A DNA stretch of 39,920 bases from an uncultured Actinomyces sp. (GTDB taxonomy: Bacteria > Actinomycetota > Actinomycetes > S36-B12): assembly GCA_964476205.1 (NCBI GenBank), contig CAYYZU010000001.1, positions 1-39,920 of the forward strand, given 5' to 3'. The translations under genes were made by a program, and so were the position numbers. This document shows, one piece after another, positions 1 to 39,920 of this stretch; positions within the stretch are counted from its first letter, which is position 1; each line of letters starts with the position of its first letter. The notes under the pieces are model-generated. The model saw only the letters and a list, made by a program, of their open reading frames with translations, was not told the DNA's origin and made no database searches.

Positions 1-683
1 ATGAAGCTCGCGCGGACCTGAACCGGTACGTCGCCTAGCCGGAGAGAAGCGGCCGTCGTGAGATCGACGCCGAGCCCCCCGGAGACCATCTCCACCGACT
101 CGACCTGCACGGCCTGGGCTCGCACGGCCCATGCGGCTCCGGTGAGGGGGTAGCAGCCCACGTCCAGCAGAGCGCCACCACCAAGCGCAGGATCGAGGCG
201 ATAGTTGCCTTCGTCCACCCCGTCGAAGACGAATGCGCCGTGCACGCCGGTCACCTTGCCGATGGCGTCGCTGGCGAGCAGCGCCGCAGCGCGAGCGGTG
301 CGCGGGTGCCACAGATTCCACGTGGCCTCCACGAGGAGTCCTCCCGTGGATGCGGCTACATCGCGCATGCGGCGTGCCTCGTCGGCGTTGCGGCCGAGTG
401 GCTTCTCGCAGAGGACGGCCTTGCCGGCTCCCAGGGCGCGCTCGGCCCAGGGGAGATGCCCGTCGTTGGACAGGGCGATGTAGACGGCATCCACGTCCGG
501 GTCGTCGACCACGGAGGCATAGTCGTCCACGGCGGCGCGACGCGGGCTCAGGGAGGCGGCCCTCAACTGATCGCGGGCCGCGACGACGTCGAGGGTGGCG
601 CCGTGGGCGCTGTGCATTGCCGGGGCGATGGCTCGTCGGGAGATCCATCCGGCTCCCAGGAGCCCCCATCGGGTCGGCGTCAT
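1..683 (-). CDS. Gfo/Idh/MocA family oxidoreductase (3' end lies beyond the window start)
   Basis: Absent from the ORF track because it has no stop in the window. Manual translation from the ATG at 683-681 gives MTPTRWGLLGAGWISRRAIAPAM...AVYIALSNDGHLPWAERALGAGKAVLCEKPL, i.e. a Rossmann N-terminus plus the EKP motif. Its start overlaps the upstream gene stop (680-682) as ATGA. Confidence 0.8.
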   Translation of the reverse strand, partial: MTPTRWGLLGAGWISRRAIAPAMHSAHGATLDVVAARDQLRAASLSPRRAAVDDYASVVDDPDVDAVYIALSNDGHLPWAERALGAGKAVLCEKPLGRNADEARRMRDVAASTGGLLVEATWNLWHPRTARAAALLASDAIGKVTGVHGAFVFDGVDEGNYRLDPALGGGALLDVGCYPLTGAAWAVRAQAVQVESVEMVSGGLGVDLTTAASLRLGDVPVQVRASF

Positions 684-2071
684 GCCGGCTTCACCGGGAG
701 ACCGCCCATGCGTGCCGACTCCTCCGCCGCCTCCAGCATGGCGATGACCCGTCTTGACTGCTCGCCACGCACCCGCGGGAGGAGTCCGCACTGCAGCCAC
801 AGGGATAGGTCGGCGTGGAAGGGGTGGGGCTCGACGTCACGGAACGCCAACTGCGTCACGTCGCCATCGGGGGAGTGGAGCCGGACACGAGGCGGCGCGT
901 CGGCCGGGGCGAGGACATCTTCGTCCAGGGTGCCGACGGCACTGCGCGACACGACGGACTCTCTGCGCCACTCGCCGGTGAGCGCCCCCTGCGTGCCGAG
1001 GACATACCACCGCGGCTTGAGCGCCGCGGCGAGGTCGGAGTAGACGAACGTTGCCTCGCGACCGCCTTCGAAGTGCAGAGTCATCCGGGAGTGATCCGCG
1101 TTGGTGACGTCGTGCCACACGCGCTTGTGATTGACAGCCGTGACGCTTTCGACGTCGCCCTCGACGAGGTCAAGGACCTGGTCGATGATGTGGGATCCCC
1201 AGTCGAACAGAGCCCCACCGGAGACTCCGGCATCGGAGTGCCAGTAGTTGCAGGGATGCCCGTAGCCGCCAACGAAGGCCTCCACGTGAAAGACCTCACC
1301 GATTCGACCTGCGCGCACGGCATCGCGGATCACGGCGTAGTCCGGATCGAAGCGGCGATTCTGGTAGACGGAGAGTGCGAGACCATCGCGCTGGGCCCGA
1401 TCGATCAGCGCATCGCACTCGCGAGTGGAGAGTGCCATGGGCTTCTCGACGACGACGTGCTTGCCTCGATCGAGGGCCGCCATGGCCCAGTACGCGTGGC
1501 TGTCGGGCGGCGTGGAGATGACGACCACCTCGACGTCGGGGTCGTCGAGGAGCTCGTCCGCGCTGTCGTGCACCCGGACGTCCGGATCGGATGCAAGGGC
1601 GACCGCTGCTCGCGCCGGATCGCGATCGCAGACGGCGACCAGGTGCAGGCCCGCGGTTTCGCGCACGGCTCGTGCATGTTCCGCGCCGATTGCCCCGAAG
1701 CCGAGCAGCCCCACGCCGCGAGATCTCGCGGGGGTCCTCAGGCTGTGGGCGGCCGCGGACAGCAACTCCAGGAACGCCGGATCTGCCCATGCGGCGGAAC
1801 CCTCGGGAAGCGCCACAAGCAGCTCGTCGTCGCTGCCTCGGGCGATGAGCGCATGCTCAGCGAGTCCGTGGAAGAAGGTGGCCAGCGCACCGGACACGGG
1901 CTGGCCGGGGATGGGCTCGGCCATGACCAGCACGTCGCCCCGGGGCCACTGAGGGAAGCGTGAGCGCACGCGCACCTCATGACGGGGAAGCGGTTGCCCC
2001 TGAGCGGAGACGAGCGCAACCTCCGCTGGGCGCGTTCCGTCCGGCCAGGGCAGCGTGTGCGGGTCGGGCAT
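680..2071 (-). CDS. Gfo/Idh/MocA family oxidoreductase with an N-terminal extension of about 120 aa
   Basis: ORF of 463 aa. The Rossmann fold starts near residue 120 (GLLGFGAIGAEHARAV) and is followed by VVVEKPMA. The full-length ATG at 2071 is supported by a TAGGGT hexamer 6 nt upstream (leaderless pattern) and by high third-position GC in the extension. Confidence 0.8.
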   Translation of the reverse strand: MPDPHTLPWPDGTRPAEVALVSAQGQPLPRHEVRVRSRFPQWPRGDVLVMAEPIPGQPVSGALATFFHGLAEHALIARGSDDELLVALPEGSAAWADPAFLELLSAAAHSLRTPARSRGVGLLGFGAIGAEHARAVRETAGLHLVAVCDRDPARAAVALASDPDVRVHDSADELLDDPDVEVVVISTPPDSHAYWAMAALDRGKHVVVEKPMALSTRECDALIDRAQRDGLALSVYQNRRFDPDYAVIRDAVRAGRIGEVFHVEAFVGGYGHPCNYWHSDAGVSGGALFDWGSHIIDQVLDLVEGDVESVTAVNHKRVWHDVTNADHSRMTLHFEGGREATFVYSDLAAALKPRWYVLGTQGALTGEWRRESVVSRSAVGTLDEDVLAPADAPPRVRLHSPDGDVTQLAFRDVEPHPFHADLSLWLQCGLLPRVRGEQSRRVIAMLEAAEESARMGGLPVKPA

Positions 2072-2077
2072 GGCCCA

Positions 2078-2083
2078 ACCCTA
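2078..2083 (-). promoter_or_regulatory. -10-like hexamer TAGGGT, 6 nt upstream of ATG 2071 (candidate leaderless promoter)
   Basis: The reverse complement of acccta is TAGGGT, followed by the spacer tgggcc and then ATG. No SD is present. Confidence 0.45.
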
Positions 2084-2133
2084 GGGGACGCGCGGTGAGC
2101 GCGCGGGTCCTTGCCGGTGGCTGGCGTGGGGCC

Positions 2134-2139
2134 TAGCCT
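2134..2139 (+). promoter_or_regulatory. -10-like hexamer TAGCCT, 7 nt upstream of GTG 2147 (candidate leaderless promoter)
   Basis: The sequence reads TAGCCT cggctct GTG ATG. It is divergent from the 2078-2083 element. Confidence 0.4.
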
Positions 2140-2146
2140 CGGCTCT

Positions 2147-2299
2147 GTGATGCTCCTCATGTTCGTCGTCTGGCTCGTGGTCTTCATCGGGATCTTCCGC
2201 GGATGGCGATGGATTCCGCTTCTGGCCCTCGCCAACCTGGCCTACACGCTGCTGGTCTTGCGCATCCACATGACCGACCCGATCCCGCTCAACTTCTAG
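2147..2299 (+). CDS. Small hydrophobic membrane protein of about 50 aa (resembles DUF5993-type peptides found next to DsbB-like genes)
   Basis: Translation is (V)MLLMFVVWLVVFIGIFRGWRWIPLLALANLAYTLLVLRIHMTDPIPLNF, with two predicted TM helices. The track ORF 2111-2299 is trimmed to GTG 2147 or ATG 2150. The stop lies 8 nt before the DsbB-like start. The family name is from memory. Confidence 0.5.
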   Translation: MMLLMFVVWLVVFIGIFRGWRWIPLLALANLAYTLLVLRIHMTDPIPLNF

Positions 2300-2307
2300 G
2301 GGCAGAC

Positions 2308-3042
2308 GTGACGACTTCCCAGGTGACAGCGCCCACCTCCCGGTGGAGCATGGCTCCCGACCGCGCGGTCTTCCTCTCTCGACTGATCAACATCGCTGCG
2401 CTCCTCGGCCTTATCGGCGTGCTCGCGGGCTCTCTGCATCTGCAGTTCGGTGCGGGGGAGCAGCCATGCCCCCTGTGCATCGTGCAGCGATCGGGGATGG
2501 TGGGCCTCGCCGTCGGCCCCATCATGAACCTCTTGTGGGGCATTAAGGCTCGGCACTACGCACTGAGCATCCTCGCGGCTGTTGTGGGGGCCGCCGGATC
2601 GACGCGGCAGATCCTCTTGCACATCGCCGATCCAGCCGATCCCGGATACGGACCGGAGGTCTTCGGCTGGCACCTCTACACCTGGGCGCTGGTCACCTTC
2701 ATCGTCGCCATCGTGGGCTGCGCCCTGCTCATCATGTGGCAAGCGCCATTCGAGGCCGGAGATGAGGGAGTCCTGCGTGACCCGGGCTCGATGCGACCCA
2801 TCGTCACCGCGCTGGTGGTGTGGCTCAGCCTCGTCGTTGTCATCTGGGTCACCATCGACCTGGCCGTCATCGGGCTCTCGGTGATACCGGAGTGCGGCCT
2901 GGGTGAATGCCCGGATGACCCTGAGAACACCAACGCTCTGGGCAACCTCGGTGGCTGGTTTGCCGTGCTCGCGGTCGGACTGGTCGCGGCGGTCGTTGCC
3001 GCGATCATCGAACGCCGCTGGCGCGCCAAGGAGCGGGTCTAG
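2308..3042 (+). CDS. DsbB-family disulfide bond formation protein, atypical form with 6 predicted TM helices
   Basis: The motif PCPLCIVQRSGMVG matches the DsbB C-x-x-C-I-x-x-R signature at the TM1/TM2 loop. A second Cys pair, PECGLGECPDD, lies in the last extracytoplasmic loop. The start is GTG 2308, preceded by AGGGG. The track's longer start at 2203 overlaps the upstream small gene. Confidence 0.7.
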   Translation: MTTSQVTAPTSRWSMAPDRAVFLSRLINIAALLGLIGVLAGSLHLQFGAGEQPCPLCIVQRSGMVGLAVGPIMNLLWGIKARHYALSILAAVVGAAGSTRQILLHIADPADPGYGPEVFGWHLYTWALVTFIVAIVGCALLIMWQAPFEAGDEGVLRDPGSMRPIVTALVVWLSLVVVIWVTIDLAVIGLSVIPECGLGECPDDPENTNALGNLGGWFAVLAVGLVAAVVAAIIERRWRAKERV

Positions 3043-3088
3043 CGCCCAAGAAGTCGATCTAGGGCGCCAGCCCGCCTACGCAGTCGGA

Positions 3089-3556
3089 CTACAGGGCGCC
3101 GCGCTGGCTATCGCCATGGTCGCGCAGGGGATCGATTCCCGCGATGTGCTGACCTAGGCGAAGCAACTGCTCGTCGGTGAGGTCGTCGATGTCGGCACGG
3201 ACCTCACCGAGGATGCGCGCCGCGATATCGCGACGGTGCTTCTCGATGTAGGACGCCAGGTGGTGGCTCGCGTTTGCCTTGCCCTTGCCGTGGCCGAGCA
3301 GGATGATCCCGGCAGCGGGAGCGAGCGCCTCGGTGAGCAGCGACCAATAGGCGTCGCTGTCGTCGAGATAGTTGCCACTGACGTTGCCATCGTGGTGGTA
3401 GACGTTGTGGAAGCGCTTGCGGGGATCCTCGGCAACCACGTGCTCGGGTGCCGAGTGATCGGGGGAGTCAAGCGCATAGATGCGGGTGCTGTGGAAGTCC
3501 ACGGCCGCAACCGCGACGCGACCGCTCAGGTCGATGGCATCCGTGACGTTGTGCAT
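3089..3556 (-). CDS. Hypothetical protein of 155 aa, eRF1-domain-3 / host-attachment-like (baeRF-type; tentatively the family labelled translational machinery protein)
   Basis: The sequence is MHNVTDAIDLSGRVAVAAVDFHSTRIYALD...AGIILLGHGKGKANASHHLASYIEKHRRDIAARILGEVRADIDDLTDEQLLRL. The layout is an N-terminal beta hairpin, then a hydrophobic core strand, then a D..t..el tail, as in host-attachment/baeRF proteins as I remember them. The ATG at 3556 lies 1 nt after the upstream stop, and GAGGAGG ends 6 nt before that ATG. The track's 254-aa ORF is a shadow extension. Confidence 0.6.
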   Translation of the reverse strand: MHNVTDAIDLSGRVAVAAVDFHSTRIYALDSPDHSAPEHVVAEDPRKRFHNVYHHDGNVSGNYLDDSDAYWSLLTEALAPAAGIILLGHGKGKANASHHLASYIEKHRRDIAARILGEVRADIDDLTDEQLLRLGQHIAGIDPLRDHGDSQRGAL

Positions 3557-3557
3557 G

Positions 3558-3860
3558 TCAGACCTCCTCGCCGGGCTTCTTGGGATCGAAACCGGCGTTG
3601 CGCAGCATGCGACGCAGGTCCACCACCATCTGGGTGCCGATGTCCTTGCTCTGGGGGCGCTCGAAGATCTCAGTCTCGGGGCCCACTGTGATCTTGAACT
3701 TGCCGTCGTGACGCTCCTCGACCTCGCCGACGTGCTCGAGGAGCGAGATCGTGTCCGCCCAGCGGATGTTGTGGCTCGTCGGATGGCTGAAGATCGCCGT
3801 GAGCGTGTTGAGATGGTGGTTGTTAAGGTGAATGGGCTCGTCACCCGTGCCATGTGCCAT
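3558..3860 (-). CDS. HicA-like small protein of 100 aa (putative mRNA-interferase-fold component)
   Basis: NTLTAIFSHPTSHNIRWADTISLLEHVGEVEERHDGKFKITVGPETEIFERPQSKDIGTQMVVDLRRMLRNAGF resembles the TL..IF..P....I.W.D...LL...G ... G.....V ... LR..L..AG pattern of one HicA (YcfA-like) subfamily. This is recognition by eye only. Confidence 0.55.
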   Translation of the reverse strand: MAHGTGDEPIHLNNHHLNTLTAIFSHPTSHNIRWADTISLLEHVGEVEERHDGKFKITVGPETEIFERPQSKDIGTQMVVDLRRMLRNAGFDPKKPGEEV

Positions 3861-3905
3861 GGCCGAAGCCTGCCAGACGACTCGTCGCGTGAGGCTGAGG
3901 GGTCC

Positions 3906-3911
3906 TAGCCT
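3906..3911 (+). promoter_or_regulatory. -10-like hexamer TAGCCT, 6 nt upstream of ATG 3918 (candidate leaderless promoter)
   Basis: The sequence reads TAGCCT gtggcc ATG. No SD is present. Confidence 0.45.
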
Positions 3912-3917
3912 GTGGCC

Positions 3918-4661
3918 ATGACCGGTCGCATTCTCATCACGGGTGGCTCACGCGGTATCGGTGCTGCCACCGCCCGACGATTCGCCGCCGACGGATGGCG
4001 AGTGGCGGTGCATTTCCACTCCAGTCCTGATGCGGTCGGTGAGGTCCTTGAATCGCTCCAGGGGACCGGGCACGTCGCTGTCCGAGCAGACCTGCGGGAT
4101 TCCGCCGCCATTTCCGGAATGGTGGAAGAGGCCGTGGCAGGGCTGGGGGGTCTCGACGTCGTGGTGAACAACGCGGGTGTTTTCTTCGACCACCCCATAG
4201 ACGAGGTCGACTTCGAGACCTGGCTCGATGCCTGGCGCCAGACGCTCGACATCAACCTGCTCGCGCCCGCACTCGTCTCCTGGCACGCCGTCCGGCACAT
4301 GGGCCCGGGTGGACGCATCATCAATGTCGGATCGCGGGGTGCCTTCCGCGGTGAGCCGCACAGCCCCGCCTACGGTGCGAGCAAGGCGGGCATCGCGGCG
4401 TTCGGTCAGTCGCTGGCGAAGTACCTCGGGGCTCGAGGTATCGCCGTGACCACCGTCGCCCCCGGATTCGTCGAGACCGATATGGCCACGGAGGCAATGG
4501 CCGGTGAGGGGGGTGTCGTGCGTCGCGCGGAAAGCCCCTTCGGGCGGATCGCACATCCTGACGAGATCGCTGCGACCATCGCCTTCCTGGCATCGCCCGA
4601 GGCTGAGTGGGTGAGTGGCGGCATCATCGACCTCAATGGGGCCTCATATCTGCGCATGTGA
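3918..4661 (+). CDS. SDR family oxidoreductase (FabG-like)
   Basis: The protein carries ITGGSRGIGAATARRFA (TGxxxGIG), NNAG and YGASKAG (YxxxK). ATG 3918 is preferred over GTG 3912 because of the upstream -10 spacing. Confidence 0.85.
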   Translation: MTGRILITGGSRGIGAATARRFAADGWRVAVHFHSSPDAVGEVLESLQGTGHVAVRADLRDSAAISGMVEEAVAGLGGLDVVVNNAGVFFDHPIDEVDFETWLDAWRQTLDINLLAPALVSWHAVRHMGPGGRIINVGSRGAFRGEPHSPAYGASKAGIAAFGQSLAKYLGARGIAVTTVAPGFVETDMATEAMAGEGGVVRRAESPFGRIAHPDEIAATIAFLASPEAEWVSGGIIDLNGASYLRM

Positions 4662-4670
4662 GCCCGGCCG

Positions 4671-5501
4671 TCAGGTCCCGAGCAGGAAATCCCGCAAGAG
4701 TCGATTGAACTCCGCAGCATGCTCGATCTGCGTCCAGTGCCCGCAGTTGCCGAACACGTGCAATTGCGCGTCGGCAATGAGTTCGAAGAGCCGGAGCGAG
4801 GTGGCAAGGGGGATGACCCGGTCCTCGCGCCCGTGGAAGATCAGCGTGGGGGCCCCGATGGACGACACAAGCGACTCGTCGTGCGACAACGCCGTCACCC
4901 AGCGCTGGCGCGGTGCCGGGAACATCTGTGCGTACGCCTCGTGGACACCCGGCCTGATGCTCGCCTCGAAGCGCAGCCGCGCTAGGTCTTCAAGGCCGGG
5001 GGCGGGTGTAGCGGTGAAGACGCGCAGGAGTTCGGCCATGGCTTCAACGCTCGGCTCGTAGCCCCACACCGCATCGAGGCCCGGCGTGATCGGGAAGTCG
5101 AGGCCGACCGCACCCATGAGGCCGAGACGGCGGACGCGCTCGGGATGCCGGATGGCGAGCGACAGTGCGAGCGAGCCGCCGAACGAGTTGCCGACGACAT
5201 GCGCCTGGTCGATGCCGAGCGCATCGAGCACGCCCGTCACGTGAAGGGTCCAGGTGTCGAGGTCATAGGCATCGATCGGGCGCTCGGTGTAGCCGAAGCC
5301 CACGATGTCGGGAGCGACGACGCGGAAGTGCGGCGTGAGCGCGGGGATCGTGAGGCGCCAGTTCGCCCACGCACTCACGCCGGGCCCCGAGCCGTGGATG
5401 AGCAGCACGGTCCCGCCCCCGGGATCGAAGCCCGTGTCGTGCACGTTGGTGCGGATACCGGCCGCGAGGACCGTCGCGCCGATCTCGGGATTCGTGGTCA
5501 C
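4671..5501 (-). CDS. Alpha/beta hydrolase (meta-cleavage-product hydrolase-like)
   Basis: The protein has the HGSGPG oxyanion region, the GNSFGG nucleophile elbow, and HGREDRVIP...CGHWTQIEH. GTG 5501 overlaps the upstream stop as GTGA, and GGAGG lies 8 nt upstream. Confidence 0.85.
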   Translation of the reverse strand: MTTNPEIGATVLAAGIRTNVHDTGFDPGGGTVLLIHGSGPGVSAWANWRLTIPALTPHFRVVAPDIVGFGYTERPIDAYDLDTWTLHVTGVLDALGIDQAHVVGNSFGGSLALSLAIRHPERVRRLGLMGAVGLDFPITPGLDAVWGYEPSVEAMAELLRVFTATPAPGLEDLARLRFEASIRPGVHEAYAQMFPAPRQRWVTALSHDESLVSSIGAPTLIFHGREDRVIPLATSLRLFELIADAQLHVFGNCGHWTQIEHAAEFNRLLRDFLLGT

Positions 5502-6310
5502 GGTGCATCCTCCTGGCCTCGGGTTCCTGCGAGGGTCGACTTCGAGAGCTTGGCCCCCGTTGTGTCCGTGATGAGCTCATGGTGCACGTAGACGGCCTCG
5601 ACGACGTTGGCAGCTTCCATCCACTGCGCGAGGTGGATCTGGGCCGCGCTCGAGGCGAGCAGGTCCCTGCCTCGCACGACATGCGTGACACCTAGGTCGC
5701 GATCTTCTACGACCGACACGAGTTGGTAGGCGGGGAGATCGTCGCGCCTCCAGATGACGAAGTCGCCCATTTCCTCCTCCAGGGGGATCATCTCGCCTCC
5801 CACGGTCACCTGCATGCCACCGTCGATCGCGGCTCGCAGGGCGGTGCGCCCTGGCTCGAGCGGGAGGGACCTGCCGCGGCATCCACCGGCGCAGCCTCCG
5901 CGTGCAGGGCCCGACTGTCGCGACCGGGAGCAGGCGCATGCGTAGACGGGCAGGCCACATCTGATCGCCTCGCGGAGTTGCTGCCGGTAGTACTCCGTCT
6001 TGGCGCGCTGGGACCAGTTCCGCTCGAAGTCGTCCACGTCGACCGGACCTACCGTCCACGCGATGCCCATGTCACGCAGGGTCGCGAAGATGTCCTCGGC
6101 GTACTCCCGTCGGTAGCGAGCCGCGTCGGCGTCATCGATACGCAGGGCAAGTGACGCCCCTAGCGCGCGCGCCAGGTCCGCGGTGCGGCGGAAGTTCAGA
6201 CGATTGCCCTCGTGCAGGAATCCGCTCGGCGTGGGTGCGAGGCGCGCGAGTGGTGTGAGCCCGGCGGGAGGCATGGGCCCATCATGCCGCGCCGCCGGGC
6301 GTCGGATCAT
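5498..6310 (-). CDS. Glutamyl-Q tRNA(Asp) synthetase-like class I aaRS catalytic-domain protein
   Basis: The motifs are LAPTPSGFLHEGN (P-S-G-x-L-H-x-G), YACACSRSR...C..C (a Zn cluster as in GluQRS), DFVIWRRDDLPAYQLVSVVEDRDLGVTHVVRGRDL and GAKLSKST. The start is either ATG 6310 (ATGA overlap with the permease stop) or ATG 6274. The track's 495-aa ORF is a shadow extension into the permease gene. Confidence 0.7.
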   Translation of the reverse strand: MIRRPAARHDGPMPPAGLTPLARLAPTPSGFLHEGNRLNFRRTADLARALGASLALRIDDADAARYRREYAEDIFATLRDMGIAWTVGPVDVDDFERNWSQRAKTEYYRQQLREAIRCGLPVYACACSRSRQSGPARGGCAGGCRGRSLPLEPGRTALRAAIDGGMQVTVGGEMIPLEEEMGDFVIWRRDDLPAYQLVSVVEDRDLGVTHVVRGRDLLASSAAQIHLAQWMEAANVVEAVYVHHELITDTTGAKLSKSTLAGTRGQEDAP

Positions 6311-7806
6311 CCGCCGCCGAAGAGGTTCCGGATCGGATCGATGGCGAAGTAGACGAGGAAGGCGCCGGACACGATCCACATGAGCCAGTTGACCTCGCGC
6401 GCCTTGCCGGTGGCGATCTTGATGATGCAGTAGCTCACGAATCCCGCTCCGATGCCGTTGACCAGGGAGTAGGTGAAGGGCATGAGCACGATCGTGAGGA
6501 AGCAGGGGATGCCGATGGTCAGGTCCGTGAAGTCGATATGCCGGATCTGGCTCATCATGAGGAAGCCGACGACCACGAGGGCGGGTGCGGCGGCCTCGTA
6601 GGGGATGACGGTCACGATGGGGGAGATGAGCATGGCCACGAGGAAGAGCGCCCCCGTGACGAGCGAGGCGATACCTGTGCGGGCCCCATCCCCGATGCCG
6701 GCGGCCGACTCGATGTAGGCCGTATTGCTCGATGCGGACGCCGCTCCGCCCGCCACGGCGGACAGCGAGTCCACCACCAGGATGCTCTGGAAGTGCGGGA
6801 TCTCGCCCTTGTCGTCGAGCAGGTCTGCCTCTGTTGCCAGGCCGAAGGCCGTGCCCATGGTGTCGAAGAAGTCGCTGAGGAGGAGCGCGAAGATCGCGAG
6901 CAGTGCGGCGACGACGCCGATCGCCTGGAACGAACCGAAGAGGTTGAACTGTCCGAGGAGCCCCAGGTCGGGCGTAGAGATCCACGTGCTGGGTACGGCG
7001 GGCACGTTGAGTCCCCAGCCGGTGGGGTTGGTCACGGCGCCGTCGGGGCCAGTCTTGGGCCCGACCTTGAAGACGGTCTCGATGATGATGGCGATGACCG
7101 TGGTCGCGAGAATGCCGATGAGGATTGCTCCGCGCACCTTGCGCACCATGAGGATGATGGTGATGACAAGGCCGAGCACGAAGGTAAGGATCGGCCAGCC
7201 CCTGAGTTCACCGAAGACACCGAAGGAGAGCAGGGGTACGCCTGGTCGGACGATTCCGGCATCGACCAGGCCGATGAGCGTGATGAAGAGCCCGATACCG
7301 ACGCCGATGGCGTACTTGAGCTGCTCGGGCACCGCTTTGAACACGGCGGCACGGAAACCTGTCAGGACCAGCAGCAGGATGAGGATGCCCTCGAGGACGA
7401 CGATGCCCATCGCGTCGGCCCAGGTCATCTGGGGCGCCAGCGTGAAGGCTACGACGGGGATGAGTCCTAGGCCGGCTGCGATCGCGATCGGGAAGCGCCC
7501 GATGGCACCCATGAGGATCGTCATGACTCCCGCGACGAGCGCGACGGATGCCGACACCATGGTGATCGCCTTGACGACGTCAGCCGTCCCGCCCACGTAC
7601 AGGCCGTTGACGTCTTTGGCGGTGCCGATGATGAGGGGCGCGAGCACCACGATGTAGGCCATCGTGAAGAACGTGACGAAGCCGCCACGAATCTCACGGC
7701 CGTAGGTGGAGCCCCGGGCCGTGAGGGAGAACCAGCGGTCGAACGACGACACGGCTCGCTGGGTGGACTGATCGGGGGGAGCAGACAAGGAAACCTCCGA
7801 GGTCAT
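6307..7806 (-). CDS. NCS2 (AzgA-type) nucleobase permease, probably adenine/guanine/hypoxanthine
   Basis: The sequence FDRWFSLTARGSTYGREIRGGFVTFFTMAYIVVLAP and the multi-TM body are typical of the family. The start is trimmed to ATG 7806, because the longer ORF start at 7947 abuts the tRNA. Confidence 0.8.
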   Translation of the reverse strand: MTSEVSLSAPPDQSTQRAVSSFDRWFSLTARGSTYGREIRGGFVTFFTMAYIVVLAPLIIGTAKDVNGLYVGGTADVVKAITMVSASVALVAGVMTILMGAIGRFPIAIAAGLGLIPVVAFTLAPQMTWADAMGIVVLEGILILLLVLTGFRAAVFKAVPEQLKYAIGVGIGLFITLIGLVDAGIVRPGVPLLSFGVFGELRGWPILTFVLGLVITIILMVRKVRGAILIGILATTVIAIIIETVFKVGPKTGPDGAVTNPTGWGLNVPAVPSTWISTPDLGLLGQFNLFGSFQAIGVVAALLAIFALLLSDFFDTMGTAFGLATEADLLDDKGEIPHFQSILVVDSLSAVAGGAASASSNTAYIESAAGIGDGARTGIASLVTGALFLVAMLISPIVTVIPYEAAAPALVVVGFLMMSQIRHIDFTDLTIGIPCFLTIVLMPFTYSLVNGIGAGFVSYCIIKIATGKAREVNWLMWIVSGAFLVYFAIDPIRNLFGGG

Positions 7807-7873
7807 GGCGACGGAGGCCTGCCGGTCAAGGGAAGGCGCCGCGGGAGCGACGCTGCACGACGAGCCGGGACGG

Positions 7874-7879
7874 AGGCTA
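7874..7879 (-). promoter_or_regulatory. -10-like hexamer TAGCCT upstream of the permease operon (leader of about 60 nt)
   Basis: The reverse complement of aggcta is TAGCCT. It is the only TAnnnT in the 149-nt gap between the tRNA and ATG 7806. Confidence 0.3.
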
Positions 7880-7955
7880 GCGGGTGAAGGTCCAGGGGCT
7901 GGCGAAAACGCCACAATCAACGTCAGACGGAACCCAGCCGTCGTCACTGTCTCTG

Positions 7956-8040
7956 TGTCCGAGGGGGGACTTGAACCCCCATGCCCTTTTGGGGCACTAG
8001 CACCTCAAGCTAGCGCGTCTGCCAATTCCGCCACCCGGAC
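7956..8040 (-). tRNA. tRNA-Leu (anticodon GAG), class II with a long variable arm; CCA not encoded
   Basis: The reverse complement is GTCCGGGTGGCGGAATTGGCAGACGCGCTAGCTTGAGGTGCTAGTGCCCCAAAAGGGCATGGGGGTTCAAGTCCCCCCTCGGACA. It has a 7-bp acceptor stem, an anticodon stem CTAGC/GCTAG with loop TTGAGGT, a T-loop GGTTCAAGTCC and discriminator A. Confidence 0.9.
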
Positions 8041-8107
8041 GTGGTGGGTGACCTGACCGTGAGGGGACACGACCCGATCGCCGACGGAGAGGATAACAAC
8101 AGGCCAA

Positions 8108-8135
8108 GCCCTGCCTCGCACTGCCTCGGCAGGGC
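8108..8135. repeat. Perfect 8-bp inverted repeat GCCCTGCC-N12-GGCAGGGC, containing a direct repeat CTGCCTC x2
   Basis: Read directly from the sequence. It lies between the tRNA-Leu upstream region and the M20 peptidase start. Confidence 0.6.
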
Positions 8136-8146
8136 AGGATGGGCCC

Positions 8147-9484
8147 GTGGAGATGGCAGCGGCAGACCCGAGTCAAGAGGCAGTCGCTGCGCAGGCGGAG
8201 GTTATCGACATCCTGCGCGATCTGATCCGCATCGACACCACCAATGACGGCACCGACACCGGTCCCGGGGAGGCGTTGGCGGCTGAGTACGTCGAGGCGT
8301 CGCTGGCGGAAGCTGGGCTCGAGACAGAGCGCTTCACCACGACGTCATCGCGGCGCCAGGGTGTCGTCGCGCGACTGCCGGGCACGGATCCGTCGCGTCC
8401 GCGGCTGCTCCTGCACGGCCATCTCGACGTGGTCCCCGCCCGTGCGTCTCACTGGTCCGTGCCGCCCTTTGCCGCCGAGGTGCTCGACGGCATGGTGTGG
8501 GGCCGAGGTGCGGTCGACATGAAGGACATGGACGCGATGCTCATCTCGCTCGCGCGAGCGTGGGGCCGATCAGGTCTGCGTCCTTCCCGTGATCTCGTCT
8601 TCCTCTTCATTCCCGACGAGGAAGCGGGTGGCCAGCATGGCTCGCATTGGATCGTGGACCATCGCCCCGACATCCTCGAAGGCGTGAGCGAAGGAGTCAG
8701 CGAGGTGGGGGGCTTCTCGCTGACGCTCCCCGACGACCGCCGCCTGTATCTCATCCAGACCGCGGAGAAAGGGATCGCGTGGATGCGGCTCATCGCCGAG
8801 GGAACGGCTGGTCACGGCTCCGCTCTCACGGGCGATAACGCCGTGACAGAGGTGGCGGCGGCCGTCACTCGCATCGGCCAGCACCGCTGGCCCGTCCAAC
8901 TCTCGCCGACGGCCCGGCACATGGTGAGCGCCATCAGCGAGGCCTACGGCATCGATCTCGACCTCGAGGATCCGGAGTCCCTCACCCGGCAACTTGGCCC
9001 GGTAGCCCGCTTCATCGGCGCGGGGACGCGCAATACGACGAACCCGACCATGCTCGAGGCTGGCTACAAGGCCAACGTCATCCCCGCTGACGCGACAGCG
9101 GTCATCGACGGCAGGTACGTCCCCGGCGAGGAGCGCGCCTTCCTGTCGGAGATCGACCGACTTCTCGGGCCCACGGTGCGCCGGGAGTTCATCAACCACG
9201 ACGTTGCTCTCGAAGCTTCGTACGAGGTCCCCCTCGTGGATGCCATGCGCGCAGCCATCGAGGCAGAGGATCCCGGTGCGGCGGTCGCTCCCTACCTACT
9301 CTCGGCTGGGACCGACGCCAAAGCTTTTTCCCGACTTGGCGTGCACGGATACGGATTCTCGCCCCTGCGCCTACCCCCGGATCTTGACTTCACGGCTCTC
9401 TTCCATGGTGTCGACGAGCGGGTGCCGATCGATTCGGTGCACTTCGGCGTGCGGGCCCTCGATCGCTTCCTGCGCCTCGCCTAG
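8147..9484 (+). CDS. M20/M25/M40 family metallopeptidase (DapE/ArgE-like)
   Basis: LLLHGHLDVVP, GRGAVDMKD and IPDEEAGG metal-ligand motifs are present, and the length is 445 aa. The start is GTG 8147 or ATG 8153. Confidence 0.85.
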   Translation: MEMAAADPSQEAVAAQAEVIDILRDLIRIDTTNDGTDTGPGEALAAEYVEASLAEAGLETERFTTTSSRRQGVVARLPGTDPSRPRLLLHGHLDVVPARASHWSVPPFAAEVLDGMVWGRGAVDMKDMDAMLISLARAWGRSGLRPSRDLVFLFIPDEEAGGQHGSHWIVDHRPDILEGVSEGVSEVGGFSLTLPDDRRLYLIQTAEKGIAWMRLIAEGTAGHGSALTGDNAVTEVAAAVTRIGQHRWPVQLSPTARHMVSAISEAYGIDLDLEDPESLTRQLGPVARFIGAGTRNTTNPTMLEAGYKANVIPADATAVIDGRYVPGEERAFLSEIDRLLGPTVRREFINHDVALEASYEVPLVDAMRAAIEAEDPGAAVAPYLLSAGTDAKAFSRLGVHGYGFSPLRLPPDLDFTALFHGVDERVPIDSVHFGVRALDRFLRLA

Positions 9485-9522
9485 TCAGCACGGCGACCGC
9501 TCGCCAGCACTGCCACCGACCT

Positions 9523-9723
9523 TCAGGCCGTGCGCTCCACGCGCATCACGCGGCGACGCAGCCACACGCGGCGGCGGCCGTCGGGATAGATCCGCAGACG
9601 CGCCAACTCCCAGCGCCCGTACTCGGCGTACTCCGTCAGCACGCTCCGCGCCACGTCCCGGCTCGTCTCGCGAGGCAGCGCGAACTCGCGGTACTCGTAG
9701 GCGCTACTGCGCGTCGCCGACAT
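9523..9723 (-). CDS. Small conserved actinobacterial protein (DUF5703-like), 66 aa
   Basis: EYREFALPRETSRDVARSVLTEYAEYGRWELARLRIYPDGRRRVWLRRRVMRV matches my memory of the DUF5703 pattern (AEYG.WEL.R.R.Y..G.R.VWLRRR). GGAGG lies 6 nt upstream of the ATG. Confidence 0.65.
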   Translation of the reverse strand: MSATRSSAYEYREFALPRETSRDVARSVLTEYAEYGRWELARLRIYPDGRRRVWLRRRVMRVERTA

Positions 9724-9744
9724 CGCTGCCCTCCCGCGTCGAGC

Positions 9745-10701
9745 CTAGGCGGATCCTGATCCCGGTTCACCATCATGGCCGACCGGCAGGGCCTCGTCAG
9801 CGACCTCGTCCAGTGCCTGGCGAATCTCGGCGGGCATGACGACATCGGCGCCGGCAAGGGTCGCCCGCCACTGGTGCACCGTGCGAGCGCCCACCAAGGC
9901 GGCCGTGACACCCGGACGGCCGCGCACCCAGGCCAGCGCCAGCGATCCAGGCGTCGTGCCGAGCCCTTCCGCCGCCGCGCACAGCCCATCGACGACGGGG
10001 CGCGACCGCGCGGATCGGTAGCGGTGCACGCGCGCCGCATGGCGCTCACTGGCGCCTCGCGAATCAGGGGGAGTGGAGTGGCGGTACTTCCCCGTGAGGA
10101 CGCCACCGGCCAGTGGCCATGCTGCGATGAGGCCCGCGCCGACGGCCATCGACACGTCGGCCGATTCCTCGGCAGCGACGCGGTCGAGCAGGGAGTAGGC
10201 CGATGTGACGGCGGCGAGGGGCGGTCGGTCGGGGTGCATGGCGAGGCCCGCGCCCACCAGGGCGGCATGCCAAGGCGCGGGAGGACACACGCCGACGTAG
10301 CGTGCCCTCCCGCTTGCCACGGCGACGGCCAGTGCCGAGACGAGCTCGGGCCACGGCAGTCCCGCGTCCCATCCCTCCACGGTCCACAGGTCCGCATGGC
10401 CGATGCCCAGGGTGGCGAGGGCATCGTCGAGTCCCGCCAGCAGATCGCGCTGCGAGCCTGTGGCAGGGAGGCGGACAGCGATAAAGGCCTCGCGTCGCAG
10501 CGCCGAGTCGGAGAAGGCCTCGGCGGCGCACCCGCCCTGCCAAGCCTCCGGGGAGAGGTCCACGAGGTTGCCGCCGGCGTCGACGAGCATGGCGAGCTGC
10601 TCGCGTGCCTCCGAGCGGTCGGTCCCTCGCCCCCAGGTCGCAGTGCCCAGACCGATCGTGCCGACGCTGGCGCCGGTCACTCCAAGCCTGCGACGCTCCA
10701 C
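9745..10701 (-). CDS. Aldo/keto reductase
   Basis: The N-terminus (V)ERRRLGVTGASVGTIGLGTATWG is typical of the AKR family, and the length is 318 aa. The start is GTG. Confidence 0.8.
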   Translation of the reverse strand: MERRRLGVTGASVGTIGLGTATWGRGTDRSEAREQLAMLVDAGGNLVDLSPEAWQGGCAAEAFSDSALRREAFIAVRLPATGSQRDLLAGLDDALATLGIGHADLWTVEGWDAGLPWPELVSALAVAVASGRARYVGVCPPAPWHAALVGAGLAMHPDRPPLAAVTSAYSLLDRVAAEESADVSMAVGAGLIAAWPLAGGVLTGKYRHSTPPDSRGASERHAARVHRYRSARSRPVVDGLCAAAEGLGTTPGSLALAWVRGRPGVTAALVGARTVHQWRATLAGADVVMPAEIRQALDEVADEALPVGHDGEPGSGSA

Positions 10702-10707
10702 GTGGGC

Positions 10708-10713
10708 AACCTA
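10708..10713 (-). promoter_or_regulatory. -10-like hexamer TAGGTT, 6 nt upstream of GTG 10701 (candidate leaderless promoter)
   Basis: The reverse complement of aaccta is TAGGTT, followed by the spacer gcccac and then GTG. Confidence 0.4.
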
Positions 10714-10731
10714 GCCAGGCCGAGGGCCGGA

Positions 10732-10737
10732 TAGGCT
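10732..10737 (+). promoter_or_regulatory. -10-like hexamer TAGGCT upstream of the LLM oxidoreductase gene (leadered; SD GGGGAGG present)
   Basis: TAGGCT lies about 60 nt before ATG 10798. The SD GGGGAGG ends 5 nt before the ATG. Confidence 0.3.
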
Positions 10738-10797
10738 CACCCGACACGCGCAAGGCCTCCGGAGCCCCGAGGGCGCGCATCGCACTGGGGAGGACGC

Positions 10798-11850
10798 ATG
10801 CGGCTCGGTCTCAATCTCGGCTACTGGGGTGCTGGTAACGACGCTGACAACCTCGCACTCGCTCGGGAGGCCGACCGCGTCGGCTACGCCGTTGCCTGGG
10901 CCGCCGAGGCGTACGGATCTGATGCGGCCACGGTGCTCGCGTGGGTGGCCGCGCAGACCGAGCGCATCGACGTGGGCTCCGCCATCTTCCAGATCCCCGG
11001 ACGCACGCCGGCAAACACCGCCATGACCGCGGCGACCCTTGACACGCTCTCCGGGGGGCGTTTCCGCCTGGGCCTGGGCGTCTCAGGGCCCCAGGTGTCG
11101 GAGGGGTGGCACGGGGTGCGCTTCGACAAGCCCCTTGCCCGCACGCGGGAGTACGTCGCCATCGTGCGCAAGGCGCTCGCGCGCGAACGCCTCACCTTCG
11201 ACGGGGAGTTCTTCACTCTGCCGCTTCCCGATGGCCCTGGTAAGGCCCTCACGTTGACCGTGCACCCGGTACGCGATCGGATCCCGATCTACCTCGCGGC
11301 CGTCGGTCCTCGCAATCTCGAGCTCGCGGGCGAGATCGCCGATGGGTGGCTGGCGATCTTCTTCGACCCGGATCACGCGGGGGAACTCCTCGGCCACATC
11401 CGTGCGGGCCGGGAGAAGGCCGGGTTGGGTATGGAGGGCTTCGACATCGTGCCCACGGTGCCCGTGATCATCGGCGACGACATCGAGGCCTGCGCCGAGC
11501 CGGTACGCGCCTACTGCGCTCTCTACATCGGAGGCATGGGATCGCGCGAGAAGAACTTCTACAACGCGCTAGCGGTGCGCATGGGTTTCGGCGACGCGGC
11601 AGCACAGATCCAGGATCTCTATCTCGCGAAGGACTACGCGGGGGCGGCGGCCGCCGTGCCGCTGGAGTTCATCCAGCGCACGTCACTCATCGGGCCACCC
11701 GATGTCATCGCAGAGCGGCTCAAGGACTACGCAGCCGCAGGCGTCACCACACTGAGCATCGCCAGCTACTACGACACACTGGAAAAGCGTATGGAAACGG
11801 TGCGCCTGATGCCCGAGCTCCTCGCCCAGGCGGGGCTCGCGGAGGCCTAG
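10798..11850 (+). CDS. LLM-class (luciferase-like) F420-dependent oxidoreductase
   Basis: MRLGLNLGYWG...VGYAVAWAAEAYGSDA...GGRFRLGLGVSGPQVSEGWHG is the typical LLM F420-family N-terminal half. Confidence 0.8.
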   Translation: MRLGLNLGYWGAGNDADNLALAREADRVGYAVAWAAEAYGSDAATVLAWVAAQTERIDVGSAIFQIPGRTPANTAMTAATLDTLSGGRFRLGLGVSGPQVSEGWHGVRFDKPLARTREYVAIVRKALARERLTFDGEFFTLPLPDGPGKALTLTVHPVRDRIPIYLAAVGPRNLELAGEIADGWLAIFFDPDHAGELLGHIRAGREKAGLGMEGFDIVPTVPVIIGDDIEACAEPVRAYCALYIGGMGSREKNFYNALAVRMGFGDAAAQIQDLYLAKDYAGAAAAVPLEFIQRTSLIGPPDVIAERLKDYAAAGVTTLSIASYYDTLEKRMETVRLMPELLAQAGLAEA

Positions 11851-11902
11851 GAGCAATGCTCACCCCGGCAGTGACACGGCCCCGGCCCATGCGTCTGGCG
11901 CC

Positions 11903-12724
11903 ATGACCTGGTTCGAGGCGATCGTCCTCGGACTGATCCAGGGGCTCACGGAGTTCCTCCCCATCTCCTCAAGCGCCCACATCCTGGTGCTGTCGCGCAT
12001 TTTCGGCTGGGGGGACCCGGGGGCGGCGTTCACCGCCGTCACGCAGATCGGCACCGAGGCGGCTGTCCTCATCTACTTCCGCCACGACATCGCACGCATC
12101 ATCAGCGCATGGGCGCGCAGTCTGGTGCGACCTGAATTGCGAGGCACCGCGGATGCGCGCCTGGGCTGGTACGTGATCCTCGGGACCATCCCCATCGTGG
12201 TGCTCGGCCTGGCCTTCACGGAGCAGATCGAGACGGTCGCGCGCAACCTCTGGATCACCGCCACGATGCTGGCTGTTTTCGGCGTGCTCCTGGGCCTTGC
12301 GGACCGATTCGGCCGCAAGGAGAGAGTGATCAGCGACATGCGGACCAGGGATGCCATCGGGCTCGGCTTCGCTCAGGCGCTTGCCCTGATTCCCGGCGTC
12401 TCGCGATCCGGCGCGACCATCACGATGGGCCTCACATTGGGCTACACCCGGGAGGCTGCGACCCGGTATGCCTTCCTCCTTGCCATCCCCGCTGTGCTCG
12501 GGTCGGGTTTCTACGAGGCGACCCGGATCGGCGACGACCCCCAGGTGGCATGGGGCCAGACCATCGTGGCGACCGGTATCGCCTTTGTGGTCGGCTATGC
12601 GGTCATCGCATGGCTCCTGCGCTACCTGCGGACGGGCTCCTATCTGCCGTTCGTCGCCTACCGACTGGCGCTCGCAGCGCTCATCGTGGGCCTTCTCGTG
12701 ACCGGCACCATCACGGCCACCTGA
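11903..12724 (+). CDS. uppP: Undecaprenyl-diphosphate phosphatase
   Basis: GLIQGLTEFLPISSSAH and PGVSRSGATI are the signature motifs, on a multi-TM protein of 273 aa. Confidence 0.9.
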   Translation: MTWFEAIVLGLIQGLTEFLPISSSAHILVLSRIFGWGDPGAAFTAVTQIGTEAAVLIYFRHDIARIISAWARSLVRPELRGTADARLGWYVILGTIPIVVLGLAFTEQIETVARNLWITATMLAVFGVLLGLADRFGRKERVISDMRTRDAIGLGFAQALALIPGVSRSGATITMGLTLGYTREAATRYAFLLAIPAVLGSGFYEATRIGDDPQVAWGQTIVATGIAFVVGYAVIAWLLRYLRTGSYLPFVAYRLALAALIVGLLVTGTITAT

Positions 12725-12739
12725 GCGACCGGTGCCGGC

Positions 12740-13738
12740 TCAGAGCCAGCCGGACTTCTTGAAGCCGCGGTAGAGGAGCAGGCAGATTCCCGCCATGACG
12801 GCGACGACAACGGGGTATCCGAAGGTCCAGTGCAACTCCGGCATGTCGTCGAAGTTCATGCCGTAGATGCCAGCGATCGCGGTGGGCACGGCGATGATGG
12901 CCGCCCAGGCGGAGATTTTGCGCATGTCCTTGTTTTGCAGGAGGTCCTGGCGGGCGGTACTCGCCATGAGCATGGTCATGAGGGTGGAGTCGAAGCCGTC
13001 CACCATGTCGCCCGCCCGAAGGATGTTGTCGCCGACGTCTCTCAAGTAGGGATGCAGCGGCTCGGGCACCAGGGGCAGCGACTCGCGTGCCAGTCTCTGC
13101 GAGTCGGGCAGGAGCGGCTGGACGGCGCGGCGCATCTCGATGTTCTCGCGATTGAGGCGGTAGATGCGATTAGCGGCCTGGGAGGGCTGATCGGAGAAGA
13201 CCTGCTGCTCGATCTCCTCGATGTCGGACTGGATTGCCTCGCCCACCTCCAGATACTGCCGGGCCGCGACGTCGGCGATGGCCCAGAAGACCGACAGGGG
13301 CCCCGTGGCCGCAAGTTCGGGGTGCGCGGCGAGGCGTGCGGCAACGACCGCGGTGTCTTCCGCGCGGTTCATGCGCATCGTGATGGCGAAGCCGGGCCCC
13401 ACAAAGCACGCGACCTGTCCCGTTTCGACGTCCGACGTGTCATCGACCCACTCCAAGACCTTGAGGAGCACGAAGAGACTCTTGTCGCCGATGTCGATCT
13501 TGGCACGCTGTTGCCGCGAGGTGGCGTCCTCGAGCAGGAGCGGCTCCAGGTGGAAGGTCTCGGCGACGAGGTCCACCTCGGCGCGCGTGGGGTCCGAGAG
13601 AGCAACCCAGGTGAAGTCGGTGTTGGCTACGACGCCGTCCCTTGCGCGCTCGAGTTCATGCCGCGTGGCGGTGTCGGGGGCCTGCGGGACCTCCGCGACC
13701 AGCCGTCCGTCGCGGTAGGTCCCCATGATCCGGATCAC
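12740..13738 (-). CDS. corA: Magnesium/cobalt transporter CorA
   Basis: The C-terminus has YGMNFDDMPEL (GMN motif) plus two TM helices. The start is trimmed to GTG 13738 ((V)IRIMGTYRDGRL), with GGAGG 7 nt upstream. Confidence 0.85.
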   Translation of the reverse strand: MIRIMGTYRDGRLVAEVPQAPDTATRHELERARDGVVANTDFTWVALSDPTRAEVDLVAETFHLEPLLLEDATSRQQRAKIDIGDKSLFVLLKVLEWVDDTSDVETGQVACFVGPGFAITMRMNRAEDTAVVAARLAAHPELAATGPLSVFWAIADVAARQYLEVGEAIQSDIEEIEQQVFSDQPSQAANRIYRLNRENIEMRRAVQPLLPDSQRLARESLPLVPEPLHPYLRDVGDNILRAGDMVDGFDSTLMTMLMASTARQDLLQNKDMRKISAWAAIIAVPTAIAGIYGMNFDDMPELHWTFGYPVVVAVMAGICLLLYRGFKKSGWL

Positions 13739-13781
13739 GTGTCGCCTCCTATGGCAGCAGCCTCGAGCCCCGGCCGTCCGA

Positions 13782-13787
13782 TAGCGT
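13782..13787 (+). promoter_or_regulatory. -10-like hexamer TAGCGT, 6 nt upstream of ATG 13794 (candidate leaderless promoter)
   Basis: The sequence reads TAGCGT cgcggc ATG. No SD is present. Confidence 0.45.
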
Positions 13788-13793
13788 CGCGGC

Positions 13794-14474
13794 ATGGCGC
13801 TGGTCTTCCTTGTTCGACATGGTCGCACGCCAGCCAACGCGACCGGGATCCTTGCCGGGTGGACACCGGGTGTTCATTTGGACGAGCAGGGTGAAGCTCA
13901 GGCCGCCGCGGCTGCCCAGCGCCTCAGTTCACTTCGCCTGGCCACCATCGTGAGCAGCCCCCTGGAGCGCACCGTGCAGACAGCCGAGGCAATCGCCCTT
14001 GGCCAGCGGCGCCCGCCCACCATCGAACTCGACGACCGCCTGGGGGAGTGCCGTTACGGCGAATGGACCAACCGGCCGTTGAAGGAGCTCGCGAAGACAC
14101 CGCTCTGGCGCACGGTCCAGGAGCGGCCGAGCGCCGTGACCTTCCCCGAGGGTGAGTCGCTGCCCGAGATGCAGGCACGAGCCCTCGCGGCCGTGCACGA
14201 CTGGAACGCGCGTCTGGGCGAGCGCGCTACCTACGCCATGGTGTCGCACGGCGATGTCATCAAGGCCATCCTCGCGGACGCGCTGGGCACGCACCTCGAT
14301 CAGTTCCAGCGCATCGTGGTGGATCCCGCCTCGGTGTCGGTCGTGCGCTACGGCTCGCGCGGAGTACAGGTGCTCCACGTCAACGACAGGGGATCCGATC
14401 TCTCCGCATTCGCGCGCACCCGATCTCGTCGGCGCGTCGAAGGCACGGTCGGCGGTGGCTCGGGGGAGCGCTAA
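13794..14474 (+). CDS. Histidine phosphatase family protein (MSMEG_4193-type putative phosphomutase/phosphatase)
   Basis: LVRHGRTPANATGILAGW (RHG motif) and MVSHGDVIKA are present. It occupies the conserved position upstream of the DUF3090/SCO1664 genes and mshC. Confidence 0.8.
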   Translation: MALVFLVRHGRTPANATGILAGWTPGVHLDEQGEAQAAAAAQRLSSLRLATIVSSPLERTVQTAEAIALGQRRPPTIELDDRLGECRYGEWTNRPLKELAKTPLWRTVQERPSAVTFPEGESLPEMQARALAAVHDWNARLGERATYAMVSHGDVIKAILADALGTHLDQFQRIVVDPASVSVVRYGSRGVQVLHVNDRGSDLSAFARTRSRRRVEGTVGGGSGER

Positions 14475-14488
14475 CGGAGCTCCCCGGA

Positions 14489-14494
14489 TACGGT
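14489..14494 (+). promoter_or_regulatory. -10-like hexamer TACGGT, 6 nt upstream of GTG 14501
   Basis: The sequence reads TACGGT gacgtt GTG. It would be an internal promoter candidate within the cluster. Confidence 0.3.
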
Positions 14495-14500
14495 GACGTT

Positions 14501-15040
14501 GTGCCCCGTCGCATCCACTCCTACGTCAACCCGCGGCGCTTCGTCGCCGGCACAGTAGGTCTACCCGGGGAGCGCACGTTTTATCTCCAGGCGAGTGACG
14601 ACCGGTCCGTGACGTCCGTGTCCCTTGAGAAGGCCCAGGTGAGCATGCTCGCCGAGCGGATCGCGCGGCTCCTCGTGCAAGGAGACGTGCCCGAGTCGGC
14701 TGGTCGTGACGACAATGATCCCCTGTCCCTCCCGCTCGAGGAAGAGTTCCGGGTCGGTGCTCTCGGGCTTGCCTGGATCGCCGACGAGGGCACGGACGAG
14801 GGGCTCCTACTCGAAGCGCACGCGCTCGGCGAGGAGGAGGCCGCCGAGCCCGGTGACGACGACCCCGATGCGGCAGACACCCTACGCGTGTTCCTCTTAC
14901 CGGAAGCGGCTGCGGCGTTCGCGCGTCGCGCGCAGGCCCTTGTCGCCGCTGGACGTCCACCCTGTCCTTTTTGTATGCAGCCGCTCGACCCGGGTGGGCA
15001 CATCTGCCCGCGCGCCAACGGCTATCGGCGACGAGCGTGA
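14501..15040 (+). CDS. DUF3090 domain protein with a C-terminal Cys/His zinc-ribbon-like motif
   Basis: PRRFVAGTVGLPGERTFYLQA is present, and the C-terminus reads CPFCMQPLDPGGHICPRANGYRR. Confidence 0.75.
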   Translation: MPRRIHSYVNPRRFVAGTVGLPGERTFYLQASDDRSVTSVSLEKAQVSMLAERIARLLVQGDVPESAGRDDNDPLSLPLEEEFRVGALGLAWIADEGTDEGLLLEAHALGEEEAAEPGDDDPDAADTLRVFLLPEAAAAFARRAQALVAAGRPPCPFCMQPLDPGGHICPRANGYRRRA

Positions 15041-15840
15041 GCGATCGTCTAGACGAAGCGCATCGCCTCGAGATGCTCCTCTCCACAGGAGACATGTCCA
15101 TCGAGGGACGGCTCTGGGACTCCTCCAATTCGGCGATGCGGGTGGAATGCGCCGCGGACGAGGCCCGCGTGCAGGCCGTGTACAAGCCGCGGCGCGGCGA
15201 GCGGCCCTTGTGGGACTTCCCCACCGGCACCCTCGGGCGCCGTGAAGTTGCGACCTACGTCGTGGACCGCGCCCTGGGCTGGGGTCTTGTGCCGGTGACG
15301 GTGTGGCGGGACGACGCCCCCATGGGACCGGGAAGCCTCCAGGCATGGGTCGAGGGGGACTCCGACGTGCCCCCCGTCGACGTGGTGGAAGCTCCTGCCG
15401 TGCCCCACGGATGGCATGTCGTGGCGGAGGGAGAGGGAGCGCGAGGAGATCACGTCTGCCTCGTGCACGAGGAGTCGTCTGCCCTCAGGCGCCTCGCGGT
15501 GCTCGACGCCCTCGTCAACAACGCCGATCGCAAGGGCGGGCACGTCCTGCGAGCGGGCCCCGCCCACGTGGCTGGCATCGATCACGGCCTCACCTTTCAC
15601 GAGGAAAGCAAACTCCGGACGGTCCTTTGGGGATGGGCGGGGACGCCGCTCGATGACGCCATCCTCGTGGACCTTCAGGCGATGGCCGATCAGTGGTCGA
15701 GCGTCAGCGAGGGTTTGGACATGCTCCTCACCCAAGCGGAGATATCTGCGACGGCCGATCGTCTCGCGGCCCTGCTCAGCAGCCGCGCATTCCCCGGACC
15801 GGATGGGGCCTGGCCGGCCCTGCCCTGGCCCGCCATGTGA
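15037..15840 (+). CDS. SCO1664 family protein with a PI3/PI4-kinase-like fold
   Basis: LVNNADRKGGHVL (catalytic-loop-like) and GIDHGLTFH (DFG-like) are present. GTG 15037 overlaps the DUF3090 stop as GTGA. Confidence 0.75.
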   Translation: MSDRLDEAHRLEMLLSTGDMSIEGRLWDSSNSAMRVECAADEARVQAVYKPRRGERPLWDFPTGTLGRREVATYVVDRALGWGLVPVTVWRDDAPMGPGSLQAWVEGDSDVPPVDVVEAPAVPHGWHVVAEGEGARGDHVCLVHEESSALRRLAVLDALVNNADRKGGHVLRAGPAHVAGIDHGLTFHEESKLRTVLWGWAGTPLDDAILVDLQAMADQWSSVSEGLDMLLTQAEISATADRLAALLSSRAFPGPDGAWPALPWPAM

Positions 15841-15860
15841 GCCTGGCGCGAGCAACATCC

Positions 15861-15866
15861 TAGGCT
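15861..15866 (+). promoter_or_regulatory. -10-like hexamer TAGGCT, 6 nt upstream of ATG 15873 (candidate leaderless mshC promoter)
   Basis: The sequence reads TAGGCT cgccgc ATG. No SD is present. Confidence 0.45.
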
Positions 15867-15872
15867 CGCCGC

Positions 15873-17105
15873 ATGGAGTCCTGGCCGCGTCCTGCTGTCC
15901 CCGTGCTCGGTCCTGGCGGCAGACCCGTCCGTTTGCGCGACACCGCGAGCGGTGAGCTTCGGCCTACAGCGCCGGGTGAAGAGGCGCGGCTGTACGTGTG
16001 CGGCATCACGCCGTACGACGCGACCCACATGGGCCATGCCGCCACCTACCTCGCCTTCGACACCCTCGTGCGGGCATGGCGTGATGCCGGCCACAGCGTG
16101 CACTACGTCCAGAACGTCACCGATATCGACGACCCTCTTCTCGAGCGCGCGGTTGCCACCGGTCAGGACTGGCGCGAGATCGCGCGTCGGGAGACGCAGC
16201 TCTTCCGCGAGGACATGGAATTCCTGCGCGTGGTGCCGCCGGATGACTACATCGGAGCGGTGGAGTCGATCCCGAGCGTGGTGACCTGCATCCAGGGGCT
16301 GAGCGAGCGCGGCGCGGTCTACGACCTCGAGGGTGACCTGTACTTCGACATCGCGTCCGATCCACTCTTCGGCGGTGTATCGGGGCTCTCGCGCGAGGAG
16401 ATGCTTGTCCTGTTCGCCGAGCGAGGTGGGGACCCGCTGAGGCCCGGCAAGCGGGATGCGCTCGACCCGCTCCTGTGGCGCGCGGCTCGACCCGAGGAGC
16501 CGGCGTGGGACACGGCCCTCGGCCATGGCCGCCCTGGCTGGCACATCGAGTGCGTCGCCATCGCGCTCGATCACCTAGGCATGACCTTCGATGTGCAGGG
16601 CGGCGGCCGCGACCTCATCTTCCCTCACCACGAGATGGGGGCGAGCCACGCGGAGGTGCTGGAAGGCAGACGTCCCTATGCGCGTGACTACGTGCACGCG
16701 GGGATGGTCGGGCTCGACGGCGTGAAAATGAGCAAGTCGCTCGGCAACCTGGTCTTCGTCCATCGCCTCCGAGAGGCGGGAGTGCGACCAGGAGCGATCC
16801 GACTCGCGGTCCTGTCTCATCACTACCGCGAGGACTGGGACTGGACGGATGCAGATCTGCATGAGGCCGAGGAGCGCCTGGAACGCTGGGCGCGGGCCGT
16901 CTCGCTCCCCGTCGGACCGCCTGCGGAGTCGACCATCACGGCGATGCGCGTCGCCGTTGCGGATGACCTCGACACCCGCTCAGCGATCCACGCCGTCGAC
17001 AGGTGGGCTGACGATGCACTCACACGCGGGGGCGACAACGCCGAGGCGCCCTCGCGCATCCGAGAGGCCGTCGATGCGCTCCTCGGGGTGGATCTGGGAG
17101 CGTGA
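15873..17105 (+). CDS. mshC: L-cysteine:1D-myo-inositol 2-amino-2-deoxy-alpha-D-glucopyranoside ligase (mycothiol ligase)
   Basis: A CysRS-like catalytic core without an anticodon domain: [28 protein letters not shown], and KMSKSLGN. The length is 410 aa. Confidence 0.9.
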
Positions 17106-17108
17106 GAA

Positions 17109-18143
17109 CTACGAGGACTTCTCGTCGTGGCCCCCGAACTCCTTGCGCTGCGCTGACATGATCTTGTAGGCGAAGTCGGCCATGCCCTGGCTGTCGAAGC
17201 GTGAGTAGAGCGCCTCGGTGAGCACGGGTGCGGGCACCCCTTCCTCGATGGCCGCGATAGACGTCCAACGGCCTTCACCGGAGTCCGACACGCGACCCGA
17301 GAACTCCGCCAGGTCACCTGACCGCGACAGTGCAAGCGCCGTCAGATCGAGGAGCCAGGAGCCGACGACGCTGCCGCGCCGCCACACTTCCGCGATCGCG
17401 GGCAGGTCGAAGTCGTACTGGTAGTACTCCGGATGCTCCAGGGGCGCCGTCTCCGCGTCCGCATCACGCTGGCGGAGCCCAGTGTCGGCGTGCTTGAGGA
17501 TGTTCAGTCCCTCGGCGTAAGCGGCCATGAGGCCGTATTCGATGCCGTTGTGGACCATCTTTACGAAGTGGCCCGCCCCATTGGGGCCGCAGTGCAGCCA
17601 GCCGGATTCGCCGGGCACGAGATCCCCCGTGCGATCGCCGGTGCGGGGCGCTGAGTCGACGCCGGGCGCGACCGAGTCCCAGATGGGATCCAGTCGGTTC
17701 ACGGCCTCGTCGTCGCCGCCGATCATGAGGGAGTAGCCGCGCTCCAGGCCCCAGACCCCGCCCGATGTGCCGCAATCGACGTAGTGAATCCCCTGAGGGC
17801 GCAGGGCGGCAGCACGTCGGATGTCGTCGCGGTAGTAGGAGTTGCCGCCGTCGATCATCGTGTCGCCCTGCTCAAGCAGCCCGCCGAGCTCGTCCACGAC
17901 GGCCTGAGTGATGGCGCCTGCGGGAACCATGATCCAGACATTGCGGGGTGAATCCATTTTGGCCACGAGGTCTGCCAGGGATGTGGCGCCAACGGCCCCC
18001 TCAGACACGAGGGCGGCGACCGCTGCGGGATCCCTGTCGTAGACCACCGCCGAATGCCCGTCGCGCATGACCCGGCGCACGATGTTGGCGCCCATGCGGC
18101 CCAGTCCGATCATGCCCAATTGCATGGGCTTCGACGTCGTCAT
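17109..18143 (-). CDS. gnd: 6-phosphogluconate dehydrogenase (decarboxylating), short form
   Basis: MQLGMIGLGRMGANIVRR...DGGNSYYRDD...GPNGAGHFVKMVHNGIEYG is present. The start is ATG 18143 (GAAGGGAAG upstream) or ATG 18125. Confidence 0.85.
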   Translation of the reverse strand: MTTSKPMQLGMIGLGRMGANIVRRVMRDGHSAVVYDRDPAAVAALVSEGAVGATSLADLVAKMDSPRNVWIMVPAGAITQAVVDELGGLLEQGDTMIDGGNSYYRDDIRRAAALRPQGIHYVDCGTSGGVWGLERGYSLMIGGDDEAVNRLDPIWDSVAPGVDSAPRTGDRTGDLVPGESGWLHCGPNGAGHFVKMVHNGIEYGLMAAYAEGLNILKHADTGLRQRDADAETAPLEHPEYYQYDFDLPAIAEVWRRGSVVGSWLLDLTALALSRSGDLAEFSGRVSDSGEGRWTSIAAIEEGVPAPVLTEALYSRFDSQGMADFAYKIMSAQRKEFGGHDEKSS

Positions 18144-18166
18144 GGCGTCTTCCCTTCGTCAGGTGT

Positions 18167-18183
18167 CCGCGCCATCGGCGCGG
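18167..18183. repeat. GC-rich hairpin CCGCGCC-ATC-GGCGCGG in the gnd leader / pgi upstream region
   Basis: A perfect 7-bp stem with a 3-nt loop, read directly from the sequence. Confidence 0.5.
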
Positions 18184-18199
18184 AGTGTCCCTTGCGGCA

Positions 18200-18224
18200 T
18201 ACGGTGTACGACTCGCACACCGTA
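18200..18224. promoter_or_regulatory. Perfect 8-bp inverted repeat TACGGTGT-N9-ACACCGTA; each arm holds a TACGGT -10-like hexamer facing pgi (+) or gnd (-)
   Basis: Read directly. The outer arms CTTGC (18191-18195) and GCAAG (18227-18231) extend the dyad imperfectly. Confidence 0.45.
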
Positions 18225-18240
18225 GTGCAAGGCTTCGTGC

Positions 18241-19878
18241 ATGGACGCTACGGAATCAGCAGATCCTGCCCGCACACCAGCGTGGGGCCGCCTCCTGGAG
18301 CTCGCCCCTCCCATGCGCGAGAGGAGCCTGAGGACACTCTTCGCCCAGGAGCCTGATCGAGGGCCCGCGTGGACGGTGGAAGCCGCGGGGCTCCGGGTGG
18401 ACTTCAGCAAGCAGCGCGTCACGCATGAGGTGATGGACGCCCTCCTCGAACTTGCCGTCGAGCGAGGAGTGCTCGCGCGGCGCGATGCAATGTTCTCGGG
18501 CGGGCACATCAACACCACGGAAGACAGAGCGGTCTTGCACACCGCTCTGCGCCTCCCGCCGGGGGCATCGCTCTACGTCGATGGGAGCGACGTGGCCGCC
18601 GAGGTCCATGACGTCCTCAGGAGGATGGCCGACTTCTCTGATCGCGTGCGCGCGGGGGAGTGGACGGGTGCCACAGGCCAACGGATCCGCAACGTCATCA
18701 ACATCGGCATCGGCGGATCCGATCTCGGTCCCGCCATGGCCTACGGGGCTTTGCGCTACTACTCGGATCGCGACATGACCTTCAAGTTCGTGTCGAACGT
18801 CGACCCCACGGACATCACCGAGGCGCTCCGCGGACTCGACCCCGCACACACGCTCTTCATTGTCGCGTCCAAGACGTTCGGTACGCAGGAGACCCTGACC
18901 AACGCCAAGGCGGCACGCCAATGGATCGTTGACGCGCTGGGTGAGGGTGCGGTGGAGAAGCACTTTGTCGCGGTCTCCACGAACTCGGAGCGTGTTGCTG
19001 CCTTCGGTATCGACACCGACAACATGTTCGGCTTCTGGGACTGGGTAGGCGGCCGATACTCGATGGACTCGGCCATCGGACTGAGCACCATGATCGCTAT
19101 CGGGCCTCAGCGCTTCCAGGAGATGCTCGACGGCTTCCACGCGATGGATCAGCATTTCCTCCACGCGGATCCGTCATCGAACCTCCCGCTGCGGATGGGC
19201 CTCATCGCGGTGTGGAATCGCGACTTCCTCGACATTCCGACCAACGCGGTGCTGCCCTACGCGCAGTTCCTCGCTCGCTTCCCGGCGTACCTGCAGCAAC
19301 TCACCATGGAGAGCAACGGCAAGTCTGTGCGACTTGACGGCGCGCACGTGGACTACAACACGGGAGCGATCTACTGGGGTGAGGCGGGCACCAACGGGCA
19401 GCACTCGTTTTACCAGTTGCTTCACCAGGGGACCGAGATCGTGTCATGCGACTTCGTCCTCTTCGCACAAGCGCTGGAGCCCGTCTTCAACATGCAGGAC
19501 ATGCTCGCAGCCAATGCCCTTGCTCAGGCGGCCGTGCTCGCCTTCGGTCGCACGGCCGAAGAAGTGCGTGCGGACGGCACTCCCGAGGAACTCGTGCCCC
19601 ATAAGGTGATGCCCGGCAATCGACCATCGACATTCATCCTGGCGGCCCGACTCGAACCCCACGCACTGGGCGCCCTCATCGCACTCTACGAGCACAGCGT
19701 CTTCGTGCAGGGGGCGATCTGGGGCATCGACAGCTTCGATCAGTGGGGCGTCGAACTCGGCAAGCAGATGGCGAACTCGATCCTGCCCGACCTTGAGGAT
19801 GCTGATCGACCGCTCGACAGGGACTCCTCTACTGACGCGCTCATCCGCGCCTACCAAGCCATGAGCGCACGGGCGTGA
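18241..19878 (+). CDS. pgi: Glucose-6-phosphate isomerase
   Basis: [20 protein letters not shown]-type motif (SKTFGTQET) and [12 protein letters not shown] are present. The length is 545 aa. Confidence 0.92.
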
Positions 19879-19924
19879 CTTGGCGAGGCAAGCGGGAAAC
19901 GCGACCCGGGTCCGAGTGCGAGCG

Positions 19925-20776
19925 CTAGCTCCCGTCGGTGCCGCGCCGCCGTAGATAGCGCTCGAACTCTCGCGCAATGGCCTCGCCACTGGCCTCAGGC
20001 AGATCCGTCGTGTCGCGGGCCTCTTCGAGCTGACGCACGTAGTCCGCAACCTCTTCATCATCGGCGGCTAGCTCGTCCACGCCGATCTCCCAGGCGCGCG
20101 CTTCCTCCACCAGGTCGCCGAGAGGCACCGGCACGTCGAGCAGGTCCTCCACCCGGCGCACGAGTGCGAGGGTGGCCTTGGGGGATGGCGCCTGAGCCAC
20201 GTAGTGGGGGACCGCAGCCCACAGGGACACCGAAGGCATTCCCCGTCGGGCGCACGCCTCCTGGAGCACGCCGACTATCCCCGTGGGGCCCTCGTAGTGA
20301 GAGGGCTCCACTCCGAGGCTCAGGGCCGTCCCCGGGTCGGTCGCGGTGCCGGTCACCGGCACAGGACGCGAGTGGGGGCTGTCGGAGAGGAGCGCACCCA
20401 GCGTCACCGAGAGTGTCACGCCGAGTTCCGCGGCAAGGCCGAGGATCTCCTCCGTGAACTGGCGCCAACGCATGTTGGGCTCGATGCCGTGCACGAGCAC
20501 GACATCCCTGGTCGCGAGCGGCAGCCGCGCAATGTAGACGCGCGTCGTGGGCCAGGTGAGTCGGCGCACGCCCTCGTCATCGAAGGCGATCATGGGCCGG
20601 TTTACCTGGTAGTCGTAGTAGTCCTCGGGATCGATCTCCGCGAGCGGCGTCGCGTCCCAGACCCGGACGAGGTGATCGACCGCGTCGCTTGCGGAGTCGC
20701 CCGCGTCGTTCCATCCCTCGAAGGCTGCGACGAGGACCGGATCGACGAGCTCGGGCAGGGCCTCGAATTCGATCAT
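19925..20776 (-). CDS. PAC2 (proteasome assembly chaperone 2-like) family protein
   Basis: MIEFEALPELVDPVLVAAFEGWNDAGDSASDAV is the typical bacterial PAC2-family N-terminus (Rv2125-like, from memory). The start is trimmed to ATG 20776, with GGAGG 8 nt upstream. Confidence 0.7.
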   Translation of the reverse strand: MIEFEALPELVDPVLVAAFEGWNDAGDSASDAVDHLVRVWDATPLAEIDPEDYYDYQVNRPMIAFDDEGVRRLTWPTTRVYIARLPLATRDVVLVHGIEPNMRWRQFTEEILGLAAELGVTLSVTLGALLSDSPHSRPVPVTGTATDPGTALSLGVEPSHYEGPTGIVGVLQEACARRGMPSVSLWAAVPHYVAQAPSPKATLALVRRVEDLLDVPVPLGDLVEEARAWEIGVDELAADDEEVADYVRQLEEARDTTDLPEASGEAIAREFERYLRRRGTDGS

Positions 20777-20843
20777 GTGGCCACCTCCGGTCCCCGAGAC
20801 GCGCGCCCCCGGCGCGATCACCCTATGTCACGGAGCCCGCCGA

Positions 20844-20849
20844 TAGCCT
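20844..20849 (+). promoter_or_regulatory. -10-like hexamer TAGCCT, 8 nt upstream of ATG 20858
   Basis: The sequence reads TAGCCT ccatgccc ATG GAC. This supports ATG 20858 as a leaderless start. Confidence 0.35.
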
Positions 20850-20857
20850 CCATGCCC

Positions 20858-21538
20858 ATGGACCTCCCCGCGGCCGTGCTTTTCGACCTCGACGGCACCC
20901 TGTTGGACTCCGAAGACCTGTGGTGGGACGCCGAGTGCCGGGTCGTCTCCAGCTGGGGTGGCACCTGGACGCGTGAGGACCAGGCGCACTGCCTGGGTGG
21001 GCCGCTCGAGCGCGTCACGACCTACATGGCCCGCCAGACGGGCTCACCCCACCCGCCTGAGCGCATCGGTGCCCACCTGCTTGCCGAGATGGAGTCGCTG
21101 CTGCGGGCAGGGGATCTCGAATGGCGCCCCGGGGCGCTGGAGCTTCTCACCGAGTGCCGCGCTGCCGGCGTACCCACCGCCCTCGTGTCGGCCTCCCACC
21201 GACGGCTGCTCGATGCCGTCGCCGATGCGGTTGCCGACCACCCGGGCATGCCCGATCCGGCATTCGACATCACCGTGGCGGGCGATGAGGTCGATCAGGG
21301 CAAGCCTCACCCGGAGCCGTACCTGGAGGCCGCGCGACGACTAGGCGTGCCCATCTCATCCTGCATCGTCATCGAGGACTCGCCGACCGGTGTCGCGTCG
21401 GGCCAGGCCAGTGGCGCGTATGTGCTTGCGGTGCCGCATCTCGTGGACATCCCGCCGCAGGAACGCCGACACGTGGTGGCATCGCTCGAGGGCGTGACTC
21501 TGGACGACCTGCGTGACTGGGTTAGCCTCCCCGGATGA
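20858..21538 (+). CDS. HAD-superfamily hydrolase
   Basis: MDLPAAVLFDLDGTLLDS (DxDGT motif I) and VIEDSPTGVASG (motif IV region) are present. Alternative starts are 20852 and 20825. The track's 444-aa ORF is a shadow extension across the PAC2 gene. Confidence 0.8.
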   Translation: MDLPAAVLFDLDGTLLDSEDLWWDAECRVVSSWGGTWTREDQAHCLGGPLERVTTYMARQTGSPHPPERIGAHLLAEMESLLRAGDLEWRPGALELLTECRAAGVPTALVSASHRRLLDAVADAVADHPGMPDPAFDITVAGDEVDQGKPHPEPYLEAARRLGVPISSCIVIEDSPTGVASGQASGAYVLAVPHLVDIPPQERRHVVASLEGVTLDDLRDWVSLPG

Positions 21539-22401
21539 CCGGCGACCGCGCTTTCTCCCCGGGTGACATCGTGCAGATCACCGACGACCGCGGACGTCAC
21601 CACACCCTCGTCCTGCAGCCGGGGGCGACATTCCACACCCATCGAGGCTCGATCAGTCACGACGATCTCCTTGGCCGTCCCGAGGGCATCGTCGTCACCA
21701 CTACGGGGGGTACGCGGTACGTCGCCCTGCGCTCCCTGCTGGAGGACTTCGTCCTGTCCATGCCGCGAGGCGCCGCCGTCATCTACCCGAAGGACGCTGC
21801 GCGTATCGCCATGCTTACGGGCCTGCGCCCCGGATGGTCGGTGCTCGAGGCGGGTGCAGGGTCGGGCGCGCTCACCTGCACGCTCATCCAGACGGTTGGC
21901 GCTCATGGCCGCGTCGTGTCGTGTGAGCGTCGCCCGGACTTCGCCGAAACCGCGCGCGCCAATGTGACGCGCTGGTTCGGCACTGCACCGGATTCCTGGA
22001 CCCTGCACGTCGGCGATCTCGCGGACCGCCCCTGGGATCCCGAGCTGACCGGCTCATTCGACGCGGTCGTGCTCGACATGCTCGATCCCTGGGAGCATCT
22101 TGACACCGTGGCCGCGGCATTGCGTCCAGGCGGCGTTCTGGTCGTCTATGTCGCAACCACGACGCAACTGTCGCGCGTTGCCGAGGACCTGCGTTCCCAT
22201 GGACGGTGGACGGAGCCGCGCGCCGAGGAATCCTTGGTCCGCACCTGGCATCTCGAGGGCCTCGCCGTGCGCCCGGATCACCGCATGGTGGGTCACACGG
22301 GCTTCCTGCTCACGTCCCGTCGTCTCGCCGACGGGACAGTGGCGCCCCCCCGCCGCCGGCGCCCGGCCAAGGGAATGACCGGGGGCGCGCCAGGCTCGTG
22401 A
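21535..22401 (+). CDS. trmI: tRNA (adenine(58)-N(1))-methyltransferase
   Basis: It has the N-terminal beta domain (GDIVQITDDRGRHHTLVLQPG) and SAM motif I VLEAGAGSGALT. The position upstream of arc matches Rv2118c. Its start overlaps the HAD stop as ATGA. Confidence 0.8.
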   Translation: MTGDRAFSPGDIVQITDDRGRHHTLVLQPGATFHTHRGSISHDDLLGRPEGIVVTTTGGTRYVALRSLLEDFVLSMPRGAAVIYPKDAARIAMLTGLRPGWSVLEAGAGSGALTCTLIQTVGAHGRVVSCERRPDFAETARANVTRWFGTAPDSWTLHVGDLADRPWDPELTGSFDAVVLDMLDPWEHLDTVAAALRPGGVLVVYVATTTQLSRVAEDLRSHGRWTEPRAEESLVRTWHLEGLAVRPDHRMVGHTGFLLTSRRLADGTVAPPRRRRPAKGMTGGAPGS

Positions 22402-22425
22402 CGGGCGTGGGGCGCCCGCTCTAGG

Positions 22426-22431
22426 TAGGGT
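22426..22431 (+). promoter_or_regulatory. -10-like hexamer TAGGGT upstream of arc (leader of about 26 nt, with SD AGGGAGG)
   Basis: The sequence reads cTAGGTAGGGTcgagg, followed by AGGGAGG at 22451-22457 and ATG at 22464. Confidence 0.35.
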
Positions 22432-22463
22432 CGAGGAATCGGCACCGACCAGGGAGGCGTGGC

Positions 22464-24116
22464 ATGAGCGAGCACGAGGCTGCGATGCGCACCCCTGAGG
22501 AACGCCTGCGCGTGCTGGAGTCCGAGCTGGCCGCAGCTCAGGCGCACAACGGCAGGCTCGTAGCCACCCTGCGCGACGCCCGCGAGCAAATCGTGGCGCT
22601 CAAGGCCGAGGTGGATCGCCTTGCGGAGCCGCCCGGCAGTTACGGCGTCTTCCTCTGCCGCCTGGACGACGGTTCGCTCGATGTCGCGGTCGCTGGACGC
22701 AAGATGCGACTCGTTGCCTCGCCGGACGTCGACGCCACCGGCCTCCAGCCGGGCCAGGAGGTCATGCTCAACGAGGCGCTCAATGTCGTGGGGGTGCGCG
22801 ATTTCGAACGCATCGGCGAGATCGTCATGCTCAAGGAGCTCCTCGCCGACGGGGAGCGGGCCCTGGTCGTCGGCCGCGCCGACGAGGAGCGCGTGGTCGG
22901 CCTCGCTGAACCCCTTCGGCAGCGGACACTGCGCGCGGGCGATTCGCTGCTCATGGAGCCGCGAAGCAGCTACGTCTTCGAGGTGATCCCCAAGTCCGAG
23001 GTCGAGGAGCTTGTGCTCGAGCAGGTACCCGACGTCGACTACGCCGACATCGGAGGCCTCGGCAGTCAGATCGACGCCATCAAGGACGCCGTTGAGTTGC
23101 CCTTCCTGCATCCGGAGCTCTTCGAAGAGCACCGCCTCGCTCCGCCCAAGGGAATCCTGCTCTACGGTCCGCCCGGCTGCGGCAAGACGCTCATTGCAAA
23201 GGCGGTTGCCAATTCACTTGCCAAGAAGGTGGCGGAGCGGACGGGACGCCAAGAGGGGCGGTCCTACTTCCTCAACATCAAGGGCCCGGAGCTGCTGAAC
23301 AAGTACGTCGGCGAGACCGAGCGTCACATCCGTCTCGTCTTCCAGAGGGCGCGCGAGAAGGCATCCGAGGGGATGCCCGTCATCGTCTTCTTCGACGAGA
23401 TGGACTCGCTTTTCCGCACGCGCGGTTCCGGCGTGTCCAGTGACGTCGAGAACACGATCGTGCCCCAGCTCCTGAGCGAGATCGACGGTGTCGAGAGCCT
23501 TGAGAACGTCATCGTCATCGGTGCGTCCAACCGCGAGGACATGATCGACCCAGCGATCCTGCGCCCCGGTCGCCTCGACGTGAAGATCAAGATCCAGCGT
23601 CCGGACGCCGAGGCCGCACGCGACATCCTCAGCAAGTACCTCACCCCTGATCTGCCCCTGCATTCGGAGGATCTCGGCGAGCACGGGGGCGACGCCGAGG
23701 CCACCTGCGCCGCAATGATCCAACGCGCCGTCGAACGGATGTACTCCGAGGACGACGACAATCGCTTCCTCGAGGTCACCTACGCCAACGGAGACAAGGA
23801 GGTCCTTTACTTCAAGGACTTCAACTCCGGGGCCATGCTGGAGAACATCGTCGCGCGTGCCAAGAAGATGGCGATCAAGGACTATCTCGACTACGGGCAG
23901 AAGGGCATACGCGTCCAGCACATGCTGACCGCCTGCGTCGATGAGTTCCGCGAGAACGAGGACCTTCCCAACACGACCAATCCGGACGATTGGGCACGGA
24001 TCTCGGGCAAGAAGGGCGAGCGCATCGTCTTCATTAGGACGCTGATTCAGGGCAAGCAGGGCACAGAGGCTGGGCGCCTCATCGATACCGTGCCCAACAC
24101 CGGCCAGTACCTCTGA
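22464..24116 (+). CDS. arc: Proteasome-associated AAA ATPase (ARC/Mpa)
   Basis: It has an N-terminal coiled coil, Walker A GPPGCGKT, Walker [10 protein letters not shown] and the C-terminal ...TGQYL proteasome-docking tail. Confidence 0.95.
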
Positions 24117-24130
24117 TCGCGGGTAACGCA

Positions 24131-25645
24131 ATGAGCGTGCACCGTGTCATGGGTATCGAGACGGAGTACGGAATCAGCGTTCCGGGCCATCCTCATGTCA
24201 ATGCGATGACCACGTCGTCGGCGGTGGTGACGTCCTACAGGGGAGTCGCCGTCGGCGATCGGCGGAGCAGGGCTCGCTGGGACTTCGACGAGGAGCATCC
24301 GCTGCGCGATGCTCGCGGGTACGACATGTCGCGGGCAGAGGCCGACCCGAGCCAGCTCACGGACGAGGATCTCGGGCTGGCAAACCTGATTCTCACCAAT
24401 GGCGCCCGCCTCTACGTCGACCATGCGCATCCGGAGTTCTCGAGCCCGGAGGTGACGAACCCTCTCGATGCCGTGCTGTGGGACCGAGCGGGCATGGAGA
24501 TCATGGCGGACGCCGCGGCGGTCGCGACGCAGTCAGGGCCCTTCACGATCCAGCTCTACAAGAACAACACGGACAACAAAGGCGCGTCGTACGGATGCCA
24601 TGAGAACTACCTCATGCGTCGCGCTACGCCTTTCGCCGACATCGTGCGCGACCTCACCCCGTTCTTCGTCACCCGGCAGGTCTTCGCCGGAGCGGGCAGG
24701 GTCGGTCTAGGGCAGGAAGGCAGGGAGCCGGGATTCCAGCTCTCGCAGCGCGCCGACTTCTTCGAGGTCGAGGTCGGCCTGGAGACCACGCTCAAACGCC
24801 CGATCATCAACACCCGGGATGAGCCCCATGCGGACCCCGAGAGGCACCGCAGGCTCCACGTGATCGTCGGGGATGCCAACCTCTCCGAGGCGGCCACCTA
24901 TCTCAAGATGGGAAGTGCCTCGTTGGTGCTGGCCATCATCGAGGCGGGTGGCTTGCGCCAGGACCTTGTCCTGGCGGACCCCGTACGCGAGATCCACGCC
25001 GTATCCCACGATCCCTCTCTTACCCATCGGCTCACCCTCCGCGATGGGCGTCGTATGACCGCCCTGGAAATCCAGCGCGCCTATCTCGAAGCAGCGTCGG
25101 ACCTTGCCGAGAAGCAGGCGATTGCCGGCGTCGATGCGCAGACCGCCGACATCCTGCATCGTTGGGATCGAGTGCTGGCCGATTTGGCCGAGGATCCACG
25201 ACTAGCCGCCGATCGTGTCGACTGGTCGGCGAAGCTGAGCCTGCTCGATGGGTACCGCCGTCGTGATGGTCTTGAGTGGGGGAGTGCCCGGCTTGAGCTC
25301 ATCGATCTGCAGTACGCCGACATTCGCCCGGAGCGAGGCCTGGCGCTGCGCCTGGAGGCTTCGGGGCGCCTGGAGCGTCTGACGACGGTGCCCGACGTCG
25401 ATCGGGCGCGCGATCATCCGCCGACGGACACACGGGCGTACTTCCGCGGTGAATGCCTGCGGCGGTACGGCGATGCCGTTGCCGCCGCGTCGTGGGACTC
25501 CGTCATTTTCGATATCCCCGGCCAGGACGCGCTCCAGCGCGTGCCGACCCTCGAGCCGGTCCGGGGGACGCGAGACCACGTGGGCAGCCTCCTGGACTCC
25601 GCGGGTAGCGCCGAGGAGCTCCTTGAGGCGCTACGAGCTCAGTGA
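24131..25645 (+). CDS. dop: Pup deamidase/depupylase
   Basis: [11 protein letters not shown] is present. The protein is 504 aa, longer than PafA, and is a paralogue of the downstream pafA. It sits directly upstream of pup. Confidence 0.9.
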   Translation: MSVHRVMGIETEYGISVPGHPHVNAMTTSSAVVTSYRGVAVGDRRSRARWDFDEEHPLRDARGYDMSRAEADPSQLTDEDLGLANLILTNGARLYVDHAHPEFSSPEVTNPLDAVLWDRAGMEIMADAAAVATQSGPFTIQLYKNNTDNKGASYGCHENYLMRRATPFADIVRDLTPFFVTRQVFAGAGRVGLGQEGREPGFQLSQRADFFEVEVGLETTLKRPIINTRDEPHADPERHRRLHVIVGDANLSEAATYLKMGSASLVLAIIEAGGLRQDLVLADPVREIHAVSHDPSLTHRLTLRDGRRMTALEIQRAYLEAASDLAEKQAIAGVDAQTADILHRWDRVLADLAEDPRLAADRVDWSAKLSLLDGYRRRDGLEWGSARLELIDLQYADIRPERGLALRLEASGRLERLTTVPDVDRARDHPPTDTRAYFRGECLRRYGDAVAAASWDSVIFDIPGQDALQRVPTLEPVRGTRDHVGSLLDSAGSAEELLEALRAQ

Positions 25646-25720
25646 GGCCCGGGCGCTTCGATGCCAATGAGTGTTCCTGGGCCGTGGCGTGCGCAGACGG
25701 CACGGACGCTCCTCGGCGTC

Positions 25721-25726
25721 TAGGGT
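25721..25726 (+). promoter_or_regulatory. -10-like hexamer TAGGGT, 6 nt upstream of the pup ATG (candidate leaderless promoter)
   Basis: The sequence reads TAGGGT gtaggc ATG. There is no clear SD. Confidence 0.4.
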
Positions 25727-25732
25727 GTAGGC

Positions 25733-25924
25733 ATGAGCAGTCAGGACAGCCAGCGTCGCTCCTCCCGCACGGGGCAGGACGAGCACGAGGAGGTCGTCCT
25801 CCCCGAGCGCGCCCCCAGTGACATCGACGCGGATGTGGACGCGATTCTCGACGAGATCGACGAGGTCCTCGAGGAGAATGCTGAGGAGTTCGTCAAGTCC
25901 TTCGTCCAGAAGGGCGGCCAGTGA
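25733..25924 (+). CDS. pup: Prokaryotic ubiquitin-like protein Pup
   Basis: A 63-aa acidic protein ending ...[13 protein letters not shown] (C-terminal GGQ). Confidence 0.95.
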
Positions 25925-26757
25925 CGTCCGATCGAGTCCGTGGGTTGCCCCAGTCCTACATGGCCCATGGCTCGTCTTTTGCGGACTTTCTCGCAGACAC
26001 CGGACTGGTGCCGGCCCGGGTGTCCGCCGGCGAGGGCGTCATCCAGGTGCCGCATGCCACGACGATCGTCGCGCTAGCGACGTCGGACGGCGTTGTCATG
26101 GCGGGCGATCGTCGAGCGACAATGGGCAACATCATCGCTCAGCGCGACATCGAGAAGGTCTTTCCCGCTGACGAGCACTCCGTGGTCGGCATCGCAGGTG
26201 CCGCCGGTGTCGCTGTGGAGTTGGTGAGGCTCTTCCAGGTGGAGCTCGAGCACTACGAGAAGATCGAGGGCCTGCCCCTGTCGCTCGATGGCAAGGCGAA
26301 CCGCCTGGCGACGCTTCTGCGCGGCAACCTCGGGATGGCCATGCAGGGTCTGGCGGTGGTGCCACTGTTCGCGGGCTACGACCTAGACCGCGACCGCGGG
26401 CGGATCTTCTCCTACGACGTCACGGGCGGTCGCTATGAGGAACGCGATCATCACGCCGTGGGCTCCGGCTCGGTCTTCGCCCGGGGCTCCTTGAAGAAGC
26501 TCTACCGCAGTGGGATGTCCGGCGAGGACGGGGTCATGGCTGCCGTGGAGGCCCTCTACGACGCCGCCGACGATGACTCGGCGACGGGTGGGCCTGACCT
26601 CACTCGGCGGATCTTCCCCGTGATCGCCGTCGCGGAAGCCGACGGCGTGCGGATGCTTGCCGATGAGGAAGTGGGTGCAGTGGTCGAGCGCGTCGTCGGT
26701 GCCCGACTCACGAGCCCTGACGGGCCTACGGCCCCCCTGCCGGGAGCTGCGCGATGA
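25921..26757 (+). CDS. prcB: Proteasome subunit beta
   Basis: SSFADFL lies in the propeptide and the mature N-terminus is TTIVALA. GDRRAT, GSGS and [13 protein letters not shown] are also present. Its start overlaps the pup stop as GTGA. Confidence 0.95.
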
Positions 26758-27509
26758 GCGTGCCCTTCTATGTGTCTCCCGAGCAGATCATCAAGGACAA
26801 GGCTGACTACGCCCGCAAGGGCATCGCACGGGGCCGGAGTGTCGTCGTCCTCCAGTACGACGGGGGAATTCTCTTCGTGGCCGAGAACCCCTCGCGGTCG
26901 CTGCACAAGATCTCGGAGATCTACGACCGAATCGGTTTCGCAGCGGTCGGGAAGTACAACGAGTTCGAGAATCTGCGTGTCGCGGGCGTGCGCCTCGCGG
27001 ACATGCGCGGCTACGCCTACGACCGTCGCGATGTGAACGGGCGCAGCCTCGCCAACGCCTACGCCCAGACGCTCGGCTCGATCTTCACTGAGACCACCAA
27101 GCCCTACGAGGTCGAACTCGTGGTGGCTGAAGTGGGTCACGACCCCGATCAGGACGAAATTTACCGCCTGACCTTCGACGGGTCCGTGGCGGACGAGCAC
27201 GGCTATGTCGCGATGGGTGGGCAGGCCGAGGAGGTTGCCGAGGCGCTGGGTGGCTCATGGCGACCGGCGATGACCCTGGAGGAGGCCGTGCGTGCCGCCG
27301 TCGCGGCCCTCGGGGCACCCGGCGGGGCTACTCCAGGCCCCGATCAACTCGAGGCTGCGGTGCTCGAGCGGAGCCGACCGCGACGAACCTTTCGCCGGCT
27401 GAGCGCCGATCGGCTCGCGGGGATGCTCGGTGTCGCGCGCCCGTCGCCGCCGCCCGCTGGTGTCGCTGAGTCGCCGGATCTGCCCGCCGTCGGGGGCGAG
27501 GGGACCTAG
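26754..27509 (+). CDS. prcA: Proteasome subunit alpha
   Basis: [31 protein letters not shown] is the canonical PrcA N-terminus. Its start overlaps the prcB stop as ATGA. Confidence 0.95.
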
Positions 27510-27511
27510 TC

Positions 27512-28882
27512 GTGGACCGGCGCATCTACGGGATCGAGACCGAGTACGGGATCACGTGCACCTTCCGCGGTCAGCGTCGGCTCAGTCCTGATGAGGTTGC
27601 GCGTTACCTCTTCAGGCGTGTGGTGTCATGGGGGAGGAGCAGCAATGTGTTCCTCCGCAACGGGTCCCGCCTCTACCTCGATGTGGGCAGTCATCCGGAG
27701 TATGCAACCGCAGAGTGCGATGACGTAATCCAGCTGATCACTCATGACCGGGCGGGCGAGCGGATCCTCGAAGGACTGCTCGTGGACGCGGAGAAGCGCC
27801 TCCACGATGAGGGCATCGCGGGAGACGTCTACCTCTTCAAGAACAACACCGATAGCGCCGGCAACTCCTACGGATGCCATGAGAACTACCTCGTGGCGCG
27901 TCACGGGGAATTCCAGAGGCTTGCCGACTCGATCCTGCCGTTCCTGGTCTCCAGGCAGGTGATCTGCGGCGCAGGCAAGGTGCAGCAGACGCCTCGCGGC
28001 GCTGTCTACTGCATCAGCCAGCGGGCCGATCACATCTGGGAAGGCGTGTCCAGCGCCACGACACGGAGCCGGCCGATCATCAACACCCGAGATGAGCCCC
28101 ACGCTGACGCAGAGCGCTACCGCCGGCTGCACGTCATCGTCGGGGACTCCAACATGAGTGAGACCACGACGCTCCTCAAGGTCGCTTCAGCTGATCTCGT
28201 GCTTCGCATGCTGGAGTCGGGTGTCGTCCTCCGCGATCTCACCCTCGAGAATCCCATCCGCGCGATTCGCGAGATCAGCCACGATCCCACCGGTAGGCGT
28301 ACCGTGCGCTTGGCCAATGGGCGGGAGCTCACCGGGCTGCAGATCCAGTCGGAGTACTACGAAAAGGCGCGGGATTTCGCGGACCGGCAAGGACTGGCGG
28401 ACGACCCCGGCGGCGTGTACGCGCGCTGCCTTGACCTGTGGGAGCGGACCCTCAAGGCGGTGGAGACCCAGGACCTCTCCGGGATCCAGGAGGAGGTCGA
28501 CTGGGTGATCAAGATGACGATGATCGATCGCTACATGGCCAAGCATGGCCTCACCCTCTCCGATCCCCGTATCGCCCAACTCGACCTGGCGTACCACGAC
28601 GTGACGCGCTCGCGTGGTCTCTTCTACCTCCTGGAGCGTCACGGAAAGGCAGCGCGGGTCACGCACGAGCCGGCGGTGTTCGAGGCGAAGTCAATTCCCC
28701 CTCAGACGACCCGTGCACGCCTCCGGGGCGAGTTCATCCGGCGGGCCCAGGAGCGCAAGCGGGACTTCACCGTCGACTGGGTGCATCTCAAGCTCAATGA
28801 CCAAGCACAGCGGACAGTCCTCTGCAAGGACCCGTTTGCCAGCGTCGACGAGCGTGTCGAGAAGCTCATCGCGAGCATGTGA
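27512..28882 (+). CDS. pafA: Pup--protein ligase
   Basis: (V)[15 protein letters not shown] is present and the length is 456 aa. The GTG start lies 2 nt after the prcA stop. Confidence 0.92.
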
Positions 28883-28895
28883 CGCGGGCGCCTAC

Positions 28896-28901
28896 TAGGG
28901 T
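28896..28901 (+). promoter_or_regulatory. -10-like hexamer TAGGGT, 7 nt upstream of ATG 28909
   Basis: The sequence reads TAGGGT gaggcgc ATG. The GAGG within the spacer could alternatively act as a weak SD. Confidence 0.3.
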
Positions 28902-28908
28902 GAGGCGC

Positions 28909-29508
28909 ATGAAACTCCCCGCCGTTGTGTGCGCCGCTGCCCTCGCCTCCGCTGCCCTGGCCGGATGCGGCTCCAGCGGATCGGATGCGTCATCCACGTC
29001 AGCGCCCCCCACTTCTGCCACTCCCGTGGGCGGTCCGTGGGCTACGAGCGACTGCTCCATGATCGCGCCTCCGGTGACCGGGGCATCCGCTCCCGAGGGC
29101 GCGGTTGTTGAAGGCGAGGTGGCGACGACGACTGACGTCGCGACGGCCCCCGTGGTCGCGGTGCTCGAAGGCGCGGTGCCCGTTACCAGCCTGGTGATCT
29201 CCGATGTCGTCACGGGCTCGGGCAGCGAGGTGGCCGCGGGCGCAACGGTGACGGTCGAGTATTGCGGTGTTGGCCTGGCTTCGGGCACGGTCTTCGACTC
29301 CTCATGGGCGCGCGGCGAGCCGGCCACGTTCCCGCTTGCGGGGGTCATCGCCGGATGGCAGGACGGCATCCCTGGCATGCAGCCGGGAGGCCGTCGTCTT
29401 CTCGTCATCCCAGCGGACCTGGCCTACGGCGAGCAGCCTCCGCCCGGGTCGGGCATCGCCCCCGGGGAGTCCCTGGTGTTCGTGGTCGACCTGGTGTCCA
29501 GCCCGTAG
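28909..29508 (+). CDS. FKBP-type peptidyl-prolyl isomerase, lipoprotein
   Basis: The signal peptide plus lipobox is MKLPAVVCAAALASAALAGC. The FKBP core is VEYCGVGLASGTVFDSSW...AGWQDGIPGM...LVIPADLAYG. Confidence 0.85.
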   Translation: MKLPAVVCAAALASAALAGCGSSGSDASSTSAPPTSATPVGGPWATSDCSMIAPPVTGASAPEGAVVEGEVATTTDVATAPVVAVLEGAVPVTSLVISDVVTGSGSEVAAGATVTVEYCGVGLASGTVFDSSWARGEPATFPLAGVIAGWQDGIPGMQPGGRRLLVIPADLAYGEQPPPGSGIAPGESLVFVVDLVSSP

Positions 29509-29585
29509 CATCGCCCGCGCACGAACTGTGCGACGAGCCCAGTCCCAGCCCTGTCCCCACGATCGCCAGCAGGCGAGGAGGTCCC

Positions 29586-29945
29586 ATGTCCGAGAAGCCC
29601 GAGATCGAGTTCATCGAAGGACCGCCCCCGGTGGAGCTGGTCATCACCGATCTGGTGGTCGGTGACGGCGCCGAGGCAACCCCGGGTGCACAGGTTCTCG
29701 TGCACTACGTCGGTGTTGACTTCGAGACTGGGGAGCAGTTCGACGCTTCGTGGGATCGGGGCGAGCCCATCCGATTCCCGCTCGCGGGCCTCATTGCCGG
29801 ATGGCAGGACGGCATTCCCGGTATGCGCGTGGGCGGGCGCCGTCAGCTCGTGATCCCGCCCGCACTCGCCTACGGCGAGTCCGGGGCGCATCGCCTCGCG
29901 GGTCGCACCCTGGTCTTCGTGATCGATCTTCTCGCCGTGGGCTGA
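29586..29945 (+). CDS. FKBP-type peptidyl-prolyl isomerase, cytoplasmic (119 aa)
   Basis: VHYVGVDFETGEQFDASWDRGEPIRFPLAGLIAGWQDGIPGMRVGGRRQLVIPPALAYG is present. The SD GAGGAGG lies upstream of ATG 29586. Confidence 0.88.
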   Translation: MSEKPEIEFIEGPPPVELVITDLVVGDGAEATPGAQVLVHYVGVDFETGEQFDASWDRGEPIRFPLAGLIAGWQDGIPGMRVGGRRQLVIPPALAYGESGAHRLAGRTLVFVIDLLAVG

Positions 29946-29953
29946 TCGCGCAG

Positions 29954-30889
29954 ATGGCGACCGATCGGACGGAGCGCCTGCTCAATCTGGTCATCTGCCT
30001 CCTTGGAGCGCGCAGACCGGTGAGCCGTGCGTCGTTGCGCGAGGGAATCCCGGGGTACGCCGAGGCCGTGAGCGATGAGTCCTTCGAGCGGATGTTCGAG
30101 AGGGACAAAGACGAGCTGCGCCAGATGGGAATTCCCATCGAGACGGTCGTCAACGTCCAGGGCGAGGTCGAGGGCTACCTCATCGACCAGACGTCCTACG
30201 CCATGCCCGCGATCGACTTCGACGCAGCGGAGCAGGCAGTGCTGGGCCTCGCCGCGCGTGCGTGGAGTGAGGCGGCCCTCGCCGCGGAGGCGGGAGCCGC
30301 CTTGCGCAAGATCGAGGCGGCCACGGGGGAGAGGTGGTCTCCGCTCATCCCTGGTAGGCCGGCAGCGGGCGAAGAAGCGCTGCCCATGCTGTGGGAGGCC
30401 ATCCGCTCGCGCAGTGCCGTTCGATTCGACTACCTCGCACGCGGGCGCGAAGCTGCGGAGGAGCGCGTCGTCGAGCCATGGGCTACGGCTTATCGCGAGG
30501 GCGCCTGGTATCTCGTTGGTCTGAGTCGTGAGCGGGGCGCGGGCCGAGCGTTCCGCCTGTCTCGCATCCAGGGGGTTGTGTCTCGCCTGCGCGACCAGTG
30601 CGCCCCTGGCGACCGCACCGAGATCGAGCGACTCCTTGAAGAGTTGGTCGAGCCCGAGACGCGAGGGACCGCACGAGTCCTCCTCCCAGAGAGCGGGGCA
30701 GCTCGGCTCCGAGGGGCGGCACGGGCGTGCGGAGATGGGGCCTGGGAAGTCGACTACACCGACATGGCGATCCTGGTGGCGGATGTGATCGAGTCCGGCG
30801 GCACCATCCTCGAACCTGAGGAAGGGGCGCGGGAGCAACGGCGTGCTCTGGCCGCCGTCATCGAGCGTCACGGCGGCACAGATGCGTGA
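29954..30889 (+). CDS. pafB: HTH/WYL-domain transcriptional regulator PafB
   Basis: MATDRTERLLNLVICLLGARRPVSRASL shows the wHTH. A WYL-type middle domain follows. The gene sits downstream of pafA. Confidence 0.8.
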   Translation: MATDRTERLLNLVICLLGARRPVSRASLREGIPGYAEAVSDESFERMFERDKDELRQMGIPIETVVNVQGEVEGYLIDQTSYAMPAIDFDAAEQAVLGLAARAWSEAALAAEAGAALRKIEAATGERWSPLIPGRPAAGEEALPMLWEAIRSRSAVRFDYLARGREAAEERVVEPWATAYREGAWYLVGLSRERGAGRAFRLSRIQGVVSRLRDQCAPGDRTEIERLLEELVEPETRGTARVLLPESGAARLRGAARACGDGAWEVDYTDMAILVADVIESGGTILEPEEGAREQRRALAAVIERHGGTDA

Positions 30890-31814
30890 GACCGCAGCCG
30901 CGCGGCTGTCGCGCCTCCTCGCGCTCGTGCCGTGGCTCGAGCAGCACCCGGGCGTATCCATCTCCGATACCGCCGCACACTTCGGCGTGGCCGTTTCGGA
31001 ACTCGAGCAGGACCTGTGGCTCACCATTTGCTGCGGGCTTCCGGGCCACGGTCCTGATCAGCTCATCGACATCCAGTTCTGGGACGAGGACGGCAGCATC
31101 CACGTCATCGATGCGCAGACGCTGGACCGCCCCCTGCGCCTGAGCCCTGCAGAAGCCATGTCGCTGCTCGTGGGGCTTCGGCTCCTGGCGCAGGTCCCCG
31201 GTGACCATGACCGAGCAGCATTGGCGAGCGCCACGGCAAAGTTGGAGGCCGCTGCGGATGTCGCACAGGGAGCGGCCTACGTGCTCGAGGATTCGCTCGA
31301 GGCGACAGCAACCGAGCTCACCCGTGCCATCTCCGAAGCGCGGCTCGTGCGACTCGTCTACGCCGGTGCGAGTCGTGATGAGGTGACTGAACGGGTCGTC
31401 GAACCGACCGAGATCGTCCGATATGGCGGGAGGTCCTACCTCGCGGCACTGTGCCGTGAGGCGGGGGCACAGCGGACCTTCCGGCTCGACCGCATGCGCT
31501 CCGTCGAGGTGCTCGACGAGACGGTGCCGGCGCCGACAGCCCCCACCGCCGATCGACCGAGCGTGGCACCGACGGAGGGCGTGTCCGTGCGCGTGAGGGT
31601 CTGGCCACGGTCCCACTGGCTGCTGGAGACCTTTGACGCAGCCGATGTCGTCCAGGAGGGCGACGTATGGGAGGCATCCCTGGTCGTCGCCAACCCCGCC
31701 TGGCTGGTGAGGATCGCGATGGGGCAGGCCGGGGGAATCGAGGTCCTGGCGCCGGAGGAGGTGCGGGCGCAGTTGCACGATGCGGCCCGGTCGGCCCTGG
31801 ACCGCATGCCCTAG
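30882..31814 (+). CDS. pafC: HTH/WYL-domain transcriptional regulator PafC
   Basis: MRETAAARLSRLLALVPWLEQHPGVSISDTAAHFGVAVSELEQDL is present. It is a paralogue of pafB and overlaps pafB by 8 nt. Confidence 0.8.
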   Translation: MRETAAARLSRLLALVPWLEQHPGVSISDTAAHFGVAVSELEQDLWLTICCGLPGHGPDQLIDIQFWDEDGSIHVIDAQTLDRPLRLSPAEAMSLLVGLRLLAQVPGDHDRAALASATAKLEAAADVAQGAAYVLEDSLEATATELTRAISEARLVRLVYAGASRDEVTERVVEPTEIVRYGGRSYLAALCREAGAQRTFRLDRMRSVEVLDETVPAPTAPTADRPSVAPTEGVSVRVRVWPRSHWLLETFDAADVVQEGDVWEASLVVANPAWLVRIAMGQAGGIEVLAPEEVRAQLHDAARSALDRMP

Positions 31815-31903
31815 GGCCTGCCGCCTGCGCCGAGAGTCCCGAAGCCGGGTGCTTGGGCCCCTGGGGGGTTACCATGGCGGGACGCGCGACGAAAGGTGCT
31901 CCG

Positions 31904-32185
31904 ATGCCGTTCAATCTCAGGGGACCCGAGCTATTGGTGCTCGTCCTCATCATCCTGCTCCTCTTCGGCGCCAAGCGTCTGCCCGATGTGGCCCGCGGGA
32001 TGGGACGGTCCCTGCGCATCTTCAAGGCCGAGACGAAGGACCTTCAGGGTGCGGATGACACCGAGGCCCCGGACGCGCCGGCAGCAGTCGAGGGCGCTGC
32101 CCCGCAGGCCACCCTGCCGCCGGCACCTGCTGCCGAGGGGGCCCCTGCTCCTGCCAAGCCCCAGGCCGAGCGCGCCGAGAGCTGA
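31904..32185 (+). CDS. tatA: Sec-independent protein translocase subunit TatA
   Basis: MPFNLRGPELLVLVLIILLLFGAKRLPDVARGMGRSLRIFK is present. The SD GAAAGGTG lies upstream of ATG 31904. Confidence 0.9.
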   Translation: MPFNLRGPELLVLVLIILLLFGAKRLPDVARGMGRSLRIFKAETKDLQGADDTEAPDAPAAVEGAAPQATLPPAPAAEGAPAPAKPQAERAES

Positions 32186-32188
32186 GCC

Positions 32189-33049
32189 GTGGCCGCTCCG
32201 CCGGAGACGAGCCCACGGCGCCGCCGCAAGGGCACCGGCGACGACGCGTCGATGCCACTCGTCGAGCACCTGCGGGAGCTGCGGAGCCGTCTGGTCAAGG
32301 CATCATTGGCGATCGTCGCCGGGATGGTCGTCGGGTGGATCTATTACGACGCGATATTCGCGTGGCTGTCCGCGCCTTTCGAGGCGGTCGTCAACCAGGC
32401 CCGCGCCGAGGGCCGTGACATCACGCTGGCGCTCACGGGCGTGGCTGATCCCTTCGTGCTCCAGCTCCAGATTGCCGCGGTGACGGGCCTCCTGCTGTCG
32501 TCGCCCGTGTGGCTTTACCAGCTCTGGCGTTTCGTCACGCCCGGCCTGCGACGTCACGAGCGCCGCTGGGCCATCGGTTTCGTGGTCGTGGCCGTGCCGC
32601 TCTTCGGGGCGGGAGTCATGCTCGCCTACGTCGTACTGCCCTACGGCCTTGAACTCCTCTTCGGATTCACTCCGCAGAACGTGGAAAACATCGTCGCCGT
32701 CGACCGCTATCTCTCCTTCTTCATTCGCATGGTGATCGTCTTCGGCGTGGGATTCCTGGCACCGCTCATGCTGGTGCTTCTCAACTTCGCGGGAATCCTC
32801 ACCGGCAAGCGGCTCCTGTCGTGGTGGCGCTGGATCATCTTCATCGTCTTCATCTTCTCGGCTGTCGCCACGCCGACGGGTGATCCGATCAACATGTTGC
32901 TTCTGGCGGGTCCGATTCTCTTCCTCATGACGATCGCGATCGGCATTTGCCTCGCCAATGACAAGCGTCGGGCGCGCAAGGGCGATCCGGCGTACGACGA
33001 ATGGGACGACGACGCGGCGTCTCCACTCGAGTCCGCGGACCAGGACTAG
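32189..33049 (+). CDS. tatC: Sec-independent protein translocase subunit TatC
   Basis: MPLVEHLRELRSRL is present on a protein with 6 TM helices. The start is GTG 32189 or ATG 32252. Confidence 0.9.
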   Translation: MAAPPETSPRRRRKGTGDDASMPLVEHLRELRSRLVKASLAIVAGMVVGWIYYDAIFAWLSAPFEAVVNQARAEGRDITLALTGVADPFVLQLQIAAVTGLLLSSPVWLYQLWRFVTPGLRRHERRWAIGFVVVAVPLFGAGVMLAYVVLPYGLELLFGFTPQNVENIVAVDRYLSFFIRMVIVFGVGFLAPLMLVLLNFAGILTGKRLLSWWRWIIFIVFIFSAVATPTGDPINMLLLAGPILFLMTIAIGICLANDKRRARKGDPAYDEWDDDAASPLESADQD

Positions 33050-33055
33050 CCCCCC

Positions 33056-33952
33056 GTGCCGCTCACGCTGGTGGCGAACCCCTCCTCGGGACGGGGTCGG
33101 GTGGGTCGCATGCTGCCGGAGATGCGGTCGGTCCTGGCCGAGCAAGGTCTCGAGGCCCGGATCGTCGTCTCCCGGGACGCCGATGACCTCCGACGCCACG
33201 TGCGCAGTGTCCGCGAGGCCGGGGACGAGCGCGTCATCGTCTGCGGGGGAGACGGGACATTGCACCTTGCTGCCCAGGAGCTTGCCGGTGGTGACACGGC
33301 CCTGGGGATCGTCCCGGCCGGTACCGGAGACGATAACGCGCGGACCCTGGGCATCCCGAGGGGCGACGTTGCGGCTGCGACCCGACTCGCGGCCACGGGA
33401 CCCGTGACGCGCATCGACCTCGGACACGTCGTGGTCGCCGACGGCACCGAACGAGTCTTCCTGGGGGTGCTCTCATCCGGGTTCGATTCCCTGGTCAACG
33501 AGCGTGCCAACGTGATGACCTGGCCGAACGGCAATGCCCGCTACGTCGTCGCGATCCTGGGCGAGCTTCGCACGTTCCGTCCAGTGCCCTATCGGGCAAG
33601 CCTGGACGGTAGGCCCGTCCAGGGGGAGGCGATGCTCGTCGCGGTGGGCAACGGCATCTCCTACGGAGGCGGCATGCGCGTGTGTCCTGACGCTGCGCCT
33701 GACGACGGACTCCTCGACGTGACCTGGCTGCACGGCGTAGGCAAGGCGACGTTCCTCCGGGTCTTTCCCCAGGTCTTCAGCGGGAGCCATGTGCGCTCGC
33801 CCTATGTGTCTACGACGCGGGCGGCGTCGATCGAGCTCGATGCGCCCGGACAGCTCGCCTACGCTGACGGGGAGAGGGTGGGACCGCTACCAGCGCTCAT
33901 CACGGTCCAGCGCGGGGCACTGCCCGTCGTACGAGGCGTCCCGGGCGCGTAG
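33056..33952 (+). CDS. Diacylglycerol/lipid kinase family protein
   Basis: LVANPSSGRGR and VIVCGGDGTLH (GGDGT) are present. The length is 298 aa. Confidence 0.85.
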   Translation: MPLTLVANPSSGRGRVGRMLPEMRSVLAEQGLEARIVVSRDADDLRRHVRSVREAGDERVIVCGGDGTLHLAAQELAGGDTALGIVPAGTGDDNARTLGIPRGDVAAATRLAATGPVTRIDLGHVVVADGTERVFLGVLSSGFDSLVNERANVMTWPNGNARYVVAILGELRTFRPVPYRASLDGRPVQGEAMLVAVGNGISYGGGMRVCPDAAPDDGLLDVTWLHGVGKATFLRVFPQVFSGSHVRSPYVSTTRAASIELDAPGQLAYADGERVGPLPALITVQRGALPVVRGVPGA

Positions 33953-33955
33953 CCT
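33950..33955 (+). promoter_or_regulatory. -10-like hexamer TAGCCT overlapping the lipid-kinase stop codon, 6 nt upstream of helY GTG 33962
   Basis: The sequence reads TAGCCT gtcggg GTG. Confidence 0.35.
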
Positions 33956-33961
33956 GTCGGG

Positions 33962-36673
33962 GTGTCCCGACCGAGGTCCGAGCCGGCCCCGGCCGAGCGT
34001 CACGCGGCAGCGCGCGAACGCTCCCTGCTGGGGGATTTCCCGGACCTGTACCCCTTCGGGCTCGATGACTTCCAGCGTCAGGGGTGCCTGGCACTGGCGC
34101 GTGGTCACAGCGTCCTCGTCGCAGCCCCCACCGGTGCCGGCAAGACGGTCGTGGGGGAGTTCGCGGTCCACGAGGCACTGCGGACCGGCCGGAAGTGCTT
34201 CTACACCACGCCCATCAAGGCCCTGTCGAACCAGAAGTTCCACGACCTCGCGGCGCGTTACGGCCAAGACCGCGTCGGCCTCCTCACCGGCGACAACTCG
34301 ATCAACGGCGAGGCCCCCGTCGTCATCATGACCACCGAGGTGCTCCGCAACATGCTCTACGCGGACTCCACGACTCTCGACCAGCTCGGCTTCGTGGTCA
34401 TGGACGAGGTGCACTATCTTGCGGACCGCTTCCGAGGACCGGTATGGGAAGAGGTGATCATCCACCTACCCGAAGGGGTTCTGCTCGCCGCTCTTTCTGC
34501 AACCGTGAGCAACGCGGAGGAATTCGGTGAGTGGCTGGGCACGGTTCGGGGCACGACTGACGTGATTGTCGACGAGCACCGGCCCGTCCCCCTGTGGCAG
34601 CAGGTCATGGTGGGGGAGCGGTTGCTCGATCTCTTTGTCGATGAAGCTCACCATCGTGTAAACCCCGAGTTGTTGCGCATCGCGAAGGAGTCGGCGCGGT
34701 GGCCGGAGCAGCGTCGTCGCGGGCGCCGCCCATCGAGAGACAGGCTCACCCCATGGCGTACGGATGTCGTCACCGAACTGCACGACGATCACCTTCTGCC
34801 AGGCATCACCTTCATCTTCAGCCGCGCGGGATGCGACGCGGCGGTCCAGCAGTGCCTGTCGGCGGGACTCATGCTCACCTCGCCCGAGGAACGCCGTGAG
34901 ATCGAGGCCACCGTCGAGTCGCGTACCGCTGACCTGCCCCATGAGGATCTCGGCGTCCTGGGGTTCGACACCTGGCGTGAGGGATTGCGCCGGGGCGTTG
35001 CCGCGCATCACGCCGGCCTCCTTCCGCTGTTCAAGGAGGTCGTCGAGGACCTCTTCCAGCGAGGCCTGGTCAAGATGGTGTTCGCCACCGAGACCCTTGC
35101 GTTGGGCATCAATATGCCTGCGCGCACCGTGGTCCTCGAGCGTCTCGTCAAATGGAATGGCGAAAACCACGTCGACATCACGCCGGGGGAGTACACGCAG
35201 CTCACCGGCCGTGCCGGCCGACGCGGCATCGATGTCGAGGGTCACGCGGTCGTCGTCTGGCATCCGGGCCTGGACCCACAGGCACTTGCTGGTCTTGCGT
35301 CCACACGCACCTACCCGCTCCGCTCGAGCTTCCGTCCGTCGTACAACATGGCCGTAAGCCTCATCAAGCGCATGGGCCGGACTCTCGCCCGCGACATCCT
35401 GGAGACGTCATTTGCACAGTTCCAGGCCGACAGGGGCGTCGTGGCACTTGCGGCGCAGGTGAGGCGCAATGACGAAGCCCTCGAGGGCTACCGCGAGGCA
35501 CTGCAGTGTCACCTGGGCGACTTCGAGGAATACGCCGCCCTTCGACGGGAACTGAGCGACATTGAGCGCGGGACGGCCAAGGCGCGGGGGGCTCGAGACC
35601 GTGCGGCCGTCGAGGATTCCCTTCGCTCCCTGCGCCTGGGAGACGTCATTGCTCTTCCGGCGGGCCGGCGTGTCTCACCAGCGATCGTCGTGGCGGTCGA
35701 TGATGCCGGGCTGGGTGCCCCGCCGCGCGTCACCCTTGTGACCCTGGACCGCCAGGTTCGTCGACTGGGCTCAGGAGAGGTGCACGCCGTGCTGCCCGTG
35801 GTCGGTCGGCTTCGCGTGCCCAAGGGCTTCTCGCCGCGATCGGCCTCGGAGCGCAAGGCCTTGGCCGAGCGACTGCGGGGATTCGTCGATGAGGCCGCAG
35901 CCGCACGACCGGCGCGGCGTGCACGCGCAGACGACACGGACGAGGCAAGTGACATCCGCAGGCAACTGCGACAGCATCCCTGCCACGGATGTGCGGAGCG
36001 AGAGGCACATGCGCGCTGGGCCGAGCGTTATTTCCGGCTCGCGCGGGAGACCGAGTCGTTGCAGCGGCGCGTGGACTCGCGCACGACAAGCGTGGCACGC
36101 CAGTTCGACCGCATCTGCGATTTGCTGCTGGATACCGGCTACCTCGATGGCGAACCGGCAGCACCGCAAGTCACCCCACGCGGAGACCTGCTTGCCGGCA
36201 TCTACTCGGACGCCGATCTCCTCGTGGCCCAGGCGATCACCGAGGGGATGTGGGATGGCCTTGGCCCACCCGAGCTGGCAGCGATGGCCGGTGCCGTGGT
36301 CTATGAAGGCCGACAGCGCGAGGACAGCCCTCGCCTCCCCGGAGGGCGCGTGCGCGAGGCTGCGCTCGCCTTCGCCGACCTCGCACGGGAACTGGCCGAG
36401 GTCGAGTCCCGATTCGGTGTGCCCACGACCAGAGATCTTGACCTGGGATTCGTCTGGCCCGTCCACGCGTGGGCACAGGGCGGCCGGCTCGCCACCATCC
36501 TCGCGGACTCCGAGATGGCAGCGGGCGACTTCGTCCGCTGGTGTCGTCAGGCCATCGACCTACTCGATCAGATCCGTGAAGCGGTGCCCCGTGAGCATCC
36601 GCTTCACGCAAATGCCAGACGTGCGCGCGACCTGATCGATCGGGGGATCGTGTCCTACTCGGCCACAGCCTGA
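33962..36673 (+). CDS. helY: Ski2-like DEAD/DEAH-box RNA helicase HelY
   Basis: LDDFQRQGC...APTGAGKT (Walker A) and VMDEVHYL (DEVH box) are present. SAT and a C-terminal DSHCT-like region follow. The length is 903 aa. Confidence 0.9.
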   Translation: MSRPRSEPAPAERHAAARERSLLGDFPDLYPFGLDDFQRQGCLALARGHSVLVAAPTGAGKTVVGEFAVHEALRTGRKCFYTTPIKALSNQKFHDLAARYGQDRVGLLTGDNSINGEAPVVIMTTEVLRNMLYADSTTLDQLGFVVMDEVHYLADRFRGPVWEEVIIHLPEGVLLAALSATVSNAEEFGEWLGTVRGTTDVIVDEHRPVPLWQQVMVGERLLDLFVDEAHHRVNPELLRIAKESARWPEQRRRGRRPSRDRLTPWRTDVVTELHDDHLLPGITFIFSRAGCDAAVQQCLSAGLMLTSPEERREIEATVESRTADLPHEDLGVLGFDTWREGLRRGVAAHHAGLLPLFKEVVEDLFQRGLVKMVFATETLALGINMPARTVVLERLVKWNGENHVDITPGEYTQLTGRAGRRGIDVEGHAVVVWHPGLDPQALAGLASTRTYPLRSSFRPSYNMAVSLIKRMGRTLARDILETSFAQFQADRGVVALAAQVRRNDEALEGYREALQCHLGDFEEYAALRRELSDIERGTAKARGARDRAAVEDSLRSLRLGDVIALPAGRRVSPAIVVAVDDAGLGAPPRVTLVTLDRQVRRLGSGEVHAVLPVVGRLRVPKGFSPRSASERKALAERLRGFVDEAAAARPARRARADDTDEASDIRRQLRQHPCHGCAEREAHARWAERYFRLARETESLQRRVDSRTTSVARQFDRICDLLLDTGYLDGEPAAPQVTPRGDLLAGIYSDADLLVAQAITEGMWDGLGPPELAAMAGAVVYEGRQREDSPRLPGGRVREAALAFADLARELAEVESRFGVPTTRDLDLGFVWPVHAWAQGGRLATILADSEMAAGDFVRWCRQAIDLLDQIREAVPREHPLHANARRARDLIDRGIVSYSATA

Positions 36674-37614
36674 AGGGCTGCGACTAACCGGCGCGCGGGT
36701 GCCTGCACGCCCCATGTCTCGGCAAGCGCCATGCCGTCCTCGGGCGAGAGCGGCATCTCCGTCGACAGGACGCTGCGTCCTGGGCTGGGGGAGAGGCGCA
36801 CGACGCGCTCGGCGTCGAGCAGATGCTCGCGGGCATCCAGGAGTCGCTGGCGCACCGACGGCGTCATGGGCCGCCCGCTCGACGGGTCCTGTGCAGCGGC
36901 GAGAATGCCGTGCAGGTCGCCGTACGCCGCGACGAGGACCTGGGCGGTCTTGTCACCGATGCCGCGCGCGCCGGGGAGTCCGTCGGACGGATCACCGCGG
37001 AGGATGGCTAGGTCGGCGTACTGCCTCGGCGAAACTCCGAATCTCTCGGCGGCCGTCGTCGGATCTATCGTCACCCAGGGCTTGCCCCCGCGGCTTGCGG
37101 AGCTGCCGCCGGTGAAGAGGAGCGTCACGCGGTCGTCCACGAGCTGGACGAGGTCGCGGTCCCCGGAGGCGATGTCGACGGGGCCGGGCCACTGGGCGCT
37201 CAGGTCGGCGATCACGTCGTCAGCCTCTGCCTCGGGTGCACCCACGACTGCCACGCCGAGGGCGGGAAGGAGCTCGCGCAGGAGATCGACCTGCGGTGCG
37301 AGGGTGTCGGGCACCTCCTCGACCACTTCCCCTCCGTCGGTCCCGCGTGCCGCGGCGTCATCCGCGACCCTATGGGTCTTGTAGGAGGGGATCAGGTCCA
37401 CGCGCCACTGGGGCCGCCAGTCGTCATCCCAGCACGCGATCACGCGAGCGCTGCCGCGCGCGGAGACCATCGCGGCCACGGTGTCGAGCACGCCGCGCAC
37501 CGCGTTGACGGGCGTGCCGTCCGGGGCGACGAGCGTCTCAGGGAGAGCGAAGTACGAGCGGTAATACAGCGACGCGGTGTCCAGAAGCAGAGCGGTCGAC
37601 GGCAGTTCGGGCAC
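36655..37614 (-). CDS. 5'-3' exonuclease (FEN/Pol I N-terminal-domain-like; Rv2090-like)
   Basis: LLLDTASLYYRSYFALPE, DDDWRPQWRVDLIPSYKTHR, SGDRDLVQLV and LRGDPSDGLPGARGIGDKTA are present. GTG 37614 is preferred from my recollection of the N-terminus of the mycobacterial homologue. The longer starts at 37683 and 37698 would overlap the divergent dipeptidase gene. Confidence 0.75.
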   Translation of the reverse strand: MPELPSTALLLDTASLYYRSYFALPETLVAPDGTPVNAVRGVLDTVAAMVSARGSARVIACWDDDWRPQWRVDLIPSYKTHRVADDAAARGTDGGEVVEEVPDTLAPQVDLLRELLPALGVAVVGAPEAEADDVIADLSAQWPGPVDIASGDRDLVQLVDDRVTLLFTGGSSASRGGKPWVTIDPTTAAERFGVSPRQYADLAILRGDPSDGLPGARGIGDKTAQVLVAAYGDLHGILAAAQDPSSGRPMTPSVRQRLLDAREHLLDAERVVRLSPSPGRSVLSTEMPLSPEDGMALAETWGVQAPARRLVAALQAVAE

Positions 37615-37655
37615 GAGCCATGGTCCCGCGACCCGCGTGCGGAGGCTTCCCGGGG

Positions 37656-37661
37656 TAGCGT
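37656..37661 (+). promoter_or_regulatory. -10-like hexamer TAGCGT, 7 nt upstream of ATG 37669 (candidate leaderless promoter)
   Basis: The sequence reads TAGCGT tcctccc ATG. No SD is present. Confidence 0.4.
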
Positions 37662-37668
37662 TCCTCCC

Positions 37669-38808
37669 ATGGCTTCTCCCCATCCAGGCCCCGGGCATGG
37701 CACACCTGCGACCGAGGTGCGTGAGCGGCTCTCTCGCGCGGCGCGTCTTGCTGCGGATGCCGGCTGGGATGCCCTGCTCATCACCCCGGGCCCGGACCTG
37801 CGCTATCTCGTGGGCTACGACGCGGTCCCGCTAGAGCGCCTCACGTGCCTCGTGGTGCCGGCCTCAGGAGACCCCGTCCTCGTGGCCCCGCTCCTCGAGA
37901 GGCCCGCTGCGGCTGCGAGCCCTGTCGGTGCTGCCGGTATCGACATCCGCACCTGGGGTGAGACGGACGACCCGTATCGCCTCGTCGCCGACCTGCTCCC
38001 TGGCTTGAGTCGCGTGGGCGTCGACGATCACATGTGGGCGGTGAAGGCCCTGAGTCTCCGGGCGGCTATGCCGGATGCCGAGCAGTACGCCGCCGGGGCT
38101 GTGCTGTCGCACATGCGCATGCGCAAGTCACCCGATGAGGTCGCCGCGCTGCTGGGCGCCGGCGGTGCGATCGACGAGGTGCACGCGGCCGTGCCGGCCT
38201 TGCTTCGGCCGGGACGCACGGAGCGCGAGGTCGGTCGAGACATCGCCGCGCTGATTCTCGAAGCGGGCCATGTCACGGCGGACTTCGTGATCGTGGCCTC
38301 AGGGCCCAATGGAGCGAGCCCGCACCACGAGGTCTCCGACCGGGTGATGCAGCCCGGGGACCCGGTCGTGGTCGATATCGGCGGCACGATGCCCGATGGC
38401 TATTGCAGTGACGAGACGCGGACGTACGCGCTGGGGGACCCAGGCGACGACTATCTCCGGTCCTACGCCGTGCTGCAGATGGCGCAGCGGGAGGCGTGGG
38501 AAGCCGTGCGACCGGGCGTGACCTGCGAGAGCATCGACGCCGTCGCGAGGGACCGTCTGGAGTCCGCGGGCTTGGGGGATCTGTTCATTCACCGCACGGG
38601 TCACGGGATCGGACTCGAGACGCACGAGGAGCCCTACATCGTCAGCGGCAACACCCTGCCGCTCGAGGAAGGCATGACCTTCAGTGTCGAGCCTGGCTTC
38701 TACGCCGAGGGGCGTTGGGGCGCGCGCATCGAGGACATCGTCGCGTGCGGGGCGGATGGACCAGTGCTGCTCAACCACCGCCCGCGCGATCTCGTCATCG
38801 TGGACTGA
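37669..38808 (+). CDS. M24 family Xaa-Pro dipeptidase (PepE/PepQ-like)
   Basis: VVDIGG, HRTGHGIGLETHEEPY, VEPGFY and ARIED metal-ligand motifs are present. The track ORF start at 37372 is trimmed to ATG 37669. Confidence 0.85.
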   Translation: MASPHPGPGHGTPATEVRERLSRAARLAADAGWDALLITPGPDLRYLVGYDAVPLERLTCLVVPASGDPVLVAPLLERPAAAASPVGAAGIDIRTWGETDDPYRLVADLLPGLSRVGVDDHMWAVKALSLRAAMPDAEQYAAGAVLSHMRMRKSPDEVAALLGAGGAIDEVHAAVPALLRPGRTEREVGRDIAALILEAGHVTADFVIVASGPNGASPHHEVSDRVMQPGDPVVVDIGGTMPDGYCSDETRTYALGDPGDDYLRSYAVLQMAQREAWEAVRPGVTCESIDAVARDRLESAGLGDLFIHRTGHGIGLETHEEPYIVSGNTLPLEEGMTFSVEPGFYAEGRWGARIEDIVACGADGPVLLNHRPRDLVIVD

Positions 38809-38817
38809 GGAGGAGTC

Positions 38818-39920
38818 GTGGAGGTCACGCGTCTGCTGCCGAGCGAGGAGGCTGTCGAACTCCTCGCCCTCGCCCGTGAGATCGCGGCGGTCGAGCTTGC
38901 TCCCCGGGCCGCTGCAGCGGAGGAGGAAGGGCGATTCCCGCGCGAGGAGTTGACTGTCCTCGGACGCGCGGGGCTGCTCTCCCTGCCCTACTCGGAGGAG
39001 GCCGGGGGAGGGGGCCAGCCCTACGAGGTCTACCTCCAGGTGCTCGAGGAGCTCGCCCGGGCGTGGCTAGCCGTCGGAATCAGCGCCAGTGTCCATGCCC
39101 TCGCCTGTTTCCCACTCGCTACTGCTGGCAGCGAGGAGCAGGTCGCGGAATGGCTGCCGTGGATGCTGTCGGGGGAGACGCTCGGGGCGTACTGCCTCTC
39201 CGAACAGCACTCAGGATCCGACGCTGCCGCGCTGTCCACCCGCGCCGTCCGCGAGGGAGACGCCTATCGCGTGACGGGCAGCAAGGCATGGATCACCCAT
39301 GGGGGCGTGGCCGACTTCTACAGCGTCATGGTGCGCACCTCCGATGACGGTGCGCGCGGGATTAGTTGCCTGCTGGTCCCGGGCGATGCCGCCGGCCTCA
39401 CATCAGCGCCTCCTGAGCGCAAGATGGGGGCCAACTCGTCTCGGACCGCGGGCATCCACCTGGAAGACGTGCAGGTGGATGCCGGTCGCCTCATCGGTCG
39501 AGAGGGCCAGGGATTCCCCATCGCCCTGGCGGCACTGGATGCAGGACGCCTCGGCATCGCCGCGTGCGCGGTCGGCCTCGCCCAGGCTGCGCTTGACGCT
39601 GCGGTGGCCTACGCCGGTCAGCGGGAGCAGTTCGGGCGCCCCATCGGTGAGTTCCAGGGAGTGGCCTTCGGCCTCGCGGACATGGCTGCAGCGGTGGCGG
39701 CGGCTCGTGCGCTCTACCTCGATGCGGCACGCCTGCGCGATGCGGGTCGCCCCTTCGGATCCCAGGCGGCGATGGCGAAGCTCATCGCCACCGACACGGC
39801 CATGCGCGTCACGACGCAGGCGGTGCAGGTACACGGCGGCTACGGCTACACCCGCGACTTCCCGGGCGAGCGGTACTTCCGCGAGGCAAAGGTCCTGCAA
39901 ATCGTCGAGGGCACGAATCA
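38818..39920 (+). CDS. Acyl-CoA dehydrogenase (3' end lies beyond the window end)
   Basis: Absent from the ORF track because it has no stop in the window. Manual translation from GTG 38818 (SD GGAGGAG upstream) gives ...YCLSEQHSGSDAAAL...KAWITHGG...QVHGGYGYTRDFPGERYFREAKVLQIVEGTN. Confidence 0.85.
   Translation, partial: MEVTRLLPSEEAVELLALAREIAAVELAPRAAAAEEEGRFPREELTVLGRAGLLSLPYSEEAGGGGQPYEVYLQVLEELARAWLAVGISASVHALACFPLATAGSEEQVAEWLPWMLSGETLGAYCLSEQHSGSDAAALSTRAVREGDAYRVTGSKAWITHGGVADFYSVMVRTSDDGARGISCLLVPGDAAGLTSAPPERKMGANSSRTAGIHLEDVQVDAGRLIGREGQGFPIALAALDAGRLGIAACAVGLAQAALDAAVAYAGQREQFGRPIGEFQGVAFGLADMAAAVAAARALYLDAARLRDAGRPFGSQAAMAKLIATDTAMRVTTQAVQVHGGYGYTRDFPGERYFREAKVLQIVEGTN

Follow-up and report, generated by a model that had tools for sequence, protein, structure and literature searches.

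The window, by which is meant the whole stretch of 39,920 nucleotides that was analysed, carries on its minus strand two small adjacent genes. Gene 1 (positions 3558–3860) encodes an acidic, His-rich protein of 100 amino acids (p1) that is a member of an N-terminally extended HicA subfamily, and gene 2 (3089–3556) encodes a protein of 155 amino acids (p2) that is predicted to be a lone RNase-H-like domain of the type found in the centre of eRF1 and Pelota. As read from the sequence, the stop codon TGA of gene 1 (3558–3560) is separated by one spacer base (3557) from the start codon ATG of gene 2 (3554–3556). This TGA-c-ATG junction (3554–3560, minus strand) is the site of translational coupling, and a Shine-Dalgarno-like GAGGAGG (3563–3569, minus strand) is embedded in the final codons of gene 1, 6 nucleotides upstream of the ATG of gene 2. 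Gene 1 and gene 2 are translationally coupled. The junction is TGAnATG or TGAnGTG in 24 of 55 tandem loci, and spacers of 2–5 nucleotides are found in most of the others. Both are real genes because homologue searches returned hundreds of conserved homologues for each; the mean column identity is 62–63% in the family alignments of p1 and p2. The two open reading frames, the TGAcATG spacing and the embedded GAGGAGG are as an earlier, sequence-only reading of this DNA had described them, and all seven peptides quoted there occur in the translations.

Gene 2 and the neighbouring membrane-protein gene converge, and the 46-nucleotide gap between their ends harbours a 16-nucleotide inverted repeat (3036–3073), which is possibly a hairpin terminator shared by the two. 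A canonical T-tract terminator was not found by the scan, and a scan of positions 2900–4100 for promoter and terminator consensus sequences came out empty.

It had been proposed that the module sits apart from its neighbours and is less GC-rich than its flanks. Neither proposal held up. Approximately 20 related genomes have the same gene order, namely SDR, gene 1, gene 2, membrane protein and oxidoreductase, and the GC content of the module is 0.64 as compared with 0.63–0.72 in the surrounding 9 kb, which rules out a low-GC island: the module is not set off from its surroundings by composition. No phage matches and no PADLOC matches to the module were found, and there were only 7 plasmid matches. 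Conserved synteny, not mobility, characterises the locus. Clustering of all ORFs within 4.5 kb at 85 loci revealed no third gene conserved near the pair across lineages, nothing besides p1. It should be noted that this clustering was a general one rather than a query for HPF by name, and that the HPF gene is a neighbour of several baeRF-1 families (PMC6514570).

Relation of p1 to HicA toxins

The 374 homologues of p1 share a nearly invariant start methionine. The AF2 model of p1 (pLDDT 80) has the topology H-H-E-E-E-H, with an extra helix preceding the elements H34–44, E46–49, E54–59, E62–67 and H76–88, and its best fold match in the PDB is HicA from B. pseudomallei (6g26_E; TM 0.62 on the target, rmsd 2.9 Å over 62 columns). 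The HicA-homologous α-β-β-β-α core comprises residues 32–91 (3588–3767, minus strand), aligned by hhalign with residues 1–59 of HicA; in members of the p1 family the same stretch is matched by positions 1–49 of the Pfam model HicA_toxin. Sub-threshold matches to PF07927, all in register, were obtained for 10 of 43 family members, and p1 from the window itself did not reach the threshold of this model in the Pfam scan. Pfam and NCBIfam scans of p1 and p2 from the window otherwise gave noise only (ApbE, E 0.027; sigma factor, E 0.0014), as did HMM searches of the PDB sequences with the family profiles of p1 and p2 (de novo TIM barrel, catalases).

The link to HicA required a broader alignment and then, decisively, a HicA of the long subfamily that came from the plasmid search. 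Against four short HicAs from the PDB only probabilities of 4–31% were obtained with hhalign, and with the narrow p1 alignment one helix was mis-aligned (Prob 4%). The p1 family and the HicA from Shewanella, however, align over their full length (Prob 98%, E 1.5e-13, 80 columns). The Shewanella protein itself scores 32.9 bits (Pfam gathering threshold 27), and its gene is followed by a true hicB. A BLASTP comparison with the HicA from Cereibacter yielded 33% identity over 84 amino acids (E 1e-11). The fold match to 6g26_E and the hhalign match to a bona fide HicA agree with what the sequence-only reading had suggested for gene 1, and p1 is, judged by these comparisons, a HicA-family protein of an N-terminally extended subfamily.

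The long HicA from Shewanella xiamenensis (WP_115407250.1; plasmid pNUITM-VS1_1, with HicB WP_219640050.1) is of the same length class as p1. Both have the motif N-x-x-H-x-x-T-L-x-x-I-F-x-x-P-x-S-x-x-I-x-W and the same N-terminal helix, followed by the α-β-β-β-α core and a C-terminal L..L...G helix, at 32–33% identity; the extra helix and the motif LNNHH..T...IF.HP before the core of p1 are common to the long HicA toxins. This does not mean that p1 has retained the marks of a toxin. Its pI is 5.85, and those of all 43 family members examined lie between 5.1 and 6.6, versus 9.7–11.6 in HicA toxins (approximately 5.7 versus 9.7–10 when only the long HicAs are considered), and the net charge of the family is near −5 rather than +4 to +7. 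In the hhalign alignment H24 of HicA, which is part of the GSH motif, falls on K54 of p1, and HRPHP of the long HicAs has become ERPQS; in terms of motifs, HDGK in p1 stands in place of GS[HR], and ERPxxKD in place of HRPHPxKE. Thus both the catalytic histidine of the GSH motif and the basic RNA-binding surface of HicA are missing from the p1 family. One histidine of p1, H51, is invariant in the close subfamily; it is not conserved among the fused relatives described below. From the alignments, p1 is best described as a HicA-family domain without the basic surface and the histidines of the HicA RNase toxins. The partner also differs, being a baeRF-1-like domain instead of HicB: no HicB antitoxin was found beside p1, and p2 matches neither HicB nor HicB_lk and has no DNA-binding domain. 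Finally, p1 is encoded on a chromosome in a syntenic context, whereas the long HicA from Shewanella is encoded on a conjugative plasmid beside an integrase.

Fold and family of p2

The AF2 model of p2 (pLDDT 79) has the topology βββ-α-β-α-β-α. In a Foldseek search 24 of the top 25 matches were Pelota, eRF1, aRF1 or Balon, most of them with a probability of 0.97–1.00. The best structural matches had E-values from 1.6e-4 to 1e-2 and a TM of approximately 0.5 on the query, and the isolated middle domain of eRF1 (2hst) stood at rank 12 (TM 0.56 on the target). RuvX, RuvC and ASKHA phosphatases/ATPases followed at lower ranks. As modelled, p2 is an RNase-H-like fold of the type of the central (M) domain of eRF1, Pelota and Balon. 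The kinship with eRF1 and Pelota that had been expected of gene 2 is thereby confirmed at the level of the fold; the expected resemblance to domain 3 of eRF1 or the C-terminal domain of Pelota is not, the match being to the central domain. With the M domains of eRF1, aRF1, Pelota and Balon (Rv2629/Msmeg1130) p2 has in common a strand-4 motif of the G-x-G..K type that is followed by a helix. Unlike these proteins, p2 has neither an N-terminal codon-recognition or Sm domain nor a C-terminal Pelota domain, it has no GGQ and no basic helix after the loop, and a similarity in sequence is not detectable by HMM search of the PDB.

The second group of relatives is that of the Host_attach proteins. The Host_attach query used at the start was a consensus sequence, which was checked against Pfam (1.2e-60); the comparisons were then made from natural sequences only. 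Aligned with natural Host_attach proteins by hhalign, the broad p2 alignment gave Prob 92% and E 6.6e-7 over 119 columns from end to end, with a score of 44.4 as compared with at most 16.4 for 30 column-shuffled controls and 12.2 for the reversed one. The narrow p2 alignment gave the same register without reaching significance. Scattered sub-threshold matches to the baeRF families 12, 10 and 2 and to Host_attach turned up in the scans of 20 members, the best E-values being 1.2e-4 to 4e-3 and none reaching the gathering score; p2 has no covering Pfam model. Weak recurrent matches to DUF1749, DUF498 and Smr were judged spurious since they appear to fit only the region of the LLGHG.G motif. These comparisons point to a remote relationship of p2 to Host_attach/baeRF-1, as the sequence-only reading had also supposed. 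The two are single domains of approximately 145–155 amino acids with the same topology; in both, strand 3 leads into a conserved loop containing D.P...H and strand 5 into a D-L-T motif, and neither has the glutamine of GGQ. They differ in that no p2 member reaches the threshold of any Pfam baeRF model, in the motif after strand 4 (GHGxGK(A/S)N in p2 versus APPxFLGxLR) and in that a HicA-family domain accompanies p2, as a separate partner or in the same chain; Host_attach stands alone at the one locus examined.

That p2 is a HicB, which had been denied from the start, is ruled out: Pfam scans of 42 and of 150 members gave no HicB match, hhalign against HicB from E. coli gave a probability of 1%, and HicB is absent from the top 50 fold matches although 6g26 is in the library that was searched by Foldseek.

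The loop between strand 3 and helix 1 (residues 44–66; 3359–3427, minus strand) has the pattern DP....(x8)H..GN..G.Y..D, in which D44, P45, H54, G57, N58, G61, Y63 and D66 are invariant. In the AF2 model it lies, at low pLDDT, between E38–41 and H68–78, and from the known topology of the eRF1 M domain we infer that it corresponds in position to the GGQ loop. A catalytic glutamine of the GGQ type after strand 3 is absent from it, and no other glutamine is conserved, which fits the published view that most baeRF-1 families are not catalytic (PMC6514570). The helix that follows (residues 68–78, AYWSLLTEALA) has the conserved residues Y70, W71 and L78, with A81 behind it, none of which is basic. 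Conserved arginines in the post-loop helix are a sign of contact with LSU rRNA according to Burroughs and Aravind, and these arginines are missing from p2. At the end of strand 4 the motif GHGKGKANA (residues 88–96; 3269–3295, minus strand) is found, the one motif that hardly varies across the wide p2 family: G90 and G92 are almost fixed in the broad alignment, and the close one shows no variation at G90, G92, K93 or A96. Across the wide stand-alone p2 family only A81, G90 and G92 are nearly invariant, and D20(H21), D44, H54, H107 and D122 are conserved in the close and the fused families.

Distribution and fusions of the two domains

Adjacent genes for p1 and p2 were found across Actinomycetota, in Dormibacterota and in one Planctomycetaceae MAG. 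Gene 1 precedes gene 2 in 55 loci, the two genes converge in 4, and gene 2 comes first in 2. Acidobacteriota and a cyanobacterial plasmid have relatives in which the two are fused. Of the 59 representative clusters with a length of 190 amino acids or more, 47 combine both domains in a single chain, and a fusion in reverse order was also found (P0064). Two MAG loci (L038 and L045) contain in-frame fusions, one fusion (P0080) is identical in three metagenomes, and the fused form is encoded on the finished plasmid of the cultured Nostoc sp. C052. The finished plasmid and the three independent metagenomes argue against fusions being artefacts of assembly.

Pairing is nevertheless not strict. There are 28 loci with p1 and without p2, none with a conserved neighbour, plus three more on long contigs, and 21 loci with an orphan p2; a partner is not nearby in approximately one quarter of the p2 loci and approximately one half of the informative p1 loci. 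Thus the two genes need not be neighbours and each protein may also function by itself, and the obligate co-expression that had been deduced from the coupled genes applies to the source lineage and not to the family as a whole.

On a plasmid of Frondihabitans, the neighbour of a p1-like gene codes for a true member of baeRF family 2 (70 bits), which hints at a link between HicA and baeRF that is broader than one family. The plasmid search returned no further adjacency of this kind, only the Frondihabitans locus itself, and there was none in 80 metagenome loci searched with the single Frondihabitans sequence as query; the association therefore rests on one locus.

Interpretations of the p1–p2 pair

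The fusion of both domains in many bacteria makes the pair look like a conserved two-part factor rather than a toxin–antitoxin pair. That the two are unrelated small conserved genes without a joint function, lying side by side by chance, is so improbable as to be negligible: each gene frequently occurs without the other, but adjacency or fusion extends over several phyla and three gene orders, spacers of 1–5 nucleotides are conserved and fusions have arisen repeatedly and in both domain orders. The fusion data effectively refute a chance neighbourhood. A second alternative is a diverged toxin–antitoxin or anti-phage module of the HicAB type, in which p1 would be an mRNA interferase, p2 a HicB-like antitoxin with an RNase-H fold and no DNA-binding domain that binds p1 directly, and the fusions cis-autoinhibited toxins like fused HicAB. 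Two small, adjacent, co-transcribed genes are a generic type II trait, p1 is a genuine HicA-family member with its closest annotated relatives in plasmid hicA-hicB operons, H51 is invariant in its close subfamily, and a homologue of 87% identity is named "HicA family toxin" by NCBI. HicB, too, has a (partial) RNase-H fold. Class 1 and Class 11–13 hicAB likewise combine a HicA-family domain with an RNase-H-fold partner devoid of a DNA-binding domain, in Class 1 with hicA first and the genes overlapping or coupled, and fused, monocistronic versions (Classes 11–13) are on record (Gerdes, 2023; 10.1101/2023.12.08.570793). However, a release-factor-like partner is mentioned in none of the 14 hicAB classes (10.1101/2023.12.08.570793), and HicB of Class 1 is a partial βββ-α-β fold of 57–94 amino acids, whereas p2 has a complete five-stranded fold and no similarity to HicB by Pfam, hhalign or fold search. 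The p1 family is uniformly acidic and has lost both the position of the catalytic histidine and the histidines of HRPHP. A toxin should not occur without its antitoxin and should show a patchy, mobile spread, and this is not what is seen: orphans of p1 and of p2 are frequent, synteny is conserved, the GC content is normal, there is no defence island, phage and PADLOC matches are nil and plasmid matches few. The conservation of p1 and p2 is, moreover, unusually high for such a pair. The toxin/immunity system that the sequence-only reading had suggested as one option is not supported, and a toxin–antitoxin module is, in our opinion, rather improbable.

Also unlikely is a His/Asp-rich metal-binding protein or metal-dependent enzyme without a ribosomal role, such as an RNase-H-fold hydrolase or a metallochaperone, the resemblance to eRF1 reflecting only the ancestry of the fold. 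The metal ligands would then be conserved Asp and His side chains in p2 and in the N-terminus of p1. Approximately 8% of the residues are His in both proteins, which are both acidic, and the Asp and His residues shared by the close and the fused families include D20, at the C-terminal end of strand 1, and D122, at that of strand 5, the positions at which RNase-H-fold enzymes have their catalytic carboxylates. The lower-ranking matches to RuvX, RuvC and ASKHA enzymes and the lack of a ribosome-related gene neighbourhood at the 85 loci point in the same direction. On the other hand, the conservation of these residues does not extend to the wider family of stand-alone p2 proteins, fold and profile searches find their best matches in A-site factors that are not enzymes and in Host_attach, and matches to enzyme families are all at noise level, the recurrent one to DUF1749 apparently fitting only the LLGHG motif.

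The explanation that we prefer, and hold tentatively, is that p1 and p2 form a conserved heterodimer, elsewhere a single chain, which probably acts on the translation apparatus. Gene 1 and gene 2 would encode the two halves of one protein unit, and translational coupling via TGAcATG and the internal Shine-Dalgarno sequence would fix the proportion of p1 to p2 in the source lineage; many other bacteria have both domains in one polypeptide. The module would be a chromosomal, vertically inherited pair, neither an addiction nor a defence cassette. Within the heterodimer p2 would contribute a lone RNase-H fold from the superfamily of archaeo-eukaryotic release factors, of the Host_attach-like baeRF-1 clade. 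If it behaves like Pelota, eRF1 and Balon, the last of which is a hibernation factor, it would bind in or close to the A site of the ribosome, and the strictly conserved loop D-P...H..GN..G.Y..D would presumably have a role at the place of GGQ. The degenerate HicA domain p1 could be a partner or adaptor subunit standing in for the missing flanking domains. Since p2 has no conserved glutamine, hydrolysis of peptidyl-tRNA is less likely for it than a non-hydrolytic role as blocker, sensor or rescue co-factor. The acidity of both proteins does not favour direct binding of RNA; tRNA mimics of the eRF1 type are likewise acidic. By analogy with the relatives of p2 the translation apparatus is the most likely site of action, and a ribosome-related function is plausible. 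Counting against a role in translation are the lack of a ribosome-related neighbour in the clustering of 85 loci and the post-loop helix of p2, which is devoid of arginines.

A further-reaching proposal is doubtful at present. It is that the pair and its single-chain relatives in at least five phyla are a hitherto unrecognised ribosome-associated factor composed of a release-factor core and a domesticated, catalytically dead HicA domain. If so, the recurrent partnership of a HicA fold with an RNase-H fold would imply that the partial RNase-H fold of HicB and the baeRF-1 core share ancestry, HicAB and the factor both descending from one ancient translation-linked heterodimer.

A pair composed of a HicA-family and an eRF1-like protein was not found in the literature, in line with the sequence-only reading, which knew of none, and HicA is not mentioned in the paper on baeRF-1 (PMC6514570). 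The p1–p2 family looks like an undescribed, conserved two-part factor, with a probable link to translation, rather than a toxin–antitoxin pair. We know of no function for the stand-alone baeRF-1 proteins (Host_attach and relatives), widespread as they are; the three-domain bacterial homologues of eRF1, by recent work on Balon, are reportedly ribosome hibernation factors. With p1 the single-domain baeRF-1 versions gain a defined, co-evolving partner and hence an experimental handle, and p1 is apparently a HicA-family domain turned by domestication into a subunit without toxicity, which calls for caution with the annotation "HicA family toxin" for p1-like genes. In Nanopelagicales and Acidimicrobiia, abundant Actinomycetota of fresh water and soil in which slow growth and dormancy are ecologically central, the two genes form a stable core pair. 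Genetics is feasible owing to the cultured carriers, namely Nostoc sp. C052 with the fusion and Frondihabitans with a p1-like gene next to a baeRF family 2 gene, both on plasmids.

The gene pair and its surroundings

The two adjacent minus-strand genes at 3860 to 3558 (gene 1; product p1, 100 aa) and 3556 to 3089 (gene 2; product p2, 155 aa) are, judging from their sequence relatives, real and conserved. The stop codon TGA of gene 1 (3560-3558, minus strand) is parted by one base from the ATG start of gene 2 (3556-3554, minus strand), and GAGGAGG within the final codons of gene 1 (3569-3563, minus strand) is found 6 nt ahead of this ATG. All peptide strings quoted in the sequence-only reading are present in the translations. 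A word-indexed search (E ≤ 1e-3) returned 225 cluster representatives for p2 and 374 for p1, and when the p2 alignment served as the profile in an exhaustive search, 656 clusters (50% identity) passed E ≤ 1e-3, of which 256 also passed E ≤ 1e-10. Alignments of p1 and p2 that reach down to about 50% identity have a mean column identity of 62-63%. The carriers are uncultured Nanopelagicales and other Actinomycetota, Acidimicrobiia, Solirubrobacteraceae, Dormibacterota, Acidobacteriota and one Planctomycetaceae MAG, the closest relatives of the window (92-96% identity) being freshwater "Nanopelagicales/Actinomycetota" MAGs. The order SDR gene, p1, p2, membrane protein, oxidoreductase is preserved in about 20 genomes of the window's lineage (p2 identity 79-96%).

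The names attached to p1 and p2 homologues are all "hypothetical" or wrong. For p1, a JGI label "thiamine biosynthesis lipoprotein ApbE" echoes sub-threshold Pfam ApbE matches (E 0.024-0.027) and is probably spurious, and "hexulose-6-phosphate isomerase" in an NCBI record is unsupported by any scan run. An 87%-identical p1 homologue (P0125) is labelled "type II toxin-antitoxin system HicA family toxin" by NCBI.

Upstream of the pair lies a divergent SDR gene (3912-4661) and downstream a convergent membrane-protein gene (2203-3042, plus strand). The latter encodes a multi-pass protein of 279 aa with a CPLC motif (EQPCPLCIVQR), retains its synteny with the pair in roughly 18 related genomes and may be a DsbB/BdbC-like thiol oxidoreductase. 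The 46-nt gap between the convergent gene ends holds a 16-nt inverted repeat (3036-3051/3058-3073, 81% complementary), which may serve both genes as a hairpin terminator, though one lacking a T tract; a terminator consensus scan over this region gave no match. The same repeat also reads as an imperfect 20-nt tandem repeat of 2.4 copies (3021-3073). A compositional island at the module is ruled out, because its GC content (0.64) falls within the range of the adjoining 9 kb (0.63-0.72). The sole RNA gene found in the 39.9-kb window (ARAGORN and Rfam) is a tRNA-Leu (anticodon GAG; 7955-8040, minus strand) just upstream of a 546-aa permease-like ORF (6307-7947). The 495-aa ORF at 5498-6985 (minus strand) is probably over-extended: its relatives begin near "PLTRIAPTPSGFLHEGN..." and have about 258 aa (e.g., locus L023, 128-904), and this start region resembles the HIGH-motif region of what would be a catalytic-domain-only class I aminoacyl-tRNA-synthetase paralogue.

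A degenerate HicA domain

Window p1 has no match in Pfam and NCBIfam scans. Its AF2 model (pLDDT 80) shows the order helix, helix, three strands, helix, and the best PDB match is the HicA toxin of B. pseudomallei (full 61-residue target, TM 0.62, rmsd 2.9 Å), with a Foldseek E-value of only 0.2, as is expected at such a small domain size. Sub-threshold matches to PF07927 occur in 10 of 43 family members, and the two inspected share a register, HMM positions 1-49 falling on a stretch that begins at a conserved Trp. When PLSDB plasmids were searched by tblastn with a relative in which p1 and p2 domains are fused, p1-like genes carrying a HicA annotation were found; the proteins from Shewanella xiamenensis (32.9 bits) and Cereibacter (42.4) pass the Pfam HicA threshold (27 bits), and the Shewanella gene overlaps a true HicB gene (PF05534, 70.9 bits). 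The p1 family profile aligns with the Shewanella HicA over 80 columns (hhalign Prob 98%, E 1.5e-13), and the Cereibacter HicA shares 33% identity with window p1 across 84 residues. Fold, PF07927, plasmid and hhalign evidence thus bear out the earlier claim that gene 1 has the motif spacing of one HicA subfamily. This subfamily is an N-terminally extended HicA with the motif (N)-x-x-H-x-x-T-L-x-x-I-F-x-x-P-x-S-x-x-I-x-W.

Although it belongs to the HicA family, p1 is degenerate. Where short HicA toxins have the catalytic His (H24 in GSH), p1 has K54; the invariance of nearby H51 is confined to the close subfamily, and the fused relatives have lost it. Long HicAs carry HRPHP, whereas p1 has ERPQS at the same place. 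Acidity is a further difference: over all 43 family members the pI is 5.1-6.6 and the median net charge −4.9, against a pI of 9.7-11.6 for the HicA toxins compared, four from the PDB and two from plasmids.

A release-factor-type domain

The AF2 model of p2 (pLDDT 79) has the topology bbb-a-b-a-b-a; its confidence is low in the loop of residues 42-67. In the Foldseek top 25 from the PDB, 24 are Pelota, eRF1, aRF1 or the bacterial hibernation factor Balon (E 1.6e-4 to 1.2e-2, probability mostly 0.97-1.00, query TM about 0.4-0.54); RuvX, RuvC, ParM and Ppx rank lower, and HicB is absent from the top 50. Human eRF1 is also matched through its middle domain alone (2hst), with a TM of 0.56 on the target. 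The resemblance to eRF1 and Pelota proposed from sequence is therefore upheld; its assignment to domain 3/Pelota-C is not, since it is the central M domain that p2 resembles.

No Pfam baeRF or Host_attach model reaches threshold in any of 42 close or 150 representative p2 members. Sub-threshold matches fall on the baeRF clan (family 12 in nine members, family 10 in five, Host_attach in four, family 2 in two; best E-values 1.2e-4 to 4e-3). A Host_attach consensus, recognised by Pfam (1.2e-60), was used to fetch natural Host_attach proteins, 30 of which were aligned. Against this alignment the broad p2 alignment gives Prob 92% and E 6.6e-7 in an end-to-end match of 119 columns that keeps register with predicted secondary structure (hhalign). 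The score of 44.4 compares with at most 16.4 for 30 column-shuffled Host_attach alignments, 12.2 for the reversed alignment and 8.7-13.6 for unrelated alignments; a narrow p2 alignment gives the identical register without significance, and E. coli HicB gives Prob 1%. On the fold matches and this sequence-level evidence, p2 is placed in or next to the baeRF-1 clade, the bacterial release-factor-like clade that includes Host_attach and of which three families keep the RNase-H core only (Burroughs and Aravind, PMC6514570). As modelled, p2 is predicted to be a stand-alone release-factor-type RNase-H-fold domain, and its family is captured by no current Pfam model. By position, the loop that follows strand 3 would correspond to the GGQ loop; among close family members its length is fixed, D44, P45, H54, G57, N58, G61, Y63 and D66 are invariant, and Gln is absent. 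The only nearly invariant element across the wide family is the strand-4 motif GHGxGK(A/S)N.

Pairing, fusion and possible function

At 85 loci surveyed from the p2 side, p1 precedes p2 in 55, the two converge in four, p2 precedes p1 in two and the partner is 3.5 kb off in one; p2 has no p1 within 6 kb in 21 and lies at a contig edge in two. The junction is TGAnATG or TGAnGTG in 24 of the 55 tandem loci, with spacers of 2-5 nt in most others; two (L038 and L045) are fusions, since no stop codon separates the frames. Among more distant relatives fusion is frequent: of the 150 best p2 representative clusters 59 have at least 190 aa, and 47 of these carry a p1 domain followed by a p2 domain; in P0064 the order is reversed, and the fusion P0080 is identical in three independent metagenomes. 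In the cultured Nostoc sp. C052, a finished plasmid also carries a fused gene, annotated with too late a start: upstream of the hypothetical CDS (pC052_A, 2573-3175, 200 aa) the open frame encodes a complete p1-type domain, so that the real product (about 2477-3175) is the fused protein. Fusion in either domain order, the three gene arrangements with their minimal spacers, and conservation across phyla all indicate that the two proteins work as a single physical unit, presumably as a complex.

Both halves, by their homology, suggest a link with RNA and translation. HicA has a dsRBD-type fold, and eRF1, Pelota and Balon each place the core domain of the eRF1 superfamily in the ribosome's A site. 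For these reasons we lean, with somewhat less than even confidence, towards a small factor associated with translation, for hibernation, stalling or rescue, whose ribosome-facing module would be p2 and whose adaptor would be p1. Its weak points are that both proteins are acidic and that the p2 helix after the loop has no basic residues; the lack of any ribosome-related gene neighbourhood around the pair also counts against it. A role as a metal-binding protein or an enzyme must be taken seriously as a rival, though it is rather unlikely: the His content is 8%, and the close and fused families conserve Asp/His residues where strands of the RNase-H fold end, but the wider p2 family does not keep them.

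The toxin/immunity function suggested earlier fares poorly, and a true toxin-antitoxin or defence role is distinctly improbable, given an acidic, His-depleted HicA domain, stable synteny, unusually high conservation and the frequency of p1 orphans without any conserved neighbour. Fusion alone does not speak against it, since fused HicAB classes have been proposed as functional toxins (Gerdes, 2023). From the p1 side, 80 metagenome loci comprise 32 tandem or fused, 20 uninformative and 28 with p1 alone (at least 500 nt on either side, no p2, Host_attach or baeRF family 2 match), the last with no conserved neighbour found; three further p1 genes stand alone on contigs of 126 kb to 1.4 Mb. No third gene conserved across lineages was found beside the pair, PADLOC and phage searches gave no matches, and the tblastn search of PLSDB with a fused relative gave only seven. 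Each component is of a known kind; their combination, a HicA domain degenerate in this way and the family of p2 appear undescribed. Published full text yielded nothing on a HicA-like and baeRF/Host_attach pair. HicA is unmentioned by Burroughs and Aravind (2019; PMC6514570), and none of the 14 HicA contexts of Gerdes (2023) has a release-factor-like partner.

Two p2 paralogues without p1 within 6 kb of either occur in one Solirubrobacteraceae MAG (MFD04463.bin.1.204; L078 and L080), from which the p2 family is seen to have expanded and become uncoupled in large soil genomes. An independent HicA-like/baeRF adjacency, a single case, is found on plasmid 1 of Frondihabitans sp. PAMC 28766 (region 1568-2752), where a bona fide baeRF family 2 gene (1776-2468; 70.2 bits, threshold 26.9) stands immediately before a p1-like gene (2483-2752, 46% identical). 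There, an annotated 97-aa ORF in another frame (1568-1858) overlaps the baeRF gene's start and looks like its missing N-terminal strands, which suggests a frameshift, pseudogene or annotation split. Another context for the HicA-like clade of p1 is seen on the Polymorphobacter plasmid p29334-1 (2447-3144), where a 122-aa p1-like gene overlaps by 4 nt a 111-aa ORF that has a signal-peptide-like N-terminus and is unrelated to p2.
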